Source: a virus. From it: a DNA stretch of 64,000 bases. Below are positions 1-64,000 of this stretch, piece by piece. The stretch spans positions 78,862 to 142,861 of IMG/VR virus record IMGVR_UViG_3300028840_005764, one strand, 5' to 3'. Numbering within the stretch: position 1 is the stretch's first letter; every line of letters starts with the position of its first letter. Under the pieces are notes generated by a model. That model saw only the letters and a list, made by a program, of their open reading frames with translations. It ran no database searches and had not been told where the DNA came from. The position numbers were made by a program, and so were the translations under genes.

Positions 1-657
1 AAACATATTGTATTTGTTGATGAAAATAGTATTGAAGACAACAGTGACGCTTTGCGTCAAAAGGTGCGTTCTCTAAACGATGAACATCAGGACTCATTGA
101 ATAGGAAAAATCTTTTGGAGTCACAGATCAAAACTGTTGAACAGAAGCTTGCAATAGCTGAATTTTGGGTTGTAGGTTTTGGGTCAAAAGGTTTAAAAAA
201 CTTTGTGATCAACGGTATATTAGGATTACTGGAACAGAGGACAAACGAGTACCTCAGTGAACTGACTGACGGTTATATGCGTGTGTCTTGGGAGAGTGAA
301 AAACAATCAAAAAAGACAAAGAAATCTATGGATAAACTTATGTTAAATGTGAAGACAGGTAATAGAGGATATAGAGAATATCATTGGTGTAGTGAAGGGG
401 AAAGATCCAGAGTTTGGTTGTCAACAGAGTTGGCATTAAATGAAATCAAAAGAACAACTGTTGATATAGGTCTGATAGATGAATGTCTTGATGGTTTGGA
501 TTCACAAGGCATTGTAAAGGCTGTCGAGTTAATAAGTGGCGAGAGTACGAAGAGAAAAATGATATGTATTTCACACAGAGAAGGTGTTGAAAAACATTTC
601 AGAAATAAAAAAGTAGTTATCATGCACAAGGGAACGTCAACGCTGCGCGCAGCATAG
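1..657 (+). CDS. SbcC/Rad50-like recombination ATPase, C-terminal part (5'-truncated by window)
   Basis: ABC signature-like CSEGE, Walker B IDECLDGLD and H-switch ISH follow a coiled coil. Confidence 0.85.
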   Translation, partial: KHIVFVDENSIEDNSDALRQKVRSLNDEHQDSLNRKNLLESQIKTVEQKLAIAEFWVVGFGSKGLKNFVINGILGLLEQRTNEYLSELTDGYMRVSWESEKQSKKTKKSMDKLMLNVKTGNRGYREYHWCSEGERSRVWLSTELALNEIKRTTVDIGLIDECLDGLDSQGIVKAVELISGESTKRKMICISHREGVEKHFRNKKVVIMHKGTSTLRAA

Positions 658-666
658 GGAGTAGAG

Positions 667-1233
667 ATGAAAGACCCAGCAGAATTGATGAAGTTGGTGA
701 ATTTCCAGAACATGAAGATCCGCGAGCTCGGCCTCAAGATCAACGAACTTGAGGGACAGGCGATTCACTTGTACCAGAACTTCGATGCTTTGGCCCAGTT
801 CTTGATCTACATGATTCAAAAGTTCGGAGAAGATCAAAGCGGTACTTGTTCGGTTGGCATTCCACTGGAAAGCCTGCGCTCGGTACCACCTGGAAGTTGG
901 GTTAAGACAGAGAACATCGAGGACATGAAGATCTTGACCGTGATGGAACATGATACGATGGAGGAGATTATGGGTCAGGGCGGCGGTGGTCCAGTGCCAT
1001 TGGCCGGTGCCACACCACCGGGACGGACAACACCTCCAGGACGTCCACAGCCTATGGCTGCCCCACCACCGCCGCCCCGCCCACCACGTCATTGCGCGCC
1101 ACCACCGCCTTCAGCGAAGATGGATATGGATGACGCCCCCACGTCAAAGCCATCAGTGCATGAGGTGACTTTGTCATCCCAGTCCGTGGTTCCGCAGGAT
1201 AGCAACCCGGCGCCCAGCACTGATGGTGAATGA
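667..1233 (+). CDS. hypothetical protein, proline-rich C-terminus
   Basis: 188 aa ORF in operon-like spacing. Confidence 0.6.
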   Translation: MKDPAELMKLVNFQNMKIRELGLKINELEGQAIHLYQNFDALAQFLIYMIQKFGEDQSGTCSVGIPLESLRSVPPGSWVKTENIEDMKILTVMEHDTMEEIMGQGGGGPVPLAGATPPGRTTPPGRPQPMAAPPPPPRPPRHCAPPPPSAKMDMDDAPTSKPSVHEVTLSSQSVVPQDSNPAPSTDGE

Positions 1234-1234
1234 C

Positions 1235-1462
1235 ATGCCGATCTACGACTATTATTGTGAGAAATGCCATCAGAGGTTCGAGGACTGGCATACACGGATG
1301 GATGACGATCCGGAGCCATGCCCAACGTGCGGAGCTCTCTCGCCGCGTGTGAGGCATACAAGCCAGAATCTGAAGAAGGTTGAATACGTACCTCCTCCGC
1401 GTGCGAAACGCAGATTTGGTGAACATCGGGCCTGGCACCATAAGCGTCCTAGGTGGGTCTGA
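1235..1462 (+). CDS. FmdB-family zinc ribbon protein
   Basis: MPIYDYYCEKC...CPTCG. Confidence 0.8.
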   Translation: MPIYDYYCEKCHQRFEDWHTRMDDDPEPCPTCGALSPRVRHTSQNLKKVEYVPPPRAKRRFGEHRAWHHKRPRWV

Positions 1463-2223
1463 TGGCGAAGAAACCGATTCCAGTCCAAGAACAGCGTCGT
1501 TTATTGGTCGAGAACATGAGATATTTACATCATGTTTTCACCAGTTACGATAAACAATGGGTGATGGGAATCGATCCATCGTTGAATCATACAGCTGTAG
1601 CAGTGCAAAAAATACGGAAAAAGCGTGTCAAAGTATCCAGTTCACCAGCTACAATACGAGATTCAAAGCAGAAAAAAACCGCTACACATCGAATCGCGCT
1701 TACCCGTCATTTCCTGATAAACCAGGTTCAAAAATACCCACCATTATTGATTGCGGTTGAAGGCTATGCCTACGGCCGCGCCATGAATCGTGAGCTGCTT
1801 GGAGAAGTCGGAGGTATGATTCGTCTGAATGTGTTTTGGGATCATCCAGATGAAGTTGGGCCGGTATTGATTGTTGGTGCCACGCAATTGAAAAAATTCA
1901 TTTTGGGTTCAGGAACAGTAGGAGGTGGTAAAAAGACAAAACAATTAATAATTATGAATGTGTTTAAGAAATGGGGTATTGAAGTAGCTGATGATAATGA
2001 AGCTGATGCTATAGTGTTGGTTAGGATGGCAAAAGAATTCGTGAAATTTGTTTTAAAATTACATGATAAAATTCCGTCTGATGAAAAAGGATTACGTAAT
2101 TTTGTAAATAATGGATGGGAAGAATATGGATATAAAAAATATATATGGGAAATATTTTGTTCGTTTGTGATCAATAAAGGTAATAACCAGCTCTTTGATT
2201 TTTGTAGTGAAGGCAAACTATGA
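1453..2223 (+). CDS. RuvC-like Holliday junction resolvase
   Basis: GIDPS, IAVEGY and DNEADA acidic motifs. Confidence 0.8.
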   Translation: MGLMAKKPIPVQEQRRLLVENMRYLHHVFTSYDKQWVMGIDPSLNHTAVAVQKIRKKRVKVSSSPATIRDSKQKKTATHRIALTRHFLINQVQKYPPLLIAVEGYAYGRAMNRELLGEVGGMIRLNVFWDHPDEVGPVLIVGATQLKKFILGSGTVGGGKKTKQLIIMNVFKKWGIEVADDNEADAIVLVRMAKEFVKFVLKLHDKIPSDEKGLRNFVNNGWEEYGYKKYIWEIFCSFVINKGNNQLFDFCSEGKL

Positions 2224-2774
2224 AAATTAAGAGAAGGCCTAGAAAAATTTATAGAATTCCAAAAGAATCTTTGAAAAAAGGATGTGTTCTTGAGAGTAAA
2301 TACTTTCCATATAAGTTGTTAATGTATATTATCAAATGGGGTATACCATATAATTTATATTCCAATAACAAAATGTATTATTTGAATATATTGGGTAAGG
2401 CGAAATACAAAAGAGAGAAACATTTTAATAGAAAGCCAAGAAGTTATTCTTCATGCGAGCCAATTTATAATAACGGCGTTAAACCTAAAGACAAAGACCC
2501 AGTTTTATATAAACAATATAAACAATTGAGAGAATGTTTTATTAATAAGGGTAGGCCATTACATGTTTACTGTGAATATGACATGCATCAGGTATCTTTG
2601 GAAACTTGTTTTTGCAGGTGTGATAAAGAATGTTCTTCGCTGCGGCCTCGCTGGTTGGTTGGGGAAGATGATGGTTTGTACAGTTATATGAATGATTTTA
2701 TGAAATTGCAGAGGTTGGTCAATTTGTTGTACGGCACCGTTAGAAAACGTGACATAGAACCAACCAATCAATGA
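2220..2774 (+). CDS. hypothetical protein
   Basis: ATGA overlaps with neighbours. Confidence 0.55.
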   Translation: MKIKRRPRKIYRIPKESLKKGCVLESKYFPYKLLMYIIKWGIPYNLYSNNKMYYLNILGKAKYKREKHFNRKPRSYSSCEPIYNNGVKPKDKDPVLYKQYKQLRECFINKGRPLHVYCEYDMHQVSLETCFCRCDKECSSLRPRWLVGEDDGLYSYMNDFMKLQRLVNLLYGTVRKRDIEPTNQ

Positions 2775-3073
2775 AGAGTGAGCGTGAAAATTTTACCGAA
2801 GGTGAAAGGGATATGTGTCGTTATTTATTGGCGGTTGCAATCAAAGATGCTGTCACCAATAGTAACAAACAATATGATATGAAGTGTAAACGTGATGCAG
2901 TAAGATGGTTAAAATCTGATAATGAAATGGGGTTCTCATTTATAAATGTTGTGTCTTTCTTATTTGGGGATCAATTAGATTATTCTTGTTTGAGGAAAAG
3001 GATATTAGAACTAATTGAAGAAAAATCAGTCACAGCAGATGACGCCAACATTGAAAGATTAATAGATGCATGA
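2771..3073 (+). CDS. hypothetical phage protein
   Basis: coupled ORF. Confidence 0.55.
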   Translation: MKSERENFTEGERDMCRYLLAVAIKDAVTNSNKQYDMKCKRDAVRWLKSDNEMGFSFINVVSFLFGDQLDYSCLRKRILELIEEKSVTADDANIERLIDA

Positions 3074-3629
3074 AATACCAAGACAATCCATTTGTAACAT
3101 GTGCCGCCTGTGGAAAACCAGGAGGCAAGTGGTCGTGTCTGACGGCGGGATCCGTGAATGCCGAGTGGTGGTTGTTGGTGAGGCACCTGGTGCTGAAGAA
3201 GACAAGAAAGGCAAACCTTTCGTCGGTAAGAGCGGTAGCTTACTTCGAAGTGCTATTCAGGAATCTGTCGGGATCGTATTAGGTACAGATGCGGTCGTTC
3301 TCAATACTGTCAGCTGTAGACCACCCAATAATAGAGACCCCAAGGATGATGAGAAAGACGCATGTTTGAATTGGTTGCGTCTCAATATACGCAGGATCAA
3401 ACCGAGGATAGTATTATCTGTTGGCAAACATGCGGCGGCTGTATTCACCCCTGAGAGAGATAGAGGTTTATTTTTCAGTAAGCGATACTTATATGAGATG
3501 TGGCGCGAATATGGATTCATTATGATGCATGTGTGGCACCCTGGTTATGTTCTAAGAAATCGAACAAGTATGAATGAATGGTGTAGGCATTTGAAACTTT
3601 TCGGCGAAAGATTGTTGGAGTTGTCATGA
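3066..3629 (+). CDS. uracil-DNA glycosylase, family 4
   Basis: CxxC, VGEAPG..ED..G.PFVG.SG, CRPP.NR.P and WHP motifs. Confidence 0.92.
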   Translation: MHEIPRQSICNMCRLWKTRRQVVVSDGGIRECRVVVVGEAPGAEEDKKGKPFVGKSGSLLRSAIQESVGIVLGTDAVVLNTVSCRPPNNRDPKDDEKDACLNWLRLNIRRIKPRIVLSVGKHAAAVFTPERDRGLFFSKRYLYEMWREYGFIMMHVWHPGYVLRNRTSMNEWCRHLKLFGERLLELS

Positions 3630-3826
3630 TAATAAAATATGAATCTATATCTTGCCCAAAGTGTGGTTCTTATATATGTCAAAGTGTTGTAGTTAATACA
3701 TTGTTTTATGACTCAGGACCGGAATGTGTTCATGTTGGTTATTGTATATTTTGCAGACATTATTATGAAATAGATCCTATTGGCGAACGTCTAGTTGATA
3801 TGGGTTCAGTCAGTATAGCAAGGTGA
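3626..3826 (+). CDS. small Cys-rich zinc-finger protein
   Basis: CPKC...CIFC. Confidence 0.45.
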   Translation: MIIKYESISCPKCGSYICQSVVVNTLFYDSGPECVHVGYCIFCRHYYEIDPIGERLVDMGSVSIAR

Positions 3827-3830
3827 ACTA

Positions 3831-4109
3831 ATGCCAAAGACAAATATGAAACGTATGCGGCGTCGTATTAAACGCCATCGTAAAGAAAAAGAAGAATATG
3901 GAGGTCCTTTGATCGTTGTTGATGACGGCAATGATGTGAGATTCAATATTGGCAGTGGCAGGCTTGCTCCATGGAAAGGAGCATTGACTTCTGAGATGGC
4001 AACAGATCATGATGGTCGTGGTATTTTGAGGTGGATTATTGAAAAGAGTGATTTTGATGAGACTGCTAAAGAGATAATTACAGAGCAATTGGATTCGGTT
4101 TGGTTCTAA
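3831..4109 (+). CDS. hypothetical protein
   Basis: ORF with RBS-like AGGTG. Confidence 0.5.
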   Translation: MPKTNMKRMRRRIKRHRKEKEEYGGPLIVVDDGNDVRFNIGSGRLAPWKGALTSEMATDHDGRGILRWIIEKSDFDETAKEIITEQLDSVWF

Positions 4110-4432
4110 TATGAACAACGCAACCAGATATATATTAAGTTGTATTTTGCCAAGAACCCCTTCTTACATAGGTGGTAACTTTGCTATGACTACAAATGGT
4201 GCGTCAGAACCAGGGCCAATGGTTCGTTGCATAGATTGCGTTGAACGTAAGAAATGTAAACGTATATCTAGAAATGTTAATAAATATAAGAAAAGAGAAT
4301 GTAGATATTTTGTAATAGATTTAGTGAAACAATCTAATTATTATGCAAATAAAAAATGATATACGATACACAATTACTTGAATATACAATTTATTCACAT
4401 ATAATAATCTTTATTAGTAAGAGGAGGTTGCT

Positions 4433-4603
4433 ATGACCAGAATTCTTGGTTTGTTGTTGGTTTTTGTCGGTCTTTTGTTAGGTTGTCCGAAGAAAAGTGC
4501 CGTGAAACCGGCGGATGAAGAGCCGCAGCTCAAGGTGGATGGCGGGAAAGTTGAATCTCCACAGAAAGCGGAGATCGCGAAGGAAGATGCGGGGAAGAAA
4601 TAG
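4433..4603 (+). CDS. small lipoprotein (not in ORF track)
   Basis: GAGGAGG RBS; MTRILGLLLVFVGLLLGC signal peptide/lipobox; TAG at 4601. Confidence 0.6.
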   Translation: MTRILGLLLVFVGLLLGCPKKSAVKPADEEPQLKVDGGKVESPQKAEIAKEDAGKK

Positions 4604-4676
4604 CAGGGGTGGGAGGGTTCGAACCCCCGGCCCCCAGGACCAAAACCTGGTGTTCTACCAACTGAACTACACCCCT
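4604..4676 (-). tRNA. tRNA-Gln(TTG)
   Basis: cloverleaf; CCAGG-TTTTGGT-CCTGG; GTTCGAACC. Confidence 0.9.
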
Positions 4677-5007
4677 ATCTGTTATCACCACTTCCATTTA
4701 GTGCATCTCGTTGTTTTCTAGATGCTAATTTTTGTAGATTTTCAAATGCAACTCCTTCCATGTCTAAACCGAGCTCAGTACACATAGCAGCTATGTACCA
4801 AAGAACGTCACCAAGTTCTTTGCTTATTTCTCTTATTTTATCAGGAGTCATTATTCCATTGTTGTCACGTAATACTTTCTTTACTTTCTCGGCTACTTCT
4901 CCGGCTTCTCCCGTAAGACCAAGAACAGGATAAATATAGTTATTATAACGATTTGGATATTTGGCTGTTTCGAATGCACCTTCTTGATAATCGCGAAAAC
5001 TTAGCAT
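4675..5007 (-). CDS. MazG-like nucleotide pyrophosphohydrolase
   Basis: LGLTGEAGEVAEKVKK...ELGDVLWY. Confidence 0.9.
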   Translation of the reverse strand: MLSFRDYQEGAFETAKYPNRYNNYIYPVLGLTGEAGEVAEKVKKVLRDNNGIMTPDKIREISKELGDVLWYIAAMCTELGLDMEGVAFENLQKLASRKQRDALNGSGDNR

Positions 5008-5027
5008 GTTTTATCTCCTTATGTGAA

Positions 5028-5115
5028 TGGCGGAAGGGGAGGGATTCGAACCCCCGGAGCTTTTACACCCTCTTGTTTTCAAGACAAGTACCATAAGCCG
5101 CTCGGTCACCCTTCC
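5028..5115 (-). tRNA. tRNA-Ser(TGA), CCA encoded
   Basis: cloverleaf with long variable arm. Confidence 0.92.
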
Positions 5116-5127
5116 ACAAGAACAAGA

Positions 5128-5212
5128 CGGAAGGTAGAGGATTCGAACCTCTGGAGCTGTTACACCCTCACGCTCTCCAAGCGCGCGCCTTAAACCGCTC
5201 GGCCAACCTTCC
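5128..5212 (-). tRNA. tRNA-Ser(GGA)
   Basis: cloverleaf with long variable arm. Confidence 0.92.
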
Positions 5213-5220
5213 AAGATGAT

Positions 5221-5305
5221 CGGAAGAGAGAGGATTCGAACCTCTGAGGCTGTTACACCCACTTGTTTTCGAGACAAGCGCCTTCAACCACTCGGCCACT
5301 CTTCC
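5221..5305 (-). tRNA. tRNA-Ser(CGA)
   Basis: cloverleaf with long variable arm. Confidence 0.92.
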
Positions 5306-5306
5306 A

Positions 5307-5394
5307 TGGCGGAAGGTAGAGGATTCGAACCTCTGGAGCTGTTACACCCGCTGGTTTAGCAAACCAGTGCCTTCAACCTCTCGGCCAACCTTCC
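5307..5394 (-). tRNA. tRNA-Ser(GCT), CCA encoded
   Basis: cloverleaf with long variable arm. Confidence 0.92.
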
Positions 5395-5534
5395 CTTGTA
5401 TTATATTTGTGAGATTTTCTAATTCTTTGATTGTGAAATCAATTATATCTACCATTTCTTGTTGTGTTTTGCCAAGGCACAGCTGCCTAGTGAAACATTC
5501 GATCATAATTTTTGCTTGTTTGGTCCCCATAGTT

Positions 5535-5609
5535 TGCCCCTGGAAGGATTCGAACCTTCACTGCGCGGTGCTTGAAACCGCTGTCTCTACCAAGTTGGAC
5601 TACAGGGGC
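5535..5609 (-). tRNA. tRNA-Leu(CAA), short variable loop
   Basis: GCGGT-TTCAAGC-ACCGC; A73. Confidence 0.85.
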
Positions 5610-5723
5610 ATGATAACAAAAACAGCTTGACAATATCAGTGACTCAGTTATTATGGCGGCTTCGAAACACCGTAACCATCTTCTGCAGGCGCCCTGGAGA
5701 AACGTGGTTACGGTGTTTTGCTT

Positions 5724-5798
5724 TGCCCACCCTGAGATTCGAACTCAGACTTTCACGGACCTGAACCGTGTCCCTCTACCAAGTTGGGGTAGGTGGGC
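5724..5798 (-). tRNA. tRNA-Leu(CAG), short variable loop
   Basis: CACGG-TTCAGGT-CCGTG. Confidence 0.85.
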
Positions 5799-5804
5799 TG
5801 GGGA

Positions 5805-5924
5805 AGGTACTGGTCGGATTCTCACCGGCGGTCCACCGATAGGGCCATGGTGGTCACTCACCCAGTGCGTTACCGGGAGTTGCTTATTCTGGCCCATAGC
5901 GCGACCCGTCGCGCACGCAGTACC
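5805..5924 (-). ncRNA. tRNA-like RNA with GGTACTG/CAGTACC acceptor and expanded anticodon-arm region
   Basis: acceptor stem, CGCGAC/GTCGCG D-like hairpin, T-like arm GCCGG-TGAGAAT-CCGAC. Confidence 0.55.
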
Positions 5925-6035
5925 ACAGGAAATGCAGCAGCGGGACACCCCGGCGTCAGGATCTTGAGGCATCGGAACCGGGTCTAACATCCTCAAGTCT
6001 GTGTCCAGGCCACCTCGACCTCTCGACTGCTGCGA

Positions 6036-6120
6036 TGTGCGGGGGAGGATTCGAACCTCCATGTTTAGCCTGAGGCGGCAGGTTTACAGCCTGCTGGTTT
6101 CACCGTTCACCCACCCGCAC
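6036..6120 (-). tRNA. tRNA-Tyr(GTA)
   Basis: GCAGG-CTGTAAA-CCTGC; long variable arm. Confidence 0.9.
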
Positions 6121-6129
6121 ATAAATCAA

Positions 6130-6202
6130 TACTCGTGCAGGGATTCGAACCCCGAACATCCTGGTCCTAAGCCAGGCGCCTCTGCCGTTGGGCTACACGA
6201 GC
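6130..6202 (-). tRNA. tRNA-Leu(TAG), short variable loop
   Basis: CCTGG-CTTAGGA-CCAGG. Confidence 0.85.
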
Positions 6203-6240
6203 AAATGAGGTAATGAAATGTCGAAAGGAGGTAAAAAATC

Positions 6241-6327
6241 AGGTACTGGCAGGATTTTGGCTACCTGCGGTATGGTCTCTTGACCCTGCTTTGTGGCAGT
6301 CGACACCCGTGCCGATCCGCAGTACCT
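6241..6327 (-). ncRNA. tRNA-like RNA, probable paralog of 5805-5924
   Basis: same acceptor stem, 6-bp D-like stem, cloverleaf with non-canonical loops. Confidence 0.5.
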
Positions 6328-6329
6328 TT

Positions 6330-6608
6330 CTAGAACTTCTTCCCTCTACGCGCTTGGTGCTTTTGCCAACGTTTCCTCTGGCGCTCGAGGAAATCGTTTT
6401 TCAATGGCGCGAGCTCCTCCAGCACGATGTGGGAAGAGGTTTGGCTATCTTCAGAAAAAACCAACACCGTATCTTGATTTATATACGTTGTTGATTCTTT
6501 ACACCACATACATTCTTGTACCCTTATTCTCTGGTATTCGTCAATATAAACATTAAGCTGTGCGCCACAAACATTGCAATAATATTGTTTTGGTTCAATA
6601 GCTATCAT
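6330..6608 (-). CDS. hypothetical zinc-ribbon protein
   Basis: CNVC...CMWC. Confidence 0.45.
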   Translation of the reverse strand: MIAIEPKQYYCNVCGAQLNVYIDEYQRIRVQECMWCKESTTYINQDTVLVFSEDSQTSSHIVLEELAPLKNDFLERQRKRWQKHQARRGKKF

Positions 6609-6841
6609 TTCTTTTTCTCAATCTTTTTCATGACTTTCGCCATTCTTTTCTCTTGACCGTGAAAACATTTCATGATCTTTTTTAGTGCCTTTTTTGGGTT
6701 GTGGTGCATTATCTTACAATGTGTGCTTTGTTCTTCAGCTACCCATTTTTGATCTTTTTCGTGCCAGAAGACAGAGAATTGGTAGTTTTTTAAGAGAGGA
6801 TATTTCACTACACAGGCTCCACATCCCAAGCGACCATACAA
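6605..6841 (-). CDS. hypothetical protein
   Basis: coupled ORF. Confidence 0.4.
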   Translation of the reverse strand: MYGRLGCGACVVKYPLLKNYQFSVFWHEKDQKWVAEEQSTHCKIMHHNPKKALKKIMKCFHGQEKRMAKVMKKIEKKK

Positions 6842-7611
6842 GAGCCAGTGAGAGGAATCGAACCCCCAACATCTTCATTACAAGTGAAGCGCTCTACCGA
6901 TTGAGCTACACTGGCATACTCAAAATCACCACGTTCGATCGCCTCGAGATGTTTGATTGAAGGACGGCATTGGTTCAATGATTTGTTGTTGTTCAATACA
7001 CTCGTTGCAATCTTCGAGATAATATCCGGATCCGTCCAATATGACTGGCCTTTTTTCAATCTCAATTTCCGCACATGGTAACGGACAGCAGATTCTGACA
7101 GCTCTGTGACTCTGCAGATTTCTTTGACGGTAATTGTACCTGATTTCCAGATTATACCCATTGCTCTGCATTTTATTTCGATTGCTTTTCTGCTTCTTCC
7201 AAGGCGTTTGGATGCATATTTCAATGGCATTCTTCCGGCGAGAAAAAGTAGTAAATCTTCTTCTTTTTTTGTCCATGGTTTTACCTTAATGCCATGTCTT
7301 GATGGCATTATTTGTGCTTTCAAACCAAGTTTTTGAAGTTTGGTCCCAACAGCATTAATAGATCTATTCAGTTTTTCTGATATTTGTTTTTTTGTATGTG
7401 TTGGTAGAAGTTTTTTTAGTTGTTGAATTTCTTCATCAGACCACGGTGGATTATGTTTTAATTTTGCTATACCAAGTTGATTGACTTTGTTTTGTATTAC
7501 TTTATGGCTTCTATCTAAAGCTTCTGCAATTTCTTTTATTGATCTACGACCATGCCAATATCGTATGTAGTCGTATTCTTCTTCAGTGAATCTTCTTGAA
7601 TTATCACCCAT
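6808..7611 (-). CDS. Myb/SANT-like repeat HTH DNA-binding protein
   Basis: three repeats FTEEE/WSDEE/WTKKE...LxRS; 3' end runs through tRNA-Thr. Confidence 0.65.
   Translation of the reverse strand: MGDNSRRFTEEEYDYIRYWHGRRSIKEIAEALDRSHKVIQNKVNQLGIAKLKHNPPWSDEEIQQLKKLLPTHTKKQISEKLNRSINAVGTKLQKLGLKAQIMPSRHGIKVKPWTKKEEDLLLFLAGRMPLKYASKRLGRSRKAIEIKCRAMGIIWKSGTITVKEICRVTELSESAVRYHVRKLRLKKGQSYWTDPDIISKIATSVLNNNKSLNQCRPSIKHLEAIERGDFEYASVAQSVERFTCNEDVGGSIPLTGSCMVAWDVEPV
6843..6915 (-). tRNA. tRNA-Thr(TGT)
   Basis: CTTCA-CTTGTAA-TGAAG. Confidence 0.9.
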
Positions 7612-7859
7612 GATTATTCTTCACATTCATCGCAGATTTTTATATCTTTTTTAGCTTCTTTTTTTGTTAATTTATCACCGCAATATAAACAACATTTTGG
7701 ATGTGGTCTATTGTAATCTTTTTTCTTTGTTTTCTTTTCCATTATTTTACTCGCAGTCCCAACCCGCCCCCTACTACAACTTCAGGGGCGGGTTGGAATG
7801 TGCCCACGGAGGGGAAGGCACACATGCAGTATAACCGAGTCTCGTCTCATACAAAATGA

Positions 7860-7933
7860 TCCGGGTAGAAGGACTCGAACCTCCGACTTCCTGGTCCCAG
7901 GCCAGGAGCGCTACCAATCTGCGCCATACCCGG
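7860..7933 (-). tRNA. tRNA-Pro(TGG)
   Basis: CCTGG-CCTGGGA-CCAGG (C33 instead of U33). Confidence 0.85.
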
Positions 7934-7937
7934 TCGA

Positions 7938-8012
7938 TGTCCGTCCTGGGATTCGAACCCAGACTGGCAGCGCCCTCAACGCTGTTCCTCTACCTTGTTG
8001 GGATAGACGGAC
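7938..8012 (-). tRNA. tRNA-Leu(GAG), short variable loop
   Basis: CAGCG-TTGAGGG-CGCTG. Confidence 0.85.
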
Positions 8013-8263
8013 TAGAATGCCAGAGTTGGTGGTGTTCCATTGGTGAAGTACTCATACCATTCTTCTAACCAATCTCTTCTCACATCATCTGGCTCAATTA
8101 ATCTCCATGGTTTATTGCCTGTTTCTGGTTCTGGTGGCATTAACTTACAACAGAACACAGGGCAATATCTGCATATTGCTGATTGTCCATATTCATTAAT
8201 CTCATGTATATATAAACAATCTTCCGGACAATTATCAGGAAATTCTAATCCTTGAATATGCAT
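8012..8263 (-). CDS. hypothetical Cys-rich protein
   Basis: ORF in gene string. Confidence 0.45.
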   Translation of the reverse strand: MHIQGLEFPDNCPEDCLYIHEINEYGQSAICRYCPVFCCKLMPPEPETGNKPWRLIEPDDVRRDWLEEWYEYFTNGTPPTLAF

Positions 8264-8265
8264 TG

Positions 8266-8787
8266 TTATTCCTTTGGTCTTGGATATCTTTGTATTGATA
8301 CACTTGCTTTTCTTCTTGTCTCATGTTCATAACATTTGATGCAGATGCTGTGAGGCCAGTCGCCAACTCGTCTGAGTAGTGATACGAGACATGCGATTTC
8401 GGCTTTGGCGTTGTACGGTAGTAATATGTTTGGAGGCTTCTTGATGGTTATGGCTTTGCCAGTACTGCCGATGATTAGCAGCCCCCAGTTATCTGGGACT
8501 TCATGTTTTTCAATGATCCCCGCTGGTGCACAGTAGTAGCGGATTCTACCCATCCCCATCTCAGTCTTCTTCCTAAAGCTCTTTTTTTTGTCCTTTAGGA
8601 AATCAGATCTTGAGATCTTGCATTCAATAACTACGCTCACATTGCTACCAAATGCAAGTACGTCTGGTGACTCACGTGTCGTGCTAACAATTTCTGTTAT
8701 CACAACTGGATATTTTTTCTTGGCCCAGCGTGCAGCTTTTGCGATGACTTGTTCATGTGTGTAAGTGTACATGTATGTATATACCAC
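8266..8787 (-). CDS. PD-(D/E)XK nuclease-like protein (MmcB-like)
   Basis: ESPDV...IECKISRSDFLKD...WGLL. Confidence 0.75.
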   Translation of the reverse strand: MVYTYMYTYTHEQVIAKAARWAKKKYPVVITEIVSTTRESPDVLAFGSNVSVVIECKISRSDFLKDKKKSFRKKTEMGMGRIRYYCAPAGIIEKHEVPDNWGLLIIGSTGKAITIKKPPNILLPYNAKAEIACLVSLLRRVGDWPHSICIKCYEHETRRKASVSIQRYPRPKE

Positions 8788-8800
8788 AACGCTGAATTTT

Positions 8801-9364
8801 TTATTGAGTTTTTGGTCTTGGATATCTTTTTATTGGCCTGGGGTATCTTTTTATTTTTGCATTAAGTTCTTTTTTCTTACCGCCATTCCATAATTTGTTT
8901 TGACAAATATATCCTATAGTAGACAAATGCACTCCATATATTGATGCAATGTATTTTAATGTATTACCATGTGTACGTAGTGTCTTAATCTCTTCAACGT
9001 CTTGTTCAGATAATTTAGCACTTGGATTTTTAGAACCCACTAATGAACGTTGATCAAGTATCATGTCATTCATATTATCTTGATGTGTGCCGATGATTAA
9101 ATGTTTTGGGTTACAGCACAATGTATTATTGCATGTGTGTCGCACACACATACCACTTGGGATTGGTCCATTGACATCTTCATACACAAGTCTGTGGGCC
9201 CTATACCATTTGCGATGTTTTTTTGAATAGTATACTTTGAACTCACCATAGTAGTTGTTAGTGCGACCCGATCTGGACTTCGCACCAGTCCATAACCAAC
9301 ATTCGTTAGGACCGCGCTGTTCTATCTTCTCCCATATGCGTTTGTGTATCTCTTTGTCGATCAT
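8801..9364 (-). CDS. HNH endonuclease with C-terminal HTH
   Basis: CWLWTG, AHRL, VRHTCNNTLCCNPKHL..GT..DN. Confidence 0.9.
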   Translation of the reverse strand: MIDKEIHKRIWEKIEQRGPNECWLWTGAKSRSGRTNNYYGEFKVYYSKKHRKWYRAHRLVYEDVNGPIPSGMCVRHTCNNTLCCNPKHLIIGTHQDNMNDMILDQRSLVGSKNPSAKLSEQDVEEIKTLRTHGNTLKYIASIYGVHLSTIGYICQNKLWNGGKKKELNAKIKRYPRPIKRYPRPKTQ

Positions 9365-9461
9365 TGTTGACTCTTTCTACTTGTTGGTATCAATCTAATA
9401 TACCACTAAAGTAAAAAGAATTCTTATACTTATGGGAGTTGAACTTCCGAGTCGAACCCGT

Positions 9462-9535
9462 TGCCACGGGAGGGATTCGAACCCTCACTTATGCGATTTT
9501 AAGTCGCATGCCTCTACCAGTTGGGCTACTGTGGC
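9462..9535 (-). tRNA. tRNA-Leu(TAA), short variable loop
   Basis: TGCGA-CTTAAAA-TCGCA. Confidence 0.85.
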
Positions 9536-9540
9536 GTGAA

Positions 9541-9674
9541 TCGGGAGAGGTGGAATCGAACCACCGACCTGGGAGCTCCATATGCTGAAGTGGCGTCTTA
9601 GTTCCATGTGTGAGGCACGAGCGTTAGTTTAGACGTCACTTACATCCCCGCTCTACCACTGAGCTATCTCCCGA
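9541..9674 (-). ncRNA. tRNA-Pro-like RNA with ~60 nt structured insertion in the anticodon arm
   Basis: intact acceptor (C1:G72, A73), D and T arms; insertion hairpin AAGTGACGTCT/AGACGCCACTT. Confidence 0.75.
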
Positions 9675-9676
9675 AA

Positions 9677-9819
9677 GGTGGACGGGCTAGGATTCGAACC
9701 TAGAAAAACTATGCTGAAACAACTTCTGAGTTCTCAATCGTATTGAGTGATGAAAGAAATTGTTGTTGCTTGCGTTGCTAGCTCTATAGGCTAGTGCCTT
9801 ACCATTTGGCTACCCGTCC
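9677..9819 (-). ncRNA. tRNA-Tyr-like RNA (ATA anticodon) with ~70 nt structured variable region
   Basis: acceptor GGACGGG/CCCGTCC, CTAGC-CTATAGA-GCTAG, T arm CTAGG-TTCGAAT-CCTAG. Confidence 0.75.
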
Positions 9820-9820
9820 A

Positions 9821-9897
9821 TGGTGGGGGCAATAGGACTCGAACCTATAGCCATCTGCTTGTAAGGCAGACACTCTGCGCAATTGAGTTATGCCCCC
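9821..9897 (-). tRNA. tRNA-Val(TAC), CCA encoded
   Basis: TCTGC-CTTACAA-GCAGA. Confidence 0.9.
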
Positions 9898-9905
9898 ATG
9901 GGTTG

Positions 9906-9978
9906 TGGACCAGGGCGGAATTGAACCGCCGACTCGAGGCTCTTCAGGCCCCAGCTCTACCTACTGAGCTACCGGTCC
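9906..9978 (-). tRNA. tRNA-Phe(GAA)
   Basis: GGGGC-CTGAAGA-GCCTC. Confidence 0.9.
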
Positions 9979-10035
9979 ACAAGATTCGTATTCAGTTTTC
10001 AAAGACTAAACATCAACGGATTGCCGAAGATGTTT

Positions 10036-10112
10036 TGGCGGGCCCAACGGGATTCGAACCCGTGTTACCGGCGTGACAGGCCAGCGTGCTAACCTGGCTA
10101 CACTATGAGCCC
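10036..10112 (-). tRNA. tRNA-Asp(GTC), CCA encoded
   Basis: CTGGC-CTGTCAC-GCCGG. Confidence 0.9.
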
Positions 10113-10562
10113 ATACCTACAGAATTCTGAGTTCCTTCCTACGAACCCATTGTTCTGTTCCATCCTTCCATCGAACCTTTACTGACTGCATCTTAGTAGT
10201 GCCTTTTCCATCTAGTACTCGACCGGTCTTACCGTTCTTACGGTGCTCTACAATAGTCGAGCCGTGAGTCAGCCAGTGATATCTTCTTTTCCCATCACTC
10301 ATGGCGTATGTCTTCTGACATCTTCTCTTCGTCTTTTTTTCTCTTCGCTCGTACCATGTGTTCGGGGATCGCTATCATCGACACACTGATCTGTGGCCCT
10401 TTCTCTCCGAACTTCCAAATCTCGTTCTGGATGATGGTATGTAGCCGTCCGATCTCTTTCGGCGTAAACCATTCACAGTCCTGAGTTTCGGCACAGAAAT
10501 GCACACGATGGTATAACGGCTCGTCTCTTTTTATGTTTTTCCCAATACCCACCACATCTCCT

Positions 10563-10590
10563 TTCAGAAGTACGGCGGGGTACTTCTGAA
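10563..10590. terminator. hairpin, probable terminator of the 10595-11461 gene
   Basis: TTCAGAAGTAC/GTACTTCTGAA inverted repeat. Confidence 0.5.
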
Positions 10591-10594
10591 ATTT

Positions 10595-11461
10595 TCAATC
10601 CACCCAGGCCACACCTTCCATGCGGCCCTCGTTGGACTCGGTATTGCGAATCACCTTGCGCCAGCTCTTGAACGACACCGTCTTGTGCTCCGGGTGCCGC
10701 ACCTTCCCGCGCACGAAGATCTCCCGCCCCCTGATCGAGTAGCCATGCTCGAGGCGCACTCCATCAGCGACGATCAGCTCTTCTGCCACGTGCTGGTTCC
10801 CACCACCTCCACGTCTTCCTCGCCTGGCTGCGGCGATGTCGACTTTCCTTTGCACCAGGCCTTTGCCTACCGCTTCGTCGATATTGGCCTGCTCGTTGGC
10901 GTCCACGTTGAGGAAGAACCATTCTCCCTGGCGGATGGTACGCCCCATCTGCTTGCCTTCGTACAGCCACACGGTCGGAGCCTTGAGTCTGTCGTGGGCC
11001 CGCTGGACCGTTGGTGCCGCTTCTGGCAGCTGGGCGATGAACAATTGTCTTTCGTCCACACCCAACAGAAAGTGGCGTTTGTTGCTCGATGTGCGCCGAC
11101 GGACAACCACACGCCCCTTCTTCAGACGGCGCACGATGTCTCGCTGTGGCACTTCACGCGCGACGTACTGGCCCACCTCCTCGGTGAATTCCCGGGCCTT
11201 TTCGTGGACCATCAACACCAGTTGACTGAGTTTTTTGTCGGTGTTGATCACCTGGATGTTCACCTCTTCGCCAGGCCAGATCCTGAAGTATTCGCTGCGC
11301 CAGTTGCCCTTGATCTTGCGCTGGATGTCCATGCCGAACACAGCGCGGTTGACACCTCGGCCACCGACAGGATTGTCTGTGATTTCCAACTTGAGACCGG
11401 CCTTCGCGAATTGCGAGACCAGCGACTCGCACATGATTCTGAACTGACCCTTCATCAACAT
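10595..11461 (-). CDS. hypothetical phage protein (RQGEWFF motif)
   Basis: 288 aa, RBS AAGGA, GC-type codon usage. Confidence 0.7.
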   Translation of the reverse strand: MLMKGQFRIMCESLVSQFAKAGLKLEITDNPVGGRGVNRAVFGMDIQRKIKGNWRSEYFRIWPGEEVNIQVINTDKKLSQLVLMVHEKAREFTEEVGQYVAREVPQRDIVRRLKKGRVVVRRRTSSNKRHFLLGVDERQLFIAQLPEAAPTVQRAHDRLKAPTVWLYEGKQMGRTIRQGEWFFLNVDANEQANIDEAVGKGLVQRKVDIAAARRGRRGGGGNQHVAEELIVADGVRLEHGYSIRGREIFVRGKVRHPEHKTVSFKSWRKVIRNTESNEGRMEGVAWVD

Positions 11462-11476
11462 CTTGTGTCCTTTTGA

Positions 11477-11548
11477 CGAGCGGCTAAGGAATCGAACCCT
11501 ACAGACGGTCGGGTTTGGAGCCCAACCCGCTTACCCAGAGCGCCGCCC
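11477..11548 (-). tRNA. tRNA-Trp(CCA), atypical reduced D arm
   Basis: TTGGG-CTCCAAA-CCCGA; GTTCGATTC. Confidence 0.7.
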
Positions 11549-11550
11549 AA

Positions 11551-11626
11551 TGGCTCCAGGGGTGGGGCTCGAACCCACGGCCAGCGACTTAACAGGCCGC
11601 CGCTCTACCAGCTGAGCTACCCTGGA
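11551..11626 (-). tRNA. tRNA-Asn(GTT), CCA encoded
   Basis: GCGGC-CTGTTAA-GTCGC. Confidence 0.9.
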
Positions 11627-11989
11627 ACAGGCGCAGCTCTTACCAATTGAACGGGCTACTAAGTCGATCTGACCCGGACAATAAGTCCGAATATGGCAGA
11701 GAAAAGGAGGTTGTGGTTTGGACCATGAACGTGACGCTGGTTGTAGTTTTCATGGCATCCTCCTGTGGGATCATTCGATCCTATCACCCACCATCGGCAA
11801 AGCACAACTCAAAATATAATTATTTTCTAATTATTTTTGGCGATGGGGTTGGGGATAATGATTGTTGATTGGACTCTTCTTCAAGTTCTTGAGTACATTG
11901 CTCACAAACAACTATATGCATACCATCATAAGGCATGAATTTATATGGAGGATTTCCGCATAATTCGCACGGCACTGCGCATTCAACAT

Positions 11990-12496
11990 TTATTTTGTCT
12001 GTTGCCATGGTTTCCCCTCATCAAGAACATGTTGTTGTATTTCCTTGAACGTGACTTGTGGTTTTTCACCGGATTTAAACATAGTAGATGTCGGAGTTGG
12101 TTTTGTTATAGTAACTAGTTTTTTATCATGTGATGATTCTTCAGCTACGCATTGGCTATCCTGGCATTCGTGCATTACGGGACAGTCGCTATCCGATTGA
12201 CATTCTCCCATGAATGCTCTGATTGCATCAGGTTCATCAGCTGCTGACACCGGCATCATAGGTGCCGCTGTATTCATTTGAAGTTTTATTTCATACATTA
12301 GATCTTTTAGTTCATCATGTTTTTCATTTAGTTTAGATATTTCTTGTGTTGAATAATTAAATAAACTATGAAGCATTAATTCATTTTTACTGTCACTTTT
12401 GATTGCAGCTATTAATGCAGCTATTGCTGTAATCAATGCTGGTATAGATACTAGAATATTTTTTGAGCCGCTGACTTTTTTCTCCTTATCAGACAT
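11990..12496 (-). CDS. membrane-anchored protein with a short Cys-rich module
   Basis: N-terminal TM helix; CQSDSDCPVMHECQDSQC. Confidence 0.6.
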   Translation of the reverse strand: MSDKEKKVSGSKNILVSIPALITAIAALIAAIKSDSKNELMLHSLFNYSTQEISKLNEKHDELKDLMYEIKLQMNTAAPMMPVSAADEPDAIRAFMGECQSDSDCPVMHECQDSQCVAEESSHDKKLVTITKPTPTSTMFKSGEKPQVTFKEIQQHVLDEGKPWQQTK

Positions 12497-12561
12497 ATCA
12501 TCCCTCCTTGTGCTGATTTAATCGTTATAGTATCACAATAAGTAATCAGTACCAGGAGTAA

Positions 12562-12634
12562 CGCGTCCGGCAGGATTCGAACCCGCGTAGTTCTGATTAG
12601 AAGTCAGATGCCTGATCCCCTAGGCTACGGACGC
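12562..12634 (-). tRNA. tRNA-Arg(TCT)
   Basis: TCTGA-CTTCTAA-TCAGA. Confidence 0.9.
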
Positions 12635-12714
12635 GAAAGAAGTGGTGATAGCCGCCCACATCACTATCACCCGCACAAGCCCCAACCGAACCAAATGCTT
12701 GCACATCCCTGTAA

Positions 12715-12788
12715 CACGCCCGGCAGGATTCGAACCTGCGACCTCCTGGCCCGCAACCAGGCACGCTATCCAACTGCGCTACGAGCGC
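12715..12788 (-). tRNA. tRNA-Arg(GCG)
   Basis: CCTGG-TTGCGGG-CCAGG. Confidence 0.88.
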
Positions 12789-12980
12789 TCGTCTTCGTCG
12801 ATGAAGACTGTATTTTTTGGAAGTTTTTTTAGACTGAATGGTAACTCTTGATGATAATCCTCTGGTGGGAAAATACCCACAGGTATAAGAGTTTGTGTTG
12901 TAGCTGTCATCACTTCGTGGTCACCATACCCATCTTCGATGAGTTCAGTGATTCTTTGGTGTAGTTCCGATAGTGTCATT

Positions 12981-13964
12981 TTACGCACCTGCTGAGCACA
13001 GAGACACATAAGGGTAGCCTTGCCGTTCCTTATACAGAATTTGCCCAGCCAGTTGTTGGTTGGCTACAGTCGCCACACTCATCTTGGGCAGTCTGCTGTC
13101 GGCTGCACCTTCTGACAGCAGCGGCTGTTGTGTCACGTGTTCGATCGTTTTTTCGCTCAGCAGTTTGACCTGCGCATTGGCGTTTTTCAGTGCGCGGTGA
13201 ATACCAGCCAGCGATTTGACCTCCACGCTCATGGGCACAAAGAATTTTGACGCTTGCCTGTGCCGCTTTTGATACTGAATTGCGAGTGAGCCGTAGCAGA
13301 CTCTTATCAGTGGTTCCCACACACGTTCCCAGAACGCCATGTTTGGAGCGCGTTCGACACCAACCACGTTTTCTCCCAGCAAGATGATGGCACCAATTTG
13401 TTTTGGCACCAACTCAAACTCAGCTACGAACTCATCCAGCTGCTTTTCAAAGTGCTTCAAGAAGTAAGTGAGGTGGCCACCAGTATGTGGCACTCCACTT
13501 TCTTTGTTCAGACTTCTGATGTGCGGCCAGATCTTGTCATAACCTTGTCTGTGTCTCATACTGAGAGCATGAGATCGTATTGATGCTGGCAATACCAACA
13601 TGGTGATCGCTTTCTGGTCTCTGATGTAACCACCTTGGCTGTCCTCGATGCACATGGCTGTCTCGATGGACTTGCGGCCGTTTGCTTTGACCAAAAACGC
13701 GCTTGGCACAGCGTGGTCTTGTGCACGTTCTCTTGTCACCCAACCAGCACCTGTCGGTACGATGCTTGGTCGTGTGCTGTCTGTATTGCGCACTTGAACC
13801 GTACCATAGTTCGATGTTTCCACATGGAAGTCTGGTGGTGCGAAGTCGTCATCTTGCGCGTCGCCCTCGTCGATGAGCGGGATGACAGACATGTGGCCCA
13901 CGGTTTGGGTTCTGCCACGTCCCATTCCTCTGAGGATTTCTTCGACTGTGAGGTTGCGTGTCAT
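12981..13964 (-). CDS. ARPP-2-like domain protein
   Basis: resembles ARPP family (AQDHA, FELVPKQIG, GVERAP motifs) from memory; coupled to vWA gene by ATGA overlap. Confidence 0.55.
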   Translation of the reverse strand: MTRNLTVEEILRGMGRGRTQTVGHMSVIPLIDEGDAQDDDFAPPDFHVETSNYGTVQVRNTDSTRPSIVPTGAGWVTRERAQDHAVPSAFLVKANGRKSIETAMCIEDSQGGYIRDQKAITMLVLPASIRSHALSMRHRQGYDKIWPHIRSLNKESGVPHTGGHLTYFLKHFEKQLDEFVAEFELVPKQIGAIILLGENVVGVERAPNMAFWERVWEPLIRVCYGSLAIQYQKRHRQASKFFVPMSVEVKSLAGIHRALKNANAQVKLLSEKTIEHVTQQPLLSEGAADSRLPKMSVATVANQQLAGQILYKERQGYPYVSLCSAGA

Positions 13965-15574
13965 GACAGTGCCTTTCTCGTCTCAACTGACCCCAGGGCC
14001 AGACGTAGTAGGGCGTTGATTCCATTCACTGGCTCTGCCTCGATCATCCCTCGGATGAAGGTGGCTGTGAGCTGCCCAGGTTGCTGCACTGGCATTGTTG
14101 GTACACCGTCGTTGGGCGCCAGCTCACGTGCACCTTTCGACTCGGCAGCGAACACCGGGTTTAAATGATACACAGGCGTATCAATACCGATCTCCCGCAC
14201 GTGGTGCATGACCTCAGCGAAGCGCCCGGCTGGTGCATTCTCGTATCCGTCGCTGATCACGAACACAGCCTCGGGTTCGTCGTTCAGCGCCTCCACCAAG
14301 CTGTCAGCAATGGCTGTGTCACCCATCGGACGGACGAGACCATCGCCAGCTTCGATGTCTGTACCACTGACATGGTACTCCTGACTCTCATCACCGGTGT
14401 GCAACAGGGTGTCGCGCATGGCCAAGGCCACCGCCAGGGGTCGCAGTGGTTGGCTGCGGTGACCAGCCATCGATTGTGACGCGTCCACGATGACGGCCAC
14501 CGATTTGTAGCGCGTTGGGAACATCGCTGCGGTCTCCTTCGCCTTCTCGTCCAAGGCGTTCGCAATCTCTTGCGTCAGCCCACACTCGAACGCGTAGAGG
14601 TATAGGCGCACAGCGTCGTACTTCGTCGGGTCCATGTCGACTTCGACGTTTGCGCGCTTTGCTCTTTTCTGTACTGCCATCTTCTGGTGGCCGGTGAGCT
14701 TGCCGCCCTTGGCCACAAGTTTCAGCACATCCTCCTTCTTCGTGTCGGGGTGGTATGTGCTTCTCAGGCCCTCCAGGACCTCCAGAGGAAGTTTAGAGCC
14801 AGCCTTGATATCTTCCTTCGCTTTTTCAAACGAAACGAAGAGAGGCAGGCTCAGGCGTTCACGCACGTCCAGGATGAAGCCCACGCACTCGAGCACTTCC
14901 TTGTATCTGTTCAGCTGGCAGTGCTTCCGGATGTTCTGCTCGAGAATCGTTAGCTCCTTCTTCTTTCGGTAACGCCCACCCTTCTTCAGGATCGATCCGA
15001 TGATTGATGTTAGCCGTAGGCCCCAGGCGTGGGTCAGTGCCGCCCGCATTTTTGTCCTGTACTTCACCGACCAGAGTTGCAGTCTCGGGCTCGAGAGCAG
15101 CGTGCGCAGGATCAGTTTTCTTGTCCTGGCGTTGTTCGCCTTCTTCAGACCCAGGGATGCATCACCCACCCGCAGTCCATCGATCAGCTTCAACATGCGC
15201 TGTGGTGGCAGAGCTTGGAACAGGTGGTACAGCACCATGCGTTCTTGTCCCGGCTCGAGGAACGCTTGTTCCACGCCGTTCCGGGGGAATGACAGCAGCT
15301 TCTTCATACCGATCTGCACGCTGCGGTCGGTCAACCCTGGCAGCGTCAACAGCACGGCGTATACGTCCCTCTCCAGGCCAAAGAGTTCGTCGTGCACACG
15401 CAGTTCGGCAGCCTGTTGTTCGGCGCGCGTGTTGTAGTGCGTCGCGCGCCCCATGGAGCTGACAGCTGTGTCCAGGAATGAGCAGACGGATTTGCTCATC
15501 TTCTTCACAGCAGTCTTGTTCCGTGGCATCCACAGCAGCTGTTCATTCGAGTGCGTTTGCACCAACGTATTCAT
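13961..15574 (-). CDS. divergent TROVE/Ro60-like protein: basic helical N-terminus plus C-terminal vWA domain
   Basis: MIDAS DASQSM, GDTAIA, ISDGYEN; 537 aa, similar in size to Ro60/Rsr. Confidence 0.65.
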   Translation of the reverse strand: MNTLVQTHSNEQLLWMPRNKTAVKKMSKSVCSFLDTAVSSMGRATHYNTRAEQQAAELRVHDELFGLERDVYAVLLTLPGLTDRSVQIGMKKLLSFPRNGVEQAFLEPGQERMVLYHLFQALPPQRMLKLIDGLRVGDASLGLKKANNARTRKLILRTLLSSPRLQLWSVKYRTKMRAALTHAWGLRLTSIIGSILKKGGRYRKKKELTILEQNIRKHCQLNRYKEVLECVGFILDVRERLSLPLFVSFEKAKEDIKAGSKLPLEVLEGLRSTYHPDTKKEDVLKLVAKGGKLTGHQKMAVQKRAKRANVEVDMDPTKYDAVRLYLYAFECGLTQEIANALDEKAKETAAMFPTRYKSVAVIVDASQSMAGHRSQPLRPLAVALAMRDTLLHTGDESQEYHVSGTDIEAGDGLVRPMGDTAIADSLVEALNDEPEAVFVISDGYENAPAGRFAEVMHHVREIGIDTPVYHLNPVFAAESKGARELAPNDGVPTMPVQQPGQLTATFIRGMIEAEPVNGINALLRLALGSVETRKALS

Positions 15575-15632
15575 AGCATCACCTCTCCCGTGGAGTTCTC
15601 CATCAAATTGTTTGTGGAGGAAAGGAAAGATC

Positions 15633-15702
15633 TAGCGGTAATTACGGAAGCTGGGTCTTTGACATAAACTATTTGTCTGAACCAGCATCACAGTTCCCGC
15701 TA
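15633..15702 (-). ncRNA. small Y-RNA-like hairpin RNA (RNA-C)
   Basis: TAGCGG/CCGCTA closing stem, GAACT internal loop, GTGATG motif. Confidence 0.55.
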
Positions 15703-15710
15703 AAAGAAAT

Positions 15711-15832
15711 GGTTGAGTCAATTAGAGCATCACGTTTTCTAAGTGACTGGACTTGAACCAGCTACCTACGGTTTTCAGGACCGTTGCTCTTTCCAACTGA
15801 GCTACACTAAAGTGACCCTCAAGTTCTCAACC
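15711..15832 (-). ncRNA. tRNA-cloverleaf RNA on an extended interrupted stem (RNA-B)
   Basis: GGTTGAG/CTCAACC ends; D, anticodon (TGA) and T arms inside. Confidence 0.75.
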
Positions 15833-15848
15833 AAAACAAGGCGTTTAA

Positions 15849-15972
15849 AGCGAGGGAAGTAGGACATCACGATTGAGTGAAAGAGAAGGATTTGAACCTT
15901 CAACCTTCGGCTCTGCATGCCGATGCTCGACCACTCGAGCTGTCTTCCTAAAGTGACCTCCAAGTTCTCGCT
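15849..15972 (-). ncRNA. tRNA-cloverleaf RNA on an extended interrupted stem (RNA-A)
   Basis: AGCGAG/CTCGCT ends; D, anticodon (GCA) and T arms inside; flanks match RNA-B. Confidence 0.75.
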
Positions 15973-16058
15973 AAAAAATATATACCACAGGTGCTCGAAC
16001 TTTTCGCAAGTTTTTTTCTTATTTTTTCACTTTTTCTTCCATAATATATTGGGTGGAA

Positions 16059-16132
16059 TGCCCCCGGTGGGATTTGAACCCAACGTTGCCGGATTGAAAG
16101 CCCGGTGTCCTACCCGTTTGAACGACGGGGGC
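16059..16132 (-). tRNA. tRNA-Glu(TTC)
   Basis: CCGGG-CTTTCAA-TCCGG. Confidence 0.9.
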
Positions 16133-16138
16133 GAAGGA

Positions 16139-16861
16139 TTATTCTGCAATTGCGTCGTTGATCGCTGCATATATTTCATCTTTTGCTCTTGCTATTTTAT
16201 AGTATGGAACATGGAAAAATTCAGCTAGATGATTATTACGTATCACAAATTCAAATGGCAAATTGGATATGAGGCCTACGTGGCGTTCACGCATTTTTTG
16301 AATACGATCGTTTTTAATTTTATTCACCAGCTCTTCTGGTGGTGTGAGTAGTGAATGTAGGACACGCCGTGCAAAAGGTTTTAATCTTTTTTCTGTGTGT
16401 TCTAATATTTCTTTGTATCTATAATCCCATTTTGCTTGGCATGAATATGGATATGATTTGATTTTATCGACTGAGATATCTTGGTTTTTCATTACCTCAA
16501 TTTTTACATGTTGTTTTGGATCTTTAGGTGTGTATTTAGAATCTTTTCTAAATGCTGTCACAGCAGTATTTAAGAAGTTTTTGCGTGCTATATACATACA
16601 CCAAGTTTTGATTGATGCGCGTGTCTCATCATATTTGTCTAGATTCTTAAACATTTTTAAATATGCTTCTTGAACAAGATCTTCTTTATCTATAAATGAC
16701 GGTATAGATACTTTCCCAGCTTCACGCATAAGGAATGGCCGCAACTCTTGAATAGTTTTGAGGAATAGCTGTTTTCTTTCGTCAGTGACTGTGAATTTTT
16801 TCTGGCGTGGATAGAGTTTCGGGCGTGGGCGGAGCTTCGGGCGTGGTTTTCTGACAATCAC
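16139..16861 (-). CDS. phage sigma-70-family sigma factor
   Basis: region 2 motif EDLVQEAYLKMFKNLDKYD..RASIKTW. Confidence 0.8.
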   Translation of the reverse strand: MIVRKPRPKLRPRPKLYPRQKKFTVTDERKQLFLKTIQELRPFLMREAGKVSIPSFIDKEDLVQEAYLKMFKNLDKYDETRASIKTWCMYIARKNFLNTAVTAFRKDSKYTPKDPKQHVKIEVMKNQDISVDKIKSYPYSCQAKWDYRYKEILEHTEKRLKPFARRVLHSLLTPPEELVNKIKNDRIQKMRERHVGLISNLPFEFVIRNNHLAEFFHVPYYKIARAKDEIYAAINDAIAE

Positions 16862-16995
16862 TGTACCCTCCGATTTTTTATCAGCGTATAGGACTATCGG
16901 TGGTGTGACTGATACGCAATAGAAAAATACAGATGATTGTCTTGAAACGTTAGGAATTACTTTAAGATTGGAACGTACTATTGGAGAACTTTTGT

Positions 16996-17607
16996 TTAAA
17001 TTATCAAGTCAATAAGGTTATCAATATCATGACATTCTGGTTGGCTTTGGACTGCCTGTTGAGCTTTTTTGGTGGCTGCTTTCTTACCCATTCCACTTTC
17101 GCACAGGACCTCAACGATCTGCTCGACACGATAGTCCTCGAACTCATTGTTTTCATTGGCTTCATTGGTTTGTTCGAGAGACTGAGCCATGAGATCTCTC
17201 ATCAGCATACGCTTGCGCCCGGTTGGTGGTGGTGCGTTGTTTGATTCGTCTTCTGTGGCTTCTTCGACGCATTGAGCCAAGTTGTAGAACCCACGGTCTG
17301 CTGTCCACTTGATCTTCTGAACCACACCCACAGCATTGCTGTTGATGGTGATGCGCGCATTGACCTCGGCATACACCATCTCCTCTTCCTCCTCGACTTG
17401 GTACCAGCCGTTGTGTGCGTACAGGATTGGGACTACGGTGCGCACCTTCCACAATGTTGGGTCCATCTCGATGCTGTAGACGTGGGTGTCGGTGTCGTGT
17501 GCTGCTAGTGCCACGCCCAGTGCTTGGGTCAACCATTGGGGCAACCAGATCTCTTTGAGATATGCACGCTTTTGTTTTCTGTTGGCGTCATGTCCTTGGA
17601 CTAGCAT
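16996..17607 (-). CDS. hypothetical protein
   Basis: AGGAGG RBS, 203 aa. Confidence 0.6.
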   Translation of the reverse strand: MLVQGHDANRKQKRAYLKEIWLPQWLTQALGVALAAHDTDTHVYSIEMDPTLWKVRTVVPILYAHNGWYQVEEEEEMVYAEVNARITINSNAVGVVQKIKWTADRGFYNLAQCVEEATEDESNNAPPPTGRKRMLMRDLMAQSLEQTNEANENNEFEDYRVEQIVEVLCESGMGKKAATKKAQQAVQSQPECHDIDNLIDLII

Positions 17608-17664
17608 GATATCCTCCTGTGAATACCTTTATTCTACAGCAAAAGTTTTGCTATTTTTCTATAA

Positions 17665-18627
17665 TCAGGCAGCTTTGAGGAGGGTGTCGATCCGGTTCAT
17701 GGCCTCGGTCTTCATCTGCGCGGCGCCGCCCCACCACACGCTATTCAGGCGCGCTTCGTCACCACGGGACTGGCGGTGGTGGTCCGTGTACTCGGCCACG
17801 GCGTTGATCGCTGCCCACGCAGTACCGCGGAAGTCGGCGAGGCCGATGCCCTGGTCAAAGAGACGCACGACCTTGTTCCTGTTGTTCTGTGTGCGCGTCG
17901 GCACCTCGTTCTCGTCCTTTGCCGGGAACAAGCCCTGCGCCAGCATCTGCATCTGGATGTCGGTGAACTTCTGCCGCGCCATCCAGTCCGCGCGCTCCTG
18001 GAACCTGTTGAAGTACAGGTGTGCGAGCCCCAGCGCTTCTCTCGCCTGCTCCATCTTGTCCTTGTACTTGGTTGTGTGGCGGATCCTGAAGGTGTTGGTG
18101 GCACGGCCCATGGCGATGTTCAGCGTGTTTTGGCAGACCACTCTTTCCGGTGTGAACATGCCGCTGCAAGCGCCGCTACCGTCGTGCGACGTGCTCAGTA
18201 GCAGGTACTGCTCGAGGATGTCGTTTCCGGCCACACGCATGACCTCGGGCAGCTTCGCCTGCATCCACACCTTGCGACCGTTCCACAGGCTGCCAGCCGT
18301 GTGGTACATGGCGAGCTTCTCGCCCACGATCCCGTCCAGGAGCTCGAAGGCATCTCGATTCTGGATGCAGTGGTAGCGGCTGCCGCACACGCCCAGCGCC
18401 TCTTCCGTGTCCTTGCGCACGATGGCGTAGTTGCCCACCATCACGTTCATGCGCTCCTCACCGTAGTGCTCGGTGAACAGCTCGCGGGTCTCAACTTCCC
18501 AGTCCAAGCCCGCGGCCACGAGAGCCTCGTCACTGGTCGCGGCGTCTGGGACCTCCACACCCATACCGTGCCACGGGCGCTGTCCGTAGTAGAACATGTT
18601 GTCGTGTTCCTGGATACCTGCGGTCAT
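17665..18627 (-). CDS. DUF932-family phage/plasmid protein
   Basis: PWHG.G, YLLLSTSHDGS, TP.RVVCQNTL, RHT, GTAW. Confidence 0.88.
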   Translation of the reverse strand: MTAGIQEHDNMFYYGQRPWHGMGVEVPDAATSDEALVAAGLDWEVETRELFTEHYGEERMNVMVGNYAIVRKDTEEALGVCGSRYHCIQNRDAFELLDGIVGEKLAMYHTAGSLWNGRKVWMQAKLPEVMRVAGNDILEQYLLLSTSHDGSGACSGMFTPERVVCQNTLNIAMGRATNTFRIRHTTKYKDKMEQAREALGLAHLYFNRFQERADWMARQKFTDIQMQMLAQGLFPAKDENEVPTRTQNNRNKVVRLFDQGIGLADFRGTAWAAINAVAEYTDHHRQSRGDEARLNSVWWGGAAQMKTEAMNRIDTLLKAA

Positions 18628-18705
18628 AGTGAGATCCTTTCTGTTTGCTGTATCGATGATTCAATACTAGCATACAGTTTTTTCTATTTTTCTATAAAGG
18701 AAAGT

Positions 18706-19128
18706 TTAGGAAGCGACAGGTGAGATTTCGATCTTGACCACTTCTTTGTCTTCGCCGATGGTCGTGTGCTCTTCCAACCCCTTGTTGTAGCTCGACTGCA
18801 TCTTGCGCGCGAAGTCCATGATCGGGCGTGGCTGGTCCGGATACTTTGCCAGCAGCTTCTCTTTGGCCAGCATCACGTCGTTGACCATCTTGTCCACGAT
18901 CAGCTTGTACTTTGGTGTACGTGCGCCTTTGCGTGGTGTGATGGTGATGGCGCAAGCCCACTTGCCCAGGACGTGGAGTCCAGCACCGAGCAGGCCAAGC
19001 ACCTTCTCTTCCTGCTTGACGATCTTTTCGTCCACAGACTTCAACCGTTCTTTGAGCTCATCTCGCTCTTCTCTCAGTTTGCGCAGCTTTGTGGTGGCTT
19101 TCTTCTCCTTGTCACTGTACTTCGCCAT
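18706..19128 (-). CDS. hypothetical coiled-coil protein
   Basis: start refined to MAKYSD with GAGGGAG RBS. Confidence 0.55.
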   Translation of the reverse strand: MAKYSDKEKKATTKLRKLREERDELKERLKSVDEKIVKQEEKVLGLLGAGLHVLGKWACAITITPRKGARTPKYKLIVDKMVNDVMLAKEKLLAKYPDQPRPIMDFARKMQSSYNKGLEEHTTIGEDKEVVKIEISPVAS

Positions 19129-19437
19129 GTCTCCCTCAGAGGCAGCGCTTCTCGCCGCAGTCTTGGTCCGCACACACCAGCCAGTCACTCAACGGATATG
19201 TTGAGTCGCTGACCCTCATAGTGAATTCGGAACGGTGAAAAAATACCAACATATATGTACCGCATTTGTTGCATTTTTTTGGGAAAAAGTATTCGTACCG
19301 CAACAGACGTAGAATGTACCTCCACGCATCCCATGCCATACAGCAGACAGATTTTAAATGACCCTGTTTCAGGTGAATCCATCCAGCTATTGTGAAGTTC
19401 TTGATGTGTATTAACGTATTATTCTTCATGATCGTAT

Positions 19438-19671
19438 TCACCGTTGGCAGCTTTTGATGCAACGGTTCTTTTCATTGACGCACGCCTTCTTCGTGTTGAT
19501 GTGGCTTCGCGACAGACATGTCTCGTACTGTGCATCGCACTCGGCGATGCACTGGTACACGTTGCTTGTATCTGTGGTGGTCGTGCTTGCGTATGGTGAG
19601 GTATATCCACCAGGTGGCACAGATATACATCCTATACAAAAAAACATTGTCACGATGATGATTTTCAACAT
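19438..19671 (-). CDS. small Cys-rich lipoprotein-like protein
   Basis: signal peptide + GC; CX3CX6C...CX6CX3C. Confidence 0.5.
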   Translation of the reverse strand: MLKIIIVTMFFCIGCISVPPGGYTSPYASTTTTDTSNVYQCIAECDAQYETCLSRSHINTKKACVNEKNRCIKSCQR

Positions 19672-20052
19672 ATTGCCTCCTATAGTTCTACATATGGCAG
19701 CCATTCTGCCGGGACAGAAAAGTCTGTGGCTATGCCCATTACACCAACAGAGAAGTGGTGGTCCATGTCGCTGTCTGCCAACAGCATCCAGAAACCTTGT
19801 TCGTTTTGGACTTCGACACGATCACCAAACAGGCGCCAGGCATGAGCTCGCATACCTTTGTTACCGTTGGTACCGAACACACCAATGGTTGCGCCCTTGC
19901 TGATAGCGGTTCGGATTGTGTCGTATTGTTTTTCTTCTTTGACGCTGAATAGCATTTATTCCTCCACCATCTATAATTACACGATAGCAAAAGATTCGTA
20001 GAATTTTTCTATGAATGTGATGTAGAAAATTGGAGGCAGGATATCTGAGCGC

Positions 20053-20277
20053 TCATTCTCTCTCGTCGTACTCTTCTTTTGGATAGTCGCGCTCTCTCTT
20101 CTCATCAATGATGAGAGTGAGCCCACCATCCCTACGACGTGATGGAAACACAAGGCATTTCATCTCTGATAGATCAATTTCACATCGTGGTGCGCCCCAT
20201 TCACCAATGTAGAACGGAGGCTTCTCGGGATCGTTTTTATCGATTTTCTTCAATGGGATTTCAATACGTCCAGACAT
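20053..20277 (-). CDS. hypothetical protein
   Basis: RBS AAGGA. Confidence 0.5.
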   Translation of the reverse strand: MSGRIEIPLKKIDKNDPEKPPFYIGEWGAPRCEIDLSEMKCLVFPSRRRDGGLTLIIDEKRERDYPKEEYDERE

Positions 20278-20427
20278 TGTGTTTCCTTTTCTCCTTTGAC
20301 GTTGACATATAATATATCTGCTGAACCCTATAAAGGCGCACCTCTATATACCATAATTGGTGAAAGTTTTTGTGAATTTTTCAGGGTTGCCTAAAAGGCT
20401 AGGAATGGCGATACTTTGACGGATTTT

Positions 20428-21756
20428 TTAGGCGCTTAAGGCACAAATGATCTTTGCGAACAGCTCGTCGCATGCATCTCGGTGCTCCACGCTGCCGTCC
20501 TCGAGACCACCGTCATGTGCCAGCTCATGCACGAGGGTGGAGATTAGCTGTTTGCGGTCTGTCAGCGTGCGTCTGGCGAGCTCAATGCGTCCATCACCCT
20601 GCCAGCGGCCGAGGATGGCGTCTGAGTAGAAGTCCACGATGTTGATCTCGTGGCCAGGGCAGTGCTCTTTCACCAGGTTCACAGCCCATTCGAAGCGCAC
20701 CTGCTCCTCGGCCTCCAGCTCCATCAGGCTGTAGATGTGCTTGGCCTGTGTCTCCAGCTGCTGCTGCTTGCTCTCGTATGACCCCGTCTCCTTTTCTATG
20801 ACAGCTTTCAGCGTGCGGCCCACAGCCACACCCTTGATACCATAGTGCTTGGCGTCCATGGTCTCGACACTGCTCGACACAGGAACGGCCTCGTCGCCGT
20901 GCTTCTCGGTGAAGATCTTGGCCATGGCCGTGGAGATGGTGCTGTTCGTGTACAGGTTATCGCGAACTGCACGCCCCTCTTCCCATTCATCATTCTGAAG
21001 CAGCTGCCAGATGTCTTCGGTCTTCACCATCTTGCGGGACAGAGCCTTGTTCAGCACTTTGGTGATCGCGTACTTCAAGGACCAGGGATCGGCCAGTCGA
21101 CGGTCACGATCCAAGTCCACATCGTCCAGGTCGTAGCCGTAGAAGTAGCGACCAGGCAACCGACCAACGTACACACCCTTGACGTACAGCACGCCAACCT
21201 TGTCCTCTGCCGTCAGGATCCTGTCATAGTCCAGGTCGATCATGTCGGCCTTCTTGATCTTCGACAGGAAGAGACAACGTTCCTTGATCTCGTCCCAGTC
21301 CTCTTTGCCCAGCCCAATGACATCGACCTGGATCGCATTGCGGTATTTGACGGGTGAGCACTCCACCTTCAGGACCTCAGCCCCGAACTGGTCGCTGTGC
21401 TCGATGTGCGGGATCCACTGCTCGGCCCCAGACCGGCAACGCACGGTGAAACCCATGCGGCTGAGAACCAACCACGCCAGCTTGAAGCCCTCACCGAACT
21501 TGCCACGCTGCCGGTTGTCTTCGGCCTTGGACGTGGTGCCCATGAGCAGAGTCTCGCGGTCGATGACCACACCTTGGTTCACGATGCGCAGCATCGGCTC
21601 CTTGGTGTTGGTAATGTAGTTGACCTCCATGTCCCGGCCGATGTCGTGAGCGTCCTGGGCGTTCTGCAGGAGCTCCCTGATGGCCTCCCACGCGCCCCAG
21701 TTGCGCACGTAGCCAGGGTTCAAGGTGAGCTCGAGAGTGGTTCTGGTGGCGCGCAT
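20428..21756 (-). CDS. GHKL ATPase with C-terminal HEXXH metallopeptidase-like domain
   Basis: RELLQNAQDA, GTTSK, GKFGEGFK; LVHELAH. Confidence 0.8.
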   Translation of the reverse strand: MRATRTTLELTLNPGYVRNWGAWEAIRELLQNAQDAHDIGRDMEVNYITNTKEPMLRIVNQGVVIDRETLLMGTTSKAEDNRQRGKFGEGFKLAWLVLSRMGFTVRCRSGAEQWIPHIEHSDQFGAEVLKVECSPVKYRNAIQVDVIGLGKEDWDEIKERCLFLSKIKKADMIDLDYDRILTAEDKVGVLYVKGVYVGRLPGRYFYGYDLDDVDLDRDRRLADPWSLKYAITKVLNKALSRKMVKTEDIWQLLQNDEWEEGRAVRDNLYTNSTISTAMAKIFTEKHGDEAVPVSSSVETMDAKHYGIKGVAVGRTLKAVIEKETGSYESKQQQLETQAKHIYSLMELEAEEQVRFEWAVNLVKEHCPGHEINIVDFYSDAILGRWQGDGRIELARRTLTDRKQLISTLVHELAHDGGLEDGSVEHRDACDELFAKIICALSA

Positions 21757-21810
21757 ATCGTCTCCTATTGAGTCACACGTGGTTTGTATTCACACATTGT
21801 TGTTGTGGTT

Positions 21811-22269
21811 CTATTTGTCCTTGGGTCCGGTGATGAAGTACTTCATCGTTCTCTTCTCGCCCTTGCTCTGGACCTGCCCGGCCTTCTTCAACGCGGCAAT
21901 GGCGATGCTGATGTACTTGCTGGCCTCCCCCAAATGTTCGCCGATCTCGCTCACGCTCATCTCAGCACCGCTTTCACGCAGCACCTTGAGGATGTTGCGC
22001 TTGAGGACCTTGGGTTCACTGTGACGCTGCTCGCCGTTGACGCCGAACAGTTCCTTGAGTGTCATCTCCTGGACGTACTCCGTCACGCCTTTGTCGTCGA
22101 GCATGCCCAGGAAGTCGCTGAATGCCATGTCCGGTGTCATGTCGCTGATCTGCTCCTTGATCACGGGCCCGACGCCGTACAGCTCAATGAACTTCTTCAG
22201 CATCCCCTCGTTGGTCAATTGCCCCGTGGCCTTCTCGTTCTTGCTCTTGTTACTGATCTTTTTGCTCAT
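21811..22269 (-). CDS. winged-HTH DNA-binding protein
   Basis: SVSEIGEHLG...LKKAGQVQSKGEKRTMKY. Confidence 0.6.
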   Translation of the reverse strand: MSKKISNKSKNEKATGQLTNEGMLKKFIELYGVGPVIKEQISDMTPDMAFSDFLGMLDDKGVTEYVQEMTLKELFGVNGEQRHSEPKVLKRNILKVLRESGAEMSVSEIGEHLGEASKYISIAIAALKKAGQVQSKGEKRTMKYFITGPKDK

Positions 22270-22410
22270 CTTTTTCTCCTCTTTTATCAGAGCGTTGTTT
22301 GTAATCAGTATATCATCGAACATCAAAGCATTTTGCTATTTTCATTTTATTCAATCGCTATGTCAATTAAAAACAGCATAACTTTGACAGAATTCTATGA
22401 CCTTTTATCT

Positions 22411-22983
22411 TTATATTATTACGTACGATATATGCGAATTGTAGCCAATGTCTTGCGGTCCAAATTCCTTCGCGGTTGTCAGTGTTGAATTGAACAGGTC
22501 GTTGGTGGCCATTTTTTTTCGGAGCTGTTTTTCAACACCGCTCCACCACCTACCACCCTGGGCTCCTGTGGCTATCAACGCCTGGCACAGGGCGATCGAC
22601 TGGCGGTAGGCCGTGGTGAGGTCAGGACATTCTGTGCCTGGTGTCGTGACGCAGGCAATGCCCTTTTGTCCGGGCCTGGAGAACACACGCACGCCGTCGA
22701 CTACCAGGTCTACCTGTTTGGAGTACGGGGTTCTGAGGCAAACCACAGCGCCGTGATGCGAGCCCTCGTGGTGCTTGGTGATCTGAATTGCGCCATGGCA
22801 GCGCTCCCAGCTCGGCACGAGGTTGGCGTTGTGCTTCATGCCCACTACCCGGCATCCGTCCAGCTCGGCAAAGGCCTGGACCAGCGGCAGCACGCCCAGA
22901 GGGTACTCAGCACCTGTGTCACGGTCGCCAAACGTGGCCTCGATTTTGGTGCCCTGCTTGGTTTGTAGCTGGTACCGGTACAT
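22411..22983 (-). CDS. hypothetical protein
   Basis: start refined to MYRYQ with GGAGG RBS. Confidence 0.5.
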   Translation of the reverse strand: MYRYQLQTKQGTKIEATFGDRDTGAEYPLGVLPLVQAFAELDGCRVVGMKHNANLVPSWERCHGAIQITKHHEGSHHGAVVCLRTPYSKQVDLVVDGVRVFSRPGQKGIACVTTPGTECPDLTTAYRQSIALCQALIATGAQGGRWWSGVEKQLRKKMATNDLFNSTLTTAKEFGPQDIGYNSHISYVII

Positions 22984-22993
22984 GACATCCTCC

Positions 22994-23353
22994 CTAGAAC
23001 AGGTCGTAGAGCAGGCCGTGGACGTAACCGTAGGGCTCGCAGTTGTAGCGCTCTGCGATGTACCGCCAGATGATGTCCTGCGACACGCCACGCGGCTCGG
23101 TGTCGCCAGCCCCAAGGTCGCTGTTGCCCGGCTTGCGGCGGGCGGTCTGGATGACGTAGAACGCGGCCTCCACGGCCGTGGTCAGCTCGTTGCCCGCCGC
23201 GAACTCCTCGTCCAGCAGACGCAGCGCCTTGCACGCGGCCTTGCTCAGCCGGTGTGCTGCGAGGCCAGCACCCTTCATGTGGGTGTAGAGCTGCCAGTCA
23301 TCGGCCTTCATCTTCATGATCTTCTCTTCGTGCTGCTGTCGGATCTTGTTCAT
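22994..23353 (-). CDS. hypothetical protein
   Basis: AGGAG RBS. Confidence 0.55.
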   Translation of the reverse strand: MNKIRQQHEEKIMKMKADDWQLYTHMKGAGLAAHRLSKAACKALRLLDEEFAAGNELTTAVEAAFYVIQTARRKPGNSDLGAGDTEPRGVSQDIIWRYIAERYNCEPYGYVHGLLYDLF

Positions 23354-23396
23354 GGTGTTTCTCCTAAAACTTTGGTGGTTTTTTCGTGCCCTTTAA

Positions 23397-23422
23397 GGGG
23401 GCGGCGGTTGTCCACCGCCCCC
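23397..23422. terminator. GC-rich hairpin downstream of helicase
   Basis: GGGGCGGCGG/CCACCGCCCC. Confidence 0.5.
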
Positions 23423-23427
23423 AGGTT

Positions 23428-25857
23428 TTACTTCAACATCTCTCGGATGATGCCCAGCGCCACGTCCGTCTCGTTGACCACGGACACACCGTCCACGACC
23501 TCACCGAACACCGCGCGCTTGGCCTCGATCATGCTGGCCAGGTACGTGTCGATCGAACCCATCATGTCCAGGTACTCGACGAACACCGGCGCGGTCTGGC
23601 CGATCCTGTGCAGCCTGTCCTCGGCCTGCGCCAGGTCAGCGGGGCGCCAGGTGCGCTCGACGAACAGCGCGTTCTGGCAGCGGTCCTGGAGGCCGTCAGT
23701 GCCGGTGCCAGCGGCCATGATGCTGAGCACTGCCACTCGAGCCTGGCCAGTCCTGAAGGTGTCCACGGCAGCCTGGCGCTGGTCGCTGGTGTCGCCACCG
23801 AGGATGCTCACGACCTCGTGCCCGGCCTCGCGCAGTCCCTTGGCCATGGCGGTCAGCACGCTGCGATGGTGGGCGAAGATCACAAGCTGCTCGTCCTCGC
23901 GGCTGGCCAAGAAGTCAGCGGCGTGGGCCACAGCCTGCTCGGTCTTGGCCTCAGCAGCCAGGCGTCGCAGTGTGGTCAGGCGGGCGATGGCCTCGGCACG
24001 CTGGGCTTTGGCCAGCTTGTCACCACCTTGTGCAGCGGCCCAGGACAGGAAGTCGCTGGCAGCCTGGCTGTACTCACGGCGGTCAGCGGCCTTGACCTCG
24101 ATGTTGGTGCAGGTCACGGTCTTGGCCGGCAGGTCCTCGAGCACCTCGGACTTGCGCCTGCGGACCATGTAGTGACCGATCAGCTGGTCGTGGAGGCGAT
24201 CGGCATTGCTCACGCCCGTGAAGTCCCAGCCCCAGCGCCCACGGTGCCCGGCGCAGAACTCGATCCCGAAGTTGAAGAAGGACTTCCACACCACGGGGTC
24301 GCAGATGTTCAGCTGGTGCCAGAGCTCTTTCGGGCGGTTCAACATGGGAGTGCCGGTGAGCAGCATGCGCTTGGTGACGGTCTTGGCGATGGCGTTGCAC
24401 GCCTTGCTCCGTGCGCTCTTGCTGTTCATGACATAGTGGCTCTCGTCGAGCACGAGGGTGGAGAAGCCCGCGGCGCACAACACGTCTTGGTGGCGGCGCA
24501 GCAGGTCGTAGTTGATGACCACGACGTCGGCAGCCTTGCAATTTTCGGTAGTCATACTGTCGCTTTTGTTGGTTTTGCGGCCCTCGACCACCTCGAAGAT
24601 CTTGTTGCCGTCGACAACGGCGATCTTGTGGGTGACGCCGTTGTTGAGCCAGGTGTTGACCTGGCGCGCCCAGTTGAGTTTGACGTTGGCCGGGACCACG
24701 ATGAGCGCCGGGAGGCGGCTTGCGTCGCGGCTGAGGTACGCCAGGGCCTGCACGGTCTTGCCAAGGCCCATGTCGTCGGCCACGATGGCCCCGAACTTCT
24801 CGCCCTGCCGCTCCAGGAACCGGACGCCGGCACTCTGGAAGGGGTAGAGCCGGCCACCGGGCAGCTCGATGGCCTCGTCAGCCTCGACGTTGGTGGCCCG
24901 TGCCAGGCGCTTGGCGTCGGCCTCGCGCTCCTCGCGCCCTTCGAGCTCAGGGGCCCACCGCACGTCCTCGCCGTACATGTCCTTGATGATGGCCACGGCC
25001 TCGTCCCAGCTCGGGCGAGTGACCCACCACGCCTTGGTCTGGGGGTCGAAGCGGCGATGGCCGCGGGGCAGGGCCTTGATGCGGGCCACCAGCGTGGGGT
25101 TGTACGGCGCCTTGATGCCCAGCTCGCTGCCGCGCACCTTGGTCAGACAGGTGGGCTCGTTGTTCTCGGGCTTGGCCTTGGGCGTGGCCTCGGTGGTCGC
25201 AGGCGCCTGCTCGGTCTGCTCGACCAGCTCACGGGCCTCGCGGCTGAAGGTGGCCTTGGGGAAGTTCTCAGCGATCATGGCGAAGACCTGCTTGGCGATG
25301 GCTGGCTTGGTCGCGAACTCGTTGCGCTTCTCGGCCCGGTTGAAGAACCGGGTGGGGATCGCCCGGAACTTGTCGAGCAGCTCGGGGCAGTAGCTGGTCT
25401 TGACGGCGAGGCGCTTGCCGTACTTGCCTGCGTCCACGACGCTGACGGCGGCCTTGCGCGCGCCCTGGTCATGACCCTTGATGCGAAGGTTGGCACCGGC
25501 GATGGCCGCGCTGTTCCGGAGGCCGAGGGCCACAAGGGCGTCGCAAGCGGCTGTGGCCTGCTCAGGGGCGAGACCCTGGCACAGGGCCTGGAGGATGGCG
25601 TTGCCCGCCTTGTTCAGGCCGGCGTCGAGGGAGATGGTGAGACCGGCTCGGGCACAGGCCTCGTCAAAGGCCACGGGGTCAGCCGCGCCGTTGACCTGGT
25701 CGAGGACGTAGCGGTAGGTCTGGGCGCACCACGGCCCCATCCCGCGCTCGGCGCTCTCGGGCACGAAGAGCGGCTCACCACACACGACGCAGTTGCCCAG
25801 CTGGCGGCGCTCCAGCTCCACGTTCACGCTGTTGTTGTCCTTGGTGGTCTTACACAT
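23428..25857 (-). CDS. SNF2-family helicase (SMARCAL1/HARP-like) with N-terminal zinc ribbon
   Basis: ADDMGLGKT, DESH, LTGTP, QAEDRLHRIGQ; CVVCG...GMGPWC. Confidence 0.9.
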   Translation of the reverse strand: MCKTTKDNNSVNVELERRQLGNCVVCGEPLFVPESAERGMGPWCAQTYRYVLDQVNGAADPVAFDEACARAGLTISLDAGLNKAGNAILQALCQGLAPEQATAACDALVALGLRNSAAIAGANLRIKGHDQGARKAAVSVVDAGKYGKRLAVKTSYCPELLDKFRAIPTRFFNRAEKRNEFATKPAIAKQVFAMIAENFPKATFSREARELVEQTEQAPATTEATPKAKPENNEPTCLTKVRGSELGIKAPYNPTLVARIKALPRGHRRFDPQTKAWWVTRPSWDEAVAIIKDMYGEDVRWAPELEGREEREADAKRLARATNVEADEAIELPGGRLYPFQSAGVRFLERQGEKFGAIVADDMGLGKTVQALAYLSRDASRLPALIVVPANVKLNWARQVNTWLNNGVTHKIAVVDGNKIFEVVEGRKTNKSDSMTTENCKAADVVVINYDLLRRHQDVLCAAGFSTLVLDESHYVMNSKSARSKACNAIAKTVTKRMLLTGTPMLNRPKELWHQLNICDPVVWKSFFNFGIEFCAGHRGRWGWDFTGVSNADRLHDQLIGHYMVRRRKSEVLEDLPAKTVTCTNIEVKAADRREYSQAASDFLSWAAAQGGDKLAKAQRAEAIARLTTLRRLAAEAKTEQAVAHAADFLASREDEQLVIFAHHRSVLTAMAKGLREAGHEVVSILGGDTSDQRQAAVDTFRTGQARVAVLSIMAAGTGTDGLQDRCQNALFVERTWRPADLAQAEDRLHRIGQTAPVFVEYLDMMGSIDTYLASMIEAKRAVFGEVVDGVSVVNETDVALGIIREMLK

Positions 25858-26115
25858 GATGTTGCCCTCGTTGGTTTGAGTTCTCGACGTGATGTCATCG
25901 TCTCAAAAAATGCTGATTTAATCAAACTTTATTTTCTTTATTTTACAACAACAAGTTTTTATTGAATTTATTGGAAATCAAGATGAGTACTGCATTGAGA
26001 CGATCTTCATTGGCAGCCACATCTCGAGCTATGCCAGCCATACAGTAGGCTATATTAGCCACGAACCAGGGCTTTGAAATTATTAGTGTTTTTAGCTTTA
26101 TGCTAGGCTAGGAGA

Positions 26116-29100
26116 TCAGGCAGGAACGTGGACCCAGATGAAGCCGTGGCAGTGGCGGCAGCCGTACACGTACATGTCGCCGTCCAGGGCCAGGACCTCG
26201 ACACCGGTGCTCTCTGCGTGGCAGCGGGCGCAGCTCACGTCGCACACGAAGCGGTGCAGCACGCGCACTTTCTCATCGGTGTCCGGGCGCCGCACCCAGT
26301 CCGGGCGCTGCTGGGGGTTGACGAGCAGCACGCCCCGGCCCTCGGGCAGGTCCTCGAGCACCTCGCAGAACGAACCCAGTGCGTCTCCAGGCATCTTGCT
26401 TTTCCAATAGGTATCCATCGTTCTGACCTCCGTTTGCCCAGCACAGGGCAGCCTGCTAAGCCTCAGCTACAGTCTGGGCACAAGTGCCGTTTGACTTCTC
26501 GCACTGCGCCGTCTTGTTGTTGCATCATCAATACTGGTATGCAGTCTGTTCTCCATTTCCCGCAGTTCCAGCAGCACTTGAGCCCGTGGTATCGGATGAT
26601 CGACAGATAAAGAATGCCCGCAGCTCGCCACGGGTCATTGCCCAGCGGGTGTTGTTGTAGATCGGGGTCTGCTGCTTCGATCTCCACTTGCTCTTGAGCC
26701 ACTACCCATCCAGCGCCAAGTGCCACGGGCAGCCCTTTGTAGTCGCCGGCCACCTGCTTGCACACTTCCCAGCACCTGTTGAGTGTGGGCAGCCGCTCGT
26801 ACCACACCGGGTGCTTGTCTTCGAGCTCTTGAGCGGTGAGGAGGGCACACTCGGCACAGCACGCACGCGCACTTGTCAGCCCGTCATAGTCGTGTTGCTC
26901 TATTTCGTTGCCACAGATTGGACAGCGCTTCATGGTTGATCCTCCTCGGTCAGGGGTGGGTGCAGGTGACAGTCCTCACCATGCACCGGGCACGTGGTGT
27001 GGAACCTGGCCTGCTCGGCGCCGCACACCTGGCACACCCAGCGCCCCACGTCATCGAGGCGCATCCCGCGCAGGCCTCGGGGATCGTCGCACGTGCAGTT
27101 CCAGCAGTAGCCATTGGCAGTCATCGGTTCTGCCCCCAGACCTCGGGCAGGAACCCGCCCTTGCACAGCCAGCCGTGCAGCGCGTCGAGGTGGTTGACCA
27201 GTTCGATCACCTCGTAGTCGTAGCACCCGCCCTTCGAGTCGCAGCCGTCACGCTCGGCGATGTCCACACAGATCTGCAGGATCTCTTTGAGACAGGCGTT
27301 GGGGTCCATCACTTGTCCTTTCTTGTTGTCATGACGCCACCACTCTTTGCACCGACCGGACACCAGCGTAGAAAAACGTGGTGCCGCTTGGTCTGCGCAC
27401 GTGGACCTTCACAGTGTTCTCACCGTAGTCCTCGACGCGCAGCACATAGTCGATGTTCTCAGGCTTGCTGCCATCGCCCCACACCACACGGTCACCGGGC
27501 ACGAGGTCAACGGTCTTTTTCTCGATGGTCTCCATGTTCTCTCCCTAGCCCAGCGATGGGCTAGTACAGTATCACTCCCATGCTCAGCTCTTCGCAGTGC
27601 CGGGGCGCGTCCTCCAGCTCCAGGCCCAGGCGACCAGCGGCCCAGCCCACCTCGACCATGACATCCTCGCCGCAGGCCAATGCCGGGCAGGGCTCAGCCA
27701 TCCCCCGTCTGCTGTACTCTGGCAGGACCTCCACCTTGATGTTGAGCTTGTGGAGCTCGGTGGCGATCTTCATTGCCTGGTACAGGGTCATGCTGAGTCT
27801 CCCTCGTTGTAGCCCATCACTGGGCTAGTAGTAGTCGTCGGGATCGGGCGCCTGGTCCCAGGCGCACTCCATCAGCTCATCCAGCTCCACGGCACAGACC
27901 TCGCCGTCGGCCCACTTCACCACCACGATGTCGACGTGCAGCGCGCGGTACTCGCCGGGCTTGCCGTAGACGGACGAGAGCTTGATCATGGTGTCCTGGT
28001 CCATGTCCAGGATCTCGTGGGTTTCGCACTCGACGTCGTACACCTCGAAGTCTCCACCCTCTTCGGGGTGGCAGTCCTCGGGTGGCCCCCAGATCTTGGC
28101 GGGGATCACGGGTGTGGCGTAGGCCTCGAAGCGCAGGGTGCGCTCACCATGCCGGGGGCCAGTGACGATCTCGTGGTGGTACTCGAAAAAGATGGTGCTC
28201 ATGTCAGCTCTCCTCTCGCTGGATCCCGGTCAGGTTGCGCAGACGACGGACCTGTGCGACAGACACCAGGCCCAGCTGCTCGGCGACCTCTACCTCGCTC
28301 AGACTACAGTCGGACAGCAGCGCGTTGCGCAGGCGCTGGCGCTCGCGCTCCGCCAGGTACTGATCGGCGGCGCTGATCGCCTCGCGTGCTTTCTGCTGCC
28401 ATCTTTCGTAGTCTGTCATTGATCGTCCTCCAGCTTTCCATTATGCACGAAACGCTTATTTCATCAACATTTCTTTTCTTTATTTCATAACGTGTTGATA
28501 TCTAGCCTATTCCTCGGCTAATGCGTACAGTGCCCAACTGCCCCCGGGCGCCGTTACCAGACCGGTGCCAGCGCATCGATCACAGCCTGGACACGGATCG
28601 TCGCTCACGTCGCCAAACTCCCAGCGCACCACTCGTTTGCCGCGCACGATCTCGGCCACCTCGCGCCCATGGCAGTTGCACTCGCGCTGGGACTCCGGGA
28701 GCACAGCACAGCTCGCCACGAGTCGGTACCGATACTCGCCCTCGCGGTACGCTGCTGGCCATTCGCAGCTGTAGTTGCCGTGTGCATACACCGTGCACGA
28801 CAGGCCCCAGTAGTCGTTGCCAGTGAAATAGTCCAACACCCACGGCACGTAGTCCGGATCCACGTTGTCCCACACGCCCCAGGCGCAGGCCTCGAGGGCC
28901 TTGGGCGGGGCCTCGAATTCATAGCCCCCGGTGTCGATGCCGTAGCCTATCGTGAGGCTAAGCCGCTGTTCCTCGGTCATTGTCGCATCTCCTTTCGCAC
29001 GGGCAGGCTGAGTAGTTCCACCACCGTCAGGGCCACGGAGTGCTCGAGTTCTGCCCACGGCAAGCCCTCTGACACGTTGTCTGGCCACATGGCAGCGATC

Positions 29101-30757
29101 ATGGGCTCGCCCGTTTGATAATCGGTGTAGTATTGGAACGGTATGAGCTCACCATTCATGGTGGCCATGCCAATGATCATCAGCTGTGGTTCGTCGCCCG
29201 GCTCAGGCCGGGAGCAGTGCCAGTGCACGATGACGCCTCGCACTTCACCCTTGTGCTGCCCGCGCTTCACGGTGTGGAAATACAGGTCAATGGCGTCTGA
29301 GCTCAGCATGGCTTCTCCCTTGGCTGTTGGTGAGAAGACGCGGGGCCCTGGTACTTTCTGACAGCAAACATCAAAAAAAATCAGCCTTTCTTTCTACCTC
29401 AGACCGTAAGTGGTCATTGTCGTAAAAGCGCTCAGAAGTTCTTCAAGCGTGCACGTGGTTCTGTCGGGTGGCCGCAGTGCTGAAAAGATCGTGTACCAGT
29501 CACGCCACCACCACGTGATGTCACGATAGCGCAGAGCCAGGTAGCAGCCGTTGGGCTCAGGGCGCAGAGCACGGCACACCAGCGGCCTGCGCCTCCACGA
29601 CAGCACGCAGCCCCGGGCGCCGAGCATGCTGCATTGCCCCAGGATATGGCCTGTGCACGGCCCGTGGTACGGTAGGTCCTCGAACAACTCGTCGGTGGTT
29701 CGTGGTCGGACAAAGTACCGGCGGCGCGATCCTTCGGTCGGACCTCGCACCCAGTCCAGGGCCCAGCGGCCAGAGGCCAGGGCCTGCATCACGAGCTCAA
29801 CACTGTGATCGAAGTCCGCGGGGTGCGCTGCACCGGGCTCGGTATGGCAACAGCGCCCGCGGCACACTTGGCACAGGACCGTTGGCCTGTACACGGCTAT
29901 GTCAGCCCCGGCCACGGCTAATGCCCACAACACGGGTAGTCGATGCACCCGCAGCTGCAACCGATCCGCGACCCGTCCTGGAGGTAGACCCCGTAGCGAT
30001 CGAAGTGTGAGGCCACGGCGCCGGGCGAACGATCGCCACGCTCGTACGCCGTGCGGCCGTCATATCGTCCGTGGTTCACCTCGTGATCCGACTTCTCGCA
30101 GTCGACGCACGCAACGCGCCCCCCGCCGTACCACTTGGCGCGCGTCCCCCGCCGCAGACGCCAGCCACAGTGCACGCAGGTCCCCGCGTACTTCAACGTG
30201 ATGACTCGTGCCATGTCCAGACCCAACCCTTCTAGCCCCTCACGGGGCTGCTGTAGCCCTTGTCAGGGCTAGTAGAGGACGACGCCCGTGCCCAGTGCAT
30301 CGCTCCTCGACGGTACCTCGCGCAGCGTCATTCCCAGCACGCCACACGCCCAGCCCACCTCAGTCCAGCAGTCGACGTCGCAGTACAGGGCGACACACGT
30401 CTTGCCGTACATGCACCGCCCACTGTACTCTTCCCTGACCTCGACGCCATCAACCCCAGCGTCCTCGAGCAGTCTCACGATTTTGTGTGCCTGGTCCAGT
30501 GTCATGTCGCGTTCCTTTCTCTGGTTTGAGGTGTTCGGGGCTCAGGCGTCCCACGTCTTGACGCAGGTGCCGTCGATGTACGCCGTGATGTGCAGCACAC
30601 CGTCGAGGTCCACGCCCATTGCGTCCCGGAGCTCGGCGTGCAGCGCCATCTCCGTACCGGCCTCTGCCAGCAGCCGGCCGTCTGACCACGCGAGGTGCTG
30701 GCCCCTGCCCTTGTACGTGGAGTGCGTTGTGTAGATGCCAGTTGTGCCTGTTGCCAT
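26116..30757 (-). other. cluster of ~15 small GC-rich co-oriented hypothetical ORFs, many Cys-rich (e.g. 26116-26418, 26463-26933, 27329-27535, 27561-27791, 27825-28202, 28204-28419, 28507-28980, 28977-29309, 30269-30505, 30542-30757)
   Basis: tightly packed - strand ORFs with GGAG RBS; layout typical of early regions. Confidence 0.65.
29394..29960 (-). CDS. YkgJ-like cysteine-cluster protein
   Basis: CQVCRGRCC...CSML...C...RPLVCR. Confidence 0.55.
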   Translation of the reverse strand: MQLRVHRLPVLWALAVAGADIAVYRPTVLCQVCRGRCCHTEPGAAHPADFDHSVELVMQALASGRWALDWVRGPTEGSRRRYFVRPRTTDELFEDLPYHGPCTGHILGQCSMLGARGCVLSWRRRPLVCRALRPEPNGCYLALRYRDITWWWRDWYTIFSALRPPDRTTCTLEELLSAFTTMTTYGLR

Positions 30758-30808
30758 GGTCGATCTCCTTTAGCCCTCAACGAGGCTGGTTTAGCTTACC
30801 AAACAGCT

Positions 30809-30836
30809 ATTCTAAAGCCTTATTCAACAATGTCAA
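30809..30836 (-). promoter_or_regulatory. sigma70-type promoter
   Basis: TTGACA-N16-TAGAAT upstream of the 30757 ORF. Confidence 0.7.
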
Positions 30837-31747
30837 CAAAAAAAGTGTAAATAAAACCACAACAAGTTCCTATCACCGTTTATCCCGTAGTATACAAAGT
30901 ATACTACATCGGATATCTCACCTCTAATCTAGCCCACCGCACGGCTAAAAACGCGCCCGCCCGCAGCCAGCCACCAGCCCCGCGCTGTTCCCCCACCAAA
31001 TAGTTCCAACTACCACGACTATCACTGCTGTACTCCCCACTACCCACTACCGTAGTACAGTACCCTGTACTGATATGTACTCGTTTTGAGGGTTTCGTTG
31101 TTTCCCTTTATATATTCTTTGTGCATTATGCGGTGTGCGGCTTTTCACGTGTGTTGTGTTGTGTGTCGGTCGTGTGGGTGTACGTCAGTGGCCACAGGCT
31201 CACAGTTTACAAGTTTACACAGTGGTTGTGGGGTGGGTGTGGGACGTGGTTAAACACCCCAAAACACCTGCCGCCACACCTCATCGAGGCCGTCAACCCC
31301 CAATTTTGACGTTTTTTCTGTCGCCGTTGAACCTCCTGTGTCGAGAGACACCACCCCGTTTCTATAGTACGTAGTACTACGGGAAAACTTTGGTGACTTT
31401 CACAGCCCCGCATAGGGCTGTAGCACCTGCACCTCAGGCTAAAAGTGTTTTAGCCGCAGCTAAGGCTAACTCAGCCTTGCACAGGTTTAGCCACACGTTA
31501 TGCTAGTGTCTCGTTTTGACGCTTTCACACCTCCGGCTTAGGCACCAGCCCATCACTAGGCTAACGCCGAGTTAGTGTATCACTTTGGTACAGGGTTGAT
31601 CCCGGGCTCAGCCCCGATAAAGCCCTACGTCATCAGCCACACCTTAGGCTAAAAGCTCCTTGACTTTGACGGTTTTGTACCTTGCCTTTAGAGACACCTC
31701 CAAATATTTCGACCTCGGTTTTCAGCCTCGCTCTTGCACCTGGCCCC

Positions 31748-32245
31748 CTACGGCATGCACACCCAGACCGGGGTGCTGCTGGTGCCCGCCACCCGCGTGA
31801 CCGACGAGAACACCTCGCACAGCTCAGCCTCGATCTCTGACGGTCTCAGGTCCGCCTTTCGAGGGCTCTGTGGGTAGTTGCACACCACGGATCCGTCCCA
31901 CGTGCAGGCGTCGAACAGCTCACGGATCGTGATGCGCAGCATGGTGCGCGAGCTCAGTACGTTGAGCACGTTGCTGGCATACACCAGGGTGTATGTGCGG
32001 CTGAGCGCTCGGGTGTCGTGCACGCCTGGCCTGACGTTCTCCCCGAAGTCGTAGGCTGTGACGTCCAGGCCCCTGGCCCTTAGCATCTGCGCGTGTTGCG
32101 CCGTGGTCCCGGATCCGAAGTCTAGGATTGTGTCCTCGGGCCTGGCGATCTCCAGCACCATGCGTGGGACGATGGCCTTGGCACCCACGGCACCTGCGCC
32201 CCGGCTTGTGGCGTTAGCCACCTTGACATCAGCGGTCGAATACAT
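31748..32245 (-). CDS. class I SAM-dependent methyltransferase
   Basis: ILDFGSG, VTAYD, ASNVLNV. Confidence 0.75.
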   Translation of the reverse strand: MYSTADVKVANATSRGAGAVGAKAIVPRMVLEIARPEDTILDFGSGTTAQHAQMLRARGLDVTAYDFGENVRPGVHDTRALSRTYTLVYASNVLNVLSSRTMLRITIRELFDACTWDGSVVCNYPQSPRKADLRPSEIEAELCEVFSSVTRVAGTSSTPVWVCMP

Positions 32246-32610
32246 GGAAACACCTCCACATCTTTTGACGGTTTTTGACCGGCCTTAGCGCACCACGCCA
32301 CAGGCGCACCCCGTGCACCCACACAGGGCGCGCCGCACACGGCGCACACGGCGGCGCATGGCCCCGTCCCCGTTGTCTGCCAGGTGGCAAACGTAGGTCC
32401 ACACGTCACACCCCAACGCCTGTGCGTGTGAGGCCACGGTCTGTGGCACGCGCACCCGGGTCTCGGTGCCGTGGAATGAATTCGACAGGGTCACGGTGGT
32501 GGTCTTGCTCATGTTCGCGCTCCTCTTTTTGACGGTCCCCAGCCCGCCGTTAGGGGTGGAGCCGGGCTGTTCTGTGGCACAACCCGGTGGAAGCCTAGGG
32601 GCAGGCTAAT

Positions 32611-33132
32611 CTAGCCTACGGCCTTGGTCAGCACCTCGGCACCCGCCCGCACCACGAGGTCCTCCACGCGCTCGACCTCCGCACTTTTGACGGATATGGA
32701 CCCGCGCTTGTGCTGCGGCGGGAGCTTTGACGTCACCTCGCGATCGAAGCGCTCCATGGCATCGGTCACGCCCTCCTGCTCCAGGACAGCGTTGCGCGCC
32801 TTGGTCCCCTGCTTGCCGATTTTGATGGCCTCAGGGATCGCCTCTGCGAGGTAGCGCAGGGCGTCGTCACGCGTGATCCCCATGCGACGGATGAGGAGCG
32901 CACACACGATCGTGAAGGGGATCGACGTGGTGGGCTTGGCGTCGGGCACATCACGGCCCTTGGCGAACTCCCCGCACACGTGCACGTGAAAGTCAAAGGA
33001 GTGCGCGCCCGTTTCGAGGGCATCGCGTGCGCCGTTTACCGTGTCTTTGCTCCCCCCATCTGTGAGGATCTTCGCCAGGGCGACGATCTGAGTGGAGGTG
33101 AGGTCCGCGATCTTGGTGGTGTTCTTGGCCAT
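32611..33132 (-). CDS. hypothetical protein
   Basis: start refined to MAKNTT with GGGAG RBS. Confidence 0.55.
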   Translation of the reverse strand: MAKNTTKIADLTSTQIVALAKILTDGGSKDTVNGARDALETGAHSFDFHVHVCGEFAKGRDVPDAKPTTSIPFTIVCALLIRRMGITRDDALRYLAEAIPEAIKIGKQGTKARNAVLEQEGVTDAMERFDREVTSKLPPQHKRGSISVKSAEVERVEDLVVRAGAEVLTKAVG

Positions 33133-33223
33133 GGTACGCGCTCCCGTTTTGATGGGTGCCCATCTCCCCGTTAGGGCATGGTGAGGGGTTGTTCTTGGGC
33201 ACAACCCCACAAAGCCCGGGACT

Positions 33224-34030
33224 CTACTCGCTCGCGCTCAGCGCGGCGCTCAGCTTCGCCTTGCGTGCACCATGCGCAGGGAAGCCCACGATCCCCTTGC
33301 GCTGGCGTTGACAGAGCTTGCACGTGGCACACGTGATATCATCGCGCACCGCAGCAGGACACACGCCCACGGTGCGGCCCGCAGGGGTTTTGACGGGTTT
33401 GTCGGTGCCCATAGGGAGCACGCAGACCACGGGCGCGATCTCAAGTTCGGCCAGTGCGTCCACTTCTGCCAGGTTATCCGCGCTCAGGTTTACCGTGAAT
33501 CCGCTTTCATTCATTGCCTGGATCACGGCCCTATTGTGCGCCGCATTTTCCTTGCCCGTTTCTCCCAATACGTCGTGATGCGTATACGTGAACCCCCCGC
33601 GGTTTGCGCCCACGGAATTTGCCTGGCACAACATGGCAGCAGACTCTGCGCAGATGCGATCGGGGTTGTCTTGCTCGGGGCGCAGATCTCCTAGTTCATT
33701 GTGTCGCCAGATCGTGACGCTATCCGGATCCATCTCTGCCACGGATTGGCAGAAATTTGACCAATTTGAGACGCTGTTATAGGCGCTGGCGTCGACGCGG
33801 TCCCAATGAAATCTACAGTTTCCCCCCTCCCCGTAACAACCCCCCGATCCACGGAGCGGGCAGACGATCGGGCAAGTGGAACGGCTCGAACGGCTCACCG
33901 GGATCTCACCGGTTTTGATATTCTTTGAGACGTGGGTTAGTTGGTGCGTTGTCGGGCTCGCATTGCGTTTGGCGACGGTGAGAAGTGCGAGGAAAAGAGC
34001 GGCGATCGTGTTCTTGATCTCTGTCATCAT
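33224..34030 (-). CDS. Cys-rich phage protein (DUF7227/gp88-like)
   Basis: SKNIKTG, TCP..CP....CY, WRHN..GD, FTYTH, CATCKLC, FPAHG. Confidence 0.65.
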   Translation of the reverse strand: MMTEIKNTIAALFLALLTVAKRNASPTTHQLTHVSKNIKTGEIPVSRSSRSTCPIVCPLRGSGGCYGEGGNCRFHWDRVDASAYNSVSNWSNFCQSVAEMDPDSVTIWRHNELGDLRPEQDNPDRICAESAAMLCQANSVGANRGGFTYTHHDVLGETGKENAAHNRAVIQAMNESGFTVNLSADNLAEVDALAELEIAPVVCVLPMGTDKPVKTPAGRTVGVCPAAVRDDITCATCKLCQRQRKGIVGFPAHGARKAKLSAALSASE

Positions 34031-34096
34031 GGCTTGATCCCTTCTGACGTCTTATGAAAACTTGGTGTGTTTTCTGCGCCCGTTTGCGTGTCTTGT

Positions 34097-34657
34097 TTAG
34101 AACGTTCCCCGGTAGTTTCCAGCGCCATCCCAGAACAAGCGCGATCCGTCGGGCGCGATCGTTCCCTCGTCGTCAAAGTGCCAACCGTCGACGCTGGCGA
34201 TCGTTGCGGCAAGCTTGCCGATCGCGTTTTCTGTTTCGGTGTAGTGACATTGCGCGTAGTAGAGACGATCGCCCATGGTTTCGCACGTGCTGTCATCATA
34301 TGGCACGTGGATCGGTGCGTGCGCCGCTTTCTCGTCGAGACGATCTGCCATTGTCCCGAAGATCGGCGCGATCGTCGCGTTGTCTTGCGTCGCCAGCGCT
34401 TCCTGAATTTGGCCACTATGATCGCGCCGATCGGCGCGATCCTTGCGCTGGCGCGCTTCTGATTTGTACCATCGATCGTCTTTGTTGAGCTTGCGCGCGT
34501 GCTTCGGAGTGCGATCGATCGCGTTCGGCGCCACGGACTCGAACAACTTGCGATCGCGCTTTGCTGCGTTGCGTGTTGCTGTTCTGCGCGTTGCGCGCTT
34601 GCGGTTCTTTGGTGCGCTTGTGGCCAGTGTTGCGAGTGTTGCGAGTGTTGCGAGCAT
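34097..34657 (-). CDS. hypothetical protein
   Basis: GAGGG RBS; LAT x4 N-terminal repeat. Confidence 0.5.
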   Translation of the reverse strand: MLATLATLATLATSAPKNRKRATRRTATRNAAKRDRKLFESVAPNAIDRTPKHARKLNKDDRWYKSEARQRKDRADRRDHSGQIQEALATQDNATIAPIFGTMADRLDEKAAHAPIHVPYDDSTCETMGDRLYYAQCHYTETENAIGKLAATIASVDGWHFDDEGTIAPDGSRLFWDGAGNYRGTF

Positions 34658-34689
34658 CGTGTTTCCCTCGTGTTTCGTGGTTTCTCGTT

Positions 34690-35010
34690 TCAATCCAAGA
34701 TCGGGCAATGGCAAATTGCGGTTCTGTCTTCGCGCTTTGCGGGTGCGCTGTTGAGTTCAACAAAGAGGCTTGCGTGATAGGCCTCAAGTTCGGTTTTGAT
34801 GCGCTCGCACCTTGCCACGGCGATCGGGTAGAGACGATCGCAAGCTGCGAGCGTGCGCGCTTGGCACGCTTCGGGTGCCCAGTATGCATGCCAAGCGGCG
34901 ATCGTTTCGGGTGCTACTTGTACTGTGTGCGCAAGTGGCAAGCGCTTGTGATTGGCGATCATGCTGGCGACGGCAAGAGCGGCGGAGATACAAAGCAAGA
35001 TCGTGATCAT
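34690..35010 (-). CDS. hypothetical protein with signal peptide
   Basis: GAGGG RBS, hydrophobic N-terminus. Confidence 0.45.
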   Translation of the reverse strand: MITILLCISAALAVASMIANHKRLPLAHTVQVAPETIAAWHAYWAPEACQARTLAACDRLYPIAVARCERIKTELEAYHASLFVELNSAPAKREDRTAICHCPILD

Positions 35011-35627
35011 GTGGTTTCCCTCGTGTTGATATCTCTTTATATCACGCTTTAGAGCGTGATTAGATATTTTTTTAATAACGTATTGATATCATTGAAATCT
35101 TAGCTCTTGTCTAGGCTAGTATTTCGTGTTGTGTGTGCATATGTCACATTAGCCTACATGCAAGCTAAGTTATTGAATTCATTGACTAAGCAATGTGATC
35201 TCATTACCCTATAACTTCACATAAAAGACCTATAACTATCGGCACAACTTATTGTTATTATTATACAATCTCGACCATAGGCAAAAAAACGGTTTTCGAT
35301 TGTGTTTTTCCAATGTCCTACATGTAGGACAAGGTATACAAATGGGGGTGGATGTAGTATGGCGGGCGCGCCCCTACTACCTTGTCCTACATCTAGTTTG
35401 TGGTGCTCGTTTCACTTGTTTTGGTATAATACTTGCTAGAAAAGTGAGACAATACCTACATTTGTTTACACACATAATTATATATAACTTATGCATAATT
35501 TATATATCATTGTACCTATGGCACCATATATATATGTCGTGCTGAGAGCTCCTAGGATGCTCTCTAACGAACGAAAAAATCGGAGATATCAGCCTATGGA
35601 TAGGCTTGCGATCGTCCAATACAGAGG

Positions 35628-35649
35628 AAATGTGATCTAAATCACATTT
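35628..35649. promoter_or_regulatory. CRP/FNR-family box
   Basis: AAATGTGATCTAAATCACATTT, 21/22 match to the symmetric CRP consensus. Confidence 0.7.
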
Positions 35650-35758
35650 TAAAATATATCTTATCACTGCCTCAAAACGAGACGATCACTAGTGTGTCAA
35701 ATTGCGACAGTGCATAGCTTATCGCTAGGCTACCCAAGCCGAGACCTAGGCTAGTCTA

Positions 35759-35773
35759 GCAAGTATCGTGCCA
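35759..35773 (-). promoter_or_regulatory. sigma54 -24/-12 element
   Basis: TGGCAC-GATAC-TTGC. Confidence 0.7.
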
Positions 35774-36111
35774 AGCAGTGATATTGAGATAACAACTTAC
35801 ACATGAATACATATCAATACATTTACATACATAAGAGCATATCTTCACACATATGGTTACAATTGAACACAAAAGAGCATAATTGCATACAAAAGCATAC
35901 TTATACGCATAACTACGCATATAAAACTACAATTACATACAATCTCTTACTTGTATCTACAATTGAACACAAAAACGCATAAATACATACAAAAGAACAC
36001 ATTGCAGCATATGAACACACAATCGCGCACACACGCGCACTTGTGGCGCATCTAACCTACACGTAGGCTAAAGTAGGATAACGCAAGGCTAAATAGCTTA
36101 TCACTAGGCTA

Positions 36112-36126
36112 GCAATAATCGTGCCA
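36112..36126 (-). promoter_or_regulatory. sigma54 -24/-12 element
   Basis: TGGCAC-GATTA-TTGC. Confidence 0.7.
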
Positions 36127-36194
36127 TCATCTTAGCTTGGCGCGTGGCTAATTTTCACCGTATCTTATCATAGAAAACTGGCCAGATGTTATGT

Positions 36195-36209
36195 TGGCAC
36201 GATTCTCGC
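36195..36209 (+). promoter_or_regulatory. sigma54 -24/-12-like element (divergent)
   Basis: TGGCAC-GATTC-TCGC. Confidence 0.5.
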
Positions 36210-36280
36210 AATGTTAGGTGCCGGAATATTTTGGGGTCATATTTTTGATGCCCTAGCCCACCCCCCGGCTACCACAGCCT

Positions 36281-36395
36281 ACCGGTGAGCTAATCATAGA
36301 CATCAGTGAGCTAATACAGTATTGAGAGCTAATCATAGACACCGGTGAGCTAATACCGTCATGAGTGAGCTAATTACAGACACCGGTGAGCTAAT
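36281..36395 (+). repeat. six tandem ~21 bp repeats with GAGCTAAT core (iteron-like)
   Basis: AGCT at 36288, 36309, 36327, 36348, 36368, 36389. Confidence 0.85.
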
Positions 36396-36663
36396 CCCAA
36401 TCCCCTATGACCCACCAATCCCACGGCATCCACCATAGTCACAGACCCCCCGGGCCCCACCACCAATTGCCAGCCCACACAGAACTCAACAGAACTAGTA
36501 TCACGTCTGTAGAAAAAAATATTAGAGTTGGCGGGCCGCGTCCAGTCCCGTCTATCAACGTACATCCGCCACCCGGCCCCCGTCACAGGGGCTGTGGGAC
36601 TGGGCGCCCGGCGCTTACCACGCCACGCCACTCACGTTCAACAACCTGTTCTGGGAACGTTAA

Positions 36664-37080
36664 CTAAGAAAGTAGGTCACTGCGTCCAAGGACCTCAACG
36701 TCGTACACCAATTGATAAATGAATTCTCTATTTCTGGTACAGAACTGACTCCCAGCCAACATGCCCATAGACTTGATGAATGCGTTATACGTTTCTACCT
36801 CGGCAACAGCGTATAGATGTAGACGATTTGTTTCTACGCCCCACACACATTTATACAGTTCTTTGACCACGTCCCCAACCATTCTCATGGCTTGGTACAC
36901 GGCGTCTACATCACCCAGTTCCAGGGCCTCAAGTATTGTAAATACAGTAATTGTTTCTAATCCTTTTTCTGCGAAGAAATGGCGTACTAGCCACACAGGC
37001 CATTCCCTACACGGAGTGGCGTCCTTCATTATGTCATCTATACTCCAGTGCCTAATCCTTTTGGTTTTCATCTTTGGCAC
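36664..37080 (-). CDS. hypothetical protein
   Basis: ORF at end of - strand block. Confidence 0.45.
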   Translation of the reverse strand: MPKMKTKRIRHWSIDDIMKDATPCREWPVWLVRHFFAEKGLETITVFTILEALELGDVDAVYQAMRMVGDVVKELYKCVWGVETNRLHLYAVAEVETYNAFIKSMGMLAGSQFCTRNREFIYQLVYDVEVLGRSDLLS

Positions 37081-37341
37081 CTGACTTTTTATAATGGTTT
37101 TTTATCTAGCCAGAGAACGTAGAGCTGCAGCCCTCACACACGTCGATGAACAACGTTGTGGACAACGGTGGATCACTGTACAGCAGATCGTCGTCAATCA
37201 GCGGGGAGCCGGGTGCCTGGCCCAAGAACGAGTCCTCGCCCCACACGTCCTCACTCAGCTCACTACAGCCGTTGTGCGTCTCAAGCGTGAACATCAACCA
37301 ATGCCTCCCACCACACACAGGACACGGTCTAAGACTTCTCA

Positions 37342-37890
37342 TCACAGACTCCTATCACCATTCAGGGTTACGAGTGCGGACACCATGATTTTTGACATTC
37401 GTTGCCAGAGTCCTTCACACAGTCCCGGGCGGTAGACAGCCGCCGTGAAGTCCGTGTGCTCCTTGCAGTACATCTTTAGCCGTGAGTCTTGGTACTTGAC
37501 GCAGGTCTCGAGGTTCGCGAGTCTGTCCCCGGCCTTCGTGATGAGAGCGGCTATGTGCACTGGGTTCCTGGCGTCACACGCAGCCAGCCGCTTACGGCTC
37601 TGGGCCTTACGCGCTCTGCGATTCGGTCCCGGTCTATCTGATACCAGGTCCACGGCGTGAGCGATTTGCCAGTCGAAGTTCTGCGCCACGTCGTCAAGCG
37701 TGGCACTCGTGTCCTCAACTATATCGTGGAGATAGCCGACAACCGAGATCATGGAGCCGTAGTGCTGGAGATGGCGCACAACGTGATCCAGGTGCTCGAC
37801 GTACGGCCGGTGGTCGTACAGCTGTGTACCATGTGCGTGGTACGCCAGGCCCCGGGCCCTTGCCACATCCACCCAGTCATAAGTTTTCAT
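37342..37890 (-). CDS. HD-domain small alarmone hydrolase-like protein (SpoT/Mesh1 type)
   Basis: AH.TQ...PY..H, LHDIVEDT, K.GDRLAN. Confidence 0.8.
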   Translation of the reverse strand: MKTYDWVDVARARGLAYHAHGTQLYDHRPYVEHLDHVVRHLQHYGSMISVVGYLHDIVEDTSATLDDVAQNFDWQIAHAVDLVSDRPGPNRRARKAQSRKRLAACDARNPVHIAALITKAGDRLANLETCVKYQDSRLKMYCKEHTDFTAAVYRPGLCEGLWQRMSKIMVSALVTLNGDRSL

Positions 37891-40800
37891 GGTTATTCTC
37901 GTATGATGAGTTTTGAATCCGGTAGAGGAAACACTTCCGTATCCCTCTCAAGTATTTGTACATTTCCGCTTTCGACGAAACAAACGGCGAGAGATAGTTT
38001 CTTTTTTAGCCATTTATCTGTATCAAATACAGTTGTTGTTAAACCTTTTGTTCCAGGTTTACAATGATCTACACCAATTTCTTTTGGATTTATTAAAATT
38101 GCCGGCATTCTGCTGTCACCAACGTAAAAAACTTCTCCATATTCCATACTAAATAATTTTTTCTCTTTGTTTTTTGTTTTTTTTATAGTGATTTTCATCT
38201 TATTACTCCGTTGTGTCGTACTCTTTGTACCTCTGTCTTTCGGCTTTGTTTCTATATCTTTTCCACCAGCGTCTTGCCCGAGCCACATGCGTCGAATTAC
38301 AGCCCTTCTCAGGGCAAGGGTTCTCCCATCTCGGACCGTTATCATGGTATCTCTCTGTACCCCGGCGATGATTGGGGCCCTTGCTCATTGTGCCTGCTCG
38401 TAGCTGATCATTCTAGAACCTCGTGCAGCCACGCCAGCGTGTTACACAATTTGCACGGCTTGTTGGAATAGAAGTTATTGTCCCAGTCCCATACTCCGGA
38501 GACAGAATGCGCGTGCCCAGGGGCATTCTTGATGTTTGGCCTTGGTGGCCCCACCCACACCAGTGCCTCGGGCGTTCTCTTGGGACCGTGCTGGTTGCAG
38601 TACCAAGCGTCGAGAAACTCCAACACAGCCCCGCGCAGCCGTCCGTTCTCGTCGCGGAGTCTTTCGACCTCATACTCGAGACAGTCGACGCAAACGTCTC
38701 GGTCGGCCTCACATGTGCAAGCTGCTCCACCCATCACACTCCTCCTCGCCGCGTAGGGCGTCCTACAAACACGCTCATTCACCTATTTACTGCACCTGCT
38801 CGTCACACGCCGTGAGGCAATCACTGAGCTTGAACTCACAGCTGTTCCAGTAGTAGACGCTATTGGCATCGCGGCACGCGTCACGCTCCTCCACGCACTT
38901 TTTCTCGCACAGTTCTGTTGGCGTCATTGGCATGGGTTCGGGTACCGTGGCACACGACACAGGTAGAATTAGCGACAGTAGAGCAAGTTGGCGGCAGTGG
39001 TTATTCATCGTCTTGCTGAATTTCTATAATACAACCTCCTTCATACGAATATGGTAGATGGACTTCCTCGCCAGGAGCCACCGGAATTTGTGGGGATGCG
39101 TCTTCAGCCTGTACGAAGACCGGGTGCTCAGACTCGTTTCTCAGTTTGCGGCCGTTGTTCAGCAAGCGAAATCGATCGAAGTGCATTGGCATTTTGTCTC
39201 CTACGTCAGTTCCCAATAGAAGTTCATGGCCGTGAGGCCTGGTCTTTCTCCGTTCTTTGATGATGTACTGTGTATCACTTGTTCCCAACCAGCTTCCACA
39301 TATTTTTCGGCTACACGCTGTCTGACGTCATTTGAGTATTCGCCGCTTACGATAACTGTCATTGGATTTCGTATGGCTTGGTTATTTCTCTTTGCACATT
39401 GAACTAATTCTTTTATTTTTTCTTCAATCTCATTTATTAGTTTATCTACCATCGCGTATCTAGCTATTCCCCTAACTTCATCTGGGGTCGTGAGTTTGCG
39501 TTGGTTACTACGCTCTTTGATCCATTGCATCATTTTTGTGACTTCCAACATCATTTCTCGTTCTGATCTGCTCATTTTATTACCTTTGTTCGTCAGGGTT
39601 ACAATCAAATCTTTCGCACAGTTTTCTGGCGTTCATCTCACCTAGGCCAGTGCATTTCTGTATCAGCCAGTAGAGAGGAGCTGGCGACATGAACCGCACA
39701 GTACGTACAAGACCTTCAAGTATTTCTTCATCAGAAGGTTTTGTTTTAAAACGACGTACATGTTCAACGACGACGTCTCTGTTTCTTTGATAACGATTCA
39801 TAATGCTATTCCTCTGGGAAATGACCATATGCCATCAGGCACAACAAATCATTTCTAAGTTTTTCCGTCAGTTCGTTTTCCGGATGCTTGTTGATCCACA
39901 GGAGCTTAGCCACATTGTATGCAGCGGCGACTGGATCTTTCAATGAATACATTACTTGTTTTCTTGTATATCCAAGTTGTTCATACAACTGGAACAACAT
40001 TTCAATTCTATTCATCAATATGCCTCATTATTCTTTGGACGATGTTATTTCTGTACAGATAATCAGGGACTGAATTTGTTAATTCTGATCTGTATTCTTC
40101 ACACAATGTTTTAAGTTTTTTGTATTTTTTTATTACCAAAAATAATTCAGATATTTCATTTGGACTGAGTCTGACACCCTTCCCAACTTTTCTATTCTTG
40201 TGCATTCTTTCGAGCACAGGGCTCATATATGGCTTCTTTAGATTTACATACTCTTCTTGCAGGTATTTGACTTCTGCCTCGGCATTCGCGCATCGTACAG
40301 CCAATTCCTTGCACAAGGCATGGGCTCTTTCCAGGTCTTCTTGTTCCCTGGTCTTAGTGTGTTTGATTTTTTGTTGTTTTGCCCAGAGTTCCGACTGAGT
40401 ATCAGGATCTATTGGAGACATTTATTTATCCTCTTCCGCGTTTTTTATCACTGAAAGGACATTCAATTGAGTTTTTTTCAATAAATCTTCAATAATTTTC
40501 AATTGATTTCTAAGTATTTCTTGATCTTTTTCTAGATTTTTTATCCTATTTTGTAATGCATTTATGATTTTTTCATCATTTTCCATTTGTTTTAACCAGA
40601 TTTTCATAGAATTTGTGAGTATTTTCCTCTATTTCTTTTTGTTTTTCTTTAGGATATTCCCATAGATGACCGAATCTTTTATCTTCATTGCACTTAGCAC
40701 ATCTCCAGTATGGTGCCTCGTTATACAACTTCATCAGGATACTGCAGTTCAAACAGACAGGAGGCCCCAGTCCCATTACTTTTCCTTTCACTATACACCG

Positions 40801-41425
40801 ATTGCACTGGTTATTTTTCTATGTTCTTTGAACGCCGCATCATATGGCTCGCGTTTTTCTTTCCATAGCTTTACGTCTTCTGCCGTAATTTTCTTGTCAC
40901 CAGTCAAGTCTTTGAACCAAGACCATGTTTTTTCGTCATATGGATCAATAAATTTTTCTGCCATAGCTATATAATATCCGTCTTTAACCAATCCCATAAT
41001 GCAAGCATTGGTTATTTCGTATTCAAAAGCTGTTTTGTTCATAAGCACATAATCATCTTCGTTCCAAAACTCTTGGTCGCATGCGATTTCGATTTTCTTT
41101 GCAGAATGCGCGAGTCCGTTGAATGTACCTGACCGTAAATTAGATTTCAATTTTCTATTACGTAGTGTACATGTGATTTTCTTTATATGTTTTCGTAGAG
41201 AATTTGTATTGAATGGATGAGGCCCCATATCAGAAAGATATAGTGATAGTATTCTTTGTATTTGAGTTTGTGATATTTTCAATCCTTTATCAACAGTAAA
41301 GGACATTCCTTCCACTGTGAAATCAACTAATATTTTTCTAGTGATTAATGTTATTGTTAATATCATTACTGGTATCAATAAAATTGAAAATACAAAAACA
41401 ATGATAACTGCAACTGAAGCGGCGT

Positions 41426-41749
41426 TCATGTCAATAACCACCTGTTGACGTTTTTGCCAGTTCTTGTGCAGAGTATTTTACCATCTTGTTTCACTAGTTC
41501 CATACGCTCAAGTTCGCGCAGTTTTCTATGAACGTCACTGTGCTTTGGCGATACGTTACTCATCCAGATATTGATCTCGAATGCCGTCATTCCATTAGGA
41601 TAAATATTCTTATGTTTGTACATGGCCGAGTACACCTCGACCTGGCGTTCGGTAAGCTTGCCAGATGCTATCAGCTTGTTGTACGCCTCCTGCTGGCGTC
41701 TGCGTGCTTCGAGCACGTCACTGGTTGGTTCTAGTGTCATGGCCTCCAT
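41426..41749 (-). CDS. winged-HTH protein
   Basis: LTERQVEVY...GMTAFEI...RKLRELERMELV. Confidence 0.55.
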   Translation of the reverse strand: MEAMTLEPTSDVLEARRRQQEAYNKLIASGKLTERQVEVYSAMYKHKNIYPNGMTAFEINIWMSNVSPKHSDVHRKLRELERMELVKQDGKILCTRTGKNVNRWLLT

Positions 41750-44255
41750 CGGCTACTCCTTCGGGCAGCAGCGATACTCTGTGCCGCCATAATGGTTCCT
41801 GACATGACGCTCACAGTTCAAGCATACTTCGTTTGTGGGATCATCTCCACGCTCAAAGCGATGTGATTGTAGAGTCAGCATATTTGAACGAGCGTCTTGT
41901 TCCAGGATTTTCATGGCGTAGGAATTTGCTTGTTGTAGATCACTTAGCAATATTTTTGTAGTGCTATGTAATTTGCCAAAACTCGTATGGACTTCAATAT
42001 ATGTAACAATTTCTTCCGGCATAATAATCACCATTAACTACTGGCTTTGATGAATTTCTTCAGCAGCAGACGTAGTTTCTTTGCGTCTTCAACCGTCAGC
42101 ATGCACGGTACATAACCGTAGTCAATGCGTTGGGTACGTGAAAAAAGTATGGCTCGTTTCTTTTGTTTTGTGCAATGGCATAGATACAGAGTGCCTGTCT
42201 CTGTTTCTACTGCGCCATATGTTTTTTGACTCATATTTTACTCTTTGGGCTATCAGATACTATAATCTCTTTGGTGTCGCCACATTTTCGGCAGTAAAGC
42301 ATAGAGTATGTTATTGTGTGGTCATAGGCAGGGGTACCTAATCCAGTTGTTTGCCCATTCATTTTATAATAATTAGCTCTGACGATGTGGTATTCATGGC
42401 CTGTTTCTCTGCAACTTGCTGCTGTGTGTCCCATTAGTATTGTTCCTCCATATGATGTGTTATTCCAATACTATATGCGCTTTTAGCGGTATTACTATTC
42501 TTTCATTTGGTTCAAATTCTATCTGACCATCGTTTAAGCGAACTACTTGTGTCTTATCGCGACTGGCTGCTGCTTGTTTTTTGTTTGTTGGCTTTGATGA
42601 TATTTTCATGAATACATATAAATAATTATCGTCTTCATCTGGCTCTTCAGCTTCATAGTCCTCTAATTCATTTGGATATGTAAAAACTTCTCCATGTTTT
42701 ATTCGTTCTAAAGTGGCTGCTGGTTGCGTTACTCTTCTATCTTTCACCTGCATCTTTTTCTCCTCTTATAACAAATTCGTTTCTTATTGTATCAGTATTA
42801 TTCATTTTTTGTGTTGCTAACAAACAATAATAATGTGCTCCTATTGTGACACGTCGCCCTTTATGACCACCAGACTTGTAAGCAGGTCGCACCATGAGCT
42901 CACAATCTGTTTGATCTTCGCCACAAATAAAACATGTCAATGATGGATCGCCATCTTCATATATTTTCAATACTAGAGAATTTGTTAACTCTTGTTTGGA
43001 TCCTGACATCCTGCTTCCTTCAACATTCGCAGTATTTCAGGTGGGTCGCCCCAAGCTGGATCTAGATTATTTACTTTCAATATCGCCACCAATAATGACT
43101 TTGCCGGTAGATTTAAGCCCATTTAAAACTGTATCTAAATCCTTACCCTTGAATCGATGACGATGTTGATGTTCTGGCGCGTCGTCTTTGCCTAAAGCAC
43201 GCAACGCTCGTAATACAATCCAATTCTTGGAAACTTCTTGAGTATCTACTTTTTGCCAAATTTCTTCTAGGGCTTTTTTCATTCTGTCGTTTTTATCAAG
43301 CAAATCTCCATAATTTCTCCATGCATCACGTTCGTTGGCGGCGTGTTCAAAAGCTTCAAGTGCCTTGATCATCAGCTGAGCCAGAATGAAATCTGGAGTA
43401 TCAGATACATTTTCGAGCGTGTATGTGTTGATCAATTTTTCCAGATCTTTTCTGAATCCTTGGTTGCTCATGATCCACCTCAATACAGGACAGCCTCTAC
43501 ACCACCAACGATGAAACGTTTATTTTGTCCGAAAACTGTTTGGTCTAGCATACACACATTGATATTTTGTGGTGTAATACCATATTTCTTTTCAAACTCA
43601 TTAATAACATCTTGAATTACTCTAGATAGATCATGTTCTAGTTCTGCTTTGGCTTCTTTCAGCTGATTGATATGAACTGACAGATCCATTGTTAGCTCCT
43701 ATATCTATATTGGTGTTCTTACGGTTGCGCTCTTGAACGGCCAACCAATACATACATTGACCATTACTTTTCTACCATTTAGGTTTGTTGCTTTTACTTT
43801 ATATAATGCAGCATCATTTTTGTTACATCCTCTGAATCCGACGAGAAATATTGATTTATCAAGTATTTCAATATCTGTGAATCCTAGTATTTCCACAGCT
43901 TTTATAGCTTGGTCTTTTGTTGTACATGCGCCTCTAGCTAATGAAAATGATATTATTAATATAAGTGTTATGTAGAATATTGTTGTCGTTATAGATTGTT
44001 TTTTACGCATCAAATTTCCCGTTTATTATTGAATCTAATATTTTACACGCAAGGTGATCGGCATCAGTGAGTGTTATATCTCCAGGGCCATATCTCCATA
44101 TCATATCGTTTATTCCACGTTTTAATTCTGATACGTTGTCTGGTTCTAATTCTTTTGGTGTTGGTTCTGCTGATGTGGTTGGAGGAAATCCAAATCGTCT
44201 ACGTTCTGATTTAGAAAGCGCACCGGCAGGGCCGCCTTTTGGTGAATCGTCCATA

Positions 44256-44681
44256 TCAACCGCCTCCTGTTTCAGCCAAAATCTTCTTGTAATAACTCAC
44301 TAGCTCGTCGATATTTTCTTTGTTTTTGATGAGGCTCATGGCTTTCAGCGCACGTCTTTGTTCTTTGGCGTCAAGCCATTGATTATCTTTGTACTCTTTT
44401 TTCAAATCTTTCTTTTGTTCTCGGTACACATCAATCTCAGCGTCGATAGCGTTGATCGAGCGGATGAAGTCCGCGATGAGCTGTTCTTTGCTTCTGGATG
44501 TGTCTTCTGGCTCGGCTTCCGCCTCTTGTTGCAGCTTGGCGGCTATGGCCTTGCGCAGTGCTTTCTTCTTGGTGGTATCATCGTACGGCACGTCATAGAC
44601 TCGTGCCATTTTTTTAAGTTGTTTTTTTGAAAGTTCTTCAAGATTCTTTGGTATTTGATTCGTCATCATCAACCTCTTCAC
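44256..44681 (-). CDS. GapR/DsbA-like DNA-binding protein with N-terminal HeH-like module
   Basis: FIRSINAIDAEIDVYREQKKDLKKEYK; LSKKQLKKMA. Confidence 0.5.
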   Translation of the reverse strand: MKRLMMTNQIPKNLEELSKKQLKKMARVYDVPYDDTTKKKALRKAIAAKLQQEAEAEPEDTSRSKEQLIADFIRSINAIDAEIDVYREQKKDLKKEYKDNQWLDAKEQRRALKAMSLIKNKENIDELVSYYKKILAETGGG

Positions 44682-46720
44682 TCAAAATGAGTCTCAGCTT
44701 TGGTTGTTTGCCAGCCGGCGGAATTGGAGTGTCATGTGGTGATTCGTTTTCATAGTGTAGAAAAACTTTCAACCACTTCTTCTTGAATTCTTTCCAATTT
44801 ATGACCATTGTATTTCTTCTCTTTTATGACAATAATGTTCTATGATTTGTTCTTTTGTAAATTGGCTTTCATGGGGACCGGCCCGGTTGTTGGATATGAT
44901 CTCATCAGCAGTATCTCCATACATACTGCTGCTTCCGTTTTTTTCTACACGCGCAAGACGTTGTTCAAGTTCTGTAAGACCTCGTTTGCCATATTCTTCT
45001 TTATAGTATTCCTTGAATTCTTCTAACGACAAACCAAAAGTCGCTGGTGCGTCTACAACAGTAGACCACTCCATGTACCAGTCGTGTTCTCCGTCATTCA
45101 GCTTGATTATGAATCTGGGCATTCTTCTACCTCTGCCGCGTCTAACCACGCGGCATACGTGTGTTCAAATGTACCGTGATCATCGGGATGTAATTCTATT
45201 ATCATACCACTTTTGAGTATTACTTTAACTATTGTGCCACTACTCCATGAATCTGTTTTACTCATGTAATCGATATTATTGAATGGTATGATTGTTCCAA
45301 ATTTTGATTGGAAAAAATTGCTAGGCATCATCCCCCTCCCTTATCCAAAATTCGCACAGTTTGGAGAAGTGTTTGGTACTCAGGTATATTGGAAGATCTT
45401 TCACTGGTTTTTTATGATGTGCAAGATACGGGATGATATCCCAATCCTCTCCAGCCTCGAATCTTGAAGCTGCTGCACAAAGGATTTTTTGAGCTTTTTC
45501 TGGTTCGTTGAAAAATCTCAGTATGTTGTCTAGATTTTTCCATTCTTCTGCTATTGGCCAATCGACAACTTTGTCTTCTTTGCACCTGTCTCTTGCCGCG
45601 TTTTGAGACACTAGCGCATAGAAAATTCGTGTTCGTAGATTACAGTGGCCTATGGTCGGGGTCTTTGGCTTCTCTAATCCATATGCTTTGCCGAGCGCCC
45701 ACGCGTAGTTCGGGCAAATATTGACAAATGCCAGTGCATGGTGAAGATATGCTTCTCTGATTTCATCTTCTTCCAACTCCCCATATTTTGATTTCATTCC
45801 TTCTGAGCGCCACATTTGTCTGATCACGGCCAGAGCTGCATTGTCATTCATATCAGTCCCTCTTGTAGGTTTTCTCAATATAGTCTTTGGCTTCTTTTAA
45901 TGTCTGGAAGTTGTGTGTAGATACAGGCCCAAATGCACCGAAAATATCTTTGCCATAATCTAATACATAACCGTAGTTATATTTGTCGTCTTGAAAGAAA
46001 TGTCGGAAGTTGCCGCGAGGAGAACGCCATATTGGTTTCGATCTTTTTCTCATGGAAATTTTCTCCTACCGGCGTCATCTTTGCCATATTTATCAAGGCA
46101 ATAATCACACTCCTTATTACCACGAAATCCTTCTTCATCTAGAACTTGTTTTTCTAGTTCACAAAACCACCAACGAAGATTTTGTCGTGGTTCGTTGCTA
46201 AAACCATGCTCTACAGCAGACAAATTACTAGATGCAAATTTGCCGTATCTCATAAACTCAAGTGCTCGCATGACGCCGAATGCCTCACAGTACCATGGGC
46301 AATTGCAGGATAAAGAGACTCTGTCTGTGTCTTCACCGTGATTTCTGAGAGCGTCCCTGGACGCGTGTAGCAGTGCTTTGATAGTGCTTTCTGTTTCTTT
46401 GATTATGACATCTGTCAATTTTTTTAGTCTGACTGTTGACGTCAAGCCTTCGCGAAAGTATTTTGGTTTGTTGTTATTTGGTAATGAGCTCATTTATTAC
46501 CTCTCGATCGTATCGCCAGCTGGAATAACTTCTACTTCTATATATGGAAAATGTTTTTTTACATACGCCACACCACATCTATATGCAACATCAAACGATA
46601 ATGTAAGTGGTTCTATACTGACGTGCGCCGGGAATGGAGAAGGAAAATTAGTTTTTAAAAAGACTTTGTCAGTTGCGTGTGCCAGTATAACTGTGGCTTT
46701 AACAAATCGTAGACCGTACA

Positions 46721-47095
46721 TTATATTATTCCTATATATTTAAGTAAAGCCATGGCGATTAGAACAAATAATGATAATACACCAATTACAATACATATTA
46801 GAACGAATGCGACTATGATTTCTATTATTGTAAAACCTTTATTTAGATTTGATTTATTTCTTTTTATTAATTTCATTATCTCGTCTATCTTTACTTCTAC
46901 AGCTCCAGCGGCTATTGCTTTTTCTTGAAGCTGTTCATCAAGCTCATAGCAAGGATGTAATTTTGTATTTAAGAATTTCGAACGATCCAATCCAAGTTTT
47001 TCTTCAGCAAACTTATGAAGGAATTTGACATCACCATCAGATATTAGTTTTTGATTATGTATCATCATCTTTTTTGGGCGCGGATATAGCGGCAT
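46721..47095 (-). CDS. DUF4031-like domain followed by a prepilin-type helix
   Basis: LHKFAEEKLGLDRS.F...HPCYEL...AIAAGA; KGFTIIEIIV. Confidence 0.55.
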   Translation of the reverse strand: MPLYPRPKKMMIHNQKLISDGDVKFLHKFAEEKLGLDRSKFLNTKLHPCYELDEQLQEKAIAAGAVEVKIDEIMKLIKRNKSNLNKGFTIIEIIVAFVLICIVIGVLSLFVLIAMALLKYIGII

Positions 47096-47480
47096 CTTTT
47101 CCTCTGTTCTTTTTGAAGCAATTGCGTATTACTTGCATCTTCCAATATGTGTCAATCAGAATGCAAAGTTGACGTACAGATACATCTATTGTAGCTGTGT
47201 CGCCGTTCATGGTGCGCATGCCATAATCGGCTTCAGAAAGTAATCTCGTTATTTCTTTGTCATTGAGAGTGCTGTAATCTTGATCTCTAGCACATGTGAT
47301 GAGATTGACTAATTTCTTTTGATCGTTGTCTGATAGAAGCGGTGTTTCTATCTCTTTCAAATCTCCAGTTGAAATGTAGAACGTATGTGTTTTCGCACGT
47401 GGATATTTTTGTTTTTCCGCGTGTTTTTTTATTTTGTACGGCATGGCGATAACCTCCGACGGTTATATACCACAATGCCT

Positions 47481-48518
47481 TTATTTTTTTACTGACAAAA
47501 TGGCATCACGAATAGCGATTGCGAGATTGTAGGCGAGGGGTGGGGCCACTGAGTTTCCAATCTGCCCAAGAACAGAATAGATCGGGCCACTGAAAACGTA
47601 GTCCTTTGGGAATCCCTGGATGATTTTGATGTCCTCGAGCGACAGCCTGTAGCACCCGTGGTTCTTTCCTTGTACAGCCTTGTCCAGAGCATCCAAACGC
47701 GTCTTCTGGATGCCGTGTGCCCAAATCTGGAGCTTCTCCCACACGCCTTTGGCGTAGGCTGAGTTCATGATGGAGGTTGTTGGATTCTTCTTCTTGAGGC
47801 CAGAAGTCAATGTTGGTGCCAATGTGTCGAATCCGATGGCTGGCAATCCGAGAGCTTCGCGCACGCCCATCTCGAAGCTGTGTGTGGGTAACGGTATGTG
47901 GAAATTCTTCATAAATTTCTTATTTCTGAACCCAATGAAAAACACGCGTTGTCGATTCTGTGGGCATCCGAAATCGTTGGCGTGCAACAAGCATTTGATA
48001 GTAGTGTACTTTTCATCTCTTGCCGGGATGAATATCTGCTCGCGCACGTACTCGTAGAAGCGATCGGAGAGAATGTTGGGGACATTTTCAATCAAGAAGA
48101 TTTTCGGTCGTAGTGTTTTGACGATCTGCATGAACGCAGGGATCATGTCGCGTTCATCATCACCCCCCTTCAGCTTCCCATTTTTCGAGAACGGTTGGCA
48201 CGGAGGGCCGCCAATGATGACATCTGGTTTGTCATATTTTCTGAAATCTGTTTCCGTCACATCGCCATGAACCTTGATTTTTTGATGGTTTAGGCGAAGT
48301 GTGTTGGCTGATTTGTCGTGGGTCTCATTGAAGCAGAGGATGTCGAAGCCCGCGCGAATGAACCCTAGATCCAGTCCGCCACATCCGCTGAATAACGATA
48401 TGGTTTTGATGCCGTTTTTTTTCAATTGTTGAATGAAATCACCAGGTTCAATTTTCGGTGTAGGAACCTTATAATTTTGTTTCATTTTCTTCGTTTTTGG
48501 TCTAGGTTTTAGTTGCAT
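47481..48518 (-). CDS. DNA cytosine-C5 methyltransferase
   Basis: SLFSGCGG, GGPPCQ, ENV, Q.R.R, QIGNSV. Confidence 0.95.
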   Translation of the reverse strand: MQLKPRPKTKKMKQNYKVPTPKIEPGDFIQQLKKNGIKTISLFSGCGGLDLGFIRAGFDILCFNETHDKSANTLRLNHQKIKVHGDVTETDFRKYDKPDVIIGGPPCQPFSKNGKLKGGDDERDMIPAFMQIVKTLRPKIFLIENVPNILSDRFYEYVREQIFIPARDEKYTTIKCLLHANDFGCPQNRQRVFFIGFRNKKFMKNFHIPLPTHSFEMGVREALGLPAIGFDTLAPTLTSGLKKKNPTTSIMNSAYAKGVWEKLQIWAHGIQKTRLDALDKAVQGKNHGCYRLSLEDIKIIQGFPKDYVFSGPIYSVLGQIGNSVAPPLAYNLAIAIRDAILSVKK

Positions 48519-48585
48519 TTGTCACTTCCTCCTTGACTATTAGCAGTATAGTCGGCTAAATTAGCCTAGTCAATGTTAAAAATTC

Positions 48586-48616
48586 TTGACAAATGTTTCC
48601 TAGGTGATGGTATATA
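48586..48616 (+). promoter_or_regulatory. promoter at the strand switch
   Basis: TTGACA followed by TGGTATATA; the same TGGTATA(TA) element lies upstream of several - strand units. Confidence 0.5.
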
Positions 48617-48635
48617 GAAAAAATTGAGGTAAAAC

Positions 48636-49049
48636 ATGTCAGAGATCTGCACCTACGTTGAGTTCTACTTTTCCGGTATGCTCTTTCCTGAAGTATCACG
48701 TCAGGAGATGGATTCTGATGACTACCGTGAAGTGCGGCAAGACATGCCAGGAAGGTCATATGCCTTTGCATTCAACAGAATTGAAACGATCACCGTTGAA
48801 TTCTCAAATGGAGTCAGACGAAAAATTACGCAAAGTCTTGGAAGAAGTCCTATTTATTATCCGGATGGAAAGGTTTTTAGCATTGCAGAGATTAAAGAAC
48901 AAAAACCTGATTCGGTGTTGTATAGAAATATGTGTGTGAATGATTGGGATGCAGTCGTTTGCACAAAGCAAGGTAATTACCAGCATTTAGAAGAAGGTGA
49001 TGTAGTTTTTGGTGAGAATTATAGCTTCACGTATAAGAGACGAAAATGA
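48636..49049 (+). CDS. hypothetical protein
   Basis: GAGG RBS after promoter. Confidence 0.55.
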   Translation: MSEICTYVEFYFSGMLFPEVSRQEMDSDDYREVRQDMPGRSYAFAFNRIETITVEFSNGVRRKITQSLGRSPIYYPDGKVFSIAEIKEQKPDSVLYRNMCVNDWDAVVCTKQGNYQHLEEGDVVFGENYSFTYKRRK

Positions 49050-49228
49050 GTTGGAAGAGCGGTACTGAATTATATGAAGCAATAATGGACGCTTTGCGTA
49101 AAACAGGATTGTCTCACGAGGCGTTTGCTGATGCTGGTTGGGATTGTGAATACGAATGCAGAAGAGTGGACCAAGCATACGATGAAGCTTTAGACGAATT
49201 GTATCCAGATATGGATTGGGGTGATTGA

Positions 49229-49302
49229 AGCGGGATGGCGCAGTTGGATAGCGCGCCGGACTCATGATCCGGTGGTCGGGGGTTCGAGTCCCCCTCCCGC
49301 AA
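49229..49302 (+). tRNA. tRNA-Met(CAT), initiator-like (1:72 mismatch)
   Basis: CCGGA-CTCATGA-TCCGG. Confidence 0.85.
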
Positions 49303-49305
49303 TAT

Positions 49306-49379
49306 GGACCGGTAGCTCAGTAAGGTAGAGCAGCTGACTTTTAATCAGCATGTCGTGGGTTCAACTCCCGCCCGGTTCA
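49306..49379 (+). tRNA. tRNA-Lys(TTT)
   Basis: GCTGA-CTTTTAA-TCAGC. Confidence 0.9.
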
Positions 49380-49445
49380 AAAAAACTTGTGAAGAAAAAT
49401 CAATGCTGCGGTATATAGGTAGCAGTGATAAAACGGAGGCAGAAG

Positions 49446-50198
49446 ATGGCAAAGATGCATGAATTGTTGGCAGTCGAATCGGATCTCGCCGGCAACTACA
49501 AGCGGGTGAGAGACGAGGGGATCAACACCCTCAGCAAGAAACCAGATCACTTCTTCGGGCATCACAAATCGCTGTTGATGTTCGATGAGTCGCGCAAGAA
49601 CGAAGAAGCGAGTGCCGAGCAGCACAAAGAGATGACTACCACGGTCCACGATAAGATCGATTGGGTGAATGACTCGGCCATCAACTACTTCGACGCGCTT
49701 CTGCAGAAGGAATCCACGAATCAGACGGCGAAGGCCGATCTCGTGGTGGATGGCAAGACGATGGCGAAGGACGTGCCCGCGACGTTTCTTCTGGGTATGG
49801 AGACGAAGCTTCGTGAAGTTCGCCAGCTGTATGAAGCCGCGCCTACGTTGCCGCCGGGTGTGAAGTGGGAGCATGCGGAGCAGGATGGCCGCGGGGTGTG
49901 GCGCACAGCCAATCCCGAGGTCACGGAGAAGACGGAGAAAACTGTCGAGCACAAGATCATTGTGCCGGCCACAGACAAGCACCCAGCACAAGTTGAGAAG
50001 TGGACTGCGAACAAGGTCATCGGCCAATTCACTACGACCAAGGTCAGTGGTGCGTGGACCGTGGCGCAGAAGGCGGATTGCCTGGGGAGGATTGACAAAC
50101 TCTTGCGTGCAGTGAAGAAGGCTCGGCAGCGCGCGAACACCGTCGAGGTGGTTGAGCGTACCGTGGCCAAGGAACTCTTCGACTACATCTCGGGGTAA
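49446..50198 (+). CDS. coiled-coil protein (DUF7873-like), upstream of a large ncRNA
   Basis: MAKMHELLAVE, VPATFLL, ATDKHPAQV, AVKKARQRAN. Confidence 0.7.
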   Translation: MAKMHELLAVESDLAGNYKRVRDEGINTLSKKPDHFFGHHKSLLMFDESRKNEEASAEQHKEMTTTVHDKIDWVNDSAINYFDALLQKESTNQTAKADLVVDGKTMAKDVPATFLLGMETKLREVRQLYEAAPTLPPGVKWEHAEQDGRGVWRTANPEVTEKTEKTVEHKIIVPATDKHPAQVEKWTANKVIGQFTTTKVSGAWTVAQKADCLGRIDKLLRAVKKARQRANTVEVVERTVAKELFDYISG

Positions 50199-50199
50199 C

Positions 50200-50632
50200 C
50201 CGGGTGTAATACAAGGGCAGCTTTGTTGTGAGCGTCAGTCTCAGCTTCCAAGACAAGAATGCGGCCGTGGTTGTTGCCACGGTTAGACGCTTGTCGACAT
50301 CAGCGTATTGCCCACCAGCACGGCTGGTTCAGGACTCGAGAGATCGGTGCCGAGGTCAAAATTCCACCCTGGTCGTTGGTTCGATCCCAACCCTTGCCTC
50401 CAATGTCACGCGCGAGCGCCGAGGTGTTCGTGCTGTGGGTGCCATTCGTGGTGCCCACTTTTGGCAAGGTAACTCAGTGGCAGAGTCAGGGCCCAACAGC
50501 ATGAACCTAGGTACTCGAATCAGAACGAGGCAGGAGCGAAGCCAAACTAGAGTAAACGTGTTGGCCCAATATGGTAGGGCAGTGGCTCAACAAGCTACGG
50601 GTTCCGGGTTCGAGTCCCGGATACGTTGCCAA
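50200..50632 (+). ncRNA. large structured RNA with a permuted tRNA-like domain and a second T arm
   Basis: nested long-range pairings; T arm and CCA precede the 5' acceptor strand and D arm. Confidence 0.7.
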
Positions 50633-50648
50633 AAACTCTATTCACTTA

Positions 50649-50710
50649 GGTCGGACGTCGGAGGCGCGTGACTGGAGATGATCGCGTTTTCTGGCGTCCG
50701 GCCACCTTTT
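50649..50710 (+). terminator. long hairpin terminator
   Basis: GGTCGGACGTCGGAGGCGCG/CGCGTTTTCTGGCGTCCGGCC followed by ACCTTTT. Confidence 0.6.
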
Positions 50711-51140
50711 GGATGCCACAATGTCCAGATCAAGAAGAAATCGCCGCAATAAACAAAAGCAACCATCGACCCTCGACGAATCAGAACATCAGCCTACAGA
50801 TGAAGAGCTTGGTTATAAGACCAAGAATGTGCATCAAGTTTCAGTTCAATGTATACCATCATTGAATAAAGAGCAGGGTGTAGTTTATTTTGACGTTCGT
50901 GTTGAACCTGAGTTTCTACGTAGCGTGATTGGTCGTACACGCCACAGCGTGGCGTTAGTTGATTTGGAACGTCTTGGGAAAAAGCCAAACGAAATAGCTG
51001 CTGAGTTAGCCCAGCAAACTATGATTTTTCTCGAACGATACATAGGAAAGATGTCTGACAAGGTTAAAAAGGACAAAGCTAAGGTTATAGAAAAATATAG
51101 TATCAAAAAGATACGACGTCGTGTTCCAGAAGGAGAATAA
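50709..51140 (+). CDS. hypothetical protein
   Basis: ORF in operon. Confidence 0.5.
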   Translation: MDATMSRSRRNRRNKQKQPSTLDESEHQPTDEELGYKTKNVHQVSVQCIPSLNKEQGVVYFDVRVEPEFLRSVIGRTRHSVALVDLERLGKKPNEIAAELAQQTMIFLERYIGKMSDKVKKDKAKVIEKYSIKKIRRRVPEGE

Positions 51141-51141
51141 C

Positions 51142-51429
51142 ATGCCCAGGCCAGTAATCACATATCCTGAGTTAGGGAAAGAGATTGGTGAGCTACTTGA
51201 GAAAAAGCAAGCCGCATACGGCGACTCATTTGGCAAAGCCGGTAGGGTAATGGATATCCTATATCCCGAGGGCATTTCTCTTGAACATGTGGATGATGCT
51301 CTGGTTGTTGTACGCATTATTGACAAACTGTTTCGTATCGCTACAGACAAAGACGCATTAGGCGAGAGTCCTTGGCGTGATATTGCGGGATACGCCATTC
51401 TCGCGTTGAAACGAGATTCAGATATTTAA
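51142..51429 (+). CDS. small helical phage protein (DUF1599-like)
   Basis: KKQAAYGDSF, RIIDKLFRI, DIAGYAIL. Confidence 0.6.
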   Translation: MPRPVITYPELGKEIGELLEKKQAAYGDSFGKAGRVMDILYPEGISLEHVDDALVVVRIIDKLFRIATDKDALGESPWRDIAGYAILALKRDSDI

Positions 51430-51910
51430 TATTGACGCGTGGTATTGATGTGGTCATCAGGGGACAAAAAATAGTTGATAGGATTATTGAGCTTCTTCAG
51501 AAGGATCCTGAGCTGACTGATTTCGCATTACGTGAACGTCTTGGTGTTACTCAGTCTACAGTTAAGAAAGCCAGGAAACTAGCTGGTATTGAAGCACCAG
51601 AACCAGTCAATAAACACTACAAAATTAAGACTCCAGAACGTTGGCCGACGCCAGTGAAAGAGGATAGTGACTGAAGTGGTTAGTTCTAACAAAATTCCTG
51701 GGAATTGGCTTAATGCTTTGGAGATGGCCGACAAGATTGCGGAGATCATTAAGGAGACTAGAGACAATCCGACAGTGATTGGTCATATAGAAGCATTGAA
51801 ACGTATTGCTCAATTGATTGGGATGGAAGAAGAGGTCGAGGAAAAATGAGCTGGATGTGTGAGAAGACGTCTTTGTCCAGGGCTCTGTACGACGAGATCG
51901 GGAAGTTGCT

Positions 51911-52294
51911 ATGACCGTCTTACAACCCATGTTCGTGGCCGTTGGCGTCTTTGTCGATCTGACCTGGCAGCAGATGGCCGAGAATCTGTGTTCGAGGTCG
52001 GTTTTAGATGGTACGTCCCTGGCTAAATACGATCGACCGTGGTCGGAGTTGTGTGGGTATGAGCAGAGAAACGTGGCCCTGCATCTCGGCCACCATTTCG
52101 GTGTCGAGGTTCGTGACCATCGCGAGTACGGTGTGTTCAAGACTTTCGTCTGCTCACTCGTCGGTCAGATCAACGAGTCTATCGCCGTCGGCCGTCTTGA
52201 CGTGTCCTGGGACGACGTGAACTCGAAGGTTATGTTAGTCAAGAGGGCCGCGGGGGGCGGTGACGTAAGACTCTATATGAGTAGGGGTTTCTGA
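51911..52294 (+). CDS. hypothetical protein
   Basis: ORF upstream of thyA. Confidence 0.4.
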   Translation: MTVLQPMFVAVGVFVDLTWQQMAENLCSRSVLDGTSLAKYDRPWSELCGYEQRNVALHLGHHFGVEVRDHREYGVFKTFVCSLVGQINESIAVGRLDVSWDDVNSKVMLVKRAAGGGDVRLYMSRGF

Positions 52295-52336
52295 TGACGA
52301 CTACTTCTTTGGGTTCATGGATGTTGGAGGATTGAG

Positions 52337-53284
52337 ATGAGACAATACCTGCAGCTGCTGCGAGACATCAAGGAATACGGCGTCTTCAAGGGTGACCGGA
52401 CTGGGACTGGGACTCAGAGTCTCTTTGGCGCCCAGAGTCGCTACGACTTGCGCGAGGGTTTCCCACTGATGACGACGAAGAAGATGTTCACCAGGGGCAT
52501 CTTCGAGGAGCTGCTGTGGTTCATTCGTGGCTCGACCAACGTCCGCGAGCTCCAGGAGAAAAAGGTCAAGATCTGGGACGAGTGGACCCGGCCCGGTGGC
52601 CACAGTGCCGGACCCGTCTACGGCAAGCAGTGGCGCCATTGGGGCACGGACACCGAGACCCTGGTCGATGACGTCGGCAACCATCTCGGTCACTACCGGG
52701 GCGGTCGGGACCAGCTCCTGGAGCTTATCGCCCGCATCAAAGAAAAACCAGACGACAGGCGCCTGATCGTCACGGCCTGGAACCCTGACGAGGTGCCGCT
52801 GATGGCGCTGCCCTCGTGCCACATCCTCTTCCAGTGCTGGACGCGGGAGTTGACGCTGGAGGAGAGAGGTGAATGGGCCCAACACAATGAGACCAAATCT
52901 CTGGGGCATTTCGGCGAACCAAGTCATGACTTTTGTACGCGTATTGGCATCCCGCGTCGGGGCCTGACCCTACAGCTCTACCAGCGTAGCTGCGACGTCT
53001 TCCTCGGCGTCCCGTTCAACATCGCCTCCTACGCCCTGCTCACGCACATGATCGCCCAGGTCTGCGGGATGGTGGCCCTCGAATTCGTCCACACCTACGG
53101 CGACGTCCATATATACAACAATCACCGTGAGCAGGTTGACTTGCAACTGGCGAGGGAACCAAAGCCACTACCAAAGCTCTGGCTCGACCCGACGGTCAAG
53201 AACATTGACGACTTTCGGATGGAACACATTAAGGTGGAGGGCTACGAATACCATCCCAAGATCAGGGCTGAGGTTAGTGTTTGA
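52337..53284 (+). CDS. thyA: thymidylate synthase
   Basis: DRTGTGT, PLMTTKK, ALPSCH, YQRSCDVFLGVPFN, HIYNNH. Confidence 0.97.
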   Translation: MRQYLQLLRDIKEYGVFKGDRTGTGTQSLFGAQSRYDLREGFPLMTTKKMFTRGIFEELLWFIRGSTNVRELQEKKVKIWDEWTRPGGHSAGPVYGKQWRHWGTDTETLVDDVGNHLGHYRGGRDQLLELIARIKEKPDDRRLIVTAWNPDEVPLMALPSCHILFQCWTRELTLEERGEWAQHNETKSLGHFGEPSHDFCTRIGIPRRGLTLQLYQRSCDVFLGVPFNIASYALLTHMIAQVCGMVALEFVHTYGDVHIYNNHREQVDLQLAREPKPLPKLWLDPTVKNIDDFRMEHIKVEGYEYHPKIRAEVSV

Positions 53285-53563
53285 TGGCAAAATCATATGA
53301 GCTCGCCACACCATGTCCAAATTGCGGTCAACAGGATTATTATGATGCCTGGGCTGGTGCGCGCCAGTGGTCTTCAAGTTGGGGTCACAATTACACATGT
53401 TGTTCAGAAGAATGTGGGCGTGAATTTGGTAAAAAGCTCGCTAATAGCAAGAAAGGCGAACGTATCCGTGAATTGAAAAGTAAAATAGCGCAGTTGGAAA
53501 TGGAAATAATGGAACTAGCATATGAAGTTATGCATGGGAATCTTGATTAACTGGAGGATTGAC

Positions 53564-54079
53564 ATGGATATTACAATGTTGATTGCAATTGCAGATAACA
53601 ACGTTATTGGTGATGGTGGTAAGCTCCCTTGGCATTTGTCATCTGACCTGAAGCGTTTCAAACGCATGACCATGGGCAAGTGTGTCATCGTGGGGCGCAA
53701 GACGTACGAGTCGATGCCAGAGCTCAAGGGCCGTGAGGTCATTGTCGTGACCAAACGCGGGGTACCGTGCGATATGTGGGCTGAGACCCCTGAGAAGGCT
53801 TTGGCAATGGCAGTAACCGTTTCCAGCCTCATAGGGGCTGGTGAAATCATTGTTGCTGGCGGCAAGATGATTTATGAAGCTATGGAAGAATATCTTACCA
53901 AAGCTGTAGTTACACATCTTTTCGATACTCCGTTTGGAGATACGATCTACAAACTCGGCATCCGTGCTATTGACAACGCGAACTGGGGGTGGAACGTACT
54001 CGAGAGAGGGCGCGACAAGAGCAAGATCAATAATAGAGAAATTGGTTACGAAGTTCTGGTTGGCAGGAGACTGTGTTAG
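53564..54079 (+). CDS. folA: dihydrofolate reductase
   Basis: IG..GKLPWHLSSDLKRFKRMT, GRKTYES, AGG. Confidence 0.9.
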   Translation: MDITMLIAIADNNVIGDGGKLPWHLSSDLKRFKRMTMGKCVIVGRKTYESMPELKGREVIVVTKRGVPCDMWAETPEKALAMAVTVSSLIGAGEIIVAGGKMIYEAMEEYLTKAVVTHLFDTPFGDTIYKLGIRAIDNANWGWNVLERGRDKSKINNREIGYEVLVGRRLC

Positions 54080-54151
54080 CCCCCGTAGCTCAGCGGTCAG
54101 AGCCGCCGCCTCATAAGCGGACGGTCGTAGGTTCAAATCCTGCCGGGGGCA
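54079..54151 (+). tRNA. tRNA with CAT anticodon (elongator Met or Ile2)
   Basis: CCGC-CTCATAA-GCGG; GTTCAAATC. Confidence 0.85.
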
Positions 54152-54184
54152 TTTAATTACAAACAACAGTGAAAGGATATCACA

Positions 54185-54649
54185 ATGCCAACACAAGAGT
54201 ATTTAGAAAGAAAAAAAATAGCCGCTAAAAAGATAGAATCAGCTAGATGGTTAATGAAAAAACAACCAAACATATCAAATCAAGAAATAAATGAGCGATT
54301 TGGTGCACAGTTCGGGTCTATGATTGATGGTTCGTCTCTTGCTAAACTTCGCGAAGAACTTGGCATATCTGGACCTGGTCGTGGTGCTAAGCGCTCGAAG
54401 CGTAAGAAAACAAAACGTAAGAAATCAAAGGGAAAGAATACAAAAAATCTACATATGAAAGATTTACATGACATTGGTGTTCTTAAACAACCAAAAGAAG
54501 TAGATACAGAATTATCTGATGCCATAGATTTTTTGTATGCCTTGATGATTGATAATAATATACAAAATATACATATGAATATTGACGGAGATGTTTCAAT
54601 TGAAAGACTTACTAGCGTGAGCTATACAGCAACAACAGTGGAGGAATGA
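54185..54649 (+). CDS. basic hypothetical protein
   Basis: AAGGA RBS. Confidence 0.55.
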   Translation: MPTQEYLERKKIAAKKIESARWLMKKQPNISNQEINERFGAQFGSMIDGSSLAKLREELGISGPGRGAKRSKRKKTKRKKSKGKNTKNLHMKDLHDIGVLKQPKEVDTELSDAIDFLYALMIDNNIQNIHMNIDGDVSIERLTSVSYTATTVEE

Positions 54650-55053
54650 TGCACAATCGTATGCGGCTGGTTTTTGTCCAGCAGGATGTTGATTTTCGTA
54701 AGAGCGACGAATCAATTCTCGACGCGTGTCTTAAAGAAGAAGGTAAGAATCTTCCTGCTTTGCGACCGAATGACGTGCTGATGTTCGTATCAAAAAGCGG
54801 TAACCAGATTCTCTTCATTTTGAATTTTGGTGAGCTCGACACCTATACCGGCTACATTCGCAGATTCATCGACACCCGACGTTGGCGCCTGTGCGGTGGT
54901 GGCAGATGGAATCCGTTGATGATCAAGAACTATGGTCTTGAAGTTGGCATTGATTTTGTCAATCTGAGAAAATATGATGAGATCATAGAGGAAAAGATTC
55001 GCGCTCGAACAGGTGGCAATGTCATCAAACTCAGAAAACGTCACGCCGCTTAG
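54646..55053 (+). CDS. IS66 TnpB (OrfB)-like stand-alone protein
   Basis: VDFRKS...DVLMFVSKSGNQILFI...RL..GR resembles the IS66 accessory protein. Confidence 0.45.
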   Translation: MMHNRMRLVFVQQDVDFRKSDESILDACLKEEGKNLPALRPNDVLMFVSKSGNQILFILNFGELDTYTGYIRRFIDTRRWRLCGGGRWNPLMIKNYGLEVGIDFVNLRKYDEIIEEKIRARTGGNVIKLRKRHAA

Positions 55054-55345
55054 TCCTTTCTCTATCCAACAACACATAAAGAAGGAGTAGTCGTATGAGA
55101 TACGATGAAGATATGTTTTTGCGTACTGAGTCTGGTACCATGGAATATTTGTGGGATAAATGGTGGAAAAAGCTTTGGTTGTCATTCGCACAACACAGTA
55201 CAAAGGGGTTGATGGAACCACCATCATTTTTGAGAAAAGAATTCTATAGAGATGTCAATATTGTGGTAGAAAATAGATTAAAGGAAATTGCACCGGAGAA
55301 GTGTGTCGCTGGAAGCATCCGTCTCAAACGAGATATGTGAGGTTG

Positions 55346-55954
55346 ATGATGAAAGTGAAAGATTTTGTTGTTGGATTGTGGCTTTATTTGTGGATTCGTT
55401 TTTTTCTATTCTTTGATATGAGAAAATTTCAGATTGAAAAATCTCGTGCAATACGTGAGAGCAAAGAAGAGAGAATGTCTTTTGATACTTTTAATAGCCC
55501 AGAAACTATTGAAAATATATTCAAAGTTGTAAGATATCGTTCAGATCCTGTTGGAGGATTGTGGGATTATATTAGTGATCCAGAGCATATGTATTTCAAA
55601 ATAAAGACATGGAACTATCAAGAATTTCCAGAAGGCCCATATATCGGCGATTGTGATGATTATGCATTTATGTTCGCGAAATTAATAGTACTCGTTGAAG
55701 GAGTTTCCGAAGTACAACTTTTAAGCACATGTTATCGTGGAAGTGCACACACAACATGTTTATACAAATATGATGAAAAAATGTATATGTTTGATTATGG
55801 TATTATGGAAGTTGAAGATTCTTTTTCAGCTGCGCGTTCGGTGGCGGAACGACATTCGAAAGATAAATCACCTGTAATTCGTTTTACTGTTGTAGAACAA
55901 GTGCTGAAGGACAAATCGTATCCGGTTAAGGCAAAAGCCAGACTATTCAAATAG
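55346..55954 (+). CDS. transglutaminase-like cysteine-protease-fold protein
   Basis: GDCDDYA...AHT...MFD triad-like motifs. Confidence 0.6.
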   Translation: MMKVKDFVVGLWLYLWIRFFLFFDMRKFQIEKSRAIRESKEERMSFDTFNSPETIENIFKVVRYRSDPVGGLWDYISDPEHMYFKIKTWNYQEFPEGPYIGDCDDYAFMFAKLIVLVEGVSEVQLLSTCYRGSAHTTCLYKYDEKMYMFDYGIMEVEDSFSAARSVAERHSKDKSPVIRFTVVEQVLKDKSYPVKAKARLFK

Positions 55955-56503
55955 GAATACAGCAGCGGCAACCACAGTCGTCCACACCCCTTTTTTGCTA
56001 GCCCCCTGAGCAGCCGTTGTAATCTCTGTGCTTGTTATGACCTTGCCACTCATTTCGTAAATTTCTTTGCGCTCATTGTAGTCGGCGTCCGGATCGAACT
56101 CGACACCAAGGGTGCTTGCCAACATTGTTGCTGCGAGGTCCTCTGCGTATTCACCAGCTTCGCCAGCGAGTTTTCCGTAGCTGTGGTACTCAGACAGATA
56201 ACCCCAGTGACTGTTGTCTACAGGGCGTGCTAGGCCGATACTGGCTGAGATTATTCTACCGGGTTCGTTGGTGCTGCATTTCGACATCACAGTGAAGCAT
56301 ATGGAGCCAGGAGGCAATGCGTCCTTTGGCACGGATTCACGTGATATGACCTCACAGTGTGGTGGGCAGATACTGGATACTGTGACCAAGTTGAGGTTGG
56401 CGATCCCAGCATCGCGTAATGCCATTTCGAAACTGGAAAGTTGGGCATTGCACGTGCCAATGCCTTTGGTCAAGAAGAGTTTCTTTGGTATGAATGTATA
56501 CAT
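55943..56503 (-). CDS. pdaD: pyruvoyl-dependent arginine decarboxylase
   Basis: SFEMALRDAGI..NLVTVSSICPP self-cleavage motif; WTTVVAAAV. Confidence 0.9.
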   Translation of the reverse strand: MYTFIPKKLFLTKGIGTCNAQLSSFEMALRDAGIANLNLVTVSSICPPHCEVISRESVPKDALPPGSICFTVMSKCSTNEPGRIISASIGLARPVDNSHWGYLSEYHSYGKLAGEAGEYAEDLAATMLASTLGVEFDPDADYNERKEIYEMSGKVITSTEITTAAQGASKKGVWTTVVAAAVFLFE

Positions 56504-56513
56504 GTTGATACTC

Positions 56514-57326
56514 CTACCAAAAAAAGAACGGCTTTTTTATGATTTCTTCCCTTGGTTCGTACATGTCTTTCATCTCTTCTATTGTTGCGTGTTCGTTATT
56601 CCTTCTGTCGATTTTGAAATTGTCTGTTGATGATTCTTCTTCTGGGAATATCGAATCAAGAATCTTTTTGAATGGAAATGCAGGTCCTGGGTCTAATTTT
56701 CTCGTAGGATCTACATCTGAATGCCCTACAATAAAGTCTCGTGCAATATGTGGATGTCTATCAAGAATATCATTTAGAAGTATTTCTACAGCTTGTAGCA
56801 CTGGAGATTGATATGGTTCCCACAAATCAACAGTATTGTCACCAGGCCAATATTTGTTTCTTTTCATTACTTCTGTTGTAGTGGCGTGTATGCGCGGGGA
56901 ATCCCCAGAATACGGATGTGTCCAACGTCGATATCTTGTGTATATTTCACCTATTGCTCTTTGTACACGCGCGCCACTGGCCAATGTGACTGGCGCTTCA
57001 TGCTGTGTGCATTTGTATAGGTTTCCCCAGTTGCTGATTTCAATTCCTATTGTCCACAGATTGAGTGAACCACGCCCGTGTAGCATTGGTTTTGTTGCTG
57101 AACTTCCAGCGTGCCATGCGGCACGATTTTCTTGAATCATCTGTGTGATTTTCCCGTTACGCGCTATCACATAATGCGCAGAGGCCTTTGCCTGTTCCAT
57201 CTGGAACCATTTGATGGTCCCTGCAGTACTACCGCCTGCAGTGTAATGTATAATAATCCCATCGACATCATTGCCTTTTCTGCTTGAGCTGTTGGGAGAT
57301 GGTCTGAATTGGTAATTGCCCATCAC
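56514..57326 (-). CDS. N-acetylmuramoyl-L-alanine amidase (Amidase_2), probable endolysin
   Basis: IIIHYT, ASAHY, AWHAG, IGIE, GHSDV...KLDPG. Confidence 0.9.
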   Translation of the reverse strand: MMGNYQFRPSPNSSSRKGNDVDGIIIHYTAGGSTAGTIKWFQMEQAKASAHYVIARNGKITQMIQENRAAWHAGSSATKPMLHGRGSLNLWTIGIEISNWGNLYKCTQHEAPVTLASGARVQRAIGEIYTRYRRWTHPYSGDSPRIHATTTEVMKRNKYWPGDNTVDLWEPYQSPVLQAVEILLNDILDRHPHIARDFIVGHSDVDPTRKLDPGPAFPFKKILDSIFPEEESSTDNFKIDRRNNEHATIEEMKDMYEPREEIIKKPFFFW

Positions 57327-57331
57327 ATCCT

Positions 57332-58240
57332 CTACAAATTTAGTAGCAGGGTCATTGTTTCTGGATCTCTATATATACTTCGAAACTTCAAATCTCTTAA
57401 CAATGAAAGTAATCTTTTTGGTTTTTGTTTTCTTCCGTTCAAACGTACCAATTCTATATCTCGTTTTAATTGAGTTATTTTAAGAAATGTTTTCACGTCT
57501 TCTTGTGCAGATTCTAGTTTCTCTTTAATCTTTGGTGTCATTTTTATATATTCTCTAGCAGCATAAACGTTATTAACTGTTGGTCTTACAAATTGTGAAA
57601 ATATATTTTTTACAGCTATTTTGCCAAGACCTTTGGCTCCAGGAATGTTATCTGTGGTATCGCCGACAAAAGCCAAATAATGTGGATAATATTTTGGTTG
57701 GAATCCATATTCTGCTATGAACGCCTTGATATTCCATAGTTTTGTATCACCGTGTTTCATTCTGATCACAACTGTACCTGGCGCTATCATTTGGAACATG
57801 TCGTGATCGTTGGAGAGAATGAAATATTTTGGGCCTGGATTTTGTGCGATATAGGAAGCAATGATGTCATCACCTTCTTCACCGAACACTCGATATTGAG
57901 GGATGCCATCTAATTGTAGGATTTTTTTACAATAATCTAACGACGTAATGACATCGTCAAAATTCATATTTTTTGTTTTGAATTTTCTACCTTTTTTATA
58001 GTCGGGATATATTTCTTTTTTTCTTTTTGCGCCGCCATCCCAAAATACTATGAAATATTTTGGGTCATATCTTTTTTTAATATGTATTAACGTTTTAACG
58101 AATCCAAATATTAATCCAGTATAGATAACCTCATCATCAATATTTGTTGAGAATTGTTCATGTGCGAATAAGCTTCTAAATGCTAATGCGTTACCGTCTA
58201 CAAGAATTATACGATTTTTGTTTCTTTTTTTTTCTTTCAT
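57332..58240 (-). CDS. 5'-3' exonuclease (PolI N-terminal/FEN-like)
   Basis: LVDGN, YKKGR, EGDDII, SNDHD, GDTTDNIPG. Confidence 0.92.
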   Translation of the reverse strand: MKEKKRNKNRIILVDGNALAFRSLFAHEQFSTNIDDEVIYTGLIFGFVKTLIHIKKRYDPKYFIVFWDGGAKRKKEIYPDYKKGRKFKTKNMNFDDVITSLDYCKKILQLDGIPQYRVFGEEGDDIIASYIAQNPGPKYFILSNDHDMFQMIAPGTVVIRMKHGDTKLWNIKAFIAEYGFQPKYYPHYLAFVGDTTDNIPGAKGLGKIAVKNIFSQFVRPTVNNVYAAREYIKMTPKIKEKLESAQEDVKTFLKITQLKRDIELVRLNGRKQKPKRLLSLLRDLKFRSIYRDPETMTLLLNL

Positions 58241-58337
58241 AGTTCTTCTTCCTCTTATAAATTGTTTTTGGAGTTTTCTATACCATATCCATTACTTGTC
58301 ATGATGAGAAAAATATTCTAAACTTTATTTTGGGGAT

Positions 58338-58880
58338 ATGGAGAAAAAGATGGCTCGTAATACAAGAAAGAAAGTCCTTAAGTTCAAGCAACGTCGAGCG
58401 ATTTCTCTGCTCACTGCTTACATGCAAGATGAACAAATCGTTGCCGATGAGGTTGGTGTCAAGCTCACTACACTCCGTAACTGGATGAAGCAAGACCGCT
58501 TCAAGCAGCAGTTGGAAGCCGCCATGCAGCGCGTCGAGGCGTACGACGCGCGGTACCGAACAACCCAGAACAGGGCGTTGGCCACCCAGCTCTATGATGA
58601 AGCGCATCGGCGCGTCGCGATGCGCAAAGACATCCAGGCTATGTCTTTCCCGTCGTTGATGAAGCAGATCCAAGCCATCAACCATGAAGTCAGGATCGAC
58701 ACTGGTGAAGCAACAGGTCGCTCGAAAGTCGAGCATGAGCACAAGCATGAATTTGACTTGGACATGTTGATTCAGAGGTTCAGAGATAACGAAGCCAGCG
58801 ATATTCATCCGCATTTGCGTTTGGTGGAATCGCCGGCCGAGGACGAAGAAGACGAAGAGAAGGAGGCCGCAAGTGGCTGA
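58338..58880 (+). CDS. probable terminase small subunit (HTH)
   Basis: VADEVGVKLTTLRNW HTH; upstream of TerL. Confidence 0.55.
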   Translation: MEKKMARNTRKKVLKFKQRRAISLLTAYMQDEQIVADEVGVKLTTLRNWMKQDRFKQQLEAAMQRVEAYDARYRTTQNRALATQLYDEAHRRVAMRKDIQAMSFPSLMKQIQAINHEVRIDTGEATGRSKVEHEHKHEFDLDMLIQRFRDNEASDIHPHLRLVESPAEDEEDEEKEAASG

Positions 58881-59199
58881 AAAAAAGAAGAAGAAAAAGG
58901 GTGGTATTGGCGATGTTCTTCTTGGTGAGATGAAAGTCGAGCCAGATGAAGACGAAATCACGAAGGAGGTGCCGGTGCCGGTATCGGCGGAAGAGCCCAA
59001 AGTGATGGCGGAGCCCCCGAAGCCTTTGGCAGAGCCAGAAAAACCAGCTCCCAAAGAGCCAGCTAAGAAGCTGGTGGCGTCTCCAACTGCCCCTGGCGTC
59101 AAAAAGATGCTTGACCACAATCCGACTATGCTGCGCAAACATCACTCCATCATGAATCAGAAAGCCCCATCGTCACGGAAGTATTTCCAGTCTCGATGA
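58873..59199 (+). CDS. Pro/Lys-rich hypothetical protein
   Basis: coupled ORF. Confidence 0.5.
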   Translation: MAEKKKKKKGGIGDVLLGEMKVEPDEDEITKEVPVPVSAEEPKVMAEPPKPLAEPEKPAPKEPAKKLVASPTAPGVKKMLDHNPTMLRKHHSIMNQKAPSSRKYFQSR

Positions 59200-59218
59200 G
59201 TTTGCGTCAGGACAAGAC

Positions 59219-61204
59219 ATGCTTTCTATAGAAGGTGGCACACCTAAAATAAAATCTAGTTCAAAACATAAAAAAACAACGCCGCCAAAAAAGGAAGTAA
59301 TTCTTAAACCACGGCCAAAGCTACGGGCAGAGCCAAAACGCGTTCCGAAGCCGCCGGATTGGCAACCTCCACGCTATCGTGTCATTGCCAAAAAACAGTT
59401 AGATGTTCAAAATGCTCAGAATCTTCTCTCGACAATCCCAGGTTTTTTGTTGGGGTTGACAAAAGATCTCGAAGATAGTCCCACGAAATTATATGATTAT
59501 CAAGTAGAACATATCCTTGATAACGCAATATTCAGGGCTGTTGATAAAGCTCGACAGATTGGCGAGTCCTACGTTGCAGCTGGCGAGGCATTGGCGAAGT
59601 GCCATCTCAAGAACAACCACACCTCCATCTTCATTTCGTTCAATCACGAAGAGGCGATGGAGAAGATCCGGTTCGCTAGAGCGCTGTACGATTCTATGCC
59701 CACCGAGTTCAAGAAGGAGCTGGTGGTCGACAACAAGCAGTCGTTGGAATTTGAGCGCCATGGAAAGCTCACGCGTATCCTGAGTTTCGCACAACGGCAG
59801 CCTCGTGGTAAGGGTACGAACACTGACATCCTGCTTGATGAGTTCGCCCACATGATGTGGGCGCGTGAGATCTACGCTGCGGCCGTACCAGTTCTGTCTC
59901 GTGGTTCTGGCGTGCTGACGGTGGCTTCTACGCCACTGGGCAAGAACACACTACACTACGAAATCATGAACAATCGAGAAGACTTTCCTGAGTTTTCTCG
60001 TATGCGTATTCCGTGGTGGTATTGCCCTGAGCTGTGTTCGGATGTTGAGCGCGCACGTGAAGAAGCGCCGCTCATGGATACCGAGGATAGGGTCAAGAAG
60101 TTCGGAACCAAGCGGTTTCGCATCCTATTCCGGAACATGGAAGATGTAGAGACTTTCAAACAAGAGTATGAACTATTTCATATTGATGAATCTGTTTCGT
60201 ATTATCCTCTTGATTTAATCAGAACTTGTACATTCGAAGATGAAAACAAATTAATCCTAGAACCTAATATCGATCCAGAGGAAGTGCCGGTTGGTTTTGC
60301 GCCCATCGAGGATGCAAGTGGTTTGATGGTTCCTGATACCATTATGAATCACTACTCTGGCCAGAACATCAACTGGAATTGTGAAATATTAACAGTTCGT
60401 GGTGATGAGCAGGATTACGTTGACAGGGCCAAGGAGGTCATAGACCAACTGGCTCTATCAATGAGTGAGAGCTCGTATGGCCGCGATCTCTTATTGGGCA
60501 TGGACATTGGGCGTGAAAGGGATTCTTCTGAGATTTCTATTCTAGAAGAAGTTGAGTTGCCAACACACAATATTCACATTGAACGACTTATGTTGGAACT
60601 TGATCGAATTCCATTTAGAGATCAAGAAGAAGTAGTACGCCACTGTCTACAAATCTTTCCCAACATGAAGAAGGTAAATATCGACGCCACTGGCCACGGT
60701 TCCAACCTCGCGGAGAACTTGGAGCTTGATTTCCCTCAAGTGGTTGAGGGGATTAAATTTGATCTTGAAAACAAGGCAGAAATGGCAAAGAACTTTAGGT
60801 TTCGCCTAGAGGACAGAGCTATTGCTTTGTATAATGATACGCGTTCGGTTAGACAAATACATAGCATAAAGAAGAAAATTACAGATTCAGCCAATATTAC
60901 ATATACCGCAGAAAAAAACAAAAAACACCATGGTGATAAATTCTGGTCCAAGGCTTTAGCAAGCGTTGGTGGAACTACATATGATAGAAACAGAGTTGTA
61001 AAACGAATAATTCGTATTGGGAACGAGCAACGGGCCTTTTCTATCAATCAAAAACAAAAAGATAATAACTCTGTGATAAGGATATCTAATAGGTCTATAA
61101 TACCTGTTCAATCCAATATCGGTGGATATAGGACAACCACAGGGTTATTCAACGGCATGGCTTCAATGAGCGATATGTTCACCGACAACAAGTATTATGG
61201 GTAA
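59219..61204 (+). CDS. terminase large subunit
   Basis: KARQIGES, LLDEFAH, ASTP, GMDIGR, IDATG.G, HGD. Confidence 0.9.
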   Translation: MLSIEGGTPKIKSSSKHKKTTPPKKEVILKPRPKLRAEPKRVPKPPDWQPPRYRVIAKKQLDVQNAQNLLSTIPGFLLGLTKDLEDSPTKLYDYQVEHILDNAIFRAVDKARQIGESYVAAGEALAKCHLKNNHTSIFISFNHEEAMEKIRFARALYDSMPTEFKKELVVDNKQSLEFERHGKLTRILSFAQRQPRGKGTNTDILLDEFAHMMWAREIYAAAVPVLSRGSGVLTVASTPLGKNTLHYEIMNNREDFPEFSRMRIPWWYCPELCSDVERAREEAPLMDTEDRVKKFGTKRFRILFRNMEDVETFKQEYELFHIDESVSYYPLDLIRTCTFEDENKLILEPNIDPEEVPVGFAPIEDASGLMVPDTIMNHYSGQNINWNCEILTVRGDEQDYVDRAKEVIDQLALSMSESSYGRDLLLGMDIGRERDSSEISILEEVELPTHNIHIERLMLELDRIPFRDQEEVVRHCLQIFPNMKKVNIDATGHGSNLAENLELDFPQVVEGIKFDLENKAEMAKNFRFRLEDRAIALYNDTRSVRQIHSIKKKITDSANITYTAEKNKKHHGDKFWSKALASVGGTTYDRNRVVKRIIRIGNEQRAFSINQKQKDNNSVIRISNRSIIPVQSNIGGYRTTTGLFNGMASMSDMFTDNKYYG

Positions 61205-61207
61205 ATC

Positions 61208-62869
61208 ATGCAAACGGAAATGACACAAACGCACGTCCGTAGAATCCCGATGCCTAAGCGGGAGGAGATTGCACAGCTTCCGCAGGTTGCGCAAACAATA
61301 TTAGGTATGTTCGAAGAGGGATTGGACATACGTGACTATAAAGATCTAGCTCGTTCGTTCGTGGATTCTGTGAATGGGAAATCACCTGTATTTGGAAAAG
61401 CCGCTATTAGATACAAGAATCCCAGGATTGTCGATCCTAAGAATTTTTATAGTAGTATCGGCGAATATAATCCAGACAGAATCCCAGTTGAAACTTATGA
61501 AAAAATGAGGCTTGATCCTACGATTGCGCTGGCTACATCTCTCATAGAGCTACCAATTCTGGGTCAGAATTTTCGCATTGTTTGTACCGATGAAAAAATC
61601 TCAGCTGTTGTTGAGGTTCTTCTTCGTCAAATATATAGAAAACTTATTAAATCTATGCTCCGCGCGATTCAATTTGGTTTCGCAGCTGGAGAAAAAGTTT
61701 ATGAAAAGGTTAAACTTAAAGTTGAGGTTGTTGAAGAAGGGGGAGCCAAAAGAACTCTTCACAACAGATATACAGTAAGAATTAAGAAAGTTAAATTTGC
61801 GCATCCAAAATCAGTACGAATTATCAGAGATGAGAAAACCGAAGAAATCAAATATGTGACTCAACCTGCAATACACACAAGTTGGGAAACACCAAAAAAG
61901 GTTAAGATAAGTAAGTGTGTTTGGTTCACAGAAGATGATGAATACGGGAATTTCTTTGGCAATGCGCGTTATACAGCTGCATATCAACCGTGGTATTGGT
62001 GGGCCATTGTTGTGCAGTTCATGCTTCGGTATCTTGAACGGCGCGGTTCCCCAGGTGTTGTTGGTAAAGCGCCATTTGGTCAATCTATCGACAACGATGG
62101 CCAAAAAGCAAACAATCTTGACATTATCATGAAAGCCGCTGCGGCTTTGGGTTCGAATACTGCTGTTTCTATTCCAAGTTCATACGACAAGAATGCAAAC
62201 AAACCGTTGTGGGAACTTGAACTGATTCAAGATGATCAGCGCGGAGACATGTTCATTACTGTTCTGCAGATGTTGAACAGGCTGAAGCTCAGCGCATTGT
62301 TCGTGCCTGATAAAGTTGCTGTTGCCGAAGGTTCGTCGACCAATGCGACAGCAGAATCCCATGTTGATGTGCATTTGATGAGCTTAGAATCTTTGATTCA
62401 GGTTCTTGAAGATGCAATAAATCAACAAGTAATACCTGATTTGGTTAGCTATAATTTTCCTCCGACAAAACAAGTTCCGTGTTCAATAAAGATCGAAAGA
62501 TTAAATTATAGCAAGAGAACTTTGTTAAGGGATGTACTGATAAGAATGCTAATGCTTTCCGCAGGTTCTATTCGAGATGGTGTTTGGCCGAAGAACCTTC
62601 CATCAATACAAAAAATTGCTGATTTTCTTGAAGTTCCTATTGATGAATCGTCTAAAATATTCTTGAATGATATCAAATCAGATGGTAATGATGATGATAA
62701 CGATTCAAATGATAATGAACCGGATGATGATGCATCTGATGACAGTAAACCAGATGACGATGATGATGAACCGCTGGGAAAAGAACAAAAGATAAAAGAT
62801 AGGAACAAAGATGCTGTTCCGCGCAAAGAGCGTACGAGCCGGGACAGAAAATCACGCGAAAGAATTTAA
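61208..62869 (+). CDS. portal protein (DUF935/Mu gp29-like)
   Basis: follows TerL; AIQFGFAAGEKVY, YLERRGSPGVVGK, INQQVIPDLVSYNF. Confidence 0.85.
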   Translation: MQTEMTQTHVRRIPMPKREEIAQLPQVAQTILGMFEEGLDIRDYKDLARSFVDSVNGKSPVFGKAAIRYKNPRIVDPKNFYSSIGEYNPDRIPVETYEKMRLDPTIALATSLIELPILGQNFRIVCTDEKISAVVEVLLRQIYRKLIKSMLRAIQFGFAAGEKVYEKVKLKVEVVEEGGAKRTLHNRYTVRIKKVKFAHPKSVRIIRDEKTEEIKYVTQPAIHTSWETPKKVKISKCVWFTEDDEYGNFFGNARYTAAYQPWYWWAIVVQFMLRYLERRGSPGVVGKAPFGQSIDNDGQKANNLDIIMKAAAALGSNTAVSIPSSYDKNANKPLWELELIQDDQRGDMFITVLQMLNRLKLSALFVPDKVAVAEGSSTNATAESHVDVHLMSLESLIQVLEDAINQQVIPDLVSYNFPPTKQVPCSIKIERLNYSKRTLLRDVLIRMLMLSAGSIRDGVWPKNLPSIQKIADFLEVPIDESSKIFLNDIKSDGNDDDNDSNDNEPDDDASDDSKPDDDDDEPLGKEQKIKDRNKDAVPRKERTSRDRKSRERI

Positions 62870-62887
62870 ACCCATCCGGAGAAATCG

Positions 62888-64000
62888 ATGCCAGCCAAAG
62901 TTGAACGCTGTGTGCAGAATCTTCTAAAGAAAAAGAATTTCCGTCCCAAAGAGGACGAGAAGAAGAGAAAAAGTTCTGCCTACGCGATTTGTACAGCTGC
63001 GCAAAACAAGAAAAATGCAGATGCTATCATTGAGATGCTCTCTGAGCTTCCGGATAGCATCTCGATCGATTTGGATGAACACGGCGGTATCAAGCTCACA
63101 GAGAACGAAGGCATTGAAGACGAGGTGTACACGGAAGATCCGTCCGAGGACCCGTGCTACGACGTCTTTTTTGATGAGTCAAAGGATGAAAAAGATCCTG
63201 GGACTTTTCACACCTTCCACGAGATTTCGCTGGCCGACAACGACAAGAAGAAGGACAAGACTTACGCCGACGACGATGACCAAAAGCAGCCGTTGCAGAA
63301 ACGTATCGAAACGCTGCGCGAGGGTCTTTTTCATCACTGGTTGTACGGCGACATCAATTTCGATCGTAAGTACTTCATGAGCGTCATTCAGAACTTTGTG
63401 AATGGTGTTATTGACCGTGACGTTTCACTTGATGTTGGCCACGAGCCTTGGCTGGGCGCAGTTGCCTGGGTGCAGAAACTGGGTCTTCGACGTCGTGAGT
63501 TCAAGGACAAAAAGAAACGCTACGTGCTAACGGCGGATGCTGAGTTCACCGACGTGGGCGAGGAAATGATCGCCGGGAAGCGTTTCCGGTATTTTTCCAT
63601 TGAGGTGACAGACAACTTCTCGGACAAGGAAACTGGTGAAGAGTACGGCCCTACGATGATGGGTGGTGCGCTCACCAATCGTCCATACATTCCTGGTATG
63701 CAACCAATTGAGTTGAGTGAAGACGTTACTTACGGTGGCGTCATCATGAAGCGCTCCAAAACCACCGATGGAGAGCCCGCCGTTGGAGGTGATGGGGCCG
63801 AACGAAGGGTACTTGATGAAAAGGAGGAAAAACCAAACGAAGAAGTTCTAGCCATTCTTGCAAAGCTCGACGACTATATAAAACAACAAGATATAAAATT
63901 GCAGGCTAGACCTCCAGATAGTCAATTGCCCGACGCGGCGTTCGCGCTCGTGAAAAGGGTAGACGGAAAGGTCACGAAGAGGAGTCTGCCTCATCACGGT
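62888..64000 (+). CDS. head maturation protease/scaffold (Mu I-like), 3'-truncated, absent from ORF track
   Basis: ATG at 62888; DVGH...AVAW...FRYFSIE...GGALTNRPYIPGMQPI. Confidence 0.8.
   Translation, partial: MPAKVERCVQNLLKKKNFRPKEDEKKRKSSAYAICTAAQNKKNADAIIEMLSELPDSISIDLDEHGGIKLTENEGIEDEVYTEDPSEDPCYDVFFDESKDEKDPGTFHTFHEISLADNDKKKDKTYADDDDQKQPLQKRIETLREGLFHHWLYGDINFDRKYFMSVIQNFVNGVIDRDVSLDVGHEPWLGAVAWVQKLGLRRREFKDKKKRYVLTADAEFTDVGEEMIAGKRFRYFSIEVTDNFSDKETGEEYGPTMMGGALTNRPYIPGMQPIELSEDVTYGGVIMKRSKTTDGEPAVGGDGAERRVLDEKEEKPNEEVLAILAKLDDYIKQQDIKLQARPPDSQLPDAAFALVKRVDGKVTKRSLPHHG

What the first reader, a model, noticed from the sequence alone, without database searches (positions are those of the whole stretch)
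9541..9819. The same structured module is inserted at two different positions in adjacent tRNA scaffolds
Seen: a Pro-like tRNA (C1:G72, A73, residual TGG) has ~60 nt inserted in the anticodon arm. The next, Tyr-like tRNA (ATA anticodon) has ~70 nt in the variable region. Both inserts consist of a long stem, a small apical hairpin, GAACT, the stem 3' strand and TTCAGCATA. On the + strand, TATGCTGAA is at 9581 and 9710 and AGTTC is at 9600 and 9729, exactly 19 nt apart in both, while the stem sequences differ. The stem-GAACT-stem motif also occurs in RNA-A/B/C. Inference: a protein-binding aptamer, plausibly for the TROVE-like protein, has been grafted onto tRNAs, giving five related RNAs. Alternatively these are a new class of small tRNA intron.
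Basis: partly seen in the sequence, partly recalled or inferred. Interest (0 to 1): 0.85.

Follow-up and report, generated by a model that had tools for sequence, protein, structure and literature searches.

The report
Ro-binding RNA handle grafted into tRNAs
Two otherwise complete tRNA genes in a marine phage carry the RNA "handle" that the phage's Y-RNA-like genes appear to use to bind its Ro60-like protein. This looks like a natural tRNA-scaffolded variant of the known Ro/Y-RNA system, not a new kind of intron.

Summary
On the minus strand, 9679-9819 is a class-II (Tyr-like, anticodon AUA) tRNA with a 71-nt insert in the variable region. 9541-9673 is a Pro-like tRNA whose anticodon loop is replaced by about 63 nt. 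Both inserts share GAACU-N10-UUCAGCAUA, and their stems differ but stay complementary.

The motif is not a chance match. It is the conserved 5' strand of a two-helix handle. I found this handle 34 times, always just upstream of homologues of the window's 537-aa gene (13961-15574), in 20 of 24 phage loci, and it shows clear covariation. That protein has no Pfam hit, but its predicted structure is a full-length Ro60 (TROVE ring plus vWA; Z 12-17). One relative's RNA matches Rfam YrlA end to end.

A weight matrix built only from other phages ranks the window's five sites, including both inserts, as the top five of about 285,000 positions in this genome.

In the two tRNAs the handle is circularly permuted. 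Its outer helix is capped by a loop and its inner helix opens into the tRNA body.

- Best reading (0.68): tRNA-scaffolded Y RNAs with free acceptor ends.
- Binding and expression are untested.
- No second phage with such grafts was found.

The scan's other first-reader notes on this same genome reached the same reading.

The parts
9679..9819 (-). Tyr-like class-II tRNA scaffold (acceptor 7 bp, 3-bp D stem, intact anticodon arm with AUA, T arm, A73) with the handle in place of the long variable arm
   Evidence: Rfam tRNA 55.2 bits, model 1-71, with a 71-nt insertion at positions 44/45
9710..9767 (-). Handle 1. Inner helix 9767-9755 pairs with 9728-9718. Loop 9754-9748. Outer helix is a capped hairpin, 9747-9742 / triloop / 9738-9733. 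AACU 9732-9729. UCAGCAUA 9717-9710.
   Evidence: Sequence. The inner-helix pairing is in the RNAfold MFE, which draws the apical region differently; the capped outer hairpin is read from the sequence. Cross-phage weight-matrix score 22.7, rank 2 of about 285,000 positions. The upstream partner beats the downstream one, -9.3 vs -6.4 kcal/mol.
9541..9673 (-). Pro-like tRNA scaffold (C1:G72, A73, canonical D and T arms, 5-nt variable loop) whose anticodon loop is replaced by the handle
   Evidence: ARAGORN -i: tRNA with a 63-nt insert at 31/32. Arms read.
9581..9641 (-). Handle 2. Inner helix 9641-9631 pairs with 9599-9588 (one C.A mismatch). Loop 9630-9621. Proposed weak outer hairpin 9620-9616 / loop / 9608-9604. 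AACU 9603-9600. CAGCAUA 9587-9581.
   Evidence: Sequence. The module folded alone forms the inner helix. Weight-matrix score 13.6, rank 5 of about 285,000. Upstream partner -11.2 vs downstream -9.8 kcal/mol. The outer hairpin is by inspection only.
15843..15976 (-). Y-like RNA A. The handle is formed by the RNA's 5' and 3' ends and encloses a tRNA-like domain (ARAGORN 'tRNA-Cys' 15877-15949).
   Evidence: Model R1, full-length match 14.7 bits with an 81-nt insert. Weight-matrix score 20.2.
15707..15835 (-). Y-like RNA B. The handle encloses a tRNA-like domain (15738-15811; loop CCUGAAA, no long variable arm).
   Evidence: R1 13.5 bits. Weight-matrix score 15.8.
15628..15705 (-). Y-like RNA C: handle plus a short hairpin
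   Evidence: R1 52.8 bits, E 2.7e-10. It was in the seed alignment. Weight-matrix score 30.1, built without it.
13961..15574 (-). Ro60-like protein, 537 aa: helical TROVE-like ring plus a vWA domain with a MIDAS motif
   Evidence: No Pfam or PHROG hit. AF2 model pLDDT 82.8. Foldseek top 10 are all Ro60, probability 1.0. VIA-align Z 12.4-17.1 over about 400 residues. D364, S366 and S368 are invariant.
12981..13964 (-). ARPP-1 family partner, overlapping the Ro-like gene by 4 nt
   Evidence: Pfam PF20208, E 6.6e-27. The pair is present in all five relatives' gene tables examined.

Best explanation
The two genes encode tRNA-scaffolded Y RNAs. Each is a complete tRNA body with its own free 5' and 3' ends in a perfect 7-bp acceptor stem. 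From each body projects a rod-like handle. In the Pro-like RNA the handle projects from the anticodon stem. In the Tyr-like RNA it projects from the variable-arm position.

The handle has an outer helix, an asymmetric internal loop with AACU on one strand, a 10-bp inner helix, and then UUCA. It is the same element that forms the terminal stem of the three Y-RNA-like genes upstream of the phage's Ro60-like gene, and of their counterparts in many other phages. Here it is circularly permuted: the outer helix is capped by a loop and the inner helix opens into the tRNA.

Shown:
- the anatomy of the two RNAs;
- the identity of the motif with the cross-phage family;
- covariation in the family's two helices;
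- the Ro60 fold of the neighbouring protein.

Inferred:
- The RNAs are cut out of the tRNA-array transcript by RNase P and 3' processing, as tRNAs are.
- The handle binds the outer surface of the Ro60-like ring, as Y RNA stems do.
- The tRNA body then acts as the effector module, tethering the Ro-like/ARPP-1 particle to a tRNA-recognising partner, or it serves simply as a stabilising scaffold.

The Pro-like form is what a YrlA RNA becomes if its permutation is undone.
For: (1) tRNA bodies: Rfam tRNA 55.2 bits across 9679-9819 with a single 71-nt insertion. ARAGORN finds a tRNA with a 63-nt insert at 9540-9674. Both sit 1-5 nt from ordinary tRNAs in the array.

(2) Handle family: a two-helix structure on 17 hand-picked elements has 73.5% of cells paired, against 38-48% when the partners are slid, and a covariation score of 0.51 against at most 0.26. 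Model R1 finds 34 elements, all on the gene's strand upstream of Ro-like genes, and the covariation result is the same on them.

(3) Specificity: there are 0 R1 hits in 188 kb from terminase-related phages. The five of those records tested have no match to the Ro-like gene. In five other Ro-carrying genome records, every significant R1 hit lies in the stretch fetched around the Ro-like gene.

(4) A 23-position weight matrix built from other phages only ranks Y-C, insert 1, Y-A, Y-B and insert 2 as the top five of about 285,000 positions in this genome.

(5) Topology: of about 60 high-scoring family members, only the two inserts have the inner-helix partner upstream rather than downstream.

(6) Protein: Ro60 entries fill the top 10 by Foldseek and by VIA-align, Z 12.4-17.1.

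(7) Link to known Y RNAs: L043 6839-6973 matches Rfam YrlA end to end at 31 bits, E 8e-5, and has the same handle. Published work says Ro60 contacts mainly the 5' strand of the Y RNA helix and that only that strand is conserved (10.1101/312249). It also reports that phage Ro60 binds Y-like RNAs found through a conserved CGAA motif (PMC12135203).

(8) Between the two inserts, GAACU and UUCAGCAUA are kept while the capped hairpin and loops differ completely. This argues for constraint rather than recent copying.
Against: - No expression or binding data exist.
- Only the 5'-strand motif is statistically recognisable. A matrix for the 3' half is not specific, and that resemblance (AAACUAAC in insert 2 against the family's AACUUAC-type loop) is by eye only.
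- The outer hairpin of insert 2 is weak.
- The folding energy of insert 2 alone is unremarkable (z +0.13). For the full Pro-like RNA, RNAfold prefers a non-cloverleaf pairing.
- No other phage with a handle inside a tRNA was found. The graft therefore rests on two copies in one genome.
- The protein fails the Pfam TROVE model.
Confidence: 0.68

Rival explanations
1. The inserts are small tRNA introns of a new class. They are excised to give functional tRNA-Tyr-like and tRNA-Pro-like molecules, and the shared motif is the recognition site for the splicing machinery.
For: ARAGORN can model the Pro-like gene as an intron-containing tRNA. The inserts lie in positions where archaeal tRNA introns are known (own knowledge).
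Against: - The same motif forms the terminal stem of free-standing RNAs next to Ro-like genes in 20 loci, where there is nothing to splice.
- Removing the Pro-like insert does not give a clean anticodon loop. The result is either anticodon GGA with a 4-bp stem, or UGG preceded by A33.
- No group I intron family or any other Rfam family besides tRNA hits the region.
- No bulge-helix-bulge geometry is seen by inspection.
- The genome has no RtcB ligase or tRNA splicing endonuclease.
- The phage already has ordinary tRNA-Pro(UGG) and tRNA-Tyr(GUA) genes.
Confidence: 0.08
2. The functional unit is a YrlA-type permuted RNA that spans the junction of the two genes (about 9614-9742, minus strand). 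It would consist of the 5' half-handle of insert 1, the T arm of the Tyr-like gene, a short acceptor-like hairpin, the D arm of the Pro-like gene, and the 3' half-handle of insert 2.
For: Model R1 gives a full-length match there at 11.3 bits, E 0.26, similar to its scores for Y-A and Y-B. Rfam YrlA has a weak hit to the tRNA-like core at 9650-9705. The two strands can form 8 of 9 pairs, three of them G.U (read).
Against: - The forced trans fold is 20 kcal/mol worse than the free fold (-66.4 vs -86.3).
- Each half-handle has a better partner in cis.
- Both acceptor stems are perfect 7-bp helices, whereas the trans fold uses only 4 bp of them.
- It would leave two orphan half-handles and two orphan tRNA halves.
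- Similar weak YrlA hits occur at other junctions between ordinary tandem tRNAs.
Confidence: 0.07
3. The grafts have no RNA function. They are either decayed tRNA pseudogenes that picked up copies of handle fragments, or a DNA-level signal such as a promoter or protein site for the adjacent phage sigma factor.
For: A sigma-70-like match overlaps insert 1 (TTGAGA-18-CATAGT, 9 of 12). A Sigma70_r2 gene lies at 16139-16861. GGAAC resembles ECF -35 elements (own knowledge). No second phage has the graft.
Against: - Promoter-like sites are not enriched (8 found against 6.2 +/- 2.6 expected).
- By inspection of the upstream regions of seven relatives' loci, the motif lies about 10-20 nt downstream of a TTGACA-N17/19-TAnnnn promoter-like site, so it would be transcribed.
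- The N10 covaries with a partner strand, which a spacer would not do.
- Both tRNA bodies are intact in every arm, and both inserts keep compensated stems.
Confidence: 0.12

Closest known systems
YrlA (Rfam RF02553): bacterial and phage Y RNAs with a tRNA-like effector domain (Chen et al. 2014, PMC4201824; Wang et al. 2018, 10.1101/312249)
   Same: A Ro60-binding stem is joined to a tRNA-shaped domain, and the genes lie in the same neighbourhood as a Ro60 homologue. In YrlA the stem occupies the anticodon-stem position, as in the Pro-like RNA here. A relative's RNA (L043 6839-6973) matches the YrlA model end to end.
   Different: YrlA is a circularly permuted tRNA. Its ends lie in the Ro-binding stem, its acceptor stem is a closed loop, and it has no free CCA end. 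Here the tRNA is not permuted (free acceptor end, flanked by tRNAs in an array) and the handle is the permuted, capped part. The window's RNAs score far below the YrlA gathering score (at most 21 bits against 69). The Tyr-like RNA carries the handle on the variable arm and keeps an anticodon arm, which I did not find described in the papers read here.
Deinococcus radiodurans Yrn1
   Same: The Ro-binding stem is formed by the RNA's ends and sits in the acceptor-stem position, with D-like and T-like arms inside (PMC4201824). This is the layout of Y-A and Y-B in the window and of the first RNA in most relatives' loci.
   Different: This is not the layout of the two RNAs of the finding. No sequence similarity was tested.
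Thermus phage phiLo Ro60 with Yrl1/Yrl2 (PMC12135203; PDB 9KOP, 9L5Y)
   Same: A phage-encoded Ro60 with Y-like RNAs upstream of the gene, recognised by a CGAA-type motif and shown to bind. It is the best structural match to the window's protein (Z 17.1 and 16.1).
   Different: 13% sequence identity. No ARPP-1 partner and no tRNA-embedded handles are reported in the passages read.
Engineered tRNA scaffolds for expressing RNA aptamers (Ponchon and Dardel 2007; from my own knowledge, not checked here)
   Same: A structured RNA replaces the anticodon loop of a tRNA, so the chimera is processed and stabilised like a tRNA.
   Different: That is an artificial design. The case here is natural and also uses the variable arm.
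tRNA introns (group I in bacteria and phages, bulge-helix-bulge in archaea)
   Same: Extra sequence lies inside a tRNA gene, at the anticodon or variable-region position.
   Different: The inserts are too small for group I, no Rfam intron match was found, and there is no splicing endonuclease or RtcB. The insert is a conserved functional element of other RNAs.

Membership tests
Y RNA (Ro60-associated ncRNA) | Conserved Ro60-binding helix with a conserved 5'-strand motif | tested here: met
   The cross-phage weight matrix ranks both inserts among the top five of about 285,000 positions. The family's helices covary.
Y RNA (Ro60-associated ncRNA) | Long stem formed by pairing the RNA's own 5' and 3' ends | tested here: not met
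   In both RNAs the handle is an internal, loop-capped hairpin and the ends lie in the tRNA acceptor stem.
Y RNA (Ro60-associated ncRNA) | Encoded next to a Ro60 homologue | tested here: inconclusive
   The RNAs are on the same strand, 4.1-4.4 kb downstream of the Ro-like gene's 3' end, inside the tRNA array. Three canonical Y-like genes are directly adjacent to the gene.
Y RNA (Ro60-associated ncRNA) | Physical binding to Ro60 | not testable with these tools
   No protein-RNA docking or expression data are available.
YrlA (RF02553) | Reaches the Rfam gathering score; permuted T arm - acceptor loop - D arm order | tested here: not met
   There are only weak junction hits of 15-21 bits against a gathering score of 69. 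The tRNA bodies are not permuted.
tRNA | Cloverleaf with a 7-bp acceptor stem, D arm and T arm | tested here: met
   Rfam tRNA 55.2 bits for 9679-9819. ARAGORN -i finds 9540-9674.
tRNA | 7-nt anticodon loop with U33 | tested here: inconclusive
   Met by the Tyr-like RNA (CUAUAGA). Not met by the Pro-like RNA, whose loop is replaced by the handle.
tRNA | Aminoacylation and decoding | not testable with these tools
   -
tRNA intron (group I or bulge-helix-bulge) | Group I catalytic core, or a BHB motif with a splicing endonuclease and ligase | tested here: not met
   No intron family was found at E up to 10. The inserts are 63 and 71 nt. No BHB is seen by inspection. PF01974 and PF01139 are absent from the complete genome.
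Ro60 / TROVE protein (for 13961-15574) | Matches the Pfam TROVE model | tested here: not met
   No Pfam family at E up to 0.01. PF05731 finds nothing in the genome. The profile has no PDB sequence hit.
Ro60 / TROVE protein (for 13961-15574) | HEAT-repeat ring followed by a vWA domain with a MIDAS motif | tested here: met
   VIA-align Z 12.4-17.1 to ten Ro60 entries over 393-417 aligned residues spanning residues 28-533. vWA-only proteins score lower. DxSxS is invariant.

The most novel reading that the evidence does not exclude
The two chimeras are matured, CCA-tailed and perhaps aminoacylated like real tRNAs. If so, the phage physically couples its Ro60-like/ARPP-1 particle to whatever handles tRNAs in the infected cell: synthetases, EF-Tu, the ribosome, or host anticodon nucleases. 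One possible role is a decoy or sensor that brings an RNA-surveillance or repair complex to the site of tRNA attack. This would be the first Y RNA with a free acceptor end, and a natural example of modular grafting of a protein-binding RNA element onto different arms of tRNA.
Probability: 0.2. Interest if true: 0.85.

Novelty: new variant of a known kind. Interest (0 to 1): 0.62.

Why it matters
Y RNAs are thought to work as modular tethers. One end binds Ro60 and the other, often tRNA-like, binds an effector. In the Y RNAs covered by the papers read here, the ends lie in the Ro-binding stem. The tRNA-like part therefore has no free acceptor end, apart from M. smegmatis YrlA after RNase P cleavage.

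If the RNAs here are real, they show the opposite arrangement, at two different graft points in one genome. That makes the modularity of the Ro handle directly testable. The same handle is available on an anticodon stem, on a variable arm and on an acceptor stem, with natural compensatory variants.

The work also brings to light a large Ro60-like family that Pfam did not detect (at least 482 homologues). Many members lie on long phage-like contigs, and in the relatives whose gene tables were read it is paired with an ARPP-1 gene. Its conserved RNA partners are not in Rfam.

Tried and rejected
- **Exact-motif scans.** GAACT-N-AGA-N-G-N4-TTCAGCATA gave 0 hits in viral contigs and 12 in metagenome contigs, all without any tRNA-like sequence around the match. 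The looser GAACT-N10-TTCAGCATA gave at least 118 viral hits. The 80 I examined showed no handle or tRNA context. One recurrent hit, in nine records of about 108-120 kb, lies in a stretch that looks coding and has no tRNA.
- **Relatives by terminase (52-59% identity).** The tRNA model gave no unusually long match in five of these records, including one complete genome with a 40-tRNA array. Neither the weight matrix nor R1 found a handle in the stretches fetched from them.
- **Four complete Ro-carrying genomes (751 kb).** A scan with the weight matrix plus an upstream/downstream pairing test found no second permuted handle. One outlier (G007 35804) lies in GC-rich sequence that looks coding.
- **Closest Ro-like relatives (63-65% identity).** Their contigs show a different downstream context or gave no DNA.
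- **Single-protein locus search** with the Ro-like protein found nothing until an alignment was used.
- **DNA similarity to deposited phages** hit only ordinary tRNAs.
- **Sequencing runs.** No RNA holder is listed. One DNA run's contig spans 9461-10006 without differences, but it may be the source sample.
- **MAFFT alignment of the two inserts** did not align the stems, so no covariance model of the permuted form was built.
- **The scaffolds are not close duplicates** of the phage's own tRNA-Pro and tRNA-Tyr.
- **A 3'-half weight matrix** was not specific.
- **Literature.** Two literature calls timed out, and one review is not held.

Full report
**Setting.** The window is the last 64 kb of a complete 142,861-bp phage record with direct terminal repeats. 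The sequence is held by a seawater and a sediment metagenome run. A tRNA array of about 25 genes runs on the minus strand from 4.6 to 16.1 kb.

**The observation.** Read on the minus strand, 9819-9679 is a tRNA. The Rfam model aligns it end to end at 55.2 bits. The only departure is a 71-nt insertion between model positions 44 and 45, that is, in the variable region.

- It has a perfect 7-bp acceptor stem, A73, a 3-bp D stem typical of class-II tRNAs, and an intact anticodon arm with loop CUAUAGA (anticodon AUA).
- Four bases downstream, 9673-9541 has a perfect acceptor stem (C1:G72, A73), canonical D and T arms and a 5-nt variable loop.
- About 63 nt sit where its anticodon loop should be. 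ARAGORN finds this gene only when introns are allowed.

The 9-mer TATGCTGAA (+ strand) is at 9581 and 9710 only, and AGTTC is at 9600 and 9729.

**What the shared motif is.** The same GAACU-N10-UU(C/U)AG spacing occurs three more times on the minus strand, at 15968, 15827 and 15697. These sites lie just upstream of a 537-aa gene at 13961-15574. That gene has no Pfam or PHROG hit but at least 482 homologues, many on contigs of 70-190 kb. In all five relatives whose gene tables I read, it is followed by an ARPP-1 gene.

In a relative with 62% protein identity, the 510-nt gap upstream of the gene holds three copies of the motif. I then fetched 22 more loci with a protein alignment. By inspection, seven relatives' loci, including that first one, show the same layout:

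- a promoter-like site (TTGACA-N17/19-TAnnnn);
- 10-20 nt later, C-G-(G/A)-G-(A)ACU;
- a 10-nt strand, then U(U/A)CAG;
- a variable domain;
- a strand complementary to the 10-mer;
- a loop of the type CCUAC or ACUUAC;
- a strand complementary to the bases before AACU.

This is a rod with two helices and a conserved asymmetric internal loop, closed by the RNA's own ends. The variable domain is usually a tRNA-like cloverleaf in the first RNA of each locus and a short hairpin in the later ones. The anticodons of these cloverleaves differ from phage to phage, as expected of mimics rather than decoders.

**Tests of the handle family.**

- On a 17-sequence alignment, the two helices have 73.5% of cells paired, against 38-48% when the partners are slid by 1-3 columns. 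The covariation score is 0.51 against at most 0.26, and 15 of 18 pairs change on both sides.
- A covariance model built from that alignment (R1) finds 34 elements in 20 of 24 sources. All are on the gene's strand and upstream of it, and 17 were not in the seed. Pair statistics on all 34 are the same, although that alignment is fitted to the model.
- R1 finds nothing in 188 kb from phages related by terminase. The five of those records tested have no match to the gene.
- In five other genome records that carry the gene (four complete, one about 68%), every significant R1 hit lies in the stretch fetched around it.

**The protein.** An AlphaFold model built from 24 homologues has a mean pLDDT of 82.8.

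- Foldseek's top ten are all Ro60: Xenopus, human, Deinococcus Rsr and Thermus phage phiLo (probability 1.0, E 1e-5 to 5e-4).
- VIA-align gives Z 12.4-17.1 over 393-417 aligned residues spanning residues 28-533. vWA-only proteins follow at Z 11 or less.
- The MIDAS DxSxS motif is invariant.

By fold, this is a full-length Ro60-like protein that the TROVE HMM does not detect.

**Link to known Y RNAs.** One relative's RNA (L043 6839-6973) has a permuted tRNA domain inside the same handle. It matches Rfam YrlA over the whole model at 31 bits, E 8e-5, below the gathering score.

The published picture fits:

- Y RNAs with tRNA-like domains are encoded next to Ro60 in more than 250 bacteria and phages (PMC4201824).
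- Ro60 contacts mainly the 5' strand of the Y RNA helix, and only that strand is conserved (10.1101/312249).
- Phage phiLo Ro60 binds two upstream Y-like RNAs that were found through a CGAA motif (PMC12135203).

The C-G-(A/G)-G-A-A-C-U motif here plausibly corresponds to that CGAA signature. This correspondence is my inference.

**Are the two inserts members of the family?** I built a 23-position weight matrix for the 5' strand from the 33 elements of other phages and scanned both strands of the whole 142.9-kb genome. The top five positions are:

| Site | Score |
|---|---|
| Y-C | 30.1 |
| insert 1 | 22.7 |
| Y-A | 20.2 |
| Y-B | 15.8 |
| insert 2 | 13.6 |
| best background | 12.8 |

So both inserts carry the family's conserved strand.

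The topology differs, however. Among about 60 high-scoring members, the 10-mer's best partner lies downstream. Only in the two inserts does it lie upstream.

Read with the family architecture in mind, each insert runs in this order: inner-helix 3' strand, loop, outer helix capped by a small loop, AACU, inner-helix 5' strand, UUCA, and then a short pairing back into the tRNA. The capped outer helix is a 6-bp hairpin with a triloop in insert 1 and a weak 5-bp hairpin in insert 2. That is a circular permutation of the handle. The end that is open in free-standing Y-like RNAs is capped, and the end that normally encloses the variable domain opens into the tRNA body.

Between the two inserts, the AACU and UUCAGCAUA segments are identical. 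The capped hairpin and loops are unrelated, and the helices are compensated. This points to selection rather than a recent copy.

**An alternative fold.** With filters off, R1 also reports a weak full-length match at 9614-9742 (11.3 bits, E 0.26). It joins the 5' half-handle of insert 1 to the 3' half-handle of insert 2, across the T arm of one gene and the D arm of the next. This is the YrlA topology.

- Forcing that pairing costs 20 kcal/mol relative to the free fold.
- It uses only 4 bp of two perfect acceptor stems.
- It leaves two half-handles unpaired.

I treat it as a minor rival. It does illustrate how such grafts could arise: a tandem duplication of a YrlA-type gene, read from one acceptor loop to the next, gives exactly a non-permuted tRNA with a capped handle on its anticodon stem.

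**Introns?** Four points argue against splicing.

- Nothing in Rfam other than tRNA matches the region.
- The complete genome has no RtcB and no tRNA splicing endonuclease.
- Removing the Pro-like insert does not leave a proper anticodon loop.
- The phage has ordinary tRNA-Pro(UGG) and tRNA-Tyr(GUA) genes elsewhere, and the scaffolds are not close copies of them.

**Promoter?** Promoter-like sites are not enriched. In relatives the motif lies downstream of the promoter-like site. The N10 also covaries with a partner, which a spacer would not do.

**Limits.**

- No RNA data exist.
- I found no second phage with a handle inside a tRNA, despite exact-motif scans of viral and metagenome contigs. 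The same holds for scans of terminase relatives and of four complete Ro-carrying genomes.
- The 3'-side resemblance is by eye.
- Insert 2 is not thermodynamically remarkable.
- Binding to the Ro-like protein is inferred from homology of both partners to a known RNP, not shown.

**Verdict.** The system belongs to a known kind, Ro60 with tRNA-like Y RNAs. The new element is the grafting of a permuted Ro handle into complete, non-permuted tRNAs at two different positions. It is a new variant of a known kind, of moderate to high interest.

Other first-reader notes of this scan on the same genome (e1-5903567, e1-5903575, e1-5903568, e1-5903576) describe the same RNAs and the same reading. I looked them up only after forming mine. 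They are not independent evidence.

Noticed in passing
L034:12723-12960 (also L036, L038, L039; L040:9725-9888): Directly downstream of the ARPP-1 gene, relatives carry two or three tandem tRNA-like genes. ARAGORN cannot assign them a normal anticodon ('tRNA-???', anticodon given as 2 or 4 bases). In L034 all three appear to have 9-nt anticodon loops of the form CUCU-NNN-RA.
   Followed up: no
L044:663, L046:3330, L047:3201: A handle-bearing Y-like element (weight-matrix score 12-19, partner strand about 91-107 nt downstream) lies just upstream of a phage tmRNA gene in three Ro-carrying phages. The tmRNA genes are at 844-1207, 3480-3854 and 3347-3702.
   Followed up: partly
L043:1-15551 (G007, 191.6 kb): In this relative the Ro-like gene sits inside an array of 37 tRNAs with at least five Y-like RNAs. 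They include a YrlA-type RNA at 6839-6973 and two more in a gap of the array at 4002 and 4159, closed by 9-11 bp outer helices.
   Followed up: partly
L056:9520-9680: A second YrlA-type permuted tRNA-like RNA with the handle lies downstream of the ARPP-1 gene rather than upstream of the Ro-like gene.
   Followed up: partly
window 12981-15574 (-): The Ro-like and ARPP-1 genes overlap by 4 nt, and the pair is present in all five relatives' gene tables examined. A Ro60-like protein paired with ARPP-1 rather than with RtcB/RtcA does not appear in the papers I read.
   Followed up: partly
A5 columns 22/172 (inner helix): One position of the inner helix is non-canonical in 9 of 34 family members. 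By eye it is a C.A opposition in L180b and L040c. Insert 2 of the window has a C.A at the corresponding place.
   Followed up: no
window 6808-7611 (-) and 6842-6915 (-): tRNA-Thr lies inside the 3' end of a 267-aa HTH-domain ORF on the same strand. Either the ORF call is too long or the gene and the tRNA overlap.
   Followed up: no
window 5724-5798, 7938-8012, 11475-11549 (-): Three tRNAs called by ARAGORN (Leu-cag, Leu-gag, Trp-cca) are not reported by Rfam's tRNA model at its gathering score, so they may be degenerate or atypical.
   Followed up: no
window 8801-9364 (-): An HNH homing-endonuclease gene with an HTH domain interrupts the tRNA array about 100 nt from the tRNA-Leu that follows the two chimeras.
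   Followed up: no
I did not examine it. It may be a two-piece tmRNA or another permuted tRNA-like RNA of this phage.
   Followed up: no

What the first reader, a model, noticed from the sequence alone, without database searches (positions are those of the whole stretch)
49446..50710. ~430 nt ncRNA with a circularly permuted, CCA-ended tRNA domain behind a coiled-coil gene
Seen: CCCTG (50367), T arm GTTGG-TTCGATC-CCAAC and CCTTGCC-TCCA (to 50402) come first, then two hairpins, then GGCAAGG (50463), a D arm and CAGGG. The 3' tRNA half therefore precedes the 5' half. Possible enclosing helices are 50342-58/50502-21, 50315-22/50557-64, 50307-17/50572-83 and 50301-08/50621-28. A second T arm lies at 50603-21 and a terminator hairpin follows. 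Known: YrlA RNAs and two-piece tmRNAs are permuted in this way. Inference: processing could release a two-piece RNA with a GGC/U73 (Cys/Gly-like) acceptor. The upstream 250 aa protein is the likely partner, making a second uncharacterised RNP.
Basis: partly seen in the sequence, partly recalled or inferred. Interest (0 to 1): 0.85.

Follow-up and report, generated by a model that had tools for sequence, protein, structure and literature searches.

The report
Phage tRNA-mimic RNA beside DUF7873 gene
Behind an uncharacterised phage gene (DUF7873) lies a real, conserved folded RNA of about 355 bases whose core is a transfer RNA turned back to front, of the Y-RNA (YrlA) type; this phage has no gene for Ro60, the usual partner of such RNAs, so it may belong to an undescribed RNA-protein system.

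Summary
At 50367-50491 the 3' half of a tRNA (T arm, 7-nt acceptor strand, U73, CCA) precedes the 5' half (acceptor strand, D arm). A 60-nt insert with two hairpins separates them.

A long helix encloses the module. In relatives this helix covaries, and so do the tRNA-like helices.

The ncRNA therefore spans about 50199-50554, roughly 355 nt rather than 430.

The same module follows DUF7873 genes widely:
- essentially all 49 related viral contigs;
- about 20 of 47 bacterial loci;
- 5 of 5 cultured phages checked, from Rhizobium, Ralstonia, Klebsiella, Vibrio and Gordonia.

It fits no Rfam family. YrlA (RF02553) scores 21 bits against a cut-off of 69. The YrlA Ro60-binding motif is absent, and this complete 142.9-kb phage encodes no Ro60. 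My core model nevertheless scores Ro60-adjacent YrlA arrays in related phages as highly, so this is a YrlA-like tRNA mimic in a different gene context.

NCCA is kept in 42 of 47 phage-type copies, which makes RNase P cleavage into two pieces plausible. In a subset the CCA is base-paired instead. Binding by DUF7873 (a predicted homodimer) is inferred only.

This scan has already noted the same gene-RNA pair on other DNA (173 notes, at least 111 genomes).

The parts
49229..49380 (+). tRNA-Met(CAT) and tRNA-Lys(TTT) directly upstream. Together with the downstream tRNA-Val they place the gene and RNA inside a tRNA cluster.
   Evidence: ARAGORN and Rfam.
49446..50198 (+). DUF7873 protein gene, 250 aa, with a GGAGG 8 nt before the ATG. 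Mixed helix and sheet, no solved relative, predicted homodimer.
   Evidence: Pfam PF25283, E 5e-73, 246 bits. AlphaFold2 model pLDDT 90.7. No Foldseek match; best VIA Z 9.0, generic helical bundles. Dimer score 0.76 against best control 0.00.
50199..50554 (+). Proposed extent of the structured ncRNA, from the stop codon to the 5' end of the next tRNA. The 5' end is not defined.
   Evidence: No sigma-70-like promoter in 49000-50900. A tRNA starts at 50555. Relatives have a tRNA about 50-85 nt after the D arm.
50219..50248 (+). AGC[GT]T words at 12-nt spacing (50219, 50231, 50243) with AGTCT between them. This is the weak local form of hexamer arrays seen in relatives.
   Evidence: Word enrichment over 66 loci: AGCTT 72 seen against 14.9 expected. 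Tandem Repeats Finder finds nothing in the window but a 12-nt period in L034.
50301..50322 (+). Conserved 5' motif CAGCGTATTGCCCACCAGCACG (family consensus about YAGCGTATTGNCCCNNCAGCTT), not predicted to pair.
   Evidence: Aligned in nearly all relatives.
50344..50356 (+). Rod helix H2, 5' strand. Pairs with 50505-50518.
   Evidence: RNAalifold. Rod pairs 87% paired against 61% in shuffles, 19 of 19 pairs with changes on both sides.
50367..50371 (+). 3' strand of the anticodon-stem analogue (CCCTG). Pairs with CAGGG 50487-91.
   Evidence: A stem of 3-7 bp with differing sequences is present in relatives.
50375..50391 (+). T arm, GTTGG-TTCGATC-CCAAC.
   Evidence: 99.6% paired; 4 of 5 pairs with changes on both sides.
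50392..50402 (+). Acceptor 3' strand CCTTGCC, discriminator U50399, encoded CCA 50400-02.
   Evidence: All 7 acceptor pairs covary. NCCA present in 42 of 47 phage-type copies.
50403..50462 (+). 60-nt insert closing the acceptor stem: AUGUCAC, hairpin 50410-33, U, hairpin 50435-58, UUUU. Insert length is 3-164 nt in relatives.
50463..50469 (+). Acceptor 5' strand GGCAAGG. The predicted RNase P site lies between U50462 and G50463.
   Evidence: The cleavage itself is inference from PMC4201824.
50472..50486 (+). D arm, ACTC-AGTGGCA-GAGT, with G18 G19.
50487..50491 (+). 5' strand of the anticodon-stem analogue (CAGGG). An internal loop follows (CCCAACAGCATGA) in place of an anticodon loop.
50505..50518 (+). 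Rod helix H2, 3' strand (T50515 bulged), running into ACTCGAATCAGAACGAGG, the local form of the family motif YACTCRAYGAAAG.
50555..50631 (+). tRNA-Val(AAC), a separate gene. Its 5' processing would set the 3' end of the ncRNA.
   Evidence: ARAGORN; Rfam 51.5 bits.
50649..50703 (+). Terminator-like hairpin followed by CACCUUUUGG.
   Evidence: Fold -35.8 kcal/mol, z -3.5.

Best explanation
The stretch encodes a structured non-coding RNA of about 355 nt (about 50199-50554). It is transcribed together with the flanking tRNAs and the DUF7873 gene.

Its head is a complete L-shaped tRNA mimic in circularly permuted order: T arm, 7-bp acceptor stem, D arm and all elbow residues. There is no anticodon loop. 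In its place the anticodon-stem analogue opens into a conserved internal loop and a long rod formed by the RNA's 5' and 3' flanks. This is the architecture of YrlA-type Y RNAs.

The RNA belongs to a large uncurated family that follows DUF7873 genes in phages of many hosts and in some bacteria. In this phage it works without a phage Ro60.

Most likely mechanism (inferred):
1. RNase P cuts 5' of tRNA-Val, which sets the 3' end.
2. RNase P also cuts between U50462 and G50463.
3. The 60-nt trailer is trimmed back to CCA50402. This leaves a two-piece RNA held together by the acceptor stem and the rod, with a tRNA-like CCA end.
4. The DUF7873 dimer binds the rod or repeat part, and the tRNA-like head docks onto tRNA-recognising enzymes. 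This could serve the phage's tRNA supply, for example as a decoy or adaptor.

Shown: the fold, its conservation and the gene linkage. Inferred: the processing, the protein binding and the function.
For: Module and fold.

Covariation:
- T, acceptor and D helices are 98.8% paired, with 264 cells changed on both sides against 63 in shuffles, 0 of 500 shuffles as high.
- With the anticodon stem added: 90.5% paired, 339 against 102.
- The rod H1+H2, on an alignment that was not selected for pairing: 87.2% against 60.7%, 19 of 19 pairs with changes on both sides, slid controls 38-46%.

Core model R1:
- It scores the window 58.6 bits and true modules 50-85 bits. tRNA-tRNA junctions in these loci reach at most 45 bits (some unexamined hits in a 358-kb relative reach 50-51 bits).
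- There is only one module in the whole phage.

Linkage to DUF7873:
- The module lies 125-550 nt (mostly 150-250) downstream of DUF7873 on the same strand. This holds in all viral loci L003-L051, one of them at 40 bits because of a 157-nt insert.
- It also holds in Rhizobium phage RHph_Y65.
- It was found in 4 of 4 further cultured phages that were not used to build the model.

No Ro60, RtcB or CCA-adding enzyme is encoded in the complete genome.

NCCA is present in 42 of 47 phage-type copies, although the acceptor stems are entirely different. A U stands at -1 in the window and in about 31 of 56 relatives.

Precedent: M. smegmatis YrlA, which has a 7-bp acceptor stem, is cut by RNase P and ends in CCA in vivo (PMC4201824).

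DUF7873 homodimer: score 0.76 against best control 0.00. That mark was reached by 20 of 30 proteins solved as pairs and by 1 of 23 solved as single chains. The runs agree in at least 96% of contacts, and the partner's pLDDT is at least 90. This supports a dimer but does not show one.
Against:
- The sequences were picked by a scanner that demanded pairing, so their percentage paired is partly built in.
- About 25 bacterial (Cytophagales-type) DUF7873 loci have no module within 1.5 kb.
- Modules of the same core also occur next to Ro60 and at loci with neither gene. The head is therefore not specific to DUF7873.
- In about 10 relatives the CC(A/U) pairs with (U/A)GG just 5' of the acceptor strand. 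CCU/AGG compensations occur in L056, L058, phiRSL1 and KpLz-2_45. There the end is probably a closed, extended stem. Five phage copies lack CCA altogether.
- The two stable hairpins in the window's trailer would hinder 3' trimming.
- The host may supply Ro60.
Confidence: 0.6

Rival explanations
1. It is an ordinary YrlA-type Y RNA that works with Ro60, supplied by the host. DUF7873 is only a neighbour or an accessory factor.
For: - The core model scores Ro60-adjacent arrays in a related jumbo phage at 58.7 and 70.1 bits, as high as the DUF7873-linked RNAs. One array unit shares its acceptor stem with that phage's DUF7873-linked RNA.
- 3 of 4 related viral contigs encode a TROVE protein.
- RF02553 gives a weak hit on the module: 21 bits here, 30-33 bits in relatives.
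Against: - The complete phage has no TROVE gene.
- RF02553 is far below its 69-bit cut-off, and only its tRNA-like part (model positions 19-90) matches.
- There is no GNCGAAN0-1G motif 5' of the T arm.
- In phages that have both genes, Ro60 has its own separate RNA array 5-200 kb away.
- A complete Bernardetia genome has DUF7873 and modules but no TROVE.
Confidence: 0.15
2. It is a cis-acting processing or stability element of the tRNA/DUF7873 transcript. The tRNA-like fold recruits RNase P to form the mRNA's 3' end, as mascRNA does for MALAT1. It has no role of its own in trans.
For: - There is no promoter-like site of its own.
- It always lies on the same strand directly behind the gene and in front of a tRNA.
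- It has RNase P-type features.
Against: - The 5' motif, internal loop and rod are conserved over about 200 nt and covary. That is far more than a cleavage signal needs.
- The same modules occur away from DUF7873 genes.
Confidence: 0.15
3. It is a phage two-piece tmRNA: a permuted ssrA gene whose RNA is charged and carries a tag reading frame.
For: - Permuted gene order with an encoded CCA.
- Some related phages infect Rhizobium, an alphaproteobacterium. Alphaproteobacteria have two-piece tmRNAs (established knowledge).
Against: - No copy has G3:U70.
- ARAGORN finds no tmRNA.
- It has a full D stem, unlike tmRNA.
- Only about 60 nt follow before the next tRNA.
- I saw no conserved reading frame or pseudoknots when reading the 3' flanks; this was not tested formally.
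Confidence: 0.03
4. It is a true permuted tRNA gene (Cyanidioschyzon type) that matures by circularisation or ligation into a working tRNA.
For: The 3' half precedes the 5' half, and every tRNA tertiary-contact residue is present.
Against: - There is no anticodon loop. The junction is a covarying rod with a conserved internal loop.
- No RtcB ligase is encoded in the phage.
- Bacteria lack the splicing endonuclease (established knowledge).
Confidence: 0.03

Closest known systems
YrlA (Y RNA-like A, Rfam RF02553) with Ro60/Rsr; Chen et al. 2014 (PMC4201824), Wang et al. 2018 (10.1101/312249)
   Same: - T-arm-first, circularly permuted tRNA-like domain with a D arm, T arm and acceptor stem.
- No anticodon loop.
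- The head is mounted on a long stem formed by the RNA's two ends.
- Found in phages with many tRNA genes.
- My core model scores Ro60-linked copies as highly as DUF7873-linked ones.
   Different: - 21 bits against a 69-bit gathering score.
- No GNCGAAN0-1G Ro60 motif.
- No Ro60 gene in the complete phage.
- Linked instead to DUF7873.
- Longer (about 355 nt), with a conserved 5' motif and AGCKT words.
- NCCA is encoded in most phage copies.
Mycobacterium smegmatis YrlA, the two-piece form (PMC4201824)
   Same: A 7-bp acceptor stem. That RNA is cut by RNase P in vitro and is found in vivo as a 5' piece ending in CCA and a 3' piece starting at the RNase P site. This is the processing proposed here.
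   Different: There the CA is added after cleavage; here CCA is encoded. That RNA is Ro60-bound. Processing has not been observed for the present RNA.
Two-piece (permuted) tmRNA of alphaproteobacteria and cyanobacteria
   Same: Permuted gene order, with an acceptor piece ending in an encoded CCA followed by an intervening segment that is removed.
   Different: - No G3:U70.
- No tag frame or pseudoknots seen.
- A full D arm.
- Not detected by ARAGORN.
Permuted tRNA genes of Cyanidioschyzon merolae
   Same: The 3' half lies upstream of the 5' half, with a spacer at the acceptor end.
   Different: Those mature into normal tRNAs with an anticodon loop. Here the anticodon side is a conserved rod.

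Membership tests
YrlA (Rfam RF02553) | Reaches the family's gathering score (69 bits) | tested here: not met
   21 bits at window 50363-50496, matching model positions 19-90 only. No hit in cmscan at E up to 10. Relatives score 30-33 bits.
YrlA (Rfam RF02553) | Permuted tRNA-like domain: T arm, acceptor-like stem, D arm | tested here: met
YrlA (Rfam RF02553) | GNCGAAN0-1G motif near the 5' end (proposed Ro60 contact; PMC4201824) | tested here: not met
   No CGAA occurs anywhere in 50199-50366. The only CGAA is 3' of the head (CTCGAAT, 50514-20) and lacks the flanking Gs.
YrlA (Rfam RF02553) | Encoded within about 4 kb of a Ro60 (TROVE) gene on the same strand | tested here: not met
   No TROVE match in the complete 142.9-kb genome at E up to 0.1.
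YrlA (Rfam RF02553) | Bound by Ro60/Rsr | not testable with these tools
   Needs immunoprecipitation. The host is unknown.
tmRNA (two-piece) | G3:U70 alanine identity pair in the acceptor stem | tested here: not met
   The window has C3-G70. None of the copies read has G3:U70.
tmRNA (two-piece) | Tag reading frame and pseudoknots; detection by ARAGORN | tested here: not met
   ARAGORN reports no tmRNA in the window or in L001. A tRNA gene starts 63 nt after the anticodon-stem analogue.
Canonical tRNA (RF00005) | Contiguous 5'-to-3' cloverleaf with a 7-nt anticodon loop | tested here: not met
   Neither ARAGORN nor Rfam calls a tRNA over 50364-50493. The order is permuted and the anticodon loop is replaced by the rod.
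DUF7873 (Pfam PF25283), the protein | Full-length match above the gathering score (27 bits) | tested here: met
   246.2 bits, residues 1-248 on profile positions 1-241 of 244.
DUF7873-linked permuted tRNA-mimic RNA (uncurated; defined here by model R1) | Core model score of 50 bits or more, on the same strand, 125-550 nt (mostly 150-250) downstream of a DUF7873 gene | tested here: met
   58.6 bits at 50364-50493. The model starts 166 nt, and the T arm 177 nt, after the stop codon. The window was itself one of the 56 sequences used to build the model.

The most novel reading that the evidence does not exclude
DUF7873 and this RNA form a Ro60-independent ribonucleoprotein carried in phage tRNA clusters.

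In this reading a DUF7873 dimer holds the rod or repeat domain. RNase P and 3' trimming open the acceptor loop, so the particle displays a genuine tRNA acceptor end with CCA but has no anticodon.

It would then act on the tRNA machinery during infection. It could be a decoy that soaks up host enzymes or toxins recognising the tRNA elbow and CCA end. It could also be an adaptor that brings a tRNA-processing or repair enzyme to damaged tRNAs.
Probability: 0.25. Interest if true: 0.85.

Novelty: new variant of a known kind. Interest (0 to 1): 0.66.

Why it matters
Y RNAs are known only as partners of Ro60, and what the tRNA-like head of YrlA binds is still unknown. Here the same kind of head sits on a different, well-conserved body. 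It travels with a different protein of no known fold, and DUF7873 alone numbers about 2,600 protein clusters at 50% identity. The pair is found in phages of very different hosts: Rhizobium, Vibrio, Klebsiella, Ralstonia, Gordonia, Prevotella megaphages and cyanophages. It usually lies inside their tRNA gene clusters.

If the pair is a working particle, it is a second, widespread class of tRNA-mimic RNP. It would probably bear on how large phages protect or manage tRNA during infection. Cultured phages that carry it make the question directly testable. At present these regions are left unannotated or covered by spurious small ORFs.

Tried and rejected
- **Rfam.** The whole window at gathering threshold and the locus at E up to 10 gave only tRNAs and chance-level hits.
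- **Ribozymes.** Nothing reached gathering score.
- **Structure search with the DUF7873 model.** Foldseek against the PDB found nothing at E up to 1e-3. VIA-align wide gave a best Z of 9.0 to designed or generic helical bundles, which is not informative.
- **Protein family libraries.** PHROGs, NCBIfam and PADLOC gave no meaningful hit.
- **Literature.** Searches for DUF7873 and for permuted tRNA in phages found nothing on this system.
- **Tandem repeats.** Tandem Repeats Finder found no array in the window's 5' region. The AGCKT repeat idea rests on relatives and on word counts.
- **Second module.** Earlier notes describe two-headed RNAs. The model finds none upstream in the window at E up to 0.1. 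Gordonia phage Phendrix does have a second module.
- **Unrelated neighbour.** The 239-aa ORF in front of three tandem modules in Bernardetia is not related to DUF7873 (hhalign probability 0.4).
- **Lost tool.** The script machine was lost. NCCA and -1 base counts after that point were made by hand.
Full report
**What is in the window**

The window is the last 64 kb of a complete 142.9-kb virus record with direct terminal repeats. It carries 27 tRNA genes.

The finding lies in a small tRNA cluster on the + strand:
- tRNA-Met and tRNA-Lys, 49229-49380
- a 250-aa gene, 49446-50198
- 356 nt with no credible ORF
- tRNA-Val(AAC), 50555-50631
- a strong hairpin followed by CACCUUUUGG, 50649-50703

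No sigma-70-like promoter lies between 49000 and 50900. The unit is therefore probably read from further upstream, as one transcript with the tRNAs.

**Check of the observation**

- CCCTG 50367-71
- T arm 50375-91
- acceptor 3' strand CCTTGCC 50392-98, U73, CCA 50400-02
- a 60-nt insert with two 10-bp hairpins capped by CGAG and UUCG
- acceptor 5' strand GGCAAGG 50463-69
- U8-like TA
- D arm with G18 G19, 50472-86
- CAGGG 50487-91

An unconstrained fold of 50199-50560 gives exactly this arrangement, enclosed by a long imperfect helix.

His three outer helices and his 'second T arm' fall inside tRNA-Val. That tRNA is called independently by ARAGORN and by Rfam at 51.5 bits. In relatives a real tRNA of varying anticodon follows at about the same distance. 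The RNA is therefore about 355 nt, bounded on its 3' side by a tRNA 5' end.

**The protein**

The upstream protein is a full-length member of Pfam DUF7873 (246 bits). Findings on it:
- It has no hit in PHROGs, NCBIfam or PADLOC.
- A confident AlphaFold2 model (pLDDT 90.7) shows four long helices packed against a sheet with a long beta-hairpin.
- Neither Foldseek nor VIA-align finds a convincing solved relative.
- A profile search finds about 2,600 clusters at 50% identity. The best 150 listed are single-domain proteins of 245-275 aa.
- A complex prediction supports a symmetric homodimer: score 0.76 against a best control of 0.00. The mark was reached by 20 of 30 proteins solved as pairs and by 1 of 23 solved as single chains. 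The runs agree in at least 96% of contacts, and pLDDT is at least 90. This supports a dimer but does not show one.

**Relatives of the RNA**

Taking the DNA downstream of DUF7873 homologues gave the same module again and again:
- the unannotated 455-nt gap of Rhizobium phage RHph_Y65;
- all 12 loci of a first viral scan;
- after widening with a protein alignment, essentially all 49 viral loci and about 20 of 47 loci from bacterial genome bins.

Covariation in the tRNA-like helices:
- The acceptor stems are all different yet complementary: 7 of 7 pairs have changes on both sides.
- The T, acceptor and D helices are 98.8% paired, with 264 doubly changed cells against 63 in shuffles.
- Adding the anticodon-stem analogue gives 90.5% paired and 339 cells against 102.
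- These sequences were chosen by a scanner that required pairing, so the percentages are partly built in. The compensatory changes and the constant position are not.

Covariation in the rod is a cleaner test, because it played no part in the selection. RNAalifold on a plain MAFFT alignment of 14 relatives predicts two further helices:
- H2: window 50344-56 with 50505-18
- H1: weak in the window

These are 87% paired against 61% in shuffles and 38-46% when the partner column is slid. All 19 pairs show changes on both sides.

**A core model and what it finds**

I built a covariance model of the core, R1 (89 positions, 21 pairs).
- It scores true modules 50-85 bits, and the window 58.6 bits.
- tRNA-tRNA junctions, its only false positives in these loci, reach at most 45 bits. 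Some hits I did not examine in a 358-kb relative reach 50-51 bits.
- It finds one module in the whole phage.
- It finds the module in four cultured phages that were not used to build it: Ralstonia phiRSL1, Klebsiella KpLz-2_45, Vibrio D505 and Gordonia Phendrix. In each it lies in an unannotated gap or under tiny ORFs, just after the DUF7873 gene.

**Anatomy beyond the head**

- After the 3-7-bp anticodon-stem analogue there is no anticodon loop. Instead there is an asymmetric internal loop: 3' side about AU-YAGANUGA, 5' side A-rich.
- The rod follows. In many relatives a motif YACTCRAYGAAAG lies on its 3' strand.
- About 55-75 nt before the T arm lies a conserved unpaired motif, about YAGCGTATTGNCCCNNCAGCTT. 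It is at 50301-22 in the window.
- Further upstream are AGC[GT]T words at 6- or 12-nt spacing. They form arrays of 4-7 in some relatives and only three copies here.
- The same word recurs in the internal loop. A repeated protein-binding word is a reasonable guess, but it is untested.

**Relation to known families**

Rfam does not hold this RNA. YrlA (RF02553) touches only the tRNA-like part, at 21 bits against a cut-off of 69. That is no better than its score for the neighbouring tRNA-Met/tRNA-Lys pair.

Two further YrlA criteria fail:
- The GNCGAAN0-1G motif that Chen et al. place near the 5' end of YrlA is absent.
- The complete phage has no TROVE/Ro60 gene.

The head, however, is clearly of the YrlA kind:
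- In a related 358-kb phage a TROVE gene is followed by an array of units that my core model scores 47-70 bits. These units have 7-bp acceptor stems and mostly NCCA.
- One unit has the same acceptor stem as that phage's DUF7873-linked RNA.
- In Cytophagales genomes, modules occur next to a second DUF7873 paralogue, next to TROVE, and at loci with neither. Other DUF7873 paralogues have no module nearby.

So the head is a shared building block. The DUF7873 linkage is near-universal in the phage-type clade but not across the whole protein family.

**The CCA end**

In favour of a processed, free CCA end:
- NCCA follows the acceptor strand in 42 of 47 phage-type copies, with every possible discriminator. 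It is usually followed by A or U and a short A/U-rich spacer.
- The base before G1 is U in the window and in about 31 of 56 relatives.
- With the 7-bp stem, these are the features of an RNase P substrate.
- M. smegmatis YrlA, which has such a stem, is cut by RNase P and carries CCA in vivo (10.1101/312249).
- The phage has no CCA-adding enzyme of its own.

Against it:
- Five phage copies and most Bacteroidota copies lack CCA.
- In about ten relatives CC(A/U) pairs with (U/A)GG just before the acceptor 5' strand, with CCU/AGG compensations. In those copies the stem is extended and probably closed.
- The window's trailer holds two stable hairpins that would resist trimming.
- The varying discriminator and acceptor pairs, and the lack of an anticodon, argue against charging by one particular synthetase. 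The GGC/U73 resemblance to tRNA-Cys/Gly is peculiar to this copy.

**Verdict**

The RNA is real, conserved and structured. It is a YrlA-like tRNA mimic with a different body and a different gene partner, and Rfam does not hold it. I found it in none of the papers I could search.

Two-piece processing is plausible for this copy, at about even odds. A DUF7873-RNA particle is a reasonable but untested inference, at about one in four for the full bold reading.

The same pair has been noted many times by this scan on other DNA. I reached the reading independently before seeing those notes and tested two of their leads:
- A ribozyme in the acceptor loop: none here or in 13 relatives.
- A second head: absent here, present in Gordonia phage Phendrix.

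Noticed in passing
window 9620-9819 (-): Rfam calls a 141-nt tRNA (55.2 bits) that ARAGORN misses. It reads as a tRNA with a roughly 70-nt insertion between the anticodon arm (loop CTATAGA) and the T arm. An orphan stretch resembling a tRNA 5' half follows it (acceptor strand, TA, GCTC-AGTGGTA-GAGC).
   Followed up: partly
window 50555-50631 (+): The tRNA after the ncRNA has anticodon AAC (Val) and C33 instead of U33 (loop UCAACAA). Both are unusual for bacterial tRNAs, and it encodes its own CCA.
   Followed up: no
window 50219-50248 and 50301-50322; L019, L020, L028, L034 upstream regions: AGC[GT]T words at 6- or 12-nt spacing lie in the 5' third of the RNA, in arrays of 4-7 in some relatives. 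The same word recurs in the internal loop below the tRNA-like head. It may be a repeated binding word for a protein.
   Followed up: partly
L110 1100-1960 (358-kb viral contig of L015): A TROVE/Ro60 gene is followed by an array of at least four YrlA-like units. Each starts with GCAGCAGCGUAG, has a 7-bp acceptor stem, and mostly has NCCA. One unit has the same acceptor stem (CCGTCCC/GGGACGG) as the DUF7873-linked RNA of the same phage.
   Followed up: partly
L116 456-1598 (-) (Bernardetia sp. chromosome): Three tandem permuted tRNA-like modules (63-66 bits) lie downstream of a 239-aa ORF. The ORF has no Pfam match and no similarity to DUF7873. This genome has no TROVE gene.
   Followed up: partly
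L114 1501-1594 (-), L115 1501-1588 (+): Single high-scoring modules (68-70 bits) in Cytophagales genomes lie beside housekeeping genes (nuoH; PrmA and a methyltransferase). No DUF7873 or TROVE gene lies within 1.5 kb.
   Followed up: no
L119 2284-2526 (Vibrio phage D505); L117 2299-2782; L118 2269-2964; L120 2236-2742: In deposited phage genomes the RNA region is either left unannotated or covered by tiny hypothetical ORFs (VPHD505_0061 and VPHD505_0060), which are probably spurious.
   Followed up: partly
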